A stretch of DNA of 39,056 nucleotides from Eubacteriales bacterium. Lineage in GTDB: Bacteria > Bacillota > Clostridia > Oscillospirales > CAG-272. Both the position numbers and the translations under genes were made by a program. The stretch is taken from positions 1 through 39,056 of the forward strand of contig JAZNOQ010000160.1 in the NCBI GenBank assembly GCA_045589215.1, given 5' to 3'. Shown here one piece after another: positions 1-39,056 of the stretch (position 1 is its first letter; each line of letters starts with the position of its first letter). The notes beneath the pieces are model-generated. The model saw nothing but the letters and a program-made list of their open reading frames with translations, was not told the DNA's origin and made no database searches.

Positions 1-1813
1 TCACGATGTGCTCAACAGAGCCATCCTCCTTGGTGATATGCGCGACCTTGCGATAGGGAGCCTCGATAAAGCCGTAGTTGCTGATACGTGCATAGGTGGT
101 CAGATAGGAGATCAGACCGATGTTAGGACCTTCGGGGGTCTCGATGGGACACATACGACCGTAGTGGGTGTAGTGAACGTCACGGACGTCGAAGGATGCG
201 CGGTCACGGGACAGACCGCCGGGGCCGAGTGCAGAAAGACGACGCTTATGCGTGAGCTCTGCGAGCGGATTATTCTGATCCATAAACTGCGACAGCTGCG
301 AGGATCCAAAGAACTCGCGGATGACGGTCGCAACCGGGCGGATATTGATCAGAGACTGGGGCGTAAGAGCCTTTTCGCTGTCCTGCGTAGTCATACGCTC
401 CTTGATGATCTTATCCATACGGGTAAAGCCGATGCGCATTGCATTCTGGAGCTGCTCACCGACCGAACGGATACGACGGTTGCCGAGGTGGTCGATATCG
501 TCCACTCTGCCGACTTCGTGTACAAGGCAAAGGATATAGTTAATGGAGGCAAAGATATCATCCTTCGTGATGTGCTTCGGAACAAGCTCTGCAATGCGAG
601 CCTTCGCCATAGCCTTGATCTCGTCCACGTCGCCGCCCGACTGCTCGAGAATGTCGAGAAGAACCGCGGTTCTTGCCTTTTCGGGCACGCCGCAATCCTT
701 CAGGTCAAAGCCGAGGATGTACTCAGGCTCGATCGTGTTGTTCGAGAAGACCTTGAGCACGTAGCCGTTGTCAAGCTCGATCTTAACGTCGTTCACCGCA
801 TTGTGTTCAACGTTCAGTGCCATCTCGGGCGTGAGAACGGTTCCCTTCTCGTAAAGGAGCTCACCCGTGATCGGGCTGACAACATCCTGTGCGAGTCTGT
901 GGTTTGCAATTCTCTCCGAGATCGCAAGCTTCTTGTTATACTTATAACGACCCACCGGAGCGATATCATACCGCTTCGGGTCAAAGAAGTAGTTGTTCAG
1001 AAGGGTCTGTGCCGATTCGACGAGCGGAGGCTCACCGGGACGGAGCTTCTTATAGATCTCCTTCAGTGCCTCGATGCCGACCGACGAATGCATACGGATC
1101 GCAAGATCCTCGCTCTCGTCCTTCTCAAAGGTAGCGGCGAGATTTTCCTCTTCGCCGAAAAGCTCGTAAATGGCTTCTCTCTCTTCGAATACCGAGGTCT
1201 CCTCGAGCGCACCGAGCGCACGGATAAACATCGTGATCGGGACCTTACGGTTCTTATCGATGCGGACGTAGATGACACCCGACTGATCGATCTCGTACTC
1301 CAGCCATGCACCGCGATACGGGATCACGGTAGCGCTGAACGTCTTGCGACCGGTCTTATCGATCGCAGAATCGTAATACATACCGGGCGAACGAACGATC
1401 TGGGATACGATGACACGCTCGGCACCGTTGATCACAAAGGTACCGTTTTCGGTCATCAGCGGGAATTCACCCATAAAGATATCCGACTGCTTCACTTCAC
1501 CGGTCTGCTTGTTCGTCAGACGAACGTTGACCTTCAGGGGAGCTGCGTAGTTCGCGTCGCGCTCCTTGCATTCCTCGACCGAGTACTTCGGCTTCTGATC
1601 GATCGAATACGAAATGAATTCGATCTGAAGATTGCCGGAATAATCGACGATCGGCGACACGTCGCGCAGAACCTCGATCAGTCCCTCATCGAGGAACCAG
1701 CGGAAGGATTTCGTCTGAATTTCCACAAGATTGGGGAGTTCGAGCGTATTGCGGGTTCTGGAGAAGCTCATTCTCTTATTCTGCCCAAGCCACGTCTCTT
1801 TTACATTGACCAT
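1..1813 (-). CDS. rpoB: DNA-directed RNA polymerase subunit beta, N-terminal ~604 codons; the 3' end runs off the left window edge
   Basis: Reverse-complement translation from the ATG at 1813 reads [45 protein letters not shown]. Further on, in the same frame, it reads [44 protein letters not shown]. Both are hallmark RpoB segments. The gene is absent from the ORF track because it is open at the window edge. Confidence 0.95.
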
Positions 1814-1929
1814 TGATACAATCACTCCATTCAAGCTTTTCGACTTGCCTTTTTTCGCGTTCTCGGTCCCTTTTCAAGAAAAGAATGAACCGCAAGAGCG
1901 CACAGATGGCAATTATAACGCAGTATAGT

Positions 1930-1958
1930 ATTATAGCAGACTTGTCAAGACTTGTCAA
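1930..1958 (-). promoter_or_regulatory. sigma-A type promoter for rpoB (TTGACA-17 nt-TATAAT)
   Basis: The minus strand reads TTGACAagtcTTGACAagtctgcTATAAT. The distal TTGACA (1953-1958) sits exactly 17 nt from TATAAT (1930-1935). A second TTGACA lies 10 nt downstream, within the direct repeat gacttgtcaa x2. The promoter is ~115 nt upstream of the rpoB ATG. Confidence 0.6.
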
Positions 1959-2070
1959 GGGCTTTTTTGAATTTTTTTACAATTTTTTTGCTTTCGGTGT
2001 TTTTTCGGCAAAACCTTCCCTTTTATACGCCATATATACAAAGGTAAAAAACCTTCCGACACACCGATCC

Positions 2071-2094
2071 GAAAAAGCCCGTCCGCAAGACGGG
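2071..2094 (-). terminator. terminator-like hairpin with a U-run on the minus strand, lying between divergent promoters
   Basis: Stem cccgtc/gacggg (2078-2083 / 2089-2094) with a 5-nt loop. On the minus strand it is followed by cttttt. No minus-strand gene lies upstream of it. Confidence 0.35.
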
Positions 2095-2112
2095 TGACAG
2101 GAAGAAAAGCTC

Positions 2113-2141
2113 TTGACAAGCAGAGCGGAAACTGTTATAAT
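2113..2141 (+). promoter_or_regulatory. sigma-A promoter for holB (TTGACA-17-TATAAT with an extended TGn)
   Basis: TTGACA at 2113-2118, a 17-nt spacer ending in tgt, and TATAAT at 2136-2141. The promoter is 36 nt upstream of the holB GTG. Confidence 0.65.
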
Positions 2142-2176
2142 GATTATATGTAGCAAAAACGAAAGGGGAGCGGCGC

Positions 2177-3199
2177 GTGGATAGCATTTTCTCACATATC
2201 GTAGGCAACGACGCACTGAAGAAACGGCTCGGTGCCGACGTACGACGCGGCTCTCTCTCTCACGCATACATCATCGAGGGCAGACGGGGATGCGGCAAGC
2301 ACCTGACGGCGCAGTCGATCGCGGCGGCAATCAACTGCAAGGGTAAAAAAAGCACAGTTCCCTGCGGGAAATGCGAGGCGTGCCGTAAGATCCTCGAACA
2401 CCTCTCCCCCGACGTCATTACGGTCACCCGCGAAGACGGAAAGGCGTCCCTCGGTGTCGAAGTCATCCGAGGTCTCCGCGCAGATACGGCAACCGTCCCC
2501 GGTGAGCTTGACCGCAAGGTCTACATTGTCGAGGAATCCGATCTCATGACCGAGCAGGCACAGAATGCACTTCTCCTCACACTTGAGGAGCCCCCGCCCT
2601 TCGTGATGTTTCTTCTGCTGTGCGAAAACGCACGCTCCCTCCTCGAAACCATCCGAAGCCGCGCACCGACGATCCGCGTCGAGCCGCTCGGAAGGGATGC
2701 ACTTGACAAGTATCTGTGCGAAAACGATCCCCGCGCACGGCTGACGAAAAACAATCAACCGAACGAATACGAAGCGATCCTGACCGCCGCGGACGGCTCG
2801 ATCGGAGAAGCGCTCCGTCTCCTTGATCCAAAGGAGCGAAAGGCATTCCTCATAGGGCGGGCAACCGTCGATACGATCGTGCAGGCGCTTGCAATCCGCT
2901 CGCAGAACGATACCCTCTCCGCACTCCTCTCGGTCGCATCCCAAAAGCGTCCCGAGGTGATCGCACAGCTTTCCCTCCTCCTCACCGCACTCCGCGATCT
3001 CATCGCGGTCAGCCGTGCCGAGAATCCACACCTTTGCTTTTACACCGATATAGAGGAAACCGCCGATCTCGCATCGCACTTTTCCCTCTCCGCACTCGTC
3101 TCGCTCTTCGACGCCGTCGATCACGCGATCGACGCGCTCTCGAAAAACGCGAGCGTCCCTCTCACCCTCATCAACCTTTCCGTGGCGGCGGGCCGCTGA
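2177..3199 (+). CDS. holB: DNA polymerase III subunit delta-prime
   Basis: The N-terminus reads HAYIIEGRRGCGKHLTAQSIAAAINC, a degenerate P-loop, followed by the Zn module CGKCEACRKI. These plus LLLTLEEPP and the SRAP sensor motif are typical of HolB. The start is GTG, preceded by aaaggggag. Confidence 0.85.
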   Translation: MDSIFSHIVGNDALKKRLGADVRRGSLSHAYIIEGRRGCGKHLTAQSIAAAINCKGKKSTVPCGKCEACRKILEHLSPDVITVTREDGKASLGVEVIRGLRADTATVPGELDRKVYIVEESDLMTEQAQNALLLTLEEPPPFVMFLLLCENARSLLETIRSRAPTIRVEPLGRDALDKYLCENDPRARLTKNNQPNEYEAILTAADGSIGEALRLLDPKERKAFLIGRATVDTIVQALAIRSQNDTLSALLSVASQKRPEVIAQLSLLLTALRDLIAVSRAENPHLCFYTDIEETADLASHFSLSALVSLFDAVDHAIDALSKNASVPLTLINLSVAAGR

Positions 3200-3241
3200 C
3201 CCCGACACGAATCAAATCACAGCATACAGAAAGATACAAAT

Positions 3242-4684
3242 ATGATGTCTTACGATAACACGACCCAGAATAGCGAACAGGAGAGCTCCCCTTTCCGTAC
3301 AGGTGACGCGCCCGCGGCGAACGTTTCGGGCATTCCCGACGATTACGTTATGATCGACCTCTCGCCAAAAAGCGAGCCCGAAAAGGCGGAAGTCCCCACA
3401 GAGGCCGACGCACCTGCAGAGCCGAAGCTCGCTCCCCCTTCGGAGGAGCCGAAAAAGAATAGCGGCGACACCACGGTGGAGATCGTCGGCATTCGCTTCA
3501 AGAAGGGCGGAAAGATCTACTACTTTGATCCGCGCGGGATCAAGGCGCCGAAGGGCGGCTTTGCCATCGTCGAGACCGCCCGCGGTCAGGAATACGGCGA
3601 GATCGCGCTTGAAAACACGCGCGTACCCGAAAGCGAGATCGTCCCTCCCATCCGTCCCCTTCTTCGCGTTGCGACGAAGGCAGACGAGGAGCATTTCGCA
3701 GAAAACCGCCGGAAGGAAGAAGAGGCTTTCCGCACCTGCCTTGAGAAGATCGCATCGCACAAGCTCGATATGAAGCTCGTTGAAGCACAGTACACCTTCG
3801 ACAACTCGAAGCTTCTGTTTTATTTCACCTCCGCAGGACGCGTGGACTTCCGCGATCTCGTCAAGGATCTCGCCTCGGTATTCCGCACGCGCATTGAGCT
3901 TCGTCAGATCGGCATCCGTGACGAGGCAAAGCTGATCGGCGGTCTTGGGAGCTGCGGACGCGCGCTTTGCTGTTCGGGCTTCCTCTCGGATTTCGGTCAG
4001 GTCTCGATCAAAATGGCAAAGGAGCAGAATCTCTCACTCAATTCCACGAAGATCTCGGGCACCTGCGGCAGACTGATGTGCTGTCTGCGTTACGAATACG
4101 AAACTTATCTTGAGGAAATCCGTCTGACCCCGCCCGTGGACAGCATCGTAAAGACACCCGACGGTGTCGGAACGGTGGTTGAGACCGCACCGCTGCTCGG
4201 AACGGTCAAGGTCCGTCTTTCGTCGGAGCCAGACGCCGCTCCCCGTCCCTATCACAGAGATACCGTAACGGTGTTCCCGAAGGGCAAGGGACCGACCGAG
4301 GAGGATCTTGCGATCCGTGCACGCCCGAAGGATGACTTTGAAAAGAAGCTTGCCGCCTTTGAAAGCGCACAGGCATCGACGAATACAGCTCCCCACCGTT
4401 CCCGCACAAATGACCTTCAAGGGAAGAAGGAGCACAAGGCGGAAAACCACAGCTTCCGCAAGAAGGACGAAAAGCACGGCTCAGCCCTCGTGCAAAAGAG
4501 ACCGCCCGAAAACGACGGTCGCGGCAAATCTTCCGCCGTCGAAAACGGAAACGCGAAAAACCATAGTCACGCCCAAAGACATCATGGAAAATCGCACCAC
4601 CAAGGCAGAAAGCCCCACCCCGTTCAAAAGACGCAGCACCGCGGCGGAGGAGGGAAATCGGGCTCGAACGGTGGAAACTCCTGA
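3242..4684 (+). CDS. yaaT: PSP1-domain protein YaaT/RicT with long N- and C-terminal low-complexity extensions
   Basis: The core runs IVGIRFKKGGKIYYFDP...YTFDNSKLLFYFTSAGRVDFRDLVKDLASVFRTRIELRQIG...CGRALCCSGFL...GTCGRLMCCLRYE. This is the PSP1/YaaT signature with its Cys clusters. Conserved holB-yaaT synteny supports the call. Confidence 0.9.
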   Translation: MMSYDNTTQNSEQESSPFRTGDAPAANVSGIPDDYVMIDLSPKSEPEKAEVPTEADAPAEPKLAPPSEEPKKNSGDTTVEIVGIRFKKGGKIYYFDPRGIKAPKGGFAIVETARGQEYGEIALENTRVPESEIVPPIRPLLRVATKADEEHFAENRRKEEEAFRTCLEKIASHKLDMKLVEAQYTFDNSKLLFYFTSAGRVDFRDLVKDLASVFRTRIELRQIGIRDEAKLIGGLGSCGRALCCSGFLSDFGQVSIKMAKEQNLSLNSTKISGTCGRLMCCLRYEYETYLEEIRLTPPVDSIVKTPDGVGTVVETAPLLGTVKVRLSSEPDAAPRPYHRDTVTVFPKGKGPTEEDLAIRARPKDDFEKKLAAFESAQASTNTAPHRSRTNDLQGKKEHKAENHSFRKKDEKHGSALVQKRPPENDGRGKSSAVENGNAKNHSHAQRHHGKSHHQGRKPHPVQKTQHRGGGGKSGSNGGNS

Positions 4685-4766
4685 CGAAAAAACGAGATTT
4701 TGACGGTGTTTCCGAAAAAATCTACAAAAAAAATCGCACTTTTTTCAAAAAAATTGCAAAAAGGTA

Positions 4767-4795
4767 TTTCCAAAACCGAAAAAGTGTGATACAAT
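4767..4795 (+). promoter_or_regulatory. promoter for the ferredoxin gene (TTTCCA-17-TGaTACAAT)
   Basis: TACAAT at 4790-4795 is preceded by an extended -10 tga. A weak -35 TTTCCA lies at 4767-4772. Confidence 0.45.
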
Positions 4796-4838
4796 ATACC
4801 CGTAACCAAAATACCACACACATATGGAGGAAACTCAA

Positions 4839-5009
4839 ATGGCTTACAAGATTAGTGATGATTGCATCTCCTGCGGCGTTTGCGCTGAAAACTGCCCTGT
4901 AAACGCAATTGCTGAAGGTGACGGCAAGTACGTAATCAATCCTGACCTCTGCATCGACTGCGGTGCATGTGCAGGTGACTGCCCCGTTGATGCTCCCAAG
5001 GCAGAGTAA
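4839..5009 (+). CDS. 2x[4Fe-4S] clostridial-type ferredoxin (56 aa)
   Basis: MAYKISDDCISCGVCAENCPVNAI...CIDCGACAGDCPV carries two CxxCxxCxxxCP motifs. GGAGGA lies 7 nt upstream of the ATG at 4839, so the track start at 4824 is unlikely. Confidence 0.92.
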   Translation: MAYKISDDCISCGVCAENCPVNAIAEGDGKYVINPDLCIDCGACAGDCPVDAPKAE

Positions 5010-5024
5010 TTAACGCGGGGAAAG

Positions 5025-5071
5025 CGGAGTCGGCCGTATCTTCACAGTGAGAGCGCGGTCGGCTCCGTTTT
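5025..5071 (+). terminator. intrinsic terminator after the ferredoxin gene
   Basis: Arm ggagtcggccg (5025-5035) pairs with cggtcggctcc (5055-5065), including 2 G-U pairs. A ttttt run follows. Confidence 0.7.
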
Positions 5072-5122
5072 TCTGTATAAGCCTTACCCAAACGATAACC
5101 GCTTAAGGATCGTGATCATCAT

Positions 5123-5941
5123 ATGAAAGCTCCACCTATACTTTACGAAAACGAACGGCTTGACGAGGTCAACGAGGCGATCACCCTGATCCAGAAAAAA
5201 GACGGGCTCACCTTCGGCACGGATGCCTATCTCCTTGCCGCCTTCATAAGACCGTCGGCACGCGCACGGGCGATCGAGCTCGGTGCGGGCACGGGGATCA
5301 TTTCCCTTCTGCTTTCGGCGCGCAACAAGGTAAAAAGCACCCTCGCGGTCGAGCTTCAGCCCGAATTTGCCGAGCTTTGCAGGCGGAATACCGAGCTGAA
5401 CGGCTTCTCGGATCGGATCGAGACACTCTGCGCCGACGTGCGAACGCTTGACGCGGGACGTCTTGGATTTGAAGCCGATCTCGTTTTTTCAAATCCGCCT
5501 TATATGAAAACCGACTCAGGACTCCCGAACAGGAGCAAAGGAAAGAACATTGCTCGCCACGAAACGGCAGGCGGCATCGGAGACTTCTGCCTCGCGGCGG
5601 CACGGCTACTGAAGCACGGCGGCACCTTCGTACTCGTCTACCGTCCCGACAGACTCCCCGAGCTCATCGTGGGACTTCACGCGGCGGGACTCGAGCCGAA
5701 GCGCATGACCTTCGTTTCGTCGGACGTTCATACCGCTCCGTCGATGGTCCTCGTCGAAAGCCGCAAGGGCGGCGGAACGGGGCTTACCGTCACACCGCCC
5801 CTGATCTTACACAAGGAACGAAACGGATCGGGTCCGCTTGAAATGACCGACGAGGCACGTGCCGTATACGACTCCTGCGCCCTCTTTCCCGTACAGGGAA
5901 AACGCACAAAGCCCACAGATCGGAACAATACGAAGGAGTGA
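5123..5941 (+). CDS. SAM-dependent methyltransferase, tRNA (adenine-N6)-methyltransferase-like (YabB/TrmN6 family)
   Basis: ELGAGTGIISLLL is SAM-binding motif I, and FSNPPYMK is the NPPY catalytic motif. The position downstream of yaaT matches Bacillus yabB. Confidence 0.75.
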   Translation: MKAPPILYENERLDEVNEAITLIQKKDGLTFGTDAYLLAAFIRPSARARAIELGAGTGIISLLLSARNKVKSTLAVELQPEFAELCRRNTELNGFSDRIETLCADVRTLDAGRLGFEADLVFSNPPYMKTDSGLPNRSKGKNIARHETAGGIGDFCLAAARLLKHGGTFVLVYRPDRLPELIVGLHAAGLEPKRMTFVSSDVHTAPSMVLVESRKGGGTGLTVTPPLILHKERNGSGPLEMTDEARAVYDSCALFPVQGKRTKPTDRNNTKE

Positions 5942-5950
5942 TCTCTCTTT

Positions 5951-6409
5951 ATGAATAACGCACAAAAAAATCTTCATACCGCGAAAAAGGCGATCAAAAA
6001 AGCCACGCGGCGCGCTTCGGCAAAATTCCTGACCGTCGCCGCTCTGAGCGCAATGATCCCGTACAAGATCGAAAAACGCCAAAACCTTGAAACGGGTGAC
6101 GACGGATACGATCTTTCCTCCCTCCTTCTTCGTGTCTCGATCGCGCCGAAGTGCGAGGACTCGATCAGGAACAAGACGCTCCTTCGCGTCGGACTTCGCC
6201 CGATGGATGAGGTGAGGGAGGATCTCCGCACACTTGAAGGGATGCTTTCAAAGAAGGAGCCCACCGTCATCGAGCCTGTTCCCCTCTCCGAAAAGGACGC
6301 GAAAAAGCTCGAAAAGGCACAGAACACCGCGCGAAAGCTCGAACGCAAGATTCTGAAGAAGCGGCTGAAGGCGGCGCGCAAGGCATATAAGGCGGCGTGC
6401 AAGGCATGA
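5951..6409 (+). CDS. hypothetical Lys-rich protein (152 aa)
   Basis: The ORF has AAGGAG 13 nt upstream and overlaps the next gene's start by 13 nt, which suggests coupling. I recognise no family. Confidence 0.5.
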   Translation: MNNAQKNLHTAKKAIKKATRRASAKFLTVAALSAMIPYKIEKRQNLETGDDGYDLSSLLLRVSIAPKCEDSIRNKTLLRVGLRPMDEVREDLRTLEGMLSKKEPTVIEPVPLSEKDAKKLEKAQNTARKLERKILKKRLKAARKAYKAACKA

Positions 6410-7167
6410 GACGAATTCTGAGCTACGTTCGCCGCGCAGTCGACGATTACGAAATGATCGAAAACGGCGACCGCATCGCCGTCGGCGTATCGGCGGGCAA
6501 GGATTCGCTGACGCTTCTCGCCGCCCTTGCCGCCCTGCAAAGATTTTACCCGAAGCACTTCGAGCTCGTGGCGGTCACGATCGATATGGGCTTTCCAAAC
6601 ACCGACTTTTCAGAGATCCGTAAATTCTGTGAGGAACGAAGCGTTCCCTATCACGTGATCCCCTCGGAGATCTACAAGATCATTTTCGAGGTGAGACAAG
6701 AAAAGAACCCCTGCTCCCTGTGTGCAAAAATGCGGAGAGGGGCGCTTCACAACGCCGCAAAGTCGCTCGGATGCAATAAGGTCGCGCTCGGGCATCACTT
6801 TGACGACGCGGTCGAGACCTTTATGCTGAACCTCTTTTATGAGGGGCGCATCGGGTGCTTCTCACCCGTCACCTATCTTTCACGTGCCGATCTTCATATG
6901 ATCCGCCCGATGATCTATCTGCCCGAAAAGGACATCCGTTACTTTGCGTCGCACACGAGCCTTCCCGTCGTGAAATCGGAATGCCCCGCCGACGGAAACA
7001 CCGAGAGAGAGGAAATGAAGCAGCTCCTTGCTACGCTCGACAGACAGCACAAGGGGCTTCGTTACCGTATCTTCGGTGCAATGCAGCGCGGAGAGATCGA
7101 CGGCTTTAAGCTTCCGACGGGCAGGATGAAATCGATGAACGATTATTCAGACAGCGAAAGTAAGTGA
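6397..7167 (+). CDS. ttcA: PP-loop ATPase, TtcA-like tRNA 2-thiocytidine biosynthesis protein
   Basis: The PP-loop is VGVSAGKDSLTLL. It is followed by CSLCAKMRRGAL, GHHFDDAVETFMLNLFYEG and a C-terminal CPA motif. This is the typical TtcA family layout. Confidence 0.8.
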   Translation: MQGMRRILSYVRRAVDDYEMIENGDRIAVGVSAGKDSLTLLAALAALQRFYPKHFELVAVTIDMGFPNTDFSEIRKFCEERSVPYHVIPSEIYKIIFEVRQEKNPCSLCAKMRRGALHNAAKSLGCNKVALGHHFDDAVETFMLNLFYEGRIGCFSPVTYLSRADLHMIRPMIYLPEKDIRYFASHTSLPVVKSECPADGNTEREEMKQLLATLDRQHKGLRYRIFGAMQRGEIDGFKLPTGRMKSMNDYSDSESK

Positions 7168-7182
7168 CGTCGAAAAAGAAAA

Positions 7183-7220
7183 ATGCGTATTCCCCTTCCC
7201 GTGGCGGTACGCATTTTTTG
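7183..7220 (+). terminator. intrinsic terminator after the ttcA-like gene
   Basis: Stem atgcgta/tacgcat (7183-7189 / 7208-7214) is followed by tttttgtttt. Confidence 0.6.
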
Positions 7221-7264
7221 TTTTGTAATTCTTTCAAAAAATCAAGAATTTGTAAAAAGTCATA

Positions 7265-7293
7265 TTTACAAATCTCCCAAAATGTGGTATAAT
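7265..7293 (+). promoter_or_regulatory. sigma-A promoter (TTTACA-17-TGgTATAAT)
   Basis: TTTACA at 7265-7270, a 17-nt spacer ending in tgg, and TATAAT at 7288-7293. It lies upstream of the acyltransferase gene. Confidence 0.6.
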
Positions 7294-7375
7294 ATGTTGA
7301 CTACGCAACGAAATCACTTTCTGTGAGCATCGAATTCTATGAAAGGCATCGCGTTTTTTTGCGAAGGAGGATCAT

Positions 7376-8617
7376 ATGAATACGACCGAAGCACCTGCGA
7401 AAGTGCAGGAGAAACCGATCTCAAACCCGAAGAAAAAACGAAGGTGGATCAAGCTCCGCCACCGCATCGTCCGTGTGATCGCCTATCTCATTCTGAAGCC
7501 GATCTCGCGGCTGAAATACGGCATCAAGATCGAGCCTCTTCGAGACAAAAGGCAGTTCACGATCCTGCTAAACCACCAGACACCGTTTGATCAGTTCTTT
7601 GTCGGAATGGCATTTCCGCGCGTGATCTACTACGTCGCGTCCGAGGATATCTTCTCGAACGGCTTCGTGTCGTCCCTGATCCGTTTTCTCGTTGCCCCCA
7701 TCCCGATCAAAAAGCAGACCACCGACCTCCGTGCGATCAGGACCATCCTATCGGTTGCCAAGGAAGGCGGCTCGATCGCGATCGCGCCCGAGGGAAACCG
7801 CACCTACAGCGGAAGGACCGAATATATGGCTCCGTCGATCTCATCGCTCGTGCGCCGCATGAAGCTACCTGTTGCCCTTTTCCGCATTGAAGGCGGTTAC
7901 GGCGTTCAACCGCGATGGGCAGACGGAACGCGGAGAGGCAAGATGCGCGCTTACGTTACCCGCATCATCGAGCCCGAGGAATACGAAGGTCTTACGGACG
8001 ACGAGCTGTTTTCCGTCATCCGAGAGGGGCTATACGTAAACGAGGCTGTGCCGAGCGGCATTTACAAAAGCAAACGAAGCGCTGAATATCTCGAAAGAAT
8101 GCTTTACGTCTGTCCGTTTTGCGGATTTTCGCGTTTTGAGAGCCACGGAGACACGGTCACGTGCATGACCTGCGGAGAGAGCGTTCGCTATCTCGAGACG
8201 AAGGAGCTTTCTGCCACTGCGCCGAGGTTTCCCTTCCACTTGATCTCGGAATGGTATGACTATCAGAAGGATTTCGTAAACGCGCTCGACCTAATGCAGT
8301 ACACCGAAGTGCCGATCTTCACAGACACGGCAAGCGTTTCGGAGGTCATCGTGTGCAAAAAGAAAAAGCGGATCGCAAAAAACGCGCCCGTCGCGCTTTA
8401 CGGAGACCGCGTCGAGATCGGGGAGATGTCCGTTCCCTTTTCACTTGCATCCGCCTTCACCGTGCTTGGACGAAACAAGCTCAACATCTACTATGAGGGA
8501 AGGATCTATCAGCTGAAGGGCGACAAACGCTTCAATGCGCTGAAATACGTACATCTTTATCACAGATACAAGAACTTATCCAAAGGAGACGGCAATGGAA
8601 AATTTTTGGGACTTTAA
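7376..8617 (+). CDS. PlsC-family lysophospholipid/1-acylglycerol-3-phosphate acyltransferase with a C-terminal Cys4 zinc-ribbon domain
   Basis: NHQTPFD is the HX4D acyltransferase motif, and IAIAPEGNRT is motif III. CPFCG...CMTCG forms a zinc-ribbon. GAAGGAGG serves as RBS. Confidence 0.75.
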   Translation: MNTTEAPAKVQEKPISNPKKKRRWIKLRHRIVRVIAYLILKPISRLKYGIKIEPLRDKRQFTILLNHQTPFDQFFVGMAFPRVIYYVASEDIFSNGFVSSLIRFLVAPIPIKKQTTDLRAIRTILSVAKEGGSIAIAPEGNRTYSGRTEYMAPSISSLVRRMKLPVALFRIEGGYGVQPRWADGTRRGKMRAYVTRIIEPEEYEGLTDDELFSVIREGLYVNEAVPSGIYKSKRSAEYLERMLYVCPFCGFSRFESHGDTVTCMTCGESVRYLETKELSATAPRFPFHLISEWYDYQKDFVNALDLMQYTEVPIFTDTASVSEVIVCKKKKRIAKNAPVALYGDRVEIGEMSVPFSLASAFTVLGRNKLNIYYEGRIYQLKGDKRFNALKYVHLYHRYKNLSKGDGNGKFLGL

Positions 8618-9977
8618 GGTCTGGGGCAGCATCATCCTTTTTTCGGTTCTGCTCGCAAGCCTTCTTGCAGGTAACATACTCAGAAAAACGATCCCCTTTC
8701 TCAAAAAATCGCTTATCCCCACATCGGTGATCGGAGGCGTTCTCCTGCTCATTGTCGCAGGTGTTTATAAGGCGATCACGGGTGACGTATTCTTCGAAAC
8801 GGCGGCATTTGGCGGCAACGGAACGACAAACCTTGAGATCCTGACCTATCACACCCTCGCGCTCGGGTTCATCGCATCGACGTTCAAGACCTCCGAGGGC
8901 AAGCTGACGAAAAAGCGCACATCCGAGATCTTCAACACGGGCGTCACAACGGTCTCGACCTACCTGCTTCAGGCGATCTTCGGGCTCGTGATCACGATGA
9001 TCGCGGCACTCGTCGTGAAGGATTTCTTCTCGGCGGCGGGTATGCTTCTTCCCTTCGGCTACGGTCAGGGCACGGGGCAGGCGATGAACTACGGCAATAT
9101 TTACGAGACCGAGCACGGCTTCATCGGCGGCAAGAGCTTCGGACTTACGATTGCGGCTCTCGGCTTCCTATCGGCAAGCCTCGGCGGTGTACTGCATATG
9201 AATATTATGAAACGCCGAAACAAGCTGAAGCTGGCAAAAGCCTACGGCAAGTCCCTCAGAACCGAGGACATTGAAGCGCAGAACGAGATCCCGATGCAGG
9301 AAAGCATCGACAAGATGACGATCCAGATCGCCCTGATCGCGTTCGCCTATCTGCTCTCGTACCTTTTGATGTACGCACTCGGACGCCTCTTGCCCGGAAT
9401 GCGCGCCGTGATCTACGGCTTCAACTTCCTCCTCGGCGTTCTCTCGGCGACGCTCGTCAAGGCAGTATTGAATTTCCTGCGAAGAAAATCGGTCATCAAG
9501 AAGGAATACACAAATAATTTCCTGCTCACGAGAGCAAGTAATTTCTTCTTCGATATTATGGTCGTTGCGGGCATTGCGGCGATCCGCCTCGATTATCTCG
9601 AGCGCTACTGGGGCATCATGCTGATCCTCGGCGTTGTCGGTATGATCATTACCTATGTCTACAACCGCATCGTTGCGAAAACGCTCTTCCCCGAATACGC
9701 AGAGGAGCAGTTCCTCATGATGTACGGCATGCTGACGGGAACGGCGAGCACGGGCATCATCCTGCTGCGCGAGGTCGATGGCGACTTCAAGACGCCCGCG
9801 TCGGACAACATGGTATATCAGAACTTTCCCGCGATCGTGTTCGGCTTCCCCTTAATGTTTCTCGCAACCCTTGCGCCGACGAAGCCTGTCTTAACGCTCA
9901 TCGCCGTTACGGTATTCTTCATCGTTATGAATATCATTCTGTTCAGAAGCTTTATCTTTAAAAGGCGGAAGAAATAA
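8595..9977 (+). CDS. polytopic membrane transporter, GltS-like (sodium/glutamate symporter family)
   Basis: About 10-12 hydrophobic segments are present. The N-terminus and the GYGQGTGQA loop resemble the GltS GGHGTGAA region. This family assignment is from memory only. Confidence 0.5.
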   Translation: MENFWDFKVWGSIILFSVLLASLLAGNILRKTIPFLKKSLIPTSVIGGVLLLIVAGVYKAITGDVFFETAAFGGNGTTNLEILTYHTLALGFIASTFKTSEGKLTKKRTSEIFNTGVTTVSTYLLQAIFGLVITMIAALVVKDFFSAAGMLLPFGYGQGTGQAMNYGNIYETEHGFIGGKSFGLTIAALGFLSASLGGVLHMNIMKRRNKLKLAKAYGKSLRTEDIEAQNEIPMQESIDKMTIQIALIAFAYLLSYLLMYALGRLLPGMRAVIYGFNFLLGVLSATLVKAVLNFLRRKSVIKKEYTNNFLLTRASNFFFDIMVVAGIAAIRLDYLERYWGIMLILGVVGMIITYVYNRIVAKTLFPEYAEEQFLMMYGMLTGTASTGIILLREVDGDFKTPASDNMVYQNFPAIVFGFPLMFLATLAPTKPVLTLIAVTVFFIVMNIILFRSFIFKRRKK

Positions 9978-10069
9978 CCCAAAAAGAAAAGGGGCTGCGT
10001 CAAAAGCGTGATGCTCTTATCGGAGAAATCACATAGCGTAAATTTGCTCCGCAGTAAACAAATAATTAA

Positions 10070-10106
10070 CGCCGACAGATTTTCAAAGTCTGTCGGCGTT
10101 TTATTT
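10070..10106. terminator. bidirectional intrinsic terminator between the transporter gene and the RAYT-like gene
   Basis: A perfect 10-bp stem, cgccgacaga/tctgtcggcg (10070-10079 / 10089-10098), is followed by ttttattt on the plus strand. The minus strand has a T-rich stretch after it as well. Confidence 0.75.
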
Positions 10107-10175
10107 ATTCGATAAATCTGTTTTATCGCCAGTTTCGCCTCTGTATTACAAACGCGCCTGACATAGCCCATACCC

Positions 10176-10712
10176 TTATTCTTCGGTGTATAATTCATCG
10201 TAGTACCATCGGAGGGGATTTTCGCAAATATACCGCAAATGCTCATCGTAATCTTGACGGTTACGGATAATATGGTCGTGAAAGCGAGCCTGCCAAATGT
10301 TTTCACAGTATTCCTTGTTGCAAAAACGCTTAAATGTCGATACAAACTGCGAACACGCGCTATTCGCTCTCTCAACGTTTGTAGGGACAGGCGTCCTCGA
10401 CTGTCCTTGATCGGTCGAATTTTTGGTTTCCTTCACCCAAAGCAAAAGGTGAATATGGTTGGGCATGATTACATACCCTTCAACCGACAAATGATTGTAG
10501 AAATCATTTAGTTGCCGGATGTATTTATCTGCAATTTTTCCATATTGGGTCAATTCTGTTTGCGGACAGTCGAGGACGCCTGTCCCTACAATGCGAGATA
10601 AAAGCGGTCGTCTGTTTTGCGTACAGATCGTTATAAAATATGCGCCGACACTACTGTAATCAAAGCTTTGATATCTTGGCGTTCTTCTATTTTTTAATTC
10701 CTCCATTTCCAT
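10176..10712 (-). CDS. HUH Y1 transposase-like protein (IS200/IS605 TnpA superfamily, REP-associated tyrosine transposase-like), solitary
   Basis: YFITICTQNRRPLL...YVIMPNHIHLLL contains the HUH motif (HIH). WQARFHDHIIRNRQDYDEHLRYICENP is the C-terminal Tyr helix. The start is moved to M29 of the track ORF because a promoter sits inside the longer ORF. One 60-nt line of this gene counted at 40% G+C. Confidence 0.8.
   Translation of the reverse strand: MEMEELKNRRTPRYQSFDYSSVGAYFITICTQNRRPLLSRIVGTGVLDCPQTELTQYGKIADKYIRQLNDFYNHLSVEGYVIMPNHIHLLLWVKETKNSTDQGQSRTPVPTNVERANSACSQFVSTFKRFCNKEYCENIWQARFHDHIIRNRQDYDEHLRYICENPLRWYYDELYTEE
10379..10406. repeat. arm A of a 28-bp perfect inverted repeat inside the RAYT-like ORF
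   Basis: ttgtagggacaggcgtcctcgactgtcc is the exact reverse complement of 10564-10591. The arm contains its own hairpin (ggacag-N10-ctgtcc) and encodes GQSRTPVPTN on the minus strand. Confidence 0.95.
10564..10591. repeat. arm B of a 28-bp perfect inverted repeat inside the RAYT-like ORF
   Basis: ggacagtcgaggacgcctgtccctacaa. It is read on the minus strand in a different frame from arm A, giving IVGTGVLDCP. Confidence 0.95.
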
Positions 10713-10722
10713 CACCCATTCT

Positions 10723-10751
10723 ATTATATCACAAATCGGCCGAGGAATCAA
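10723..10751 (-). promoter_or_regulatory. promoter of the RAYT-like gene (TTGATT-17-TGaTATAAT), giving a very short or absent leader
   Basis: The minus strand reads TTGATTcctcggccgatttgtgaTATAATagaatgggtgATG. The -10 ends 10 nt before the ATG at 10712. Confidence 0.5.
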
Positions 10752-10837
10752 TCCCTCTGCCGATATTTGTGCCCGCAAATTCTCCGTTAAGAACAACAGA
10801 GAAATGACTCAGCCTCTTTTTATTGCTCCGACGCCGT

Positions 10838-11767
10838 TTATACAAGTCGGATCTTCTTTTCAAATATTTCTCCGTCCACCGCAATATAGCTGTGCGTTCC
10901 GTTATATCCTGCACTGATCGTGTGTCCGTCAAAGCTTGCCTTTAGCTCGTGCTGCTGCTCGACCAAAGCCTCATACGTGTCATACACGTTGCCGTCGATG
11001 ATCAGCTCGTTTCTGCGCTTCACGCGTCTATAACAGACGTTATGACCAAACGCATTCGTTTCGAGCAAAACTCTGTGCTTCACAGACGTGTCGGCGGGAT
11101 AAAGGATAGCGGTGTCCACCTTCGTGTCGACGGGCGTGGACATCGGCTCCTCGGGAGAAACGTATTCCCCGCCCGAAAGCGGTGCGTCGGGATCAAGGGT
11201 CATTTCCGCATCCCAAAGCGGCACCTCCTCTTCGGGTAGCTTCAGCAGCTTGTAGTGCGCGTGAATACCCCGCGAAAGCCCCACGATAAACCACACGTGG
11301 AAGATCAGGTCAACGATCGCCTCCATGGAAAAGCTGAGAAGCAAAAACAGTAACGTATCAATGGCAAAGATAACCAAAGCGAAGATCATCCAGCCGATCT
11401 TATGCTTTTTCGATAAGAGCCAACTGATAAAATACAGCGCCGTACCAATGATCGCAAAAGCCAGCATGACCGCAAAGAAGGAGCTGTCTATCGGCTCGAG
11501 ACCTTCAAGTCCGTCCGTATAGTAGTCGTCCGGCATCATACCACACAGGATCTTGCCCATCGAGACAGCAAAATACGGAAGGAACGCCGAGAAAAGAAAA
11601 TAAGTATTGGAATCAAAAAGAAGTAACGCGAGATTGATCACCGTAAATATGAGCACGTATAGAATATCCGAACGGGCAGAGTGGTATCGGCGCTCGAGCA
11701 TAATACGCTCCGACGGTATCGGCTGTTGCGTTTCTGCTCCAACGCCGAATCTGTATCTGAACTTCAT
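10838..11767 (-). CDS. hypothetical integral membrane protein (about 4 TM segments plus a C-terminal soluble domain)
   Basis: AAAGGAG RBS is present. Hydrophobic segments include ILYVLIFTVINLALLLF and WMIFALVIFAIDTLLFLLL. I recognise no family. Confidence 0.6.
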   Translation of the reverse strand: MKFRYRFGVGAETQQPIPSERIMLERRYHSARSDILYVLIFTVINLALLLFDSNTYFLFSAFLPYFAVSMGKILCGMMPDDYYTDGLEGLEPIDSSFFAVMLAFAIIGTALYFISWLLSKKHKIGWMIFALVIFAIDTLLFLLLSFSMEAIVDLIFHVWFIVGLSRGIHAHYKLLKLPEEEVPLWDAEMTLDPDAPLSGGEYVSPEEPMSTPVDTKVDTAILYPADTSVKHRVLLETNAFGHNVCYRRVKRRNELIIDGNVYDTYEALVEQQHELKASFDGHTISAGYNGTHSYIAVDGEIFEKKIRLV

Positions 11768-11814
11768 AGCCGTCTCCTTTTAGGTGTCCGAATTTTTATA
11801 TAGAGGATTTTCCT

Positions 11815-12612
11815 TTACTTTTTCAGTTCAAGCGTGCGCTTGTACGCCGCCAATACGGCGTCCATCGCGGCATTCCGCATACCGCCCGCTTCAAGGGCGT
11901 GAACACCTGCGATCGTCGTCCCGCCGGGACTGCACACAGCGTCCTTCAGGTCACCCGGGTGTCCGTACTCGAGAAGCATTTTTGCCGCCCCGAGAAGGGT
12001 CTGCGCCGCGTATACCGCCGCCTTGTCGCGCGGAACACCGCACTCGACCGCTCCGTCTGCGAGCGCCTCGGCAAAGAGATATACGAACGCAGGGCCGCAG
12101 CCCGAGATCGCACTGCCCGCATCGATCATACCTTCGGGGATGCAGTCAAACCGTCCTGCCGCCGAAAAGGCGTTGAGGAAGGTCTCCACCGCATCCGCCG
12201 TAACACCGTCAGCGGTGTAAAGGATCATACCCTCGCCGACCATTACAGGTGTGTTCGGCATAATACGGATCACGGGAAGCCCTGCTCCAATGTACGAGCG
12301 GATCGCCGCGATCGAAAGTCCCGCCGCCATCGTGATAACGGTGACGCCTTTGCGCCCCGAAAGCTTGTCCGCAAATTCCGCGATGCCGCTCGCCATATAC
12401 TGTGGCTTGAGCCCAAGCACGACGAACGCGGCGTTCTCTGCGATGTCAAGCGCTGTGGTCGGCACGACGCCGCACTCCGATGCGAGCACCGAGGTTTTCG
12501 TTTCGTCTCGGTCGCAAACGGCGATCTCGGTGCCCGAAAGCGTTTTTGCCGCCGCACGCACGAGTGCGCCGCCCATATTGCCGCAACCGATAAATCCAAG
12601 CGTGTATTTCAT
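11815..12612 (-). CDS. proC: pyrroline-5-carboxylate reductase
   Basis: From the internal ATG at 12612 the protein reads MKYTLGFIGCGNMGGALV, a Rossmann GxGxxG. SPGGTTIAGV appears near the C-terminus. The track ORF extending to 12786 overlaps proA and is rejected. Confidence 0.9.
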   Translation of the reverse strand: MKYTLGFIGCGNMGGALVRAAAKTLSGTEIAVCDRDETKTSVLASECGVVPTTALDIAENAAFVVLGLKPQYMASGIAEFADKLSGRKGVTVITMAAGLSIAAIRSYIGAGLPVIRIMPNTPVMVGEGMILYTADGVTADAVETFLNAFSAAGRFDCIPEGMIDAGSAISGCGPAFVYLFAEALADGAVECGVPRDKAAVYAAQTLLGAAKMLLEYGHPGDLKDAVCSPGGTTIAGVHALEAGGMRNAAMDAVLAAYKRTLELKK

Positions 12613-12677
12613 AATTGTCTCCATATTTCTCGTGTTTTGCGTGGAATTCTTTTGATTCGCGTATCCTCTGACGATGC

Positions 12678-13937
12678 TTACCGCACCTGACCGTCGCCCG
12701 TAACGATATATTTGTACGAGCAGAGCTCCGTAAGCCCCATCGGACCGCGTGCGTGCAGCTTTTGCGTCGAAATGCCGATCTCGCATCCCTTGCCGAACTC
12801 ACCGCCGTCGGTGAATCGCGTCGAGGCGTTGACGTATACCGCCGCCGAATCAACGGCACGGGTGAAGGTATCGATCGCTACGTCGCAGTGCGATACGATG
12901 CAGTCACTGTGATGCGTCGAATGCGCTCCAATGTGCGCGACCGCCTCATTCACGTCCTTCACGACCTTCACGGCAAGAATATAATCAAGAAATTCGGTAT
13001 CAAAATCATTCTCTCCCGCAGGCACGCCGCCGATCACGGCAGACGCCCTTTCGTCACAACGGAATTCAACGGGGGGAAGTCCCTTCTCCGCGCGGTCATC
13101 TGCAAGACGCTGCTTCAGCATCGGCAGGAATTCATCCGCAACCTTTTCGTTTACAAGGCAGACCTCTGCGGCGTTACAAACCGACGGACGGCTCGTTTTC
13201 GCATTTTCGACGATGGCGAGCGCCTTGTCAAGATCGGCGGTCTCGTCGACGTAAATGTGACAGATACCCGTTCCCGTCTGAATGCAGGGCACGCGCGCGT
13301 TTTCAATGCAGGCACGAATCAAGCCCGCACCGCCGCGCGGAATGAGCGCGTCGATATATCCAACCGCAGTCATAAGATCGGTCGCACTTTGCCGCGACAC
13401 GTCCTCGATCATATTGATGAAATCCTCGCAAAGCCCGCATTCGCGGAGTGTCTCGCGAAGCACCGAGACGATCTCGTAAGACGTTCGGAAGGCTTCCTTT
13501 CCACCGCGCAAAACGCAGACGTTTCCGCTCTTGAAGCAAAGCACGCCCGCATCCGACGTTACGTTCGGACGGCTCTCGTAGATGATACCGATCACACCGA
13601 GCGGAACGCGCACCTTACGAATGCTGAGTCCATTCGGAAGAGCACTCGATTCGAGCACGCCGCCGAGGGGATCCTCAAGGGCTGCGACCGAGCGAATACC
13701 GTTTGCCATTCCCTGAATGCGCTTTTCGTCAAGGCGCAATCGGTCGACCATCACGTCTCCGATCTTTTCGCGGGCGGCTTCGACGTCAAGAGCGTTCGCT
13801 TCGAGGATGCGCCTGGTGTTCTCTTCAAGTGCGTCCGCCATTCTCAGCAGTGCCGCGTCACGCTTGTCCGTATCAAGCAGCATCAGCTGAGGTGCCGCTT
13901 TTTTTGCTCTTTCGAGTATTTCCTGTGTCGTTTTCAT
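12678..13937 (-). CDS. proA: glutamate-5-semialdehyde dehydrogenase (gamma-glutamyl phosphate reductase)
   Basis: IYESRPNVT...VLRGGKEA...[11 protein letters not shown]...HSTHHSD...NASTRFTDG are canonical ProA blocks. Confidence 0.93.
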
Positions 13938-13982
13938 ATCCTTTTCCTTTCGGGACCGTGTCCCCTATAAAGCGGCAGAGCC

Positions 13983-14750
13983 TTAGTCTTTGTAAAACCG
14001 CGTGTATCCCTTGCCCTTCCCCTCGATGATATCGTAAAGGAATTCGGGATCCTCGCCGTTTGCGATCACAAGATCGCACCCTTCACCGTTACAGATCTGC
14101 GCCGCACGGAGCTTCGTCCGCATACCGCCCGTTCCGAGTGCCGATCCCTCTCCGCCCGCAAGCGCGAGGATCTCATCGGTCACGCCGTGGACCTCTTCGA
14201 TGAGTCTGGCATTTTCGTCCTTCCTCGGATCTGCCGAATACAGTCCCTCAACGTCCGAAAGGATCACGAGAAGCTCGGCGCCGATGCTGACCGCAACAAG
14301 CGCAGACAGCGTATCGTTGTCACCGACCTTGATCTCCTCCGTGGCGATCGTGTCGTTTTCATTGATGATCGGAAGCACCCCGAGCTCAAGGAGACGCTTC
14401 ATCGTATTGCTGAAATTCTCATGACGCTCCTCAGAGGTAAAATCCGAGCCCGTAAGCAGGATCTGTGCTACCGTGTGGTTCTGTTCGGTGAATAGATCAT
14501 CGTAAACGTACATCAATTCACACTGTCCGACCGCTGCCGCCGCCTGTTTTGTCGGAATATCGGTCGGCTTCTCGAGGAGTCCGAGCTTACCGACGCCCAT
14601 ACCGATTGCGCCCGACGAAACGAGGATCACCTCGTGTCCCTCGTTTTTGAGATCGCTGATGACGCGGCAAAGCGCGGTCGTGCGGCGAATATTGAGCCGT
14701 CCCGTGGCGTGTGCCAGAGTCGACGTTCCTACCTTGATTACTACTCTCAT
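13983..14750 (-). CDS. proB: glutamate 5-kinase, short form without a PUA domain
   Basis: VIKVGTSTL...VSSGAI..G...NENDT...DNDTLSA...SDVEGLY...GTGGMRTKL are ProB amino-acid-kinase motifs. The 255-aa length implies there is no PUA domain. Confidence 0.9.
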   Translation of the reverse strand: MRVVIKVGTSTLAHATGRLNIRRTTALCRVISDLKNEGHEVILVSSGAIGMGVGKLGLLEKPTDIPTKQAAAAVGQCELMYVYDDLFTEQNHTVAQILLTGSDFTSEERHENFSNTMKRLLELGVLPIINENDTIATEEIKVGDNDTLSALVAVSIGAELLVILSDVEGLYSADPRKDENARLIEEVHGVTDEILALAGGEGSALGTGGMRTKLRAAQICNGEGCDLVIANGEDPEFLYDIIEGKGKGYTRFYKD

Positions 14751-14868
14751 AGATGTACTTCCTTTCGGCCGAGCCGAATATAACTCGATATTTATTTTAC
14801 AGTTTTATCGAAAATAACGGACTTGTCAAGCAAATCGGAAAAACTTTTCGATACATCGCATAGACTTC

Positions 14869-15933
14869 TCAATAATTCCGATAAGACTTTTCCGCAAGAT
14901 ATGCGTCGATCAGCTGCTGTATGCCGCGCATATCGGCCTCCGACTGAAAAATTGCGTCGAAATTCGTCGTTGCCTCTTTGTAGGTGTAATATTTGTATAT
15001 GAAATTCATAAAATTGAACTCGGTACTAATCCGTATGTCTCCGCAGAAGGAATAATCCTGCCCGACCGCGCTTTCGCCCGTTATCGCACAGTAGATCGAC
15101 AGCGTAGTAATGTAGCCCGTCAGCATATTGGGGTGATAACCGTCATCTGCGCTCTTACGGACGATAAAGCTGTTCTGGTCGTATGTCTGCTCAGCGCCCG
15201 GCACGGTAATGTCTCCGCGAATGAGCCCGTCCACAAGGCCGCCCCAATCGACGATGGTAACGCCCTTTTCCTCAAGCTCATCCAGCATAGAAAGCCACAG
15301 GTAATCATTTTCGTGCGCTCGTCTGGCAATGTGAAAAATAAATTTCACATTTTCGTTTGCCGCCTTAAAAACATCCATGACCTTTTGGCAATTTTCGAGG
15401 AATCCCTCTTCCGATTTGCTTCCGTACTGCATCACGACGTAATCAAAGGAGCGATCCGTGAGATAGCTGAGATGGTCCTTGCCCTTACAGCTGCTGTCCA
15501 CGCCGCATTTCACGAAAAGATCGGTAAAGCCGTGACTTCCGAAGGTCCAATTCGTAACCGAGACCTCAGCGCCGTTCGATCGGCAAAGCTGATAGAAATA
15601 GCCCCGGTCGTTGCTCCGCTCCTCCTGTGTAAGCACCTTTGTGCCTTTATCAAGAACAGCCTTTCCGTAATAGTTATGCGAATTTCCAATGAAAATGATC
15701 TTCTTTCCGTCAAGCGGGTGCACTGCTCCGGTGCCCTCCGTTTCGTCGTCTTCGGATTCATTCCCCGAGTCGTCTTCCTCTCCGTCCGTGGTGTCGTCTC
15801 CACCCGTGGTATCATCCTCGTCGGAGGGAATCATGCTTTCCTCGGCTTCACCGGCACCGGAAACATCGTCACATGCGCTAAAAGCGCAAAGACAGATGAT
15901 AAGAGCCAAGCATAACGCCAAAAGTTTTTTCAT
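14869..15933 (-). CDS. secreted lipoprotein with an acidic linker and an SGNH/DUF4886-like domain
   Basis: The lipobox is LCAFSAC within MKKLLALCLALIICLCAFSAC. A D/E/T/G-rich linker follows. IIFIGNSHNYYG and DGYHPN resemble SGNH-type hydrolase blocks. Confidence 0.6.
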   Translation of the reverse strand: MKKLLALCLALIICLCAFSACDDVSGAGEAEESMIPSDEDDTTGGDDTTDGEEDDSGNESEDDETEGTGAVHPLDGKKIIFIGNSHNYYGKAVLDKGTKVLTQEERSNDRGYFYQLCRSNGAEVSVTNWTFGSHGFTDLFVKCGVDSSCKGKDHLSYLTDRSFDYVVMQYGSKSEEGFLENCQKVMDVFKAANENVKFIFHIARRAHENDYLWLSMLDELEEKGVTIVDWGGLVDGLIRGDITVPGAEQTYDQNSFIVRKSADDGYHPNMLTGYITTLSIYCAITGESAVGQDYSFCGDIRISTEFNFMNFIYKYYTYKEATTNFDAIFQSEADMRGIQQLIDAYLAEKSYRNY

Positions 15934-16048
15934 CTTTCATCCTCGCTTTTACTTGTAGGACATCAAGCACTTCCGTTTCATTATACACCATTTTTGCGGG
16001 GTTGTCAATCTCTTTTCCGAAAATACGGTGATACACGATAATATGGTA

Positions 16049-16076
16049 GGGCTGTCTCACATATGTGAGACAGCCC
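16049..16076. terminator. perfect 28-nt palindrome downstream of the DUF4830 gene; probable terminator lacking a clear U-tract
   Basis: gggctgtctcacatatgtgagacagccc forms a 12-bp stem. It lies 17 nt after the stop of the minus-strand gene. Confidence 0.45.
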
Positions 16077-16092
16077 CTTCGAATACCGCTGA

Positions 16093-16578
16093 TTATTTCC
16101 CCTCAAGCCCGCAAATGAAGCCGCTGACGTCCGCAGAGCAGATGTCGGCGCCGATCACGCGGTTACGGTAGAGCAAGAGGTTGACGTAGACCGTCCCCTC
16201 GTACCCCTCGTAGTTCGTGATCTCGTAGGTATAGCGCATTACGGTCTTCTTTTTGTACTTCGAAAGATCAAAGCCCTGCTCCTTCTGAAGCTCATTGTAT
16301 GCGGCGAACACCTTGTCAAAATCCGACGGGATCGTCACCTCAGCCTCTGCGACGACAGCGTCGGCGGTCTCCCACCCAAACTGCGCGAGGAAGCTCCTCC
16401 GATCGGCATCACTCTTGATCTTTGTGTAATTGTATGCCACCTCTCCCGCGACCGTTCCGTCCTCTGTGGTAGCGGCATAGGTCGGCACGAAGACGATCAG
16501 AAGCACGAGTGTGGTAAGTGCAAGCGCAACGACGGCAAAAAATTTCGCGGTGCTCGCCCGAAACGAATATACAAACAT
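16093..16578 (-). CDS. DUF4830-like membrane-anchored protein
   Basis: An N-terminal TM segment is followed by FLAQFGWE...IPSDFDKVFAAYNELQKEQGFDLSKYKKKTVMRYTYEITNY. I recognise this pattern as DUF4830, from memory. GGGAGG RBS is present. Confidence 0.6.
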   Translation of the reverse strand: MFVYSFRASTAKFFAVVALALTTLVLLIVFVPTYAATTEDGTVAGEVAYNYTKIKSDADRRSFLAQFGWETADAVVAEAEVTIPSDFDKVFAAYNELQKEQGFDLSKYKKKTVMRYTYEITNYEGYEGTVYVNLLLYRNRVIGADICSADVSGFICGLEGK

Positions 16579-16702
16579 AGTAAAAGCCTCCCGATTTCGT
16601 TTTGGTATATCGTATGCGCGGAAAGCTTTTCATATGCAGAAGGAGCGGGCTGAATTCGGCTGAAATCCCTGAGGAAAATCTCCCCTCCATAGCAATTCTT
16701 CC

Positions 16703-16731
16703 TTGACTTTTCTCCCCCGCTATGATATACT
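16703..16731 (+). promoter_or_regulatory. sigma-A promoter (TTGACT-17-TATACT)
   Basis: TTGACT at 16703-16708, a 17-nt spacer, and TATACT at 16726-16731. The element lies inside the 5' part of track ORF 16703..17269, which argues for the ATG at 16763. Confidence 0.6.
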
Positions 16732-16762
16732 ATATCCGTATATTACTGTTAGGAGATCGCTC

Positions 16763-17269
16763 ATGCTGTTCCGCTATACCGAAATCGAAAATAACGCGCC
16801 GAAAACGCTTCAGGATGCCGTTTCCGTGTCGAAGTGTCCCACGCTTCGCATTTGTCTATATCCGACCGCCACGCTCCTGCTTGTCGCGGCAGGCGTTCTG
16901 ATGCTGCTTTTACAGCCGATCAAGCAGTACCTCGTTTCCTCGATGATATTCTTCATCGTCGCGCTCGTTCCCGTTCTCTTTCTCTTCGATGCACTTTTCT
17001 TCCGTATGATGATCGGAAAGGGCGCGGTCGTTCTCCGAAAGCTCGCTTCAAAAGAGACGGTCTACGCCTATACGGACGTTTCGTGGAAATTTCAAAATCC
17101 GAAGGGCTCGCGCAGTGCGATCCTCGTTTATGCAAAAAACAAAACCGTCGCGCGGATCCTTCCCGGCGCGAAGGGCTACGGTGCAGTTCTATCTCTTCGC
17201 CACAAGGGCGGACTTACGAAGGACGAAAAGGAGCTTCTTCGCAAAGTCTCCTCTTCGCCCATCCAATAA
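16763..17269 (+). CDS. small hypothetical membrane protein (2 TM), first gene of the DUF1538/PII operon
   Basis: AGGAGA lies 6 nt upstream of the ATG at 16763. Hydrophobic segments are LLLVAAGVLMLLL and MIFFIVALVPVLFLF. Confidence 0.55.
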   Translation: MLFRYTEIENNAPKTLQDAVSVSKCPTLRICLYPTATLLLVAAGVLMLLLQPIKQYLVSSMIFFIVALVPVLFLFDALFFRMMIGKGAVVLRKLASKETVYAYTDVSWKFQNPKGSRSAILVYAKNKTVARILPGAKGYGAVLSLRHKGGLTKDEKELLRKVSSSPIQ

Positions 17270-17290
17270 ACCGAAAGGGAGCGTCTCATC

Positions 17291-18814
17291 TTGATACAAA
17301 GTCTTTTCAAAAAATTCAAAGAAGCGCTCACGTCGGTCCTCCCCGTCTCACTCATCGTGATCGCGCTGAGCTTTACACCGCTGATCGATCTCTCGGGGAA
17401 GGAGCTGGGCGTTTTTATCGTCTCATCCGTCCTCCTCATCATCGGCATCGGAATGTTCAACCTCGGTGCGGATATCGCAATGACACCGATGGGGGAGCAG
17501 ATCGGCTCGGGGCTTACCCGCTCGGGCAATATGAAGCTCCTCGTCACGGTCTCCTTCCTGATGGGACTTCTCATCACGGTCGCAGAGCCCGATCTTTCGG
17601 TGCTTGCTTCGCAGGTATCAAAGGTAATGAACGGTACGACCCTGATCCTCGCGGTCGGCGTCGGTGTCGGTCTTTTCCTGCTCCTCTCGGTTTTGAAGAT
17701 CGTTTTTAAGAAGCCCCTTTCATCGATGCTTCTCTTCTTTTATATGATCCTTTTCGCCCTCTCGGCACTCCTTCTGCTCCGCGGAAACGGCGCATTCCTT
17801 GCGCTTTCCTTTGACTCGGGCGGAGTAACGACGGGTCCGATCACCGTTCCCTTCATTATGGCACTCGGCGTCGGCATCTCGTCAGCACTCGGCGGCAAGA
17901 ACTCGGGCGAAAACAGCTTCGGTCTCATCGCGATGTGCTCGATCGGACCGATCCTCGCCGTGATGCTGCTCGGTGCTTTCGTAACGGGTGACATCGGCTA
18001 CACCGTCCCCGATTACACAACGGATATTTCGCTCCTTTCGGTCCTTGAAACCCTCCTACATACCTTGAAGGAGGTCTCGATCGCCCTCGGGCTGATCGTT
18101 GCGTTCTTCATTGTCCTGCAGATCTTCTGCCTGAAGCTTCCCTTAAAGAAGCTCCTGCGCATCGCGGTCGGTATTCTTTATACTTTCGTCGGGCTCGTGG
18201 TATTCCTTACCGTCGTAACGGTCGGCTTTATGCCGATCGGATACAAGATCGGAACAGAGCTTGCATCCTCCCCCTCGTGGATGCTCATCGGATTTGGCTT
18301 CGTGCTCGGAATGGTCGTCGTTCTCGCAGAGCCTGCCGTCCACGTTCTCAACAAGCAGGTCGAGAACATCACCGACGGAACGGTCAGCCGCAAGTCGATG
18401 ATGCTCGCCCTCTCGATCGGTGTCGGCATTTCGATCGGACTTTCGATGCTCCGCATCGTCTTTGATTTCAGCATTCTCTACTATGTGATCCCGGGATATC
18501 TCGTTTCCCTCGGGCTCTCCTTCTTCGTGCCCGGTCTCTATACGGCGATCGCCTTTGACTCGGGCGGCGTCGCGAGCGGTCCTCTGACCTCGGGCTTCAT
18601 TCTTCCCCTTTCGATCGGCGCGTGCTGTGCGCTTCAAGGGGTGAGTGCCGTGATGAACTGCGCATTCGGTATCGTCGCAATGGTCGCGATGACACCTCTG
18701 ATCACGATCCAGCTGCTCGGCTTCAAGGCGGTCCTGTCAAAGCGAGTGAGCGAACGTATCGCAAGAAAGCGCATCCTCGCCGCAGATGACGAGCAGATCA
18801 TCCGCTTCATGTAA
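17291..18814 (+). CDS. DUF1538-family polytopic membrane protein (putative transporter) with internal two-fold repeat
   Basis: TTG start with AAAGGGAG RBS. The two halves share the motif SFDSGGVTTGPITVPFIMALGVG and AFDSGGVASGPLTSGFILPLSIG. More than 10 hydrophobic segments are present. The DUF1538 family name is from memory. Confidence 0.7.
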   Translation: MIQSLFKKFKEALTSVLPVSLIVIALSFTPLIDLSGKELGVFIVSSVLLIIGIGMFNLGADIAMTPMGEQIGSGLTRSGNMKLLVTVSFLMGLLITVAEPDLSVLASQVSKVMNGTTLILAVGVGVGLFLLLSVLKIVFKKPLSSMLLFFYMILFALSALLLLRGNGAFLALSFDSGGVTTGPITVPFIMALGVGISSALGGKNSGENSFGLIAMCSIGPILAVMLLGAFVTGDIGYTVPDYTTDISLLSVLETLLHTLKEVSIALGLIVAFFIVLQIFCLKLPLKKLLRIAVGILYTFVGLVVFLTVVTVGFMPIGYKIGTELASSPSWMLIGFGFVLGMVVVLAEPAVHVLNKQVENITDGTVSRKSMMLALSIGVGISIGLSMLRIVFDFSILYYVIPGYLVSLGLSFFVPGLYTAIAFDSGGVASGPLTSGFILPLSIGACCALQGVSAVMNCAFGIVAMVAMTPLITIQLLGFKAVLSKRVSERIARKRILAADDEQIIRFM

Positions 18815-18882
18815 GGCGAGAAGGAACAGCATCCGATATTCAAAACTTTTTACCGCCCAGAAGCGGCGGGATGGAGAACAAT

Positions 18883-19275
18883 ATGAAAAAAGCATCCACA
18901 AAGCACACGGAAAAGCAAGCGGCAGCAGCACCGCCGATCGCGCCCGAAAAGCTCCAGCTTCTCGTCACGGTCGTCAATCGCGAAAAGGCTGAATTTTATA
19001 CCGACCTGCTTCACTCCTTTGAGATCAATCTGCAGCTCTCCCTTTCGGCATCGGGCACGGCAAGCACGGAGATGCTGAATCTTCTCGGACTTTCCGACAA
19101 TGAAAAAAGCGTCCTTCTCAGCGTGATCCGCGAGGACCGTGCCGAGGCAGCGCTTGCTATGCTGGACGAAAAATTCCGAACCATAAGAAACGGAAAGGGC
19201 ATCGCCTACACGATCCCGATGACGGGTACGATCGGCGTTGCGATCTACCGTTTTCTCGCGAACATTCCCGCATAA
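18883..19275 (+). CDS. divergent PII-like (GlnB-fold) protein
   Basis: LQLLVTVVNREKAEFYTDLL...SVLLSVIREDRAEAALAMLDEKF has a beta-alpha-beta periodicity like PII. GGAG lies 6 nt upstream of the ATG at 18883. A start at 18871 is also possible. Confidence 0.55.
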   Translation: MKKASTKHTEKQAAAAPPIAPEKLQLLVTVVNREKAEFYTDLLHSFEINLQLSLSASGTASTEMLNLLGLSDNEKSVLLSVIREDRAEAALAMLDEKFRTIRNGKGIAYTIPMTGTIGVAIYRFLANIPA

Positions 19276-19302
19276 ATCCGAAAGAAGAAAGAAGGCTCTC
19301 TT

Positions 19303-19644
19303 ATGAAATTTACACACGAAGTCATATTCTGTATCGTCAACGCGGGATACTCCGACGCGGTCATGGACGCGGCAAAGGAGCTTGGCGCGAGGGGCGGTAC
19401 GATCATTCACGCGCGCGGAACGGCAAACCGCGAAGCCGAAACGATCTTCGGGATCACGGTACAGCCCGAAAAGGAGATCGTGATGATCCTCGTTCCCTCG
19501 GCGATCAAGGACGATATCCTTCACGCGCTTTACAAAAAGGTAGGGCTCGAGACTCCCGGTCAGGGAATCGCCTTTTCGCTCCCCGTCGACAAGGTCGTCG
19601 GCATCTCGGAGCAGACCGCGCCGAAAACAGACGCCGCGCAGTAA
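19303..19644 (+). CDS. PII-family signal-transduction protein
   Basis: VIFCIVNAGYSDAVMDAAKELGARGGTIIHARG...EKEIVMILVPSAIKDDILHALYKK...GQGIAFSLPVDKVVG matches the PII fold pattern, with a T-loop-like segment. Confidence 0.7.
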   Translation: MKFTHEVIFCIVNAGYSDAVMDAAKELGARGGTIIHARGTANREAETIFGITVQPEKEIVMILVPSAIKDDILHALYKKVGLETPGQGIAFSLPVDKVVGISEQTAPKTDAAQ

Positions 19645-19706
19645 CGGACAAAGAAAGGCCGCCCCACTCATGTGAGACAGCCTGTGCTTCACTTGATACA
19701 CCTCGG

Positions 19707-20366
19707 TTAGAGCATTTCGCGGGTCAGAATACGGTACAACGCCTCGGTGTCATCGACAACTGCGATCGCACCCGCCGCGTTAAGCTCTGCGTGCGCTCCG
19801 TAGCCCCATGACACACCGACACACGGAATTCCGTGCTTTTTCGCACCCAGCACATCGAACGCAGTATCCCCGATCATCACGGCATTCGCCTTCGGGCGAT
19901 CCTTCCCGATCTCCTCAAAAAGATGCGTGATGACCTGATCCTTCGTATCGATCCTTCCGTCGAGCGACGCGCCCGCGATACGGCTGAAATACCGCGCAAG
20001 ACCGAAGTGCTGCAGGATCTCGACCGAGATCCCTTCGGGCTTCGACGTTGCAACGTACAAACCGTACCCCTCTTCATAAAGACGCGCGAGCAAGGACTCG
20101 ATCCCGCGATAGATGCGGCATTCGTATTTTCCCACCGAAAAATAGCGGCTTCTGTATATCTTCATCGCGTTTTCGATCTCCCCCTCGGGCACTCCGCTTT
20201 CACGGAAGGATTCCCGAAGCGGCGGGCCGATAAAGCGGTTTTCTCCGTCACCGTCGGGGACTGCAATCCCGTAATGCCCGAGGACGAGCTTCACGCTATT
20301 GATCACTCCCTCGCGTGAGTCGGTCAGAGTACCATCGAGATCAAATAAGAAAAAACGGTCTTGCAT
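19707..20366 (-). CDS. HAD-superfamily hydrolase, phosphoglycolate-phosphatase-like
   Basis: FLFDLDGTLTDS is HAD motif I. ATSKP and MIGDTAFDVLGA are motifs II-IV. Confidence 0.8.
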   Translation of the reverse strand: MQDRFFLFDLDGTLTDSREGVINSVKLVLGHYGIAVPDGDGENRFIGPPLRESFRESGVPEGEIENAMKIYRSRYFSVGKYECRIYRGIESLLARLYEEGYGLYVATSKPEGISVEILQHFGLARYFSRIAGASLDGRIDTKDQVITHLFEEIGKDRPKANAVMIGDTAFDVLGAKKHGIPCVGVSWGYGAHAELNAAGAIAVVDDTEALYRILTREML

Positions 20367-20493
20367 ATTACACCTCTGTTTCTGTTGTTCGATATATTCC
20401 CGAAAACGGTCTTTCTATGATTATACCCCTTTCGCGCGGCGGTGTCAAGCACTGACCACAAAAAACACAAAAAACGAAAGAGCATCCGCACCT

Positions 20494-21540
20494 ATGAAAT
20501 TATCTCCCTTAACCTTCGGAAAGGGCGAAACCGCCGTTTCTCTTCCCTATGCTCTGATGCTCGCGCCGATGGCGGGAATCACCGATCACCCCTTCCGCGC
20601 CCTCTCAAGAGCCTGCGGCGCGTCCTATACGGTGACCGAAATGGTCTCCGCGAAGGCGCTCGTTTATGCGAAGCGCAAAAAACGCAAAACCGAATCACAT
20701 TCGCAGACCGCCCCTCTTGCCGCGACCTACTGTGACGAATCCCCTGCCGCCGTTCAGCTTTTCGGCTCGGAGCCCGAATTCCTCGCAGAGGCGGCGCGTA
20801 TGATCGAAAGCGGCGAATATGACGGATGCATCCGTGAATGTCCACCTGCGGCGATCGACATCAACATGGGCTGTCCGATGGCAAAGGTCACGGGAAACGG
20901 TGAAGGAAGCGCACTTCTTTCAGATCCGCGCCTCTGCGCCGAGATCGTAAGCGCCGTTGAGAAGGCGACATGTCTCCCCGTGACGGTCAAGCTCCGTCTC
21001 GGTTGGTCGCAGGAATCGATCACCGCCCCCGAGGTTGCGCGTGCCGTCGAAAGCGCAGGCGCGTCGCTGATCGCAGTCCACGGCAGAACGCGGCAGCAGT
21101 TCTATTCCCCCGGCGTAAGCCTTGATGGGATCCGAAGCGTCAAGGAGGCAGTTTCGATCCCCGTCATCGGAAACGGAGACATCTTCTCGGCAGAGGATGC
21201 CCTTCGTATGCTTGACGAAACGGGCTGTGACGGCCTCATGATCGCGAGAGGTGCGATGGGAAACCCGTGGCTCTTCTCGGAGATCCTCGCAAGCGTGCGC
21301 GGAGAGGACTTCACTCCGCCCCCCTTCCCCGAACGGCTTGACGTAGCCCTCGCGCAGGTCATCCGTATGATCGAGGAAAAGGGTGAGCGCACGGGACTTT
21401 CCGAGGGGAAGAAGCATCTTGCCGCATATGTAAAGAACGTTCGCGGTGCGGCGGAATTCCGCGGCAGGATCATGACGGCAGTCCGTCTTTCCGAGGTCGC
21501 GGCGCTCTTTGAAGAGATCAAGGCCTCGGAAGAGGTCTGA
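20494..21540 (+). CDS. dusB: tRNA-dihydrouridine synthase
   Basis: From the ATG at 20494: LAPMAGITDHPFR...AIDINMGCPMAKV...VTVKLRLGW...IAVHGRTRQQ...IGNGDI are Dus family motifs. The upstream part of the track ORF overlaps the HAD gene and is rejected. Confidence 0.88.
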   Translation: MKLSPLTFGKGETAVSLPYALMLAPMAGITDHPFRALSRACGASYTVTEMVSAKALVYAKRKKRKTESHSQTAPLAATYCDESPAAVQLFGSEPEFLAEAARMIESGEYDGCIRECPPAAIDINMGCPMAKVTGNGEGSALLSDPRLCAEIVSAVEKATCLPVTVKLRLGWSQESITAPEVARAVESAGASLIAVHGRTRQQFYSPGVSLDGIRSVKEAVSIPVIGNGDIFSAEDALRMLDETGCDGLMIARGAMGNPWLFSEILASVRGEDFTPPPFPERLDVALAQVIRMIEEKGERTGLSEGKKHLAAYVKNVRGAAEFRGRIMTAVRLSEVAALFEEIKASEEV

Positions 21541-21580
21541 ACATAACACATAAATGCACGTATAAAGAGAAAGGATACTT

Positions 21581-22714
21581 ATGAATCAGACACCCATTCC
21601 GCAAAAACATATACCTCCGCGCCGTCAGGATGCGGATAGTCAAACGGTCTCCCGCAAAAAGAAAACGGGGGGCGGCATTTCAGACCGCGCATATTGGTTC
21701 GCGCTCCTCATCTCTGCGTCTTCCTTTGTTCTTGCCGTTCTCCTTATCCTCACCGCATTCATAAATCCGAGCAAAGCACCCGCGGAAACGACCGATGAAA
21801 CGTCAGATCCTTCCGAAAGTGAGCCCTCTGCAAGCGTCGCCGTGACCTATCCGACCTCCCCGTCGCGTGACAGCTATCTCCTCTCGGAAAACGGAGACAC
21901 GATCGACGGAAGCCTGCTGTCTGCCGACTTCGCGATCCTCGTCTCCCTCTCTGATTACAGCGTCGTCGCGTCACTCGACGCCGACGCGCGTATTTATCCT
22001 GCCTCTATGACGAAGATCATGACCCTCATCGTCGCGTGCGAAACGATCAAGGACGCATCGGTCATTCTTACCGTCTCCGAAGAGGTGATGGAATATTGCC
22101 GCGATAACGATGCAACCGTTCTTGCCTCCGATCCGTTGGACCGATTTACCGCAACCGATATGCTCTACGGTGTCGGCGTGGTATCTGCGGCGGATGCCTG
22201 CATCACGCTTGCAAACCACATTGCGGGGTCAGAGGCGGAGTTCGTTAAGCTGATGAACGCAAAGGCTACATCCCTCGGACTTACAAAAACGAATTTTGCA
22301 AACTCCACGGGGCTTGACGACAAGAACAATTACTCGACCGCACGTGAGATGGCAACGATCCTCTCCTACGCGCTCGACAATCCCTTCTGCCGCGAGATCC
22401 TCTCGACCGACAACAGAACCGTCCTCGGCTACTACGATATGGACGGCGAGGAAAAGACCTACAACAGGCAGCTTTACAACACCCTTTGGAACCGTCTTTC
22501 GGATGCGGGGTATGAAAAAAAGATCCCTGCAAAGCTCTCCTGCGGTATGACGCTGCTCGGTGCAAAGACGGGCTACACCGACGAGGGCGGCTACTGTCTT
22601 GCATCCTTCCTTGAAGACGAAAGCGGAAAGCTCTACGTTACGGTCACCGCAATGGGAGAAAAGGTCGGCACGTCGATCACCGATATGGAGAAGATCCTGA
22701 ATGAGCACGGCTGA
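21581..22714 (+). CDS. serine-type D-Ala-D-Ala carboxypeptidase (PBP5/S11 family) with an N-terminal TM anchor
   Basis: The SxxK motif is PASMTKIMT. The KTG triad is GAKTGYT. The SxN region reads VVSAADA and is less clear. An N-terminal membrane anchor and a low-complexity linker are present. Confidence 0.75.
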   Translation: MNQTPIPQKHIPPRRQDADSQTVSRKKKTGGGISDRAYWFALLISASSFVLAVLLILTAFINPSKAPAETTDETSDPSESEPSASVAVTYPTSPSRDSYLLSENGDTIDGSLLSADFAILVSLSDYSVVASLDADARIYPASMTKIMTLIVACETIKDASVILTVSEEVMEYCRDNDATVLASDPLDRFTATDMLYGVGVVSAADACITLANHIAGSEAEFVKLMNAKATSLGLTKTNFANSTGLDDKNNYSTAREMATILSYALDNPFCREILSTDNRTVLGYYDMDGEEKTYNRQLYNTLWNRLSDAGYEKKIPAKLSCGMTLLGAKTGYTDEGGYCLASFLEDESGKLYVTVTAMGEKVGTSITDMEKILNEHG

Positions 22715-22733
22715 CACCACGGATACAAAAAGA

Positions 22734-22766
22734 GATCGGATCAACAGAGATCCGATCCCTTTTTTG
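22734..22766. terminator. bidirectional terminator between the convergent carboxypeptidase gene and dnaE
   Basis: Stem gatcggatc/gatccgatc (22734-22742 / 22749-22757) is flanked by aaaaag upstream and ccttttttgtttt downstream. Confidence 0.8.
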
Positions 22767-22768
22767 TT

Positions 22769-25700
22769 TTAGCGGAAAACTACGTTGTCTTTTCCGAGGA
22801 TCCGTTCGATCTCCCGTCGCACGTAATCGCTCATCGCGACACCGTGGGGATACGGGGTGTAAGCCTTCGTCGAACCGTCGTAGACGATCACGGGGAAGCT
22901 CCCGTCATCGAAAATTTCGAGGAGGTTTGAGACCTTAAGATAAGCCTCACACGTGAGATTTTCAAAGCGCAGATAGACCTTCGATACGGGCTTTTCTGCG
23001 CCGCTTGGATGTGCGGATGCCTTCGACTGCGGCTGTGTCCGCACGTCGGAGGATCGCTCCCCGCCTCGCTCTGCCTGATGCGCAACCGTACCCGCGGGTG
23101 GTCTCTTTTCCTGCCGTGCGGAGCTTTCGCTGTATCTACCGTCCTCTACCAGCGGTGTCACGCGTGAAACAAGGATCTTCGCCCTTTCTCCTTCTCCGAG
23201 TGAAAGATTTCCCTCCACGTAAAGTGCCGCATCCTGCACGGCGAGCTGTCCGAATGCCTCGTATTGACGTGGGAAAAGCAGGCATTCGATGTCGTGGTAA
23301 CGATCCTCGAGCGTAAAGAACGCCATCTGTTGATCCTTTTTCGTCATCTTCTTCGTCAAAGAAGAAATGACACCCGCAACGCACACGCTCTGCTTATCGG
23401 GGAAATCCGCATCCTCGCGTGTAAGTGCGCCGATATCGTCCACGGACAGTGCGGCGATATGCTTTCCATAGCTGTCGAGCAGATGCCCCGAGAAATACAT
23501 TCCCGAGCTTTCCTTTTCCTGTAGGAGCTTTTCTCTGACGCTGAATTCAGGCAGGTCGGGATAGGTGAAGCCGACGGGTGCGGAGGCGGTCTCTGCGGTC
23601 TCCGTCATCATCGAAAACATATCGATCTGTCCCGCAACACCGCCGCGGTTCTTATCCTGCACAAGATCGATCAGTCGCTCATAGGATGAGAGAAGCTGAC
23701 TTCTGTACACGCCGAGGCGGTCGAACGCCCCCGACTTGATCAGCGAATCGACCATTCTCCGATTGAGGTCGACCGTCGCCATCCGCTCGACGAAATCCTC
23801 AAAGGAGCGGAAGGGCGCGCGCCGCCGTTCGTCCATCATCGCGCGGACGAACTGCTGTCCGACGTTACGGAGCGCGAGTAGTCCAAAGCGGATATTTCCG
23901 CCGCTGACCGTAAAGTGCATACGGCTTTCATTGATGTCGGGCGGCAGAACAGAGATCCCCATTTTCTGCGCCTCGGCAATATACTCGGCGATCTTTTCGG
24001 CGTTCCCAAGTACCGAGGTGAGCAGTGCCGCGAGGTATTCTTGCGGATGGTGCGCCTTCAGATACGCCGTACGGAAGGAGAGGACGGCGTACGCCGCCGC
24101 GTGGCTCTTGTTGAATGCGTAATTCGCAAAGGAGGACATATCGTCAAAGAGCTTACTTGCCTTCTCTGCAGAAACGCCGCGCTCCTCCGCGCCCTTTAAG
24201 AATGCATCGCGCTCCGCCTCCATCACATCGTGCTTTTTCTTCGACATCGCACGGCGCACGATATCCGCGTGACCGAAGGTGTATCCCGCGACCTCGCGGA
24301 AGATCTGCATCACCTGCTCCTGATATACGACGCATCCATAGGTCGAGCGCAGGATCGGCTCAAGGCACGGAATATCGTATCGGATCGTTTCGGGGTGATG
24401 CCGCCCTTCGATATATTTCGGGATCGAATCCATCGGTCCCGGGCGGTAAAGAGCGATCGCCGCGATGATATCGTCGATCGAATCGGGGGCAAAGCTCACG
24501 AGCGTCTGCCGCATCCCCGCCGATTCAAGCTGAAACACCCCGAGGGTATTGCCCGACGAGATCAGACGGTAGGTATCGGGATCGTCAAAATCGACCGCTT
24601 CAAGTGAAAAATCGGGGGTGTGCTCGCGGATCATCTCCTCTGCATCGTGCAGGATCGTGAGATAGCGAAGCCCGAGGAAATCGAATTTCAGAAGTCCGAG
24701 CTTCGCAACAGTATCCATATCGTACTGCGTGATCACAACGTCTCCGCTCATCGACTGCGGCACGTACTCGGAGATCGGCTTTGAGGTGATCACAACGCCC
24801 GCCGCGTGGATCGAAACGTTTCGCGGCATTCCTTCGAGCATTGCGGCGGTATCAACAAGCCTCTGCACCGCCTCGGAGGACTCGTAAAGCACCTTCAAGT
24901 CGGGCATTTTGAGAGCGTCCGCGATCGTGATCCCAAGCTCTCTGGGGATCGCACGGGCGACGGCATCGACCTCCCCGTAGGACATTCCCATCACACGTCC
25001 CGTGTCACGGATCGCTGCGCGTGCCGCGAGCGTACCGAAGGTAATGATCTGCGACACATGGTCCTGTCCGTACCGCTCGGTGACGTACCTTATCACCTCG
25101 TCTCTGCGGTTGTAGCAGAAATCAACGTCAATATCGGGCATACTGACGCGTTCGGGATTGAGAAAGCGCTCGAACAGAAGGTCAAACCGAAGCGGATCGA
25201 CGTCTGTGATCGACAAAAGATACGCGACAAGGCTTCCCGCCCCCGAGCCTCTGCCGGGGCCGACGGGGATGGCCGCCTTCTTCGCAAAATTGACGTAATC
25301 CTGCACGATCAGGAAATATTCGGCGTACCCCATTTCATTGATCACGGACAGCTCGTAATCCATCCGCGCGCGGTAATCCTCTTCCTTGTAGCCCCTCGAC
25401 GGGATCACACCGCTTTCCTTACGCGCCTTGAAGCCCGCAAGCGCGAGAAAGCGCAGGTAGGATGCGGCATCCATTCCCCCGGGGATCTGAAAGGTCGGGA
25501 GATAAAGGTGGTCAAAATCAAAGTCAAACGAGCATCGCTCTGCGATCTTCACCGTGTTTTCAAGCGCACCCGGGATCTTTCCGAACAGCATCCGCATTTC
25601 GGTCGAATCCTTATAGTAAAATTCGTCGGTCGCAAAGCCCGAGGGGCGACCGTCCGCAAGCGTTGTTCCCGTCTGAATGCACATCAGGGTCGCTTGCGTG

Positions 25701-26368
25701 TCGGCATCCTTCCGTCTGAGATAGTGGCAATCGTTCGTCGCAACCACGGGCAGTCCCGCGTTTTCAGCAAGGCTGACAAGCGACGAAAGAAGCTGCTCCT
25801 CCTCGGCAAGCCCGTGGTTCTGAATTTCAATAAAGAAATTTCCTTCTCCGAAGAGACGCGACATTTCCATCGCCTCACGCTCGGCACCCGTAAAATCTCC
25901 CGCCGAAAGGAGACGCGGGATCTTTCCCGCAATACAGCCCGAAAGAGCGATCAAGCCCTCGTGATAGCGTTCGAGCAGCTCCTTATCGACACGCGGACGG
26001 CTGTAAAAGCCCTCGGTAAAGCCGCGCGACACAAGCTGCATCAGGTTGTGATATCCAACTGCGTTTTCGCACAGAAGCACAAGATGGTGATAATTCGCCT
26101 CCCCCGCGTTGCCTCTGTCAAAGCGCGAGCGCGGCGCGACGTAGACCTCACATCCGATGATCGGCTTTACCCCTGCGTCGCGGCAGGCACGGTAAAACGC
26201 TACCGCGCCGTAGAGCACGCCGTGGTCAGTGATCGCAACCGCCGTGTGTCCGCACTCCTTCACGCGCGCGGGAATATCGGCGATGCGGCAGGCACCGTCG
26301 AGCAGACTGTATTCCGAGTGAAGATGCAAATGGACGAAATCCCCCGTCCTTTGTGCCGTTTCCGTCAT
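22769..26368 (-). CDS. dnaE: DNA polymerase III subunit alpha (DnaE type)
   Basis: The PHP domain reads FVHLHLHSEYSLLDGA. Other blocks are PGRGSGAGSLVAYLL, PDIDVDF, FNKSHAAAYA and a C-terminal OB region. Length is 1199 aa. Confidence 0.95.
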   Translation of the reverse strand: MTETAQRTGDFVHLHLHSEYSLLDGACRIADIPARVKECGHTAVAITDHGVLYGAVAFYRACRDAGVKPIIGCEVYVAPRSRFDRGNAGEANYHHLVLLCENAVGYHNLMQLVSRGFTEGFYSRPRVDKELLERYHEGLIALSGCIAGKIPRLLSAGDFTGAEREAMEMSRLFGEGNFFIEIQNHGLAEEEQLLSSLVSLAENAGLPVVATNDCHYLRRKDADTQATLMCIQTGTTLADGRPSGFATDEFYYKDSTEMRMLFGKIPGALENTVKIAERCSFDFDFDHLYLPTFQIPGGMDAASYLRFLALAGFKARKESGVIPSRGYKEEDYRARMDYELSVINEMGYAEYFLIVQDYVNFAKKAAIPVGPGRGSGAGSLVAYLLSITDVDPLRFDLLFERFLNPERVSMPDIDVDFCYNRRDEVIRYVTERYGQDHVSQIITFGTLAARAAIRDTGRVMGMSYGEVDAVARAIPRELGITIADALKMPDLKVLYESSEAVQRLVDTAAMLEGMPRNVSIHAAGVVITSKPISEYVPQSMSGDVVITQYDMDTVAKLGLLKFDFLGLRYLTILHDAEEMIREHTPDFSLEAVDFDDPDTYRLISSGNTLGVFQLESAGMRQTLVSFAPDSIDDIIAAIALYRPGPMDSIPKYIEGRHHPETIRYDIPCLEPILRSTYGCVVYQEQVMQIFREVAGYTFGHADIVRRAMSKKKHDVMEAERDAFLKGAEERGVSAEKASKLFDDMSSFANYAFNKSHAAAYAVLSFRTAYLKAHHPQEYLAALLTSVLGNAEKIAEYIAEAQKMGISVLPPDINESRMHFTVSGGNIRFGLLALRNVGQQFVRAMMDERRRAPFRSFEDFVERMATVDLNRRMVDSLIKSGAFDRLGVYRSQLLSSYERLIDLVQDKNRGGVAGQIDMFSMMTETAETASAPVGFTYPDLPEFSVREKLLQEKESSGMYFSGHLLDSYGKHIAALSVDDIGALTREDADFPDKQSVCVAGVISSLTKKMTKKDQQMAFFTLEDRYHDIECLLFPRQYEAFGQLAVQDAALYVEGNLSLGEGERAKILVSRVTPLVEDGRYSESSARQEKRPPAGTVAHQAERGGERSSDVRTQPQSKASAHPSGAEKPVSKVYLRFENLTCEAYLKVSNLLEIFDDGSFPVIVYDGSTKAYTPYPHGVAMSDYVRREIERILGKDNVVFR

Positions 26369-26409
26369 TTTCCGTGCTCCTTTCCGATCAAGCGTCTGCG
26401 GGCAGAGGC

Positions 26410-27366
26410 TTACTCTTCTCCCCCGTCGCCCTTTTGTGCGGCATCCGCCTCGATTTCGCGTGCCGCCTCCATGATACGCCTGAGGCGATTGTTCAGCCCC
26501 GATTTCGTAATCGGCGGAACGTGCCGTGCCGCAAGCTTTGAAAGGCTGTCATCGTCATATTCAAGGCGCAAAACCGCCGTCTCGCGCAGCTCTGCGGGAA
26601 GACGCTCGATCTCCCCCGAGAGAAAAAGCACCTTGACCGCCTCGATCTGTACAAGGGCGGCGTTGACCGTTTTCTCAAGATTTTTCATTTCGCAGTTTGT
26701 GAGACGGTTTTCCGATACTCGGATCTGCCGTTCGATCTGCTTGTCCGCGATCGCAAAATAAAATCCGTTTTCTCCGATAAGCGAGAAAAACTCCCCGATC
26801 AGCGTGCTTTTTTTATAGTATAGTCCGATCTTATCCCGCCGCGTGACCCGTCTCGGTGGCTCACCGTCCTCCGAAAGGAGAGATGCGACCGCGTCCGCAC
26901 GCGCAGGCGGAAGCCTGAACTCAAGATGAAACGCGGTCTCGGGATCGCTGATGCTGCCGCTTCCGAGAAAGATCCCGCGAAAAAACGCCGCACGGCATTC
27001 GGGGCATTTTAGGGATAGCACCTCGCGCCGAAGTCCGAGATCCTCGGGGAGCGGAGCTTCCACGCCGCGCAGGAATTTTGACACGGGCTTTGACGAAAAC
27101 GTGATCGAATAGGTCTTATGCCCGGGGCGGCTTCCGCAATTGATCTCTGCGTCGCGCCCGAAGCGCAGCTTCAGAAGTCGCTGCGCAAGCTCTGCTACCC
27201 CCTCGTGTTCGGTGCGGAAGATCAGAAACTCCTCGTCTCTCGCGGCGGTCTCTGCGGGAAGTCTTTCAACACCAAGAAGAAGTCCGCAGGCAAGCGCACG
27301 GCTACAGCAGACCTTCTTCGGCTCGTTTGCGAGGATGGTATTTTTTAACGTGTCCGAATAACTCAA
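26410..27366 (-). CDS. whiA: DNA-binding sporulation/cell-division regulator WhiA
   Basis: CCSRALACGLLL..., FFRGIFLGSGSISDP (LAGLIDADG-like) and a C-terminal HTH (LSKLAARH...PITKSGLNNRLRRI) give the WhiA layout. Confidence 0.88.
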   Translation of the reverse strand: MSYSDTLKNTILANEPKKVCCSRALACGLLLGVERLPAETAARDEEFLIFRTEHEGVAELAQRLLKLRFGRDAEINCGSRPGHKTYSITFSSKPVSKFLRGVEAPLPEDLGLRREVLSLKCPECRAAFFRGIFLGSGSISDPETAFHLEFRLPPARADAVASLLSEDGEPPRRVTRRDKIGLYYKKSTLIGEFFSLIGENGFYFAIADKQIERQIRVSENRLTNCEMKNLEKTVNAALVQIEAVKVLFLSGEIERLPAELRETAVLRLEYDDDSLSKLAARHVPPITKSGLNNRLRRIMEAAREIEADAAQKGDGGEE

Positions 27367-28307
27367 AGCGGCTCGCCTCCCATCGTTCTGACTTCACCTT
27401 CAAGGAGATATCCCGTTTCGCAAAGCACCCTCTCTCGGACGAGGGCGGCAAGTCGGCGCACGTCCCTTTCGGTCGCACCGCCACGGTTGATAACGAAGCC
27501 CGCGTGCTTCAAAGAGATCTCCGCACCGCCGACGCGCGTTCCCTTGAGACCGCAATCCTCGATCAGCTTTCCCGCAAATGCACCCTGCGGGCGCTTAAAA
27601 AAGCTTCCCGCACTTGGGAATTCGAGGGGTTGCTTCTCCTTTCTCTCCTTAAGAAGCCGCTTCATTTCAACATGGATCGCCGTTTTGTCCCCAGCCGAAA
27701 GGCGGAAGGTCGCGGACAGCACCGTCTCACAGGGCGCACTAAGATAGACACTCCTTCTGTATCCGTACAGATGTGCATCAAGACCCCGCTCAAGTACCTC
27801 GTCGGGAGCATTTGTGTCAACGTAACGCGAGGAAACGAGGATCCCCGCGACCTCCCCGCCGTACGCACCCGCGTTCATCACGACCGCACCGCCAACCGTT
27901 CCGGGAATACCGTAAAGGAACTCCGCACCCGTGAGAGCGCGCTCTGCCGCCGCCTTCGTCAGCGCGGAGAGGCTCGCCCCCGCCCCTGCCGTCACGAGAA
28001 CTCCCCCGTCCGCGTCCTCCGAAAAGGTAATTTCGTTAAGTCCGCCCGTAAAGAGCACCGCGCCGTCATAACCCGCATCGGGGCAAAGAAGATTGCTCCC
28101 GCCCCCGATCACGAAAAGCGGAACACCGCTTTCCTTTACCGCGGAGAGTGCGAGAAGTGCCTCGGCTTCACTTTTCGGAAAGATCCCAAGTGCCGCGTCT
28201 CCACCGATACGGAAGGTCGTATGACGCGCGAGAGATACCCCATATTCACACGCAATTCCGCGCTCCGAAAGAGTGCTATTCAGTTCGGGGATTCCTATCT
28301 GCGACAT
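27363..28307 (-). CDS. murB: UDP-N-acetylenolpyruvoylglucosamine reductase
   Basis: HTTFRIGG...FVIGGGSNLL...GIPGTVGGAVVMNAGAYG...PSAGSFFKRP are MurB motifs. The start is set at the ATG at 28307, which has a GGAGGG RBS. A promoter occupies the rest of the track ORF. Confidence 0.9.
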   Translation of the reverse strand: MSQIGIPELNSTLSERGIACEYGVSLARHTTFRIGGDAALGIFPKSEAEALLALSAVKESGVPLFVIGGGSNLLCPDAGYDGAVLFTGGLNEITFSEDADGGVLVTAGAGASLSALTKAAAERALTGAEFLYGIPGTVGGAVVMNAGAYGGEVAGILVSSRYVDTNAPDEVLERGLDAHLYGYRRSVYLSAPCETVLSATFRLSAGDKTAIHVEMKRLLKERKEKQPLEFPSAGSFFKRPQGAFAGKLIEDCGLKGTRVGGAEISLKHAGFVINRGGATERDVRRLAALVRERVLCETGYLLEGEVRTMGGEPL

Positions 28308-28338
28308 TTCTCTTCCCTCCGTTGTTCTTTTCACTATC

Positions 28339-28367
28339 ATTATACTATCTTTCACGGCAGTTTGCAA
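28339..28367 (-). promoter_or_regulatory. sigma-A promoter for murB-whiA-dnaE (TTGCAA-17-TATAAT)
   Basis: The minus strand reads TTGCAAactgccgtgaaagatagTATAAT. It lies 31 nt upstream of the murB ATG. Confidence 0.6.
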
Positions 28368-28388
28368 GTGCGGGCGGAAATTTTTTTC

Positions 28389-28427
28389 AAAAGAAATAAA
28401 GGCTGAGTCTCGGACTCAGCCTTTTTT
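28389..28427 (-). terminator. intrinsic terminator of the carboxyl-transfer operon
   Basis: Stem ggctgagtc/gactcagcc has a 3-nt loop. On the minus strand it is followed by tttatttctttt. It lies 10 nt after the stop at 28437. Confidence 0.8.
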
Positions 28428-28436
28428 ATAGATCGA

Positions 28437-29852
28437 TCAACAAACGTGCACACCGAGCTTTGCGTCACCGTTCTTCGCATCAAGTCCGAACTTCTCGTTC
28501 TTTCTCTTCTCGAAAAACTTGAGCGCAACCTGCTCGAACAGCGCGTAGGACAGTACATCCTCGTCCTGCTCCAGATACGGAGCGATCTCGCTGCGGAGCT
28601 TATCAAGCTCGGGCTCAAGCAGATCTGCGGGACGGCAGGTGATCGCCTCCGCGTCGCCGATGATCTTCTTTACAAATGCGGGATCGGACTCCATCGGAGT
28701 CTTGCCGTATTCGCCGCGCATCAGAGCCTTAAATTCCTTCGTGACCATCTTATACCGCTCGCCGCCGATGACGTTCATCACCGCCTGCGTACCGACGATC
28801 TGCGAGGACGGCGTAACGAGAGGCGGGTAGCCCGCATCCGCACGCACGCGCGGAACCTCCTCAAGCACCTCGGGAAGCGCATCGGAGCGTCCCATCTGCT
28901 TCAGCTGGGAAACGAGGTTCGACAGCATTCCGCCGGGAACCTGATAGAGAAGCCCGTTGACATCGACCTTCATCACCTTCGGGTCAAGCAGTCCGCTTGC
29001 GAGGTACTTTTCGCGGATGGGCGTAAAATACTTCGTTACCGCGTCAAGCTCGTGCAGGTCGATCCCCGTATCGTACGGCGTGCCCGCGAGGGTCGCGACG
29101 ATCGCCTCGGTCGGAGGCTGGGACGTGCCGAGTGCAAGAGGCGAGATCGCGGTGTCGATCACGTCGACGCCCGCCTCGACTGCCTTCAGATAGGTCATCG
29201 AGCCAAGTCCCGTTGTGTAGTGCGTATGAAGCTGGATCGGAACCTTGACGGTCTCCTTCAGAAGCTTTACAAGCTCAAACGCATCATAAGGCAGGAGAAG
29301 TCCCGCCATATCCTTGATACAGATCGAGTCTGCGCCCATCTCCTCAAGCGTCTTTGCGTACTTTGCGAAATATTCGTTCGTGTAGATCTCGCCCGTCGTG
29401 TAGCTGATCGCCGCCTGAACGTGGCCGCCCTCGCGCTTCGTCGCGTCGATCGCGGTCTTCAGGTTTCTCGGATCGTTCAGCGCATCGAAAATTCGGAGGA
29501 TATCAATACCGTTCGCGATCGACTTCTGTACGAAGTATGCGACGACGTCGTCCGAATAGTGACGGTAGCCGAGAATATTCTGTCCGCGGAAAAGCATCTG
29601 AAGCTTCGTATTCTTCACGCCGTCGCGGATCTTTCTGAGTCTCTCCCACGGATCCTCATTGAGGAAGCGCAGACAGCTGTCAAAGGTCGCGCCGCCCCAT
29701 GCCTCGAGAGAATGATAGCCGATCTTGTCGAGTGTCGAAAGGATCGGGAGCATCTCGTCGATGGTCATACGGGTCGCAACGAGAGACTGATGTGAGTCAC
29801 GGAGGATCGTCTCCGTGAGCTTGATCTGTTTTTTCTGTGTATTATCTGCCAT
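28437..29852 (-). CDS. oxaloacetate/pyruvate carboxyltransferase subunit (OadA N-terminal / transcarboxylase 5S type) with no biotinyl domain
   Basis: LRDSHQSLVATRM...LEAWGGATFD...IFDALND...KDMAGLL...HTHYTTGL are HMGL-like carboxyltransferase blocks of OadA/PycB/5S. At 471 aa the protein ends before any BCCP domain. Confidence 0.85.
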   Translation of the reverse strand: MADNTQKKQIKLTETILRDSHQSLVATRMTIDEMLPILSTLDKIGYHSLEAWGGATFDSCLRFLNEDPWERLRKIRDGVKNTKLQMLFRGQNILGYRHYSDDVVAYFVQKSIANGIDILRIFDALNDPRNLKTAIDATKREGGHVQAAISYTTGEIYTNEYFAKYAKTLEEMGADSICIKDMAGLLLPYDAFELVKLLKETVKVPIQLHTHYTTGLGSMTYLKAVEAGVDVIDTAISPLALGTSQPPTEAIVATLAGTPYDTGIDLHELDAVTKYFTPIREKYLASGLLDPKVMKVDVNGLLYQVPGGMLSNLVSQLKQMGRSDALPEVLEEVPRVRADAGYPPLVTPSSQIVGTQAVMNVIGGERYKMVTKEFKALMRGEYGKTPMESDPAFVKKIIGDAEAITCRPADLLEPELDKLRSEIAPYLEQDEDVLSYALFEQVALKFFEKRKNEKFGLDAKNGDAKLGVHVC

Positions 29853-29915
29853 TTTTGAATGAACCTCCTATCGCTTCGGCAACCGTTCGGGGGTCGCCTC
29901 CCGTAAGAAAAGGAC

Positions 29916-30347
29916 TCAGTTCAGGGTCAGGAGAACCTGATCAGCGGTAACCGATGCGCCGCTCTGTACCGCAACGCTTGCAACGACACCGTCCTCGGGT
30001 GCGCAGATGTCATTTTCCATCTTCATCGCCTCAAGAACGAGCAGGACCTCGCCCTTCTTGACCGATGCGCCAACCGATGCGTTGACCTTTACGATCGTTC
30101 CGGGGAACGGAGCCTTCACCGCGATCTTTCCTTCACCGCCTGCAGGCGCTGCTGCGGGTGCGGGTGCCGCCTCGGGAGCGGGTGCTGCTGCGGGTGCAGG
30201 AGCTGCTACTACGGGAGCGGGAGCCACGGGAGCTACGGGGGCGGGAGCTGCGGCGGTAACGACGGGGGCTGCATAGGTGCCTGCCGAAACCTCCTCAACG
30301 ACAACGTCATAAACAACACCGTTTACGGTAACTGCAAACTTTCTCAT
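29916..30347 (-). CDS. biotin carboxyl carrier protein with an Ala/Pro linker
   Basis: The C-terminus reads VLVLEAMKMENDICAP, the biotinyl-Lys motif EAMKME. A long APAPVAPVAPAP linker precedes it. Confidence 0.9.
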   Translation of the reverse strand: MRKFAVTVNGVVYDVVVEEVSAGTYAAPVVTAAAPAPVAPVAPAPVVAAPAPAAAPAPEAAPAPAAAPAGGEGKIAVKAPFPGTIVKVNASVGASVKKGEVLLVLEAMKMENDICAPEDGVVASVAVQSGASVTADQVLLTLN

Positions 30348-30418
30348 GATTTTATATCTCCTCTTTACTTGTTGTATTTACTTTATATAGCTTAATAGGG
30401 ATTTTCGTTTCAATGTGA

Positions 30419-30772
30419 TTATTTGGATACGCGGTTCCAAGCGCCGCCTCTCTTCTTAAAGGAAACCACACGGAAGCCCGTCGGAAGCGAGGACTTTCCA
30501 CCGTTTTCCATTTCAAGGTAGACCGCAACCGCCGCTGTGATCGCCGCTGTAAGTGCCTGATCCTCGGTCACAACGATCGATGCGGCGATTGCCGCCGCGA
30601 TCGCCGCGTCATCGGGATTTCCGACCGCAGTGCTTTTCGCTTCCTCGCGGGGACGGCGAATGAGTGCCACAAGACCGTAGAGAGCAAGCAAAGCGAGAAC
30701 CGCAAGGCCGATATAAACGACCGCAGGCGGTATCGACTCGGGGATCAAGGAGGTGAGGGATTGTCCGTTCAT
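30419..30772 (-). CDS. OadG-family small membrane subunit (decarboxylase gamma/delta type)
   Basis: A single N-terminal TM segment, an Ala/Ile-rich region (AAIAAAIAASI, AAITAAVAVYL) and a basic tail (FRVVSFKKRG) give the OadG-like pattern. Confidence 0.65.
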   Translation of the reverse strand: MNGQSLTSLIPESIPPAVVYIGLAVLALLALYGLVALIRRPREEAKSTAVGNPDDAAIAAAIAASIVVTEDQALTAAITAAVAVYLEMENGGKSSLPTGFRVVSFKKRGGAWNRVSK

Positions 30773-30786
30773 ACTCAGTTCCCCCT

Positions 30787-32160
30787 TCAGAGCGGCAGGG
30801 TGGAATGTCTGCGGCTCGGCGTGCCCTCTGCCTTCGAGATCAGCATCGCGACAGCAGCCGCAAGACGTGCGCGCAGCTCCTCGGGAGCGATGATATCATC
30901 AACCTCGCCGCGGCAAGCCGCCTCTGCGGGAGATGCGTACGCATCCTGCCATTCCTTTTCGAGCGCTTCGCGGCTCACGTCCTCCGATACACGGTCGTTC
31001 CAAAGGAATGCCACCGAGGAAGCGGGAGACAAGAGGCTGATCGAAGCATCGGGAAGCGCAAACACGACGTCTGCGCCGAGTGCCTTCGCACCCGTGAGCG
31101 TGAAGCCTGCGCCGTATGCCTTACCAACCACCGCCGTAATGACGGGGCATTCTGCACTTGCATACGCACCTGCGAGCTTCGCAAGCTCCTGTGCAGTCGC
31201 TGGAATCGATTCATTCTTAAGTCCGACCGAATCAACGAGGTTTACAAGCGGAATACCGAACGCGTCACAGAAGGAGATCAGCTTCGCAGCCTTTCTTGCC
31301 TCTTCAGCGCCGATCGCGCCGCCATTTTCCGAAGCATTGCCCGCGATCACGCCGCAAACGACGCCCGAGAGGGAAAGAAATCCTGTCGAAACGCCCTCGC
31401 CGTAGCCCGCATAAAGCTCGTAATATTCGCCGCCGTCTGCGATCTCACGAAGCGAAGCCGCAAGGTCTTCCTTGTTCCACGCAACCGCACGGTTCGGATC
31501 GTCCGAGGATTCGACCACAGCCGTTCCCTCCGCGTTGTTTGCGGGAAGGAGCGAAAGGAGTGTCTTTACAGAGGCGAATGCTTCACTTTCATTTTCGGTC
31601 TCGACCGCAACGAGACCGTCGATCTCGGGAGCGATCTTATTTTCATCATACGAAGGGCTGAGATAGACCTCACCGTTCTCACGTGCAAGCACGACGAAGT
31701 CGGACATAGCCGCAACCGTAGCGGCACTGCCTGCGCATACGCCGTCGATCACCGCGATCTGCGGAATGACACCTGACGCCTTCGCGACCGACTTCATCCA
31801 TGCACCGTACGCCGCCATCGAAGCCGCGCCGTCGTAGATCGAAGCACCTGCGCTGTCGAGCACACCGACGATCGGCGCGCCGTTCTTCACTGCGAGCGAA
31901 TAGATCTGCTCGATCTTGCGTGCATAAAGCGCGTCGATCGCGCCCTTCTGCCGTCCGTTATCCTGGAAATATGCAAACACGAGCTTGCCGTCCACCGCAC
32001 CGTAGCCGGTAACGACGCCCTCAAACTCGGCGCTGTCTCCGTTTCTTCTGAGATGCGCGCCGATCTCCACGAAGGTGCCCGCATCGAAAAACGCTTCAGC
32101 ACGGCGATTACCCTCGCCGTTTTCGTGCGACACCGTATAATTCAAATTCAAGCCACTCAT
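30787..32160 (-). CDS. carboxyltransferase-domain protein (acyl-CoA carboxylase beta / MmdA / 12S-like), short and divergent
   Basis: There is two-fold crotonase-like CT architecture. VGVLDSAGASIYDG aligns to the canonical DSGGARIQEG block. LVDSVGL...AVVGKAYGAGF aligns to the VDxPGF...RKAYGGAY block. Length is 457 aa. Confidence 0.7.
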   Translation of the reverse strand: MSGLNLNYTVSHENGEGNRRAEAFFDAGTFVEIGAHLRRNGDSAEFEGVVTGYGAVDGKLVFAYFQDNGRQKGAIDALYARKIEQIYSLAVKNGAPIVGVLDSAGASIYDGAASMAAYGAWMKSVAKASGVIPQIAVIDGVCAGSAATVAAMSDFVVLARENGEVYLSPSYDENKIAPEIDGLVAVETENESEAFASVKTLLSLLPANNAEGTAVVESSDDPNRAVAWNKEDLAASLREIADGGEYYELYAGYGEGVSTGFLSLSGVVCGVIAGNASENGGAIGAEEARKAAKLISFCDAFGIPLVNLVDSVGLKNESIPATAQELAKLAGAYASAECPVITAVVGKAYGAGFTLTGAKALGADVVFALPDASISLLSPASSVAFLWNDRVSEDVSREALEKEWQDAYASPAEAACRGEVDDIIAPEELRARLAAAVAMLISKAEGTPSRRHSTLPL

Positions 32161-32354
32161 TCAGTCAACCGTCCTGTCCTTTCCGAAAAAGTTCAAAAAT
32201 AATTTTCGGTTTTCTCCGGAGAGATTCGATCTTGAAGCATACACGCTCTTGCAATTTGCAAAAAAACGCTTAATCTTTCAGGTTTTTTCTATTGCAAATA
32301 TGACGAAAAACGCATATTTTTATCAAAATCCACCTTCTCCCCGATTATACATAA

Positions 32355-32383
32355 ATGATACCACAATTTGTAGGATTTGACAA
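32355..32383 (-). promoter_or_regulatory. candidate promoter of the carboxyl-transfer operon (TTGTCA-17-TGgTATCAT), implying a ~190-nt leader
   Basis: The minus strand reads TTGTCAaatcctacaaattgtggTATCAT. A second TATAAT lies 5 nt further downstream (32344-32349). Confidence 0.4.
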
Positions 32384-32394
32384 CAGACAAAATG

Positions 32395-32650
32395 TTATAT
32401 TTCTGTGAACAATGACCTTCGACACGAAACCCATCCGCATAAGAGCCTCCCTCCGGGAGGGAGTGGATTTTGCCGGAGGCAAAAGACGGAAGGAGCCTGC
32501 GTTACGATGAGAATAGACAAATCTCCATCTTTACGTATTCTCCCCCACCCGCTCTGCGGGAGCCCCCTCTCGGAGGGGGCCTTATATGTGCCGCTCTCGC
32601 AACACGAAACCATACAAAAACCCCGCCCACGCAAAATGCGCAGGTCTTAT
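32395..32650. repeat. GC-rich non-coding element with twin G/C hairpins and a 10-nt direct repeat (REP/MITE-like or structured RNA)
   Basis: Hairpins are ctccctc-cgg-gagggag (32447-32463), cccgc-tct-gcggg (32548-32560) and gccccctc-tcg-gagggggc (32562-32580). The direct repeat acacgaaacc occurs at 32422-32431 and 32602-32611, exactly 180 bp apart. Only short overlapping ORFs cover the region (60-86 aa, both strands, Pro/Gly/Arg-rich junk). Confidence 0.5.
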
Positions 32651-32654
32651 AATC

Positions 32655-32701
32655 GTATACAATAACAAAGTCCCTGCCGTCGACCAAGACGATAGGGACT
32701 T
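32655..32701 (-). terminator. intrinsic terminator of the islet ORF
   Basis: Stem aagtccct/agggactt (32668-32675 / 32694-32701) has an inner stem cgtc/gacg. On the minus strand it is followed by ttgttattgt. It lies 14 nt after the stop at 32715. Confidence 0.6.
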
Positions 32702-32714
32702 GGTTTAAAATGAA

Positions 32715-33047
32715 TTATTGACCTGCTACAACCTGTTTTGTTACTTCCATTTTTCTATCCGCATACAAAACAACGTCTTTGATTACGAGCTTTTGAATTG
32801 CGGAAATAAACATATTCATACTTTCGTGGTCTGGCTTTCCATCCTTTGCGGGCAACAAAATGTTGAGTTCATCGGCATCTTTGGCATAAAAGTTCCTTGA
32901 ATAACTGAACTTTCCTGAATGTGCCGATTTGTGTATAGCTGTAGTTGTAAAAATGGAAGCAAATTTCGGCAATTCTTCGGTATGTACTACTGCCACGTGA
33001 TCGTCTGCTCCATATTGATAGTTACGGTATTTTGCAGAACCAAACAT
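32715..33047 (-). pseudogene. decayed low-GC ORF; possible remnant of a restriction-modification specificity (TRD)-like gene
   Basis: G+C is ~36% by hand count over 32761-33120. There is no Shine-Dalgarno before the ATG. An in-frame stop lies 5 codons upstream, and a short out-of-frame MKVLNNHY* reading starts right after the promoter. The segment KFSYSRNFYAKDADELNILLPAKDGKPDHESMNMFISAIQK resembles, from memory, the ...YSYGR...I.LP...G.PD..fME.yI... end of TRD-type proteins. Confidence 0.35.
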
Positions 33048-33073
33048 ATCAATAGTGGTTGTTTAACACCTTC

Positions 33074-33102
33074 ATTGTAGCATAATTTTTTCAAGTTGTA
33101 AA
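33074..33102 (-). promoter_or_regulatory. sigma-A promoter in the islet (TTTACA-17-TGcTACAAT)
   Basis: The minus strand reads TTTACAacttgaaaaaattatgcTACAAT with exact 17-nt spacing. It reads into the decayed ORF. Confidence 0.55.
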
Positions 33103-33172
33103 TATCAAGCAAAAAATTTTCTGTTATTTCCTCAAAATCCGCAAACGTATCCACACGATTTTCGCTCCTCCC

Positions 33173-33201
33173 TTGACTTTTCCCCGTTTCCGTGGTAGAC
33201 T
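33173..33201 (+). promoter_or_regulatory. sigma-A promoter for the aminopeptidase gene (TTGACT-17-TGgTAGACT)
   Basis: TTGACT at 33173-33178, a 17-nt spacer ending in tgg, and TAGACT at 33196-33201. A small hairpin, tgcggc-gcatt-gccgca, sits in the leader. Confidence 0.55.
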
Positions 33202-33255
33202 ATAACCGTAAAAAAACTGCGGCGCATTGCCGCAACGTATAGAAAGAGCTTTGAT

Positions 33256-34485
33256 ATGAAGAAAACCGTTATACAAAAATACGCCCGTCTGATCGCGCGG
33301 CGGGGCGTCAACATTCAAAAGGGACAGGAGGTCATCATCCGCGCCGACCTTGACCAGCCCGAGTTCGTTCGTATGACCGTGGAGGAATGCTACAAGGCGG
33401 GGGCTTCGAAGGTCACGGTCGAGTGGCAGTATCAGCCCCTCGCGAAGCTGAATTACCGCTACCGCACGCTGAAGAGCCTTTCGACGATGGAAAATTGGGA
33501 GGTCGAAAAGCTGAAGCTGTCGGTCGACCGTCTCCCCGCGATGATCTATATCGAATCCGAGGACCCCGACGGGCTTCGCGGCATCAATCAGAAAAAGGTC
33601 GCAAAGGCGCAGAAGGCACTTTACCCGATCACAAAGCCGATCCGCGACGCGAAGGAGAGCAAATATCAGTGGTGCATCGCCGCCGTTCCGGGCGAAAAAT
33701 GGGCGAAGAAGATCTTCCCCGAGCTTCGTGTCGGCGCGGCTGTGGAAAAGCTCTGGGAGACCATCCTCTACACTTCCCGCGCAAACGGTGACGATCCTTG
33801 CGCCGCGTGGGACGCGCACAACGAGGAGCTGCACCGCCGCTGTGACTATCTGAATTCTCTCGGCATTGAGGAGCTATGCTACAAATCGGCAAACGGAACC
33901 GATTTCCGTGTCGGACTGATCCCCGACGCGCTCTTTATGGGCGGCTCGGAGACCACGGTCAACACGGGCGTCGAATTTAATCCCAACATCCCGAGCGAGG
34001 AGATCTTCACGTCGCCGATGCGCGGAAAGGCAGAAGGCACGGTCGTTTCGACGAAGCCTCTCTCCTACCGCGGTGAACTGATCGAAAACTTCTCGATCAC
34101 CTTCCGAGACGGCAAGGCGGTCGACTGCACCGCCGAACGAAACGAGGATCTGCTCCGCACGATGATCTCGATGGACGAGGGCGCGGCATACCTCGGCGAA
34201 TGCGCGCTCGTTCCCTACGATTCCCCGATCTGCAACTCGGGCGTCACCTTCTACAACACGCTGTTTGACGAAAACGCCTGCTGTCACCTCGCGCTTGGCT
34301 TCGGCTTCACGAACTGCATCAAGGATTTCGACAAATACACCCTTGAAGAGTGTCGCGAAAAGGGCATCAACGATTCGATCATTCACGTCGACTTTATGAT
34401 CGGCTCGGCGGATCTGTCGATCGACGCTATAACGAGAGACGGAAAGACCGTCAAGATCTTTAAAGACGGTAATTGGGCATTCTGA
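33256..34485 (+). CDS. M29-family aminopeptidase (AmpS/PepS type)
   Basis: KYARLIARRGVNIQKGQEVIIRADLDQPEFVRMTVEECYKAGA...PSEEIFTSP...EGTVVSTKPL...TLFDENACCHLALG...SIIHVDFMIG gives the thermophilic metalloprotease (M29) pattern. Confidence 0.85.
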   Translation: MKKTVIQKYARLIARRGVNIQKGQEVIIRADLDQPEFVRMTVEECYKAGASKVTVEWQYQPLAKLNYRYRTLKSLSTMENWEVEKLKLSVDRLPAMIYIESEDPDGLRGINQKKVAKAQKALYPITKPIRDAKESKYQWCIAAVPGEKWAKKIFPELRVGAAVEKLWETILYTSRANGDDPCAAWDAHNEELHRRCDYLNSLGIEELCYKSANGTDFRVGLIPDALFMGGSETTVNTGVEFNPNIPSEEIFTSPMRGKAEGTVVSTKPLSYRGELIENFSITFRDGKAVDCTAERNEDLLRTMISMDEGAAYLGECALVPYDSPICNSGVTFYNTLFDENACCHLALGFGFTNCIKDFDKYTLEECREKGINDSIIHVDFMIGSADLSIDAITRDGKTVKIFKDGNWAF

Positions 34486-34499
34486 TCTGCAAAATGAAT

Positions 34500-34553
34500 A
34501 ATTCCCGCAAATCGATAATTTCTATCGGTTTGCGGGAATTTTGCTTATTTTTT
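34500..34553. terminator. bidirectional terminator between the convergent aminopeptidase and ABC exporter genes
   Basis: An 18-bp stem, aattcccgcaaatcgata / tatcggtttgcgggaatt (one G-U pair), is followed by ttgcttatttttt. Confidence 0.85.
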
Positions 34554-34556
34554 GAA

Positions 34557-36332
34557 TTATTCGAGCTTCAGGCGAAGCGCCTCGCGCTCTGCATCTTCAT
34601 CGTCACCCGTTTCCATACGGTCGGAGCGGAACTGCAGGCGGTAGAGCTTTTCATAAATGCCTTCCTCTTTGAGAAGTGCATCGTGTGTTCCCTGTTCGAC
34701 AATGCGTCCCTCGGAAACCACGGCGATCTCGTCTGCGTTCTTGACCGTCGAGAGTCTGTGCGCCACCACGATCGTTGTGCGGCCTCGGCAAAGCTCGTCG
34801 AGCGCGCGCTGAATGAGGATCTCGGTCGTGTTATCAAGCGCACTCGTCGCCTCGTCTAGGATCAGGATCGGCGGATTCTTGAGGAATACACGTGCGATCG
34901 AAAGCCGCTGCTTCTGTCCGCCCGAAAGACGGACGCCGCGTTCTCCGATCACGGTATCGTACTTATCGGGAAGAGCCATAATATATTCGTGGATATTCGC
35001 GCGCTTTGCCGCGGCGATCACCTCCTCCTCGGTGGCGTCAAGCCGCCCGTAGAGGATATTATCGCGGATCGACGCGTTGAACAGGTAAATATCCTGCTGA
35101 ACGATTCCGATGTTTCTTCGCAGGGACTCGTTCGTAAAGGAACGGATGTCCTTTCCGTCGATCATAATTTTTCCTTCACCGATCTCGTAAAAATGCGGGA
35201 TCAGATGGCAGATCGTTGTTTTTCCGCCACCCGAAGGCCCGACGAGCGCAAAGGTCTTTCCCTTCTCAACGGTGAAGCTGACGTGATCGAGTACGGTCTC
35301 TCTGTCGTCATAGGAATGGCTGACGTCGCAAAATTCGATCCTGCCCTGAAGCACACCTGCGTCGATTGCCCCCGTGTCATCACGTTCGGGCTCTGCATCC
35401 ATAATCTCGACAAAGCGTTCAAAGCCCGTAACACCGTTCTGATACTGCTCCATAAAATTGATAAGCGTCATAACGGGGCTGATGAAAAGGCTCACCGACA
35501 CGATGAAGGTCGAATAGTCACCGAATGTGATCGCGCCGTCAAACAGAAACAGTCCGCCCGCGATCAGGACAACGACGTTAAAGATATTCGTGATAAATTC
35601 CGTACCCGAATGGAACTGTCCCATCGCGCAGTACGCTTCTTTCCGAGAGGAAACGAATGCGGCGTTCCCCTTCTCGAATTTTTCCTGCTCCTTGTCGGCG
35701 TTGGTGAACGCCTTCGTCACACGGATACCCGATATACTGCTTTCGAGAGACGCGTTGATCTGTGCGGTCGATTCACGGCTCTTCAGGAACGCGCGGCGCA
35801 TTTTTTTGCGAAGCACAAAGGAGATCAGAAGCAGAAACGGAACGCACGCGAAAACGATCAGCGTGAGAACGAGATTGATGCTCGACAGATAAATAAACGA
35901 AACGACGATCGAGATCGAGGAGATCAGAAGATTTTCAGGGCCGTGATGTGCAAGCTCGCTGATGTCCATCAGGTCATTCGTCATGCGCGACATGATCTTG
36001 CCCGTCTCGTGCCCATCATAAAAGCTGTACGGGAGCTTTTCAAGATGCGCGAACATATCCGAGCGCATCTGCGCCTGCATCCGAACACCCATCACGTGAC
36101 CGTAATACTGAATGAAAAAATTCAGCAGCATCCGCACAAGGTAGATCCCGAGGAGTCCAAAGCCAAACAAAACAATCAGCTTGTATTTTCTTTCGGGGAT
36201 CAGATCATTCAGCATCGTTCGCGTCATGATCGGATAGACGATGCCGATCAAGGAGACGAGGAGTGCCGCCAGCATATCGAGCGTAAAGATCAGCTTATGG
36301 GGCTTATAATAGGATAAAAATCGTTTTAACAT
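34557..36332 (-). CDS. ABC exporter, fused permease/ATPase (MsbA/type I exporter fold)
   Basis: Six N-terminal TM segments are present. Walker A is GPSGGGKTT, the signature is LSGGQKQRLSIAR, Walker B is ILILDEATSALD, and the H-loop is VAHRLS. Confidence 0.9.
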   Translation of the reverse strand: MLKRFLSYYKPHKLIFTLDMLAALLVSLIGIVYPIMTRTMLNDLIPERKYKLIVLFGFGLLGIYLVRMLLNFFIQYYGHVMGVRMQAQMRSDMFAHLEKLPYSFYDGHETGKIMSRMTNDLMDISELAHHGPENLLISSISIVVSFIYLSSINLVLTLIVFACVPFLLLISFVLRKKMRRAFLKSRESTAQINASLESSISGIRVTKAFTNADKEQEKFEKGNAAFVSSRKEAYCAMGQFHSGTEFITNIFNVVVLIAGGLFLFDGAITFGDYSTFIVSVSLFISPVMTLINFMEQYQNGVTGFERFVEIMDAEPERDDTGAIDAGVLQGRIEFCDVSHSYDDRETVLDHVSFTVEKGKTFALVGPSGGGKTTICHLIPHFYEIGEGKIMIDGKDIRSFTNESLRRNIGIVQQDIYLFNASIRDNILYGRLDATEEEVIAAAKRANIHEYIMALPDKYDTVIGERGVRLSGGQKQRLSIARVFLKNPPILILDEATSALDNTTEILIQRALDELCRGRTTIVVAHRLSTVKNADEIAVVSEGRIVEQGTHDALLKEEGIYEKLYRLQFRSDRMETGDDEDAEREALRLKLE

Positions 36333-36388
36333 AGCATTTTACTTCCTTGGTTTTCAAAAACGGCGGAGCGCGCCGAGATAGCGGTATT

Positions 36389-36417
36389 ATTGTACCACAA
36401 AACCCTTTCGTTGTCAA
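36389..36417 (-). promoter_or_regulatory. sigma-A promoter for the ABC exporter (TTGACA-17-TGgTACAAT)
   Basis: The minus strand reads TTGACAacgaaagggttttgtggTACAAT. Confidence 0.6.
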
Positions 36418-36440
36418 GAAAATCGCCATGGTCGGAAGTG

Positions 36441-36483
36441 AAAAAGAGAACCGCACTCCCGAAAGAAAACGGGAATGCGGTTC
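36441..36483 (-). terminator. intrinsic terminator after rplQ
   Basis: A 14-bp stem, gaaccgcattcccg / cgggagtgcggttc on the minus strand (one G-U pair), is followed by tcttttt. Confidence 0.85.
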
Positions 36484-36495
36484 AGAAGAACAGAA

Positions 36496-36957
36496 TTATT
36501 CTGCAGCCTCGGTCTTGGTCTCCTCAACCTTAGCGGCTTCCTTAACTTCCTTCTTGCTCTTGGGAGCTTCCTCTGCGACGTAATCAACGAGGCGAAGGAT
36601 CGCCATTTCAGCTCCGTCGCCGCGGCGCGGGCCGAGCTTGAAGATCTGGGTGTAACCACCCTTGCGATCTACATACTGGCTTGCATAGGTACCGAATACC
36701 TTTTCATAAGCCTTCTTGGTGGTGATAAAAGCACGAGCCTGACGGCGGTATGCGATTGCAGCAGCCTTGTTGCCTTCAGCGGTTGCAGCACCTGCCTTCT
36801 TGCCGAGCGTAATCATTTTTTCTGCAATGGAACGGACTTCCTTTGCACGCGTTACGGTCGTTTCGATCTGACCGTTTTCAAGCAGCAAAGTAACCATACC
36901 GCGAAGCATTGCTTTTCTTGCTGCGGTCGGTCTGCCGAGTTTTCTGGTTCCGGGCAT
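36496..36957 (-). CDS. rplQ: 50S ribosomal protein L17 with a Lys/Glu/Ala-rich C-terminal tail
   Basis: [53 protein letters not shown] is the canonical L17 N-terminus. The tail reads [25 protein letters not shown]. Confidence 0.95.
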
Positions 36958-37008
36958 TGTGATTCCCTCCTTATCGAAATTATACCTTAATTTGAAGCTA
37001 CGATCGAA

Positions 37009-37983
37009 TTATTCCTCGGGTCTCTTGAGGTCAAGGCCGAGCGAATGCAGCTTCGCGATCACTTCTTCGAGCGACTTCTTGCCGAGGTTACGGACCTTGA
37101 TCATGTCCTCCTCGGTACGATTCGTCAGATGTGCGACGGTATCGATGCCTGCACGCTTCAAGCAGTTGAAGCTACGGACAGACATCTCAAGCTCCTCAAT
37201 GGTCATCTCAAGAACCTTTTCCTTGACGGCTACGTCGGATTCAACCATGATCTGTGCCTTGCTTGCATCCTCAGAGAGGTCGACAAACAAGTTGAGATGC
37301 TCGTTGAGAATCTTGGCACCGAGTGAAATCGCTTCTTTTGCCGAAATGGTACCGTTGGTAGCCACTTCAACAGTCAACTTGTCGTAATCGGTATTGTCAC
37401 CGACACGGGTATTCTCCACGTTGTAGCTTACGCTGTATACGGGAGTATAAATGGAATCGGTGTAAATCGTACCGATCGGAGCGGAAACATTTGCGCCAAG
37501 CAGATTGCTGTGCAGCTTCTTGTTGCGTTCCTGAGACACGTAGCCGTGTCCCTGATCAAACGTCAGCTCCATATAAAATCTTTCACCGTCGCCGAGCGTA
37601 GCGATGTGGTGATCGGGATTCAGAATCTCGATGTCTGCATCCTGCTTGATATCACCCGCGGTGATATCCATAGGACCGGTCACATCGATCACACAGGTCT
37701 TGGGCATATTGCCGTAAACCTTCGCGGTAATTCCCTTTACGTTCAAAACGATTTCCGTTACGTCTTCCTTCACACCGGGGACGGTGGAGAATTCGTGCAG
37801 GACTCCGTCGATCTTGATGCTGACCACAGCGTATCCGGGCATAGAACTCATCAGAATTCTGCGCAGGGAGTTACCGAGCGTAATGCCGAAGCCGCGCTCC
37901 AGGGGCTCAACGATGAATCTTCCGCATCTGCCGTCGTCGCTGGTTTCGACGACCGAGATGTTGGGGCGTTCAATCTCAATCAT
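37009..37983 (-). CDS. rpoA: DNA-directed RNA polymerase subunit alpha
   Basis: [28 protein letters not shown] is the N-terminal domain. [22 protein letters not shown] is the C-terminal-domain HhH. Confidence 0.95.
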
Positions 37984-38148
37984 TCCTATAATACCCTCCT
38001 GTAATCATTTTTGACCGCGTATCTGTATTTAAAGGGTACGCGGACCTTGTTTGAATTTTCCTTACGGAAAACATACGTACCGATCCTTCGGTTTCGGGAT
38101 AGCAAGCCGTAATAAGCCAAAGCAAAACACCGAAACCGCACTCGGGTA

Positions 38149-38748
38149 TTACTTGGAATAGAGCTCGACGATGAGCTGCTCGTCTACTTCGTAGTCGAGA
38201 TCTTCTCTTGCAGGCATTGCAACGACCTTAGCCGAAAGATTTTCCTTGTTAACCTCGAGCCACTTTGCGGGGATCTTGGTCTGGAGTGCTTCAGCGAGAG
38301 CCTTGCACAGAGCAGAAGAGCGGAAGCCTTCCTTAACAGCGATAACGTCGCCGACCTTAACCATCATCGAAGGAATGTTTGCCTTCTTACCGTTGATGGT
38401 GAAGTGGTTGTGCGTAACGAGCTGTCTTGCCTCGCGGCGCGTGGAAGCCATACCCATTCTCCAAACGACGTTGTCGAGACGGCACTCCAGGATCTGGAGC
38501 AGGTTCTCACCGGTAACGCCTTCTTTTCTTGCAGCAAGCTCGTAGTAGTGATAGAACTGCTTTTCGAGCACGCCGTAAATGAACTTAACCTTCTGCTTTT
38601 CCTTCAGCTGTGCGCCATAGCCGGAAAGCTTCTTTCTCTGCTTTGCGCCGCCGGGTTTTCTGTTCGATTCCTTATCATATCCGAGGACTGCAGGGCTGAT
38701 ACCCAGCGTTCTGCATCTCTTCAAAATAGGACTGCGATTAACTGCCAT
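38149..38748 (-). CDS. rpsD: 30S ribosomal protein S4
   Basis: GAQLKEKQKVKFIYGVLEKQFYHYY...LECRLDNVVWRMGMASTRREARQLVTHNHFTINGKKANIPS is canonical S4 (S4 RNA-binding domain). Confidence 0.95.
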   Translation of the reverse strand: MAVNRSPILKRCRTLGISPAVLGYDKESNRKPGGAKQRKKLSGYGAQLKEKQKVKFIYGVLEKQFYHYYELAARKEGVTGENLLQILECRLDNVVWRMGMASTRREARQLVTHNHFTINGKKANIPSMMVKVGDVIAVKEGFRSSALCKALAEALQTKIPAKWLEVNKENLSAKVVAMPAREDLDYEVDEQLIVELYSK

Positions 38749-38771
38749 TTTCGTTTACCTCCTATAGACGA

Positions 38772-39056
38772 TCAAACGCGTCTGCGCTTGGGGGGACGGC
38801 ATCCATTGTGAGGAATGGGCGTTACGTCCTTGATCATCGTAATTCTGAGTCCAACGGTCTCAAGTGCGCGAATTGCGGATTCACGTCCCGATCCGGGGCC
38901 CTTTACGAATACCTCAACGGTCTCAAGTCCCTGATCCTTTGCAACCTTGCCTGCTGCCTCTGCTGCCGACTGTGCCGCGAAGGGGGTGGACTTACGGGAG
39001 CCCTTGAAGCCGAGCTCACCTGCAGATGCCCACGAAATTGCATTTCCGTTTGCATC
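38772..39056 (-). CDS. rpsK: 30S ribosomal protein S11, C-terminal part; the 5' end is off the right window edge
   Basis: Reverse-complement translation reads [94 protein letters not shown]. It is not in the ORF track because it is open at the edge. Confidence 0.93.

Follow-up and report, generated by a model that had tools for sequence, protein, structure and literature searches.

REP-associated tyrosine transposases (RAYTs, or TnpA_REP) bind and cleave GTAG-tagged hairpins (PMC8266576), and recognition of these hairpins has been approached one system at a time (PMC8266576). For TnpA_REP of E. coli, Y115F is a catalytic mutant (PMC8266576), and the classification study by Quentin et al. (PMC6006769) lists W94, Q95, E100, H101 and R104 as GTAG-contact residues, with an E-to-D replacement at the position of E100 occurring in subclasses 2.5 and 2.7. 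The same study already describes in-frame REP insertions inside genes of TnpA_REP subclass 2.4, generally located between HuH and Y in the beta3/alphaC loop (Quentin, Siguier, Chandler & Fichant 2018, PMC6006769). The REPs of this subclass are given there as canonical, with the G-C foot directly after GT[AG]G, or as double-foot, and the subclass itself as abundant in Cyanobacteria and Bacteroidetes. Subclass 2.4 is equivalent to Group 4 in the RAYT classification of Bertels et al. (2017), who treated the RAYTs of that group as not REPIN-associated.

The locus described here lies in a 39,056 nt stretch of Clostridial DNA (the window), and carries a perfect 28-bp inverted repeat inside a RAYT-like gene. 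This inverted repeat very probably consists of two in-frame, opposite copies of one REP inside the RAYT gene, which would be the enzyme's own candidate substrates, and the perfect complementarity of its arms is then a side effect of the identity of two oppositely oriented REP copies. In each arm, TT-GTAG is followed by a G+C-rich hairpin, as in a canonical GTAG REP. With respect to subclass 2.4 as described in the text and Table S1 of the 2018 study, the locus shows a resemblance in encoding a Y1 HUH RAYT, in having GTAG REPs with a G-C foot (e.g. GTAGGGACAGACTTTATGTCTGTCC in Table S1) and in carrying an in-frame intragenic REP in the beta3/alphaC loop, where the arm at 10379-10406 is also found. 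The REP type also matches, the arms consisting of GTAG and a GGG/GGA... stem, with double-foot REPs in distant relatives, and the tentative assignment to subclass 2.4 is based on this REP type together with the intragenic-REP trait. The locus differs from that description in its second, inverted REP upstream of HUH in the beta1/alphaA loop, which is present in 61/85 Clostridial genes, and the Clostridial genes further differ in the hairpin-preserving evolution of their arms. The Clostridial RAYTs represent a large further case of the published REP-in-tnpA_REP phenomenon, with the second REP upstream of HUH as the distinctive trait; no description of the Clostridial arrangement was found in the literature on intragenic RAYT REPs, Firmicutes REPINs and REPtrons.

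The E. coli REPtron (4ER8; PMC3333891, PMC3479197, PMC8266576) gives the best sequence and fold match and shares the catalytic tyrosine and the GTAG-contact residues, with a substrate made of a GTAG tag and a hairpin on single-stranded DNA, but its REPs flank the gene and have a bulged hairpin, whereas the hairpins here are perfect, short and inside the ORF. Perfect short hairpins are also a feature of the group 3 REPs of S. maltophilia (8-bp stem, 3-nt loop). REPINs (Bertels & Rainey 2011, PMC3116915) likewise consist of two inverted REPs, and extragenic doublets with variable spacers are common in the material studied here; the REPs of a REPIN, however, are separated by a short non-coding spacer and considered to move together, whereas the intragenic pair is separated by a coding spacer of 157 nt, and its resemblance to a REPIN is confined to geometry. 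The intragenic REPs and the palindromic elements of Rickettsia described by Di Nocera et al. (2013, PMC3733652) are similarly in-frame, encode short loop peptides and are tolerated, but they occur sporadically in unrelated genes (uvrA, recB), in contrast to the clade-wide conservation in the gene of the cognate enzyme seen here. Finally, IS200/IS605 elements (IS608, ISDra2 TnpA) share the HUH/Y1 fold and the recognition of sub-terminal hairpins with a 5' guide tetranucleotide on single-stranded DNA. In these elements the gene is enclosed by ends that are on one and the same strand, and the element as a whole is multi-copy, whereas the hairpins of the window gene are inside the ORF and on opposite strands, there is no second copy in the window and the neighbours are housekeeping genes.

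The RAYT gene and its protein

By sequence comparison and structure prediction, the gene at 10176-10712 is a REP-associated tyrosine transposase (RAYT/TnpA_REP; Table 1). The only close PDB relative of its protein, in both sequence and profile searches, is E. coli TnpA_REP (4ER8), which is also the top Foldseek match (4ER8_A, E 5.8e-8, TM 0.56/0.60) of the AlphaFold model (pLDDT 86, pTM 0.80), with the IS200/IS605 TnpAs ranking behind. Residues H86 and H88 are invariant in alignment A2, and strand E86-93 of the model carries the HUH motif; Y161 is the aligned counterpart of Y115 in 4ER8, is likewise invariant in A2 and is placed within helix 152-171. The equivalents of the GTAG-contact residues are W140, Q141, D146, H147 and R150, matching W94, Q95, E100, H101 and R104, respectively. 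The protein matched the NCBIfam family NF047646 (REP_Tyr_transpos) with 68.4 bits (E 5.9e-19), which is below the cut-off of 80, and no Pfam family, PF01797 (Y1_Tnp) included, was matched at E <= 0.01; these thresholds are operational, and the catalytic and structural features of a RAYT are present despite the shortfall. The scores of the curated profiles are plausibly lowered by the two loop insertions relative to canonical RAYTs.

The start of the gene is likely the ATG at 10712, with the promoter-like site at 10751-10723 upstream, and translation probably does not begin at the upstream TTG that opens the 206-aa mechanical ORF. A similar TATAAT-RBS-ATG layout was present in homologue L121. 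The terminator-like hairpin separates the 3' end of the RAYT gene from the convergent ORF at 8595-9977(+).

The neighbouring genes are housekeeping genes (proBAC-like), and no informative conserved neighbourhood was found in the synteny comparison with relatives. The G+C content of the RAYT region is 43% in a 1-kb window vs ~55% in the adjoining windows (40% vs 54% for the RAYT ORF minus its arms). Recent horizontal transfer, as suggested by this low G+C content, was rejected as particular to the window, because RAYT ORFs minus arms are ~11.5 G+C points below their flanks in 58/58 loci, with a correlation between the two values of r = 0.85.

Table 1. Coordinates of the RAYT gene, its arms and associated signals in the window.
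Feature	Position	Strand	Sequence or basis
RAYT / TnpA_REP-like Y1 HUH gene, 178 aa	10176..10712	-	ATG at 10712, stop 10176-10178; ORF and translation
Gene-proximal arm, REP with GTAG tag on sense strand	10564..10591	-	TT-GTAG-GGACAG-GCGTCCTCGA-CTGTCC
Gene-distal arm, REP with GTAG tag on antisense (plus) strand	10379..10406	+	sense reading GQSRTPVPT(N)
Spacer, 157 nt: helix alphaA, strand beta2, HUH strand	10407..10563	-	translation, AlphaFold model
HUH motif MPNHIHLLL, residues 83-91	10440-10466	-	translation
Predicted catalytic tyrosine codon, Y161 in RYICENP	10230..10232	-	aligned to Y115 of E. coli TnpA_REP
Promoter-like site TTGATT-17-TATAAT with TG, immediately before ATG 10712	10723..10751	-	consensus scan only
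Terminator-like hairpin and T-run	10068..10100	.	consensus match only

Anatomy of the inverted repeat

Positions 10379-10406 (TTGTAGGGACAGGCGTCCTCGACTGTCC) are the exact reverse complement of 10564-10591 (28/28 nt), at a distance of 157 nt, which bears out the coordinates and the complementarity reported in the earlier note on this DNA. This is the longest inverted repeat in the whole window, and the view that its length is not due to chance was upheld by shuffling, as the longest non-overlapping perfect inverted repeat within 1 kb measured 28 nt vs a mean of 12.2 nt and a maximum of 15 nt in 40 shuffles. The 22-nt core of the arm occurs exactly twice in the window when up to 3 mismatches are allowed, with an expected number of 0. 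The ORF and its translation also confirmed that both arms are inside the reading frame, with the motif MPNHIHLLL between them. The earlier note had further described the arms as GC-rich patches that each form a small hairpin, and both observations were correct: the arms have 61% G+C vs 40% for the RAYT coding sequence minus arms, and a single arm folds into a hairpin with a 6-bp stem and a DNA free energy of -6 to -9 kcal/mol. The REP unit at this locus can be written as TT-GTAGGGACAG-N10-CTGTCC-G.

The gene-proximal arm (10563-10592) codes for IVGTGVLDCP (residues 41-50), with GTA GGG giving the conserved Val-Gly, and the gene-distal arm (10377-10406) for GQSRTPVPTN (residues 103-112), with C CCT AC giving the conserved Pro-Thr. 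Both peptides are insertions of ~9 aa relative to 4ER8. In the AlphaFold model, the first occupies the beta-hairpin tip (residues 43-50) that connects E39-42 with E51-54, and the second belongs to a coil predicted with low confidence (residues 94-114), which links the HUH strand to helix 115-135. The two REP copies, opposite in orientation, are placed in two surface loops, beta1/alphaA and beta3/alphaC, so that the pair brackets the HUH strand.

Conservation of the arms among homologues

The intragenic inverted REP bracket was found in 61/85 homologous genes, at the same two positions and in the same orientation. The left REP is in the 5' flank rather than inside the gene in 8 more of the 85, and the number of genes with an inverted REP pair around the HUH-coding part rises to 69/85 when these cases are included. 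A REP in '-' orientation follows the HUH codons at 25-126 nt in 75/85 genes, including that of the window. The inverted arrangement is not obligatory, since both REPs have the same orientation in homologue L010.

Arm sequences vary between lineages of gut Clostridia, with GTAGGG constant: no change in this starting hexanucleotide was found in 120 arms from 60 genes, the frame was always GTA GGG, and it is followed by stems of 6-9 bp. The encoded peptide pairs are lineage-specific, with complementarity kept (VGVGALDDP/GSSRAPTPT, VGRGILDAP/GASRMPRPT). The earlier note had suggested that Clostridial homologues carry differing peptide pairs which are again complementary at the DNA level, and this holds true in 60 genes. 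A protein-only back-translation of 109 representatives gave 0 forced mismatches in 29/109 own pairs vs 6/218 cross-pairings, but own and cross pairings overlap at <=1 mismatch and the test has low power, and DNA-level tests were used instead.

For the local hairpins, pairing was intact in 98.3% of cells and the covariation score was 0.73, vs 0.19 for shuffled data (0/500 shuffles reached 0.73). When the two arms within a gene were compared, there were 15 within-arm compensatory double changes, vs 2 wobble and 2 breaking single changes, and the long-range arm-to-arm helix loses pairs at exactly the sites compensated within the arm. As the arm differences are compensated within each arm, selection appears to act on the local hairpin and not on the 28-bp arm-to-arm duplex. 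A long-range duplex, of either RNA or DNA, was thus rejected as the selected structure, as arms that differ keep their own hairpins and break the long duplex. The arms are constrained at the nucleotide level, with the hairpin and GTAGGG being kept, and the arm-to-arm duplex not.

Dispersal of the REP

Extragenic copies of a gene's own arm were found 24 times in 920 kb, over 19 of the loci scanned, with a chance expectation of ~1e-4 per locus by our calculation, but none was present in the 39 kb of the window. The REP-like dispersal proposed in the earlier note was therefore seen in the loci of relatives and in metagenomes, and not within the window itself. The exact 26-mer of the window was detected in at least 120 metagenome contigs, with 129 copies away from any RAYT match and 30 within RAYT genes; many of the metagenome matches listed lie within ~50 nt of a contig end. 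The dispersed sequence is present in intergenic DNA in both orientations. The extragenic copies have a T at -2 in 67%, a T at -1 in 84% and a G at +1 in 82%, which are the same edges as those of the gene-proximal arm of the window; the gene-distal arm shares the TT, but has a T at +1.

Many of the metagenome copies occur as inverted doublets, whose unrelated spacers measure 34-240 nt. Copying of an arm-spacer-arm 'master REPIN' was rejected as their source, as these spacers are unrelated to the 157-nt coding spacer, and the absence of this spacer from the dispersed doublets indicates that the gene segment is not copied as a REPIN. The weak tblastn matches at L087, L171 and L192 derive from the arms alone.

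Possible roles of the intragenic REPs

By analogy with TnpA_REP of E. coli, S. maltophilia and Marinomonas (PMC8266576), each arm would fold as a single-stranded DNA hairpin on its GTAG-bearing strand, and homology suggests that the encoded protein may bind this hairpin and cut at a nearby dinucleotide (PMC8266576). The gene would thus supply two substrates for its own product, one on each strand. The proposal in the earlier note that this HUH/Y1 gene carries its own substrate-like hairpins is supported, since the arms are GTAG-tagged hairpins of the kind used as RAYT substrates (PMC8266576). That the insertions code for a beta-hairpin tip and a disordered loop may explain why they are tolerated, and the arms may stay REP-like because they are part of a RAYT-serviced REP population, with their REP-likeness being kept by either selection or homogenisation driven by RAYT or recombination. 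The near-identity of the arms could also come from gene conversion instead of selection.

The likeliest consequence, although itself less than probable, is that enzyme and cognate REP are inherited as one unit, possibly with cis-autoregulation by the protein binding its own gene. It is rather unlikely that the inverted REP pair around the HUH-coding half is a selected cis-element instead of a tolerated insertion, serving as resident 'seed' copies of the substrate; if so, the enzyme and its REP specificity would be inherited and transferred as one unit, and the RAYT would bind or cut its own gene, limiting its expression or activity.

That the REPs are functionless passengers is a serious possibility, although we consider it somewhat less than probable. 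They would have landed once in two permissive loops and persisted there, with a protein that neither needs nor uses them, and their apparent conservation would reflect homogenisation with the dispersed REP family. The insertions of subclass 2.4 were judged peripheral and probably without effect on activity in the 2018 study (PMC6006769), and the modelled position of the arm peptides, in a hairpin tip and a disordered coil, is in agreement with this. Some homologues with an intact ORF lack one or both of the intragenic REPs, which indicates that the protein can do without the REPs and that these may serve no function; arm units are amplified in tandem in some homologues, and tandem paralogues with 61% identity carry unrelated arms, which suggests replacement. 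Mere persistence is less easily reconciled with the two fixed positions and the fixed orientation in 61/85 genes, with the unchanged GTAGGG of all 120 arms and the preservation of hairpins by changes elsewhere, or with arms that are 100% identical between genes with only 44-48% identity in the remaining protein. In addition, the left REP is often found in the 5' flank when the inner left REP is missing, so that an inverted pair still encloses the HUH half.

A DNA switch, in which recombination between the arms inverts the HUH segment or the RAYT excises it, turning the enzyme off for self-limitation or phase variation, is very improbable. The 28-bp inverted repeat is perfect and the HUH-coding part is enclosed by an inverted pair in the 69 genes mentioned above, and double-foot REPs, which according to Quentin et al. 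(PMC6006769) could result from deletion between the members of an inverted REP dimer, are present inside the distant relatives L063, L068 and L073. However, all 61 bracket genes have the coding orientation and an intact ORF, the coding orientation and an intact ORF were also found in the metagenome RAYT copies with a single tblastn match over most or all of the protein, and 28 bp is short for RecA-dependent inversion. Neither inversion nor double-foot deletion alleles of the HUH segment were found in the homologue loci and metagenome contigs, although this is a weak test, since consensus assemblies hide rare subpopulations. The invertible on/off segment put forward in the earlier note has thus found no allele, inverted or deleted, in its favour.

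We regard an RNA element as very improbable. The arms would then pair in the mRNA as a 28-bp duplex, or form two hairpins, and control translation or stability, for instance through autoregulation by RNase III. The 28-bp stem is the main feature of the mRNA fold as predicted (-120.7 kcal/mol, z = -9.7), and REPs elsewhere act as RNA stabilisers (Di Nocera 2013, PMC3733652). The differences between the arms of a gene nevertheless break the long duplex and keep the local hairpins, which counts against the long-range mRNA duplex with an RNase III role that had been suggested before. Furthermore, on the GTAG-bearing strand of arm 2, which is the antisense strand, G.T pairs number 13 and A.C pairs 0, and those G.T pairs would be A.C mismatches in the mRNA; the left REP is absent or in the 5' flank in some relatives; and the identical sequence is dispersed in intergenic DNA in both orientations. 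An Rfam scan of the window matched no family.

Conservation at the protein level only, with incidental DNA complementarity, is almost certainly wrong: VG...P and G.S..P.PT are conserved peptide patterns, but the peptides vary by lineage while complementarity persists, the conserved residues are exactly those coded by GTAGGG, and the same nucleotide sequence occurs in non-coding DNA.

Occurrence in gut Clostridia

GTAG-REP/RAYT systems with dispersed REP families are present in gut Clostridia, whereas the literature searched describes such systems mainly in Proteobacteria, Cyanobacteria and Bacteroidetes. Isolates with homologues include Gemmiger formicilis DFI.6.10 and Ruminococcus flavefaciens SAb67 (L027, L030). 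REPs inside tnpA_REP genes have already been published, and the gain is one of scope and detail, without a new principle. As each gene of the clade spells its cognate REP twice, its sequence by itself is enough to deduce the probable substrate. Relatives numbered at least 7,977 in the protein search and 17,924 clusters at E <= 0.001 in a representative library, and could provide a very large natural set of RAYT-REP pairs for the study of hairpin recognition. Genes of this kind receive no Pfam domain and are named 'hypothetical' or 'transposase', and the tandem amplification of arm units alters protein length.

The RAYT gene and its inverted repeat

The RAYT protein gave no match in a Pfam search, and its sole NCBIfam match was REP_Tyr_transpos (68 bits, under the cut-off of 80). 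The nearest solved structure was that of E. coli TnpA_REP with its REP hairpin (PDB 4ER8; phmmer E 8.5e-7, profile E 1.6e-12), which was the only close solved relative, with IS200/IS605 TnpAs ranking next, and which was again the best match (TM 0.56/0.60) when the AlphaFold model of the protein (pLDDT 86, pTM 0.80) was used for a structure search. In the sequence alignment, Y161 corresponds to the catalytic Y115 of E. coli TnpA_REP, and W140, Q141, D146, H147 and R150 correspond to W94, Q95, E100, H101 and R104, which PMC6006769 lists as contacting GTAG. Because 4ER8 was the best match in both sequence and fold, and both Y161 and the GTAG-contact residues aligned, the gene encodes a RAYT/TnpA_REP-type Y1 HUH enzyme. 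Its neighbours form a proline-biosynthesis-like cluster of the housekeeping proB/proA/proC type, placing the gene in an ordinary chromosomal context with no obvious mobile element.

Coordinates of the RAYT gene, its arms and neighbouring features
Feature	Position	Strand	Remarks
Convergent ORF	8595-9977	+	
Hairpin followed by a T-run	10068-10100		15-bp stem; between the convergent ORF and the RAYT 3′ end; likely a shared terminator, as predicted from sequence
RAYT ORF	10176-10712	-	likely start ATG 10712
Arm 2 (downstream)	10379-10406		TTGTAGGGACAGGCGTCCTCGACTGTCC; peptide GQSRTPVPTN, residues 103-112
HUH motif			MPNHIHLLL, residues 83-91
Arm 1 (upstream)	10564-10591		exact reverse complement of arm 2; peptide IVGTGVLDCP, residues 41-50
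Promoter-like site	5′ of ATG 10712	-	TTGATT-17-TGnTATAAT; consensus match
Proline-biosynthesis-like cluster	11815-14750	-	P5C reductase; aldehyde-dehydrogenase-family ProA-like; amino-acid-kinase ProB-like
ORF	14869-15933	-	
GTAGGG-tagged palindrome	16046-16075	+	GTAGGGCTGTCTCACATATGTGAGACAGCCC; perfect, 11-bp stem, 4-nt loop
ORF	16093-16578	-	

The earlier note had described a perfect 28-bp inverted repeat within this HUH gene, with GC-rich arms that each form a small hairpin, flank the HUH motif and exceed chance length. The coordinates and the 157 nt spacing proved exact, translation returned both arm peptides with the HUH motif between them, each arm folds alone into a hairpin with a 6-bp stem, and the G+C content of the arms was 61% versus 40% for the rest of the coding sequence. 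The arm pair is the best inverted repeat anywhere in the 39-kb window; in 40 shuffles, the longest perfect non-overlapping inverted repeat with partners ≤1 kb apart had a mean of 12.2 nt and a maximum of 15 nt, versus the 28 nt observed. The 22-nt arm core was present at two sites only in the window, with ≤3 mismatches tolerated.

The arms resemble GTAG-tagged REPs across the family

The RAYT family is large, with at least 7,977 matches in a word-indexed search and 17,924 cluster representatives in an exhaustive search (E ≤ 0.001). In protein alignments the arm peptides differed by lineage yet stayed back-translatable to reverse complements (VGVGALDDP/GSSRAPTPT and VGRGILDAP/GASRMPRPT, for example). 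We sampled homologue DNA from 80 genomic loci, mostly MAGs of Oscillospirales and other Clostridia with a few from Chloroflexota, Bacteroidota and other phyla, and sought the best inverted repeat flanking the HUH codons of each locus. About 60 genes had such a repeat of 23-39 nt (spacer ~100-280 nt, median ~145), and the statement in the earlier note on variable peptide pairs in other Clostridia, mutually complementary as DNA, held at the DNA level. GTAGGG opened every arm in register (0 differences in 60 genes × 2 arms). In the upstream arm its codons were invariably GTA GGG (Val-Gly), and most genes had it as C CCT AC (Pro-Thr) in the downstream arm. The tag was followed by a perfect or near-perfect hairpin (stem bp/loop nt of 6/10, 8/3, 8/4, 9/4 or 8/6), the sequence of which changed from lineage to lineage. 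This anatomy is that of a GTAG-tagged REP, of which the S. maltophilia REPs (GTAG, 8-bp stem, 3-nt loop; PMC8266576) are one example, and the arms also look like the REPs tabulated for subclass 2.4 in PMC6006769 (Table S1; GTAGGGACAGACTTTATGTCTGTCC, for instance).

The arrangement was surveyed in 85 HUH ORFs, with REPs scored as ‘+’ or ‘-’ for a tag on the sense or antisense strand. Both REPs were intragenic in 61/85, the ‘+’ REP 87-192 nt 5′ of the HUH motif and the ‘-’ REP 25-126 nt past it. Eight had the ‘-’ REP past HUH and a ‘+’ partner in the 5′ flank (Chloroflexota, Dehalococcoidales, Flavobacterium and others), and six had the ‘-’ REP past HUH alone, which brings this REP to 75/85 genes in total. 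The others had an intragenic ‘+’ REP 5′ of HUH alone (2/85, loci L067 and L080), flanking REPs alone (4/85) or no REP (4/85). Both arm peptides are insertions relative to 4ER8: in the AlphaFold model, that of arm 1 is the tip of an extra β-hairpin between β1 and αA, and that of arm 2 falls in a coil modelled with low confidence, which joins the HUH strand (β3) to the next helix (αC). Some relatives have ‘double-foot’ REPs inside the RAYT gene.

Several further features were observed. In 69/85 genes an inverted REP pair flanked the 5′ half of the gene, HUH included; the loci with a 5′-flanking partner were L061, L077, L052, L071, L074 and L068 (non-Clostridia) and the Clostridia MAGs L041 and L053. 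An exception to the inverted arrangement was L010, where both intragenic REPs (10166-10191 and 10325-10350) were ‘-’ and hence direct repeats, with a third copy just past the stop codon. Arm units formed in-frame tandem arrays within the ORFs of proteins P0062, P0044, P0001, P0012 and P0080, of L001 (8586/8619) and of metagenome contigs L152 and L104 (5 × TGVLDCPSV and repeated GQSGTPVTD, for example), so that protein length in a single close family was 168-233 aa. Without their arms, RAYT ORFs averaged 11.5 G+C points below their flanks (38.5% versus 50.0%, 58/58 loci; correlation of the two values r = 0.85), and the arms themselves had ~70% G+C.

Dispersal and possible function

A scan of 920 kb with the 22-nt arm core of each locus (≤3 mismatches) gave 24 extragenic copies across 19 of the scanned loci, some as inverted doublets. 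The exact 26-mer of the window, GTAGGGACAGGCGTCCTCGACTGTCC, was found in at least 120 metagenome contigs, and among those listed there were 129 copies (≤3 mismatches) nowhere near a RAYT match and 30 inside RAYT genes. Extragenic copies lay in A+T-rich DNA in the examples read, often paired as inverted doublets whose spacers (34-240 nt) were unrelated, and co-occurred with other GTAG-REP families. They shared the unit edges TT-GTAGGG...CC-G, both of which are present in window arm 1 (TT, +1 G); arm 2 has TT, but T at +1. Some RAYT genes had further REP copies just 5′ of the gene or just past the stop codon. Since extragenic copies are dispersed in both relatives' loci and metagenome contigs, the arm sequence appears to represent a genuine REP family. 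The proposed REP-like dispersal was seen in relatives and metagenomes and not within the 39-kb window, where no extragenic arm copy was found.

The RAYT gene holds two bona fide REP-family copies, one per strand, and we consider this identity of the arms very probable. TnpA_REP requires GTAG, binds REP in single-stranded form and not its inverse, and cleaves at a CT or CA close to the hairpin (PMC8266576); by analogy, each arm would be a substrate of the encoded protein once its strand is single-stranded. The resemblance to GTAG-tagged REP hairpins supports the suggestion that the HUH gene may carry its own substrate-like structure. Selection may keep the intragenic copies, either because enzyme and substrate are then inherited together or because the copies serve cis-autoregulation, and we hold such a real function tentatively, with roughly a third of the confidence placed in the identity. 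Alternatively, the copies may be pure passengers, otherwise neutral, that stay REP-like because the turnover homogenising the dispersed family acts on them too, a possibility to which we likewise give about one third of that weight.

The constrained structure

For covariation we aligned 16 genes of the 8/3 hairpin class. The local hairpins of both arms had 98.3% of cells paired and a covariation score of 0.73 (0.19 shuffled, with 0/500 shuffles reaching 0.73), and the long-range 23-bp helix had 95.9% of cells paired. Stem differences between the arms of one gene comprised 15 double changes, which kept each arm's own hairpin and lost arm-to-arm complementarity, next to 2 single wobble and 2 pair-breaking changes; arm 2 read on its GTAG (antisense) strand had 13 G.T pairs and 0 A.C. 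These changes and G.T pairs show that what is conserved is the GTAG-hairpin of each arm on the DNA strand that carries its tag; the window's perfect 28-bp complementarity arises because two identical REP copies face opposite ways. An RNA element formed by the arms has little probability, as the unpaired cells of the long-range helix bunch at inner stem positions and the G.T pairs of arm 2 become A.C mismatches in mRNA, which together with the duplex-breaking double changes contradicts the long-range mRNA duplex raised earlier. A DNA switch, with the HUH segment inverted or deleted between the arms, is also improbable, as inverted or deleted alleles were sought in homologue loci and metagenome contigs and none were seen.

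Arm similarity rose with protein similarity (Spearman 0.30), and in some gene pairs the arms were 100% identical with the remaining protein merely 44-48% identical. The L006 tandem paralogues had 61% protein identity and unrelated arms. Paralogue pairs ≤~2.5 kb apart were present in L006 (8882-9418/9989-10510), L027 (9995-10501/11550-12068) and L014 (7571-8050/9980-10552), with each paralogue of L006 and L027 housing a different REP type.

Relation to described REP systems

REPtrons, in which REPs flank a RAYT gene, and REPINs are well documented (PMC3333891, PMC3116915), as are in-frame REPs within unrelated genes (PMC3733652). Quentin et al. 2018 (PMC6006769) report in-frame REPs in a variable β3/αC insertion of subclass 2.4 tnpA_REP genes and regard them as probably of little effect on activity. 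This subclass corresponds to Bertels' Group 4, which Bertels et al. considered not REPIN-associated. REPs inside RAYT genes have thus been described before, and the window feature is a new, very large Clostridial member of this known phenomenon. The published β3/αC site is the loop that holds window arm 2; the second REP upstream of HUH, which gives a fixed inverted bracket, sets the architecture of the Clostridial genes apart from that description. Our literature search, covering some sources in part, found no description of a gut-Clostridia clade with intragenic REPs, of a second REP upstream of HUH or fixed inverted bracket, or of a hairpin- and tag-preserving constraint on intragenic copies. 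Being able to read the cognate REP of an enzyme from its own gene could help the study of RAYT-REP recognition and co-evolution.

Among the metagenome contigs as listed (L081-L200), many single 26-mer matches lay ≤~50 nt from a contig end, a pattern that would follow from short-read assemblies breaking at the repeat, and contigs such as L138, L196 and L086 had two or three GTAG-REP families side by side. The only other GTAGGG-tagged palindrome in the window is intergenic, has a T-run on neither side and is unrelated in sequence to the RAYT arms, and is possibly a singleton from a different REP family.
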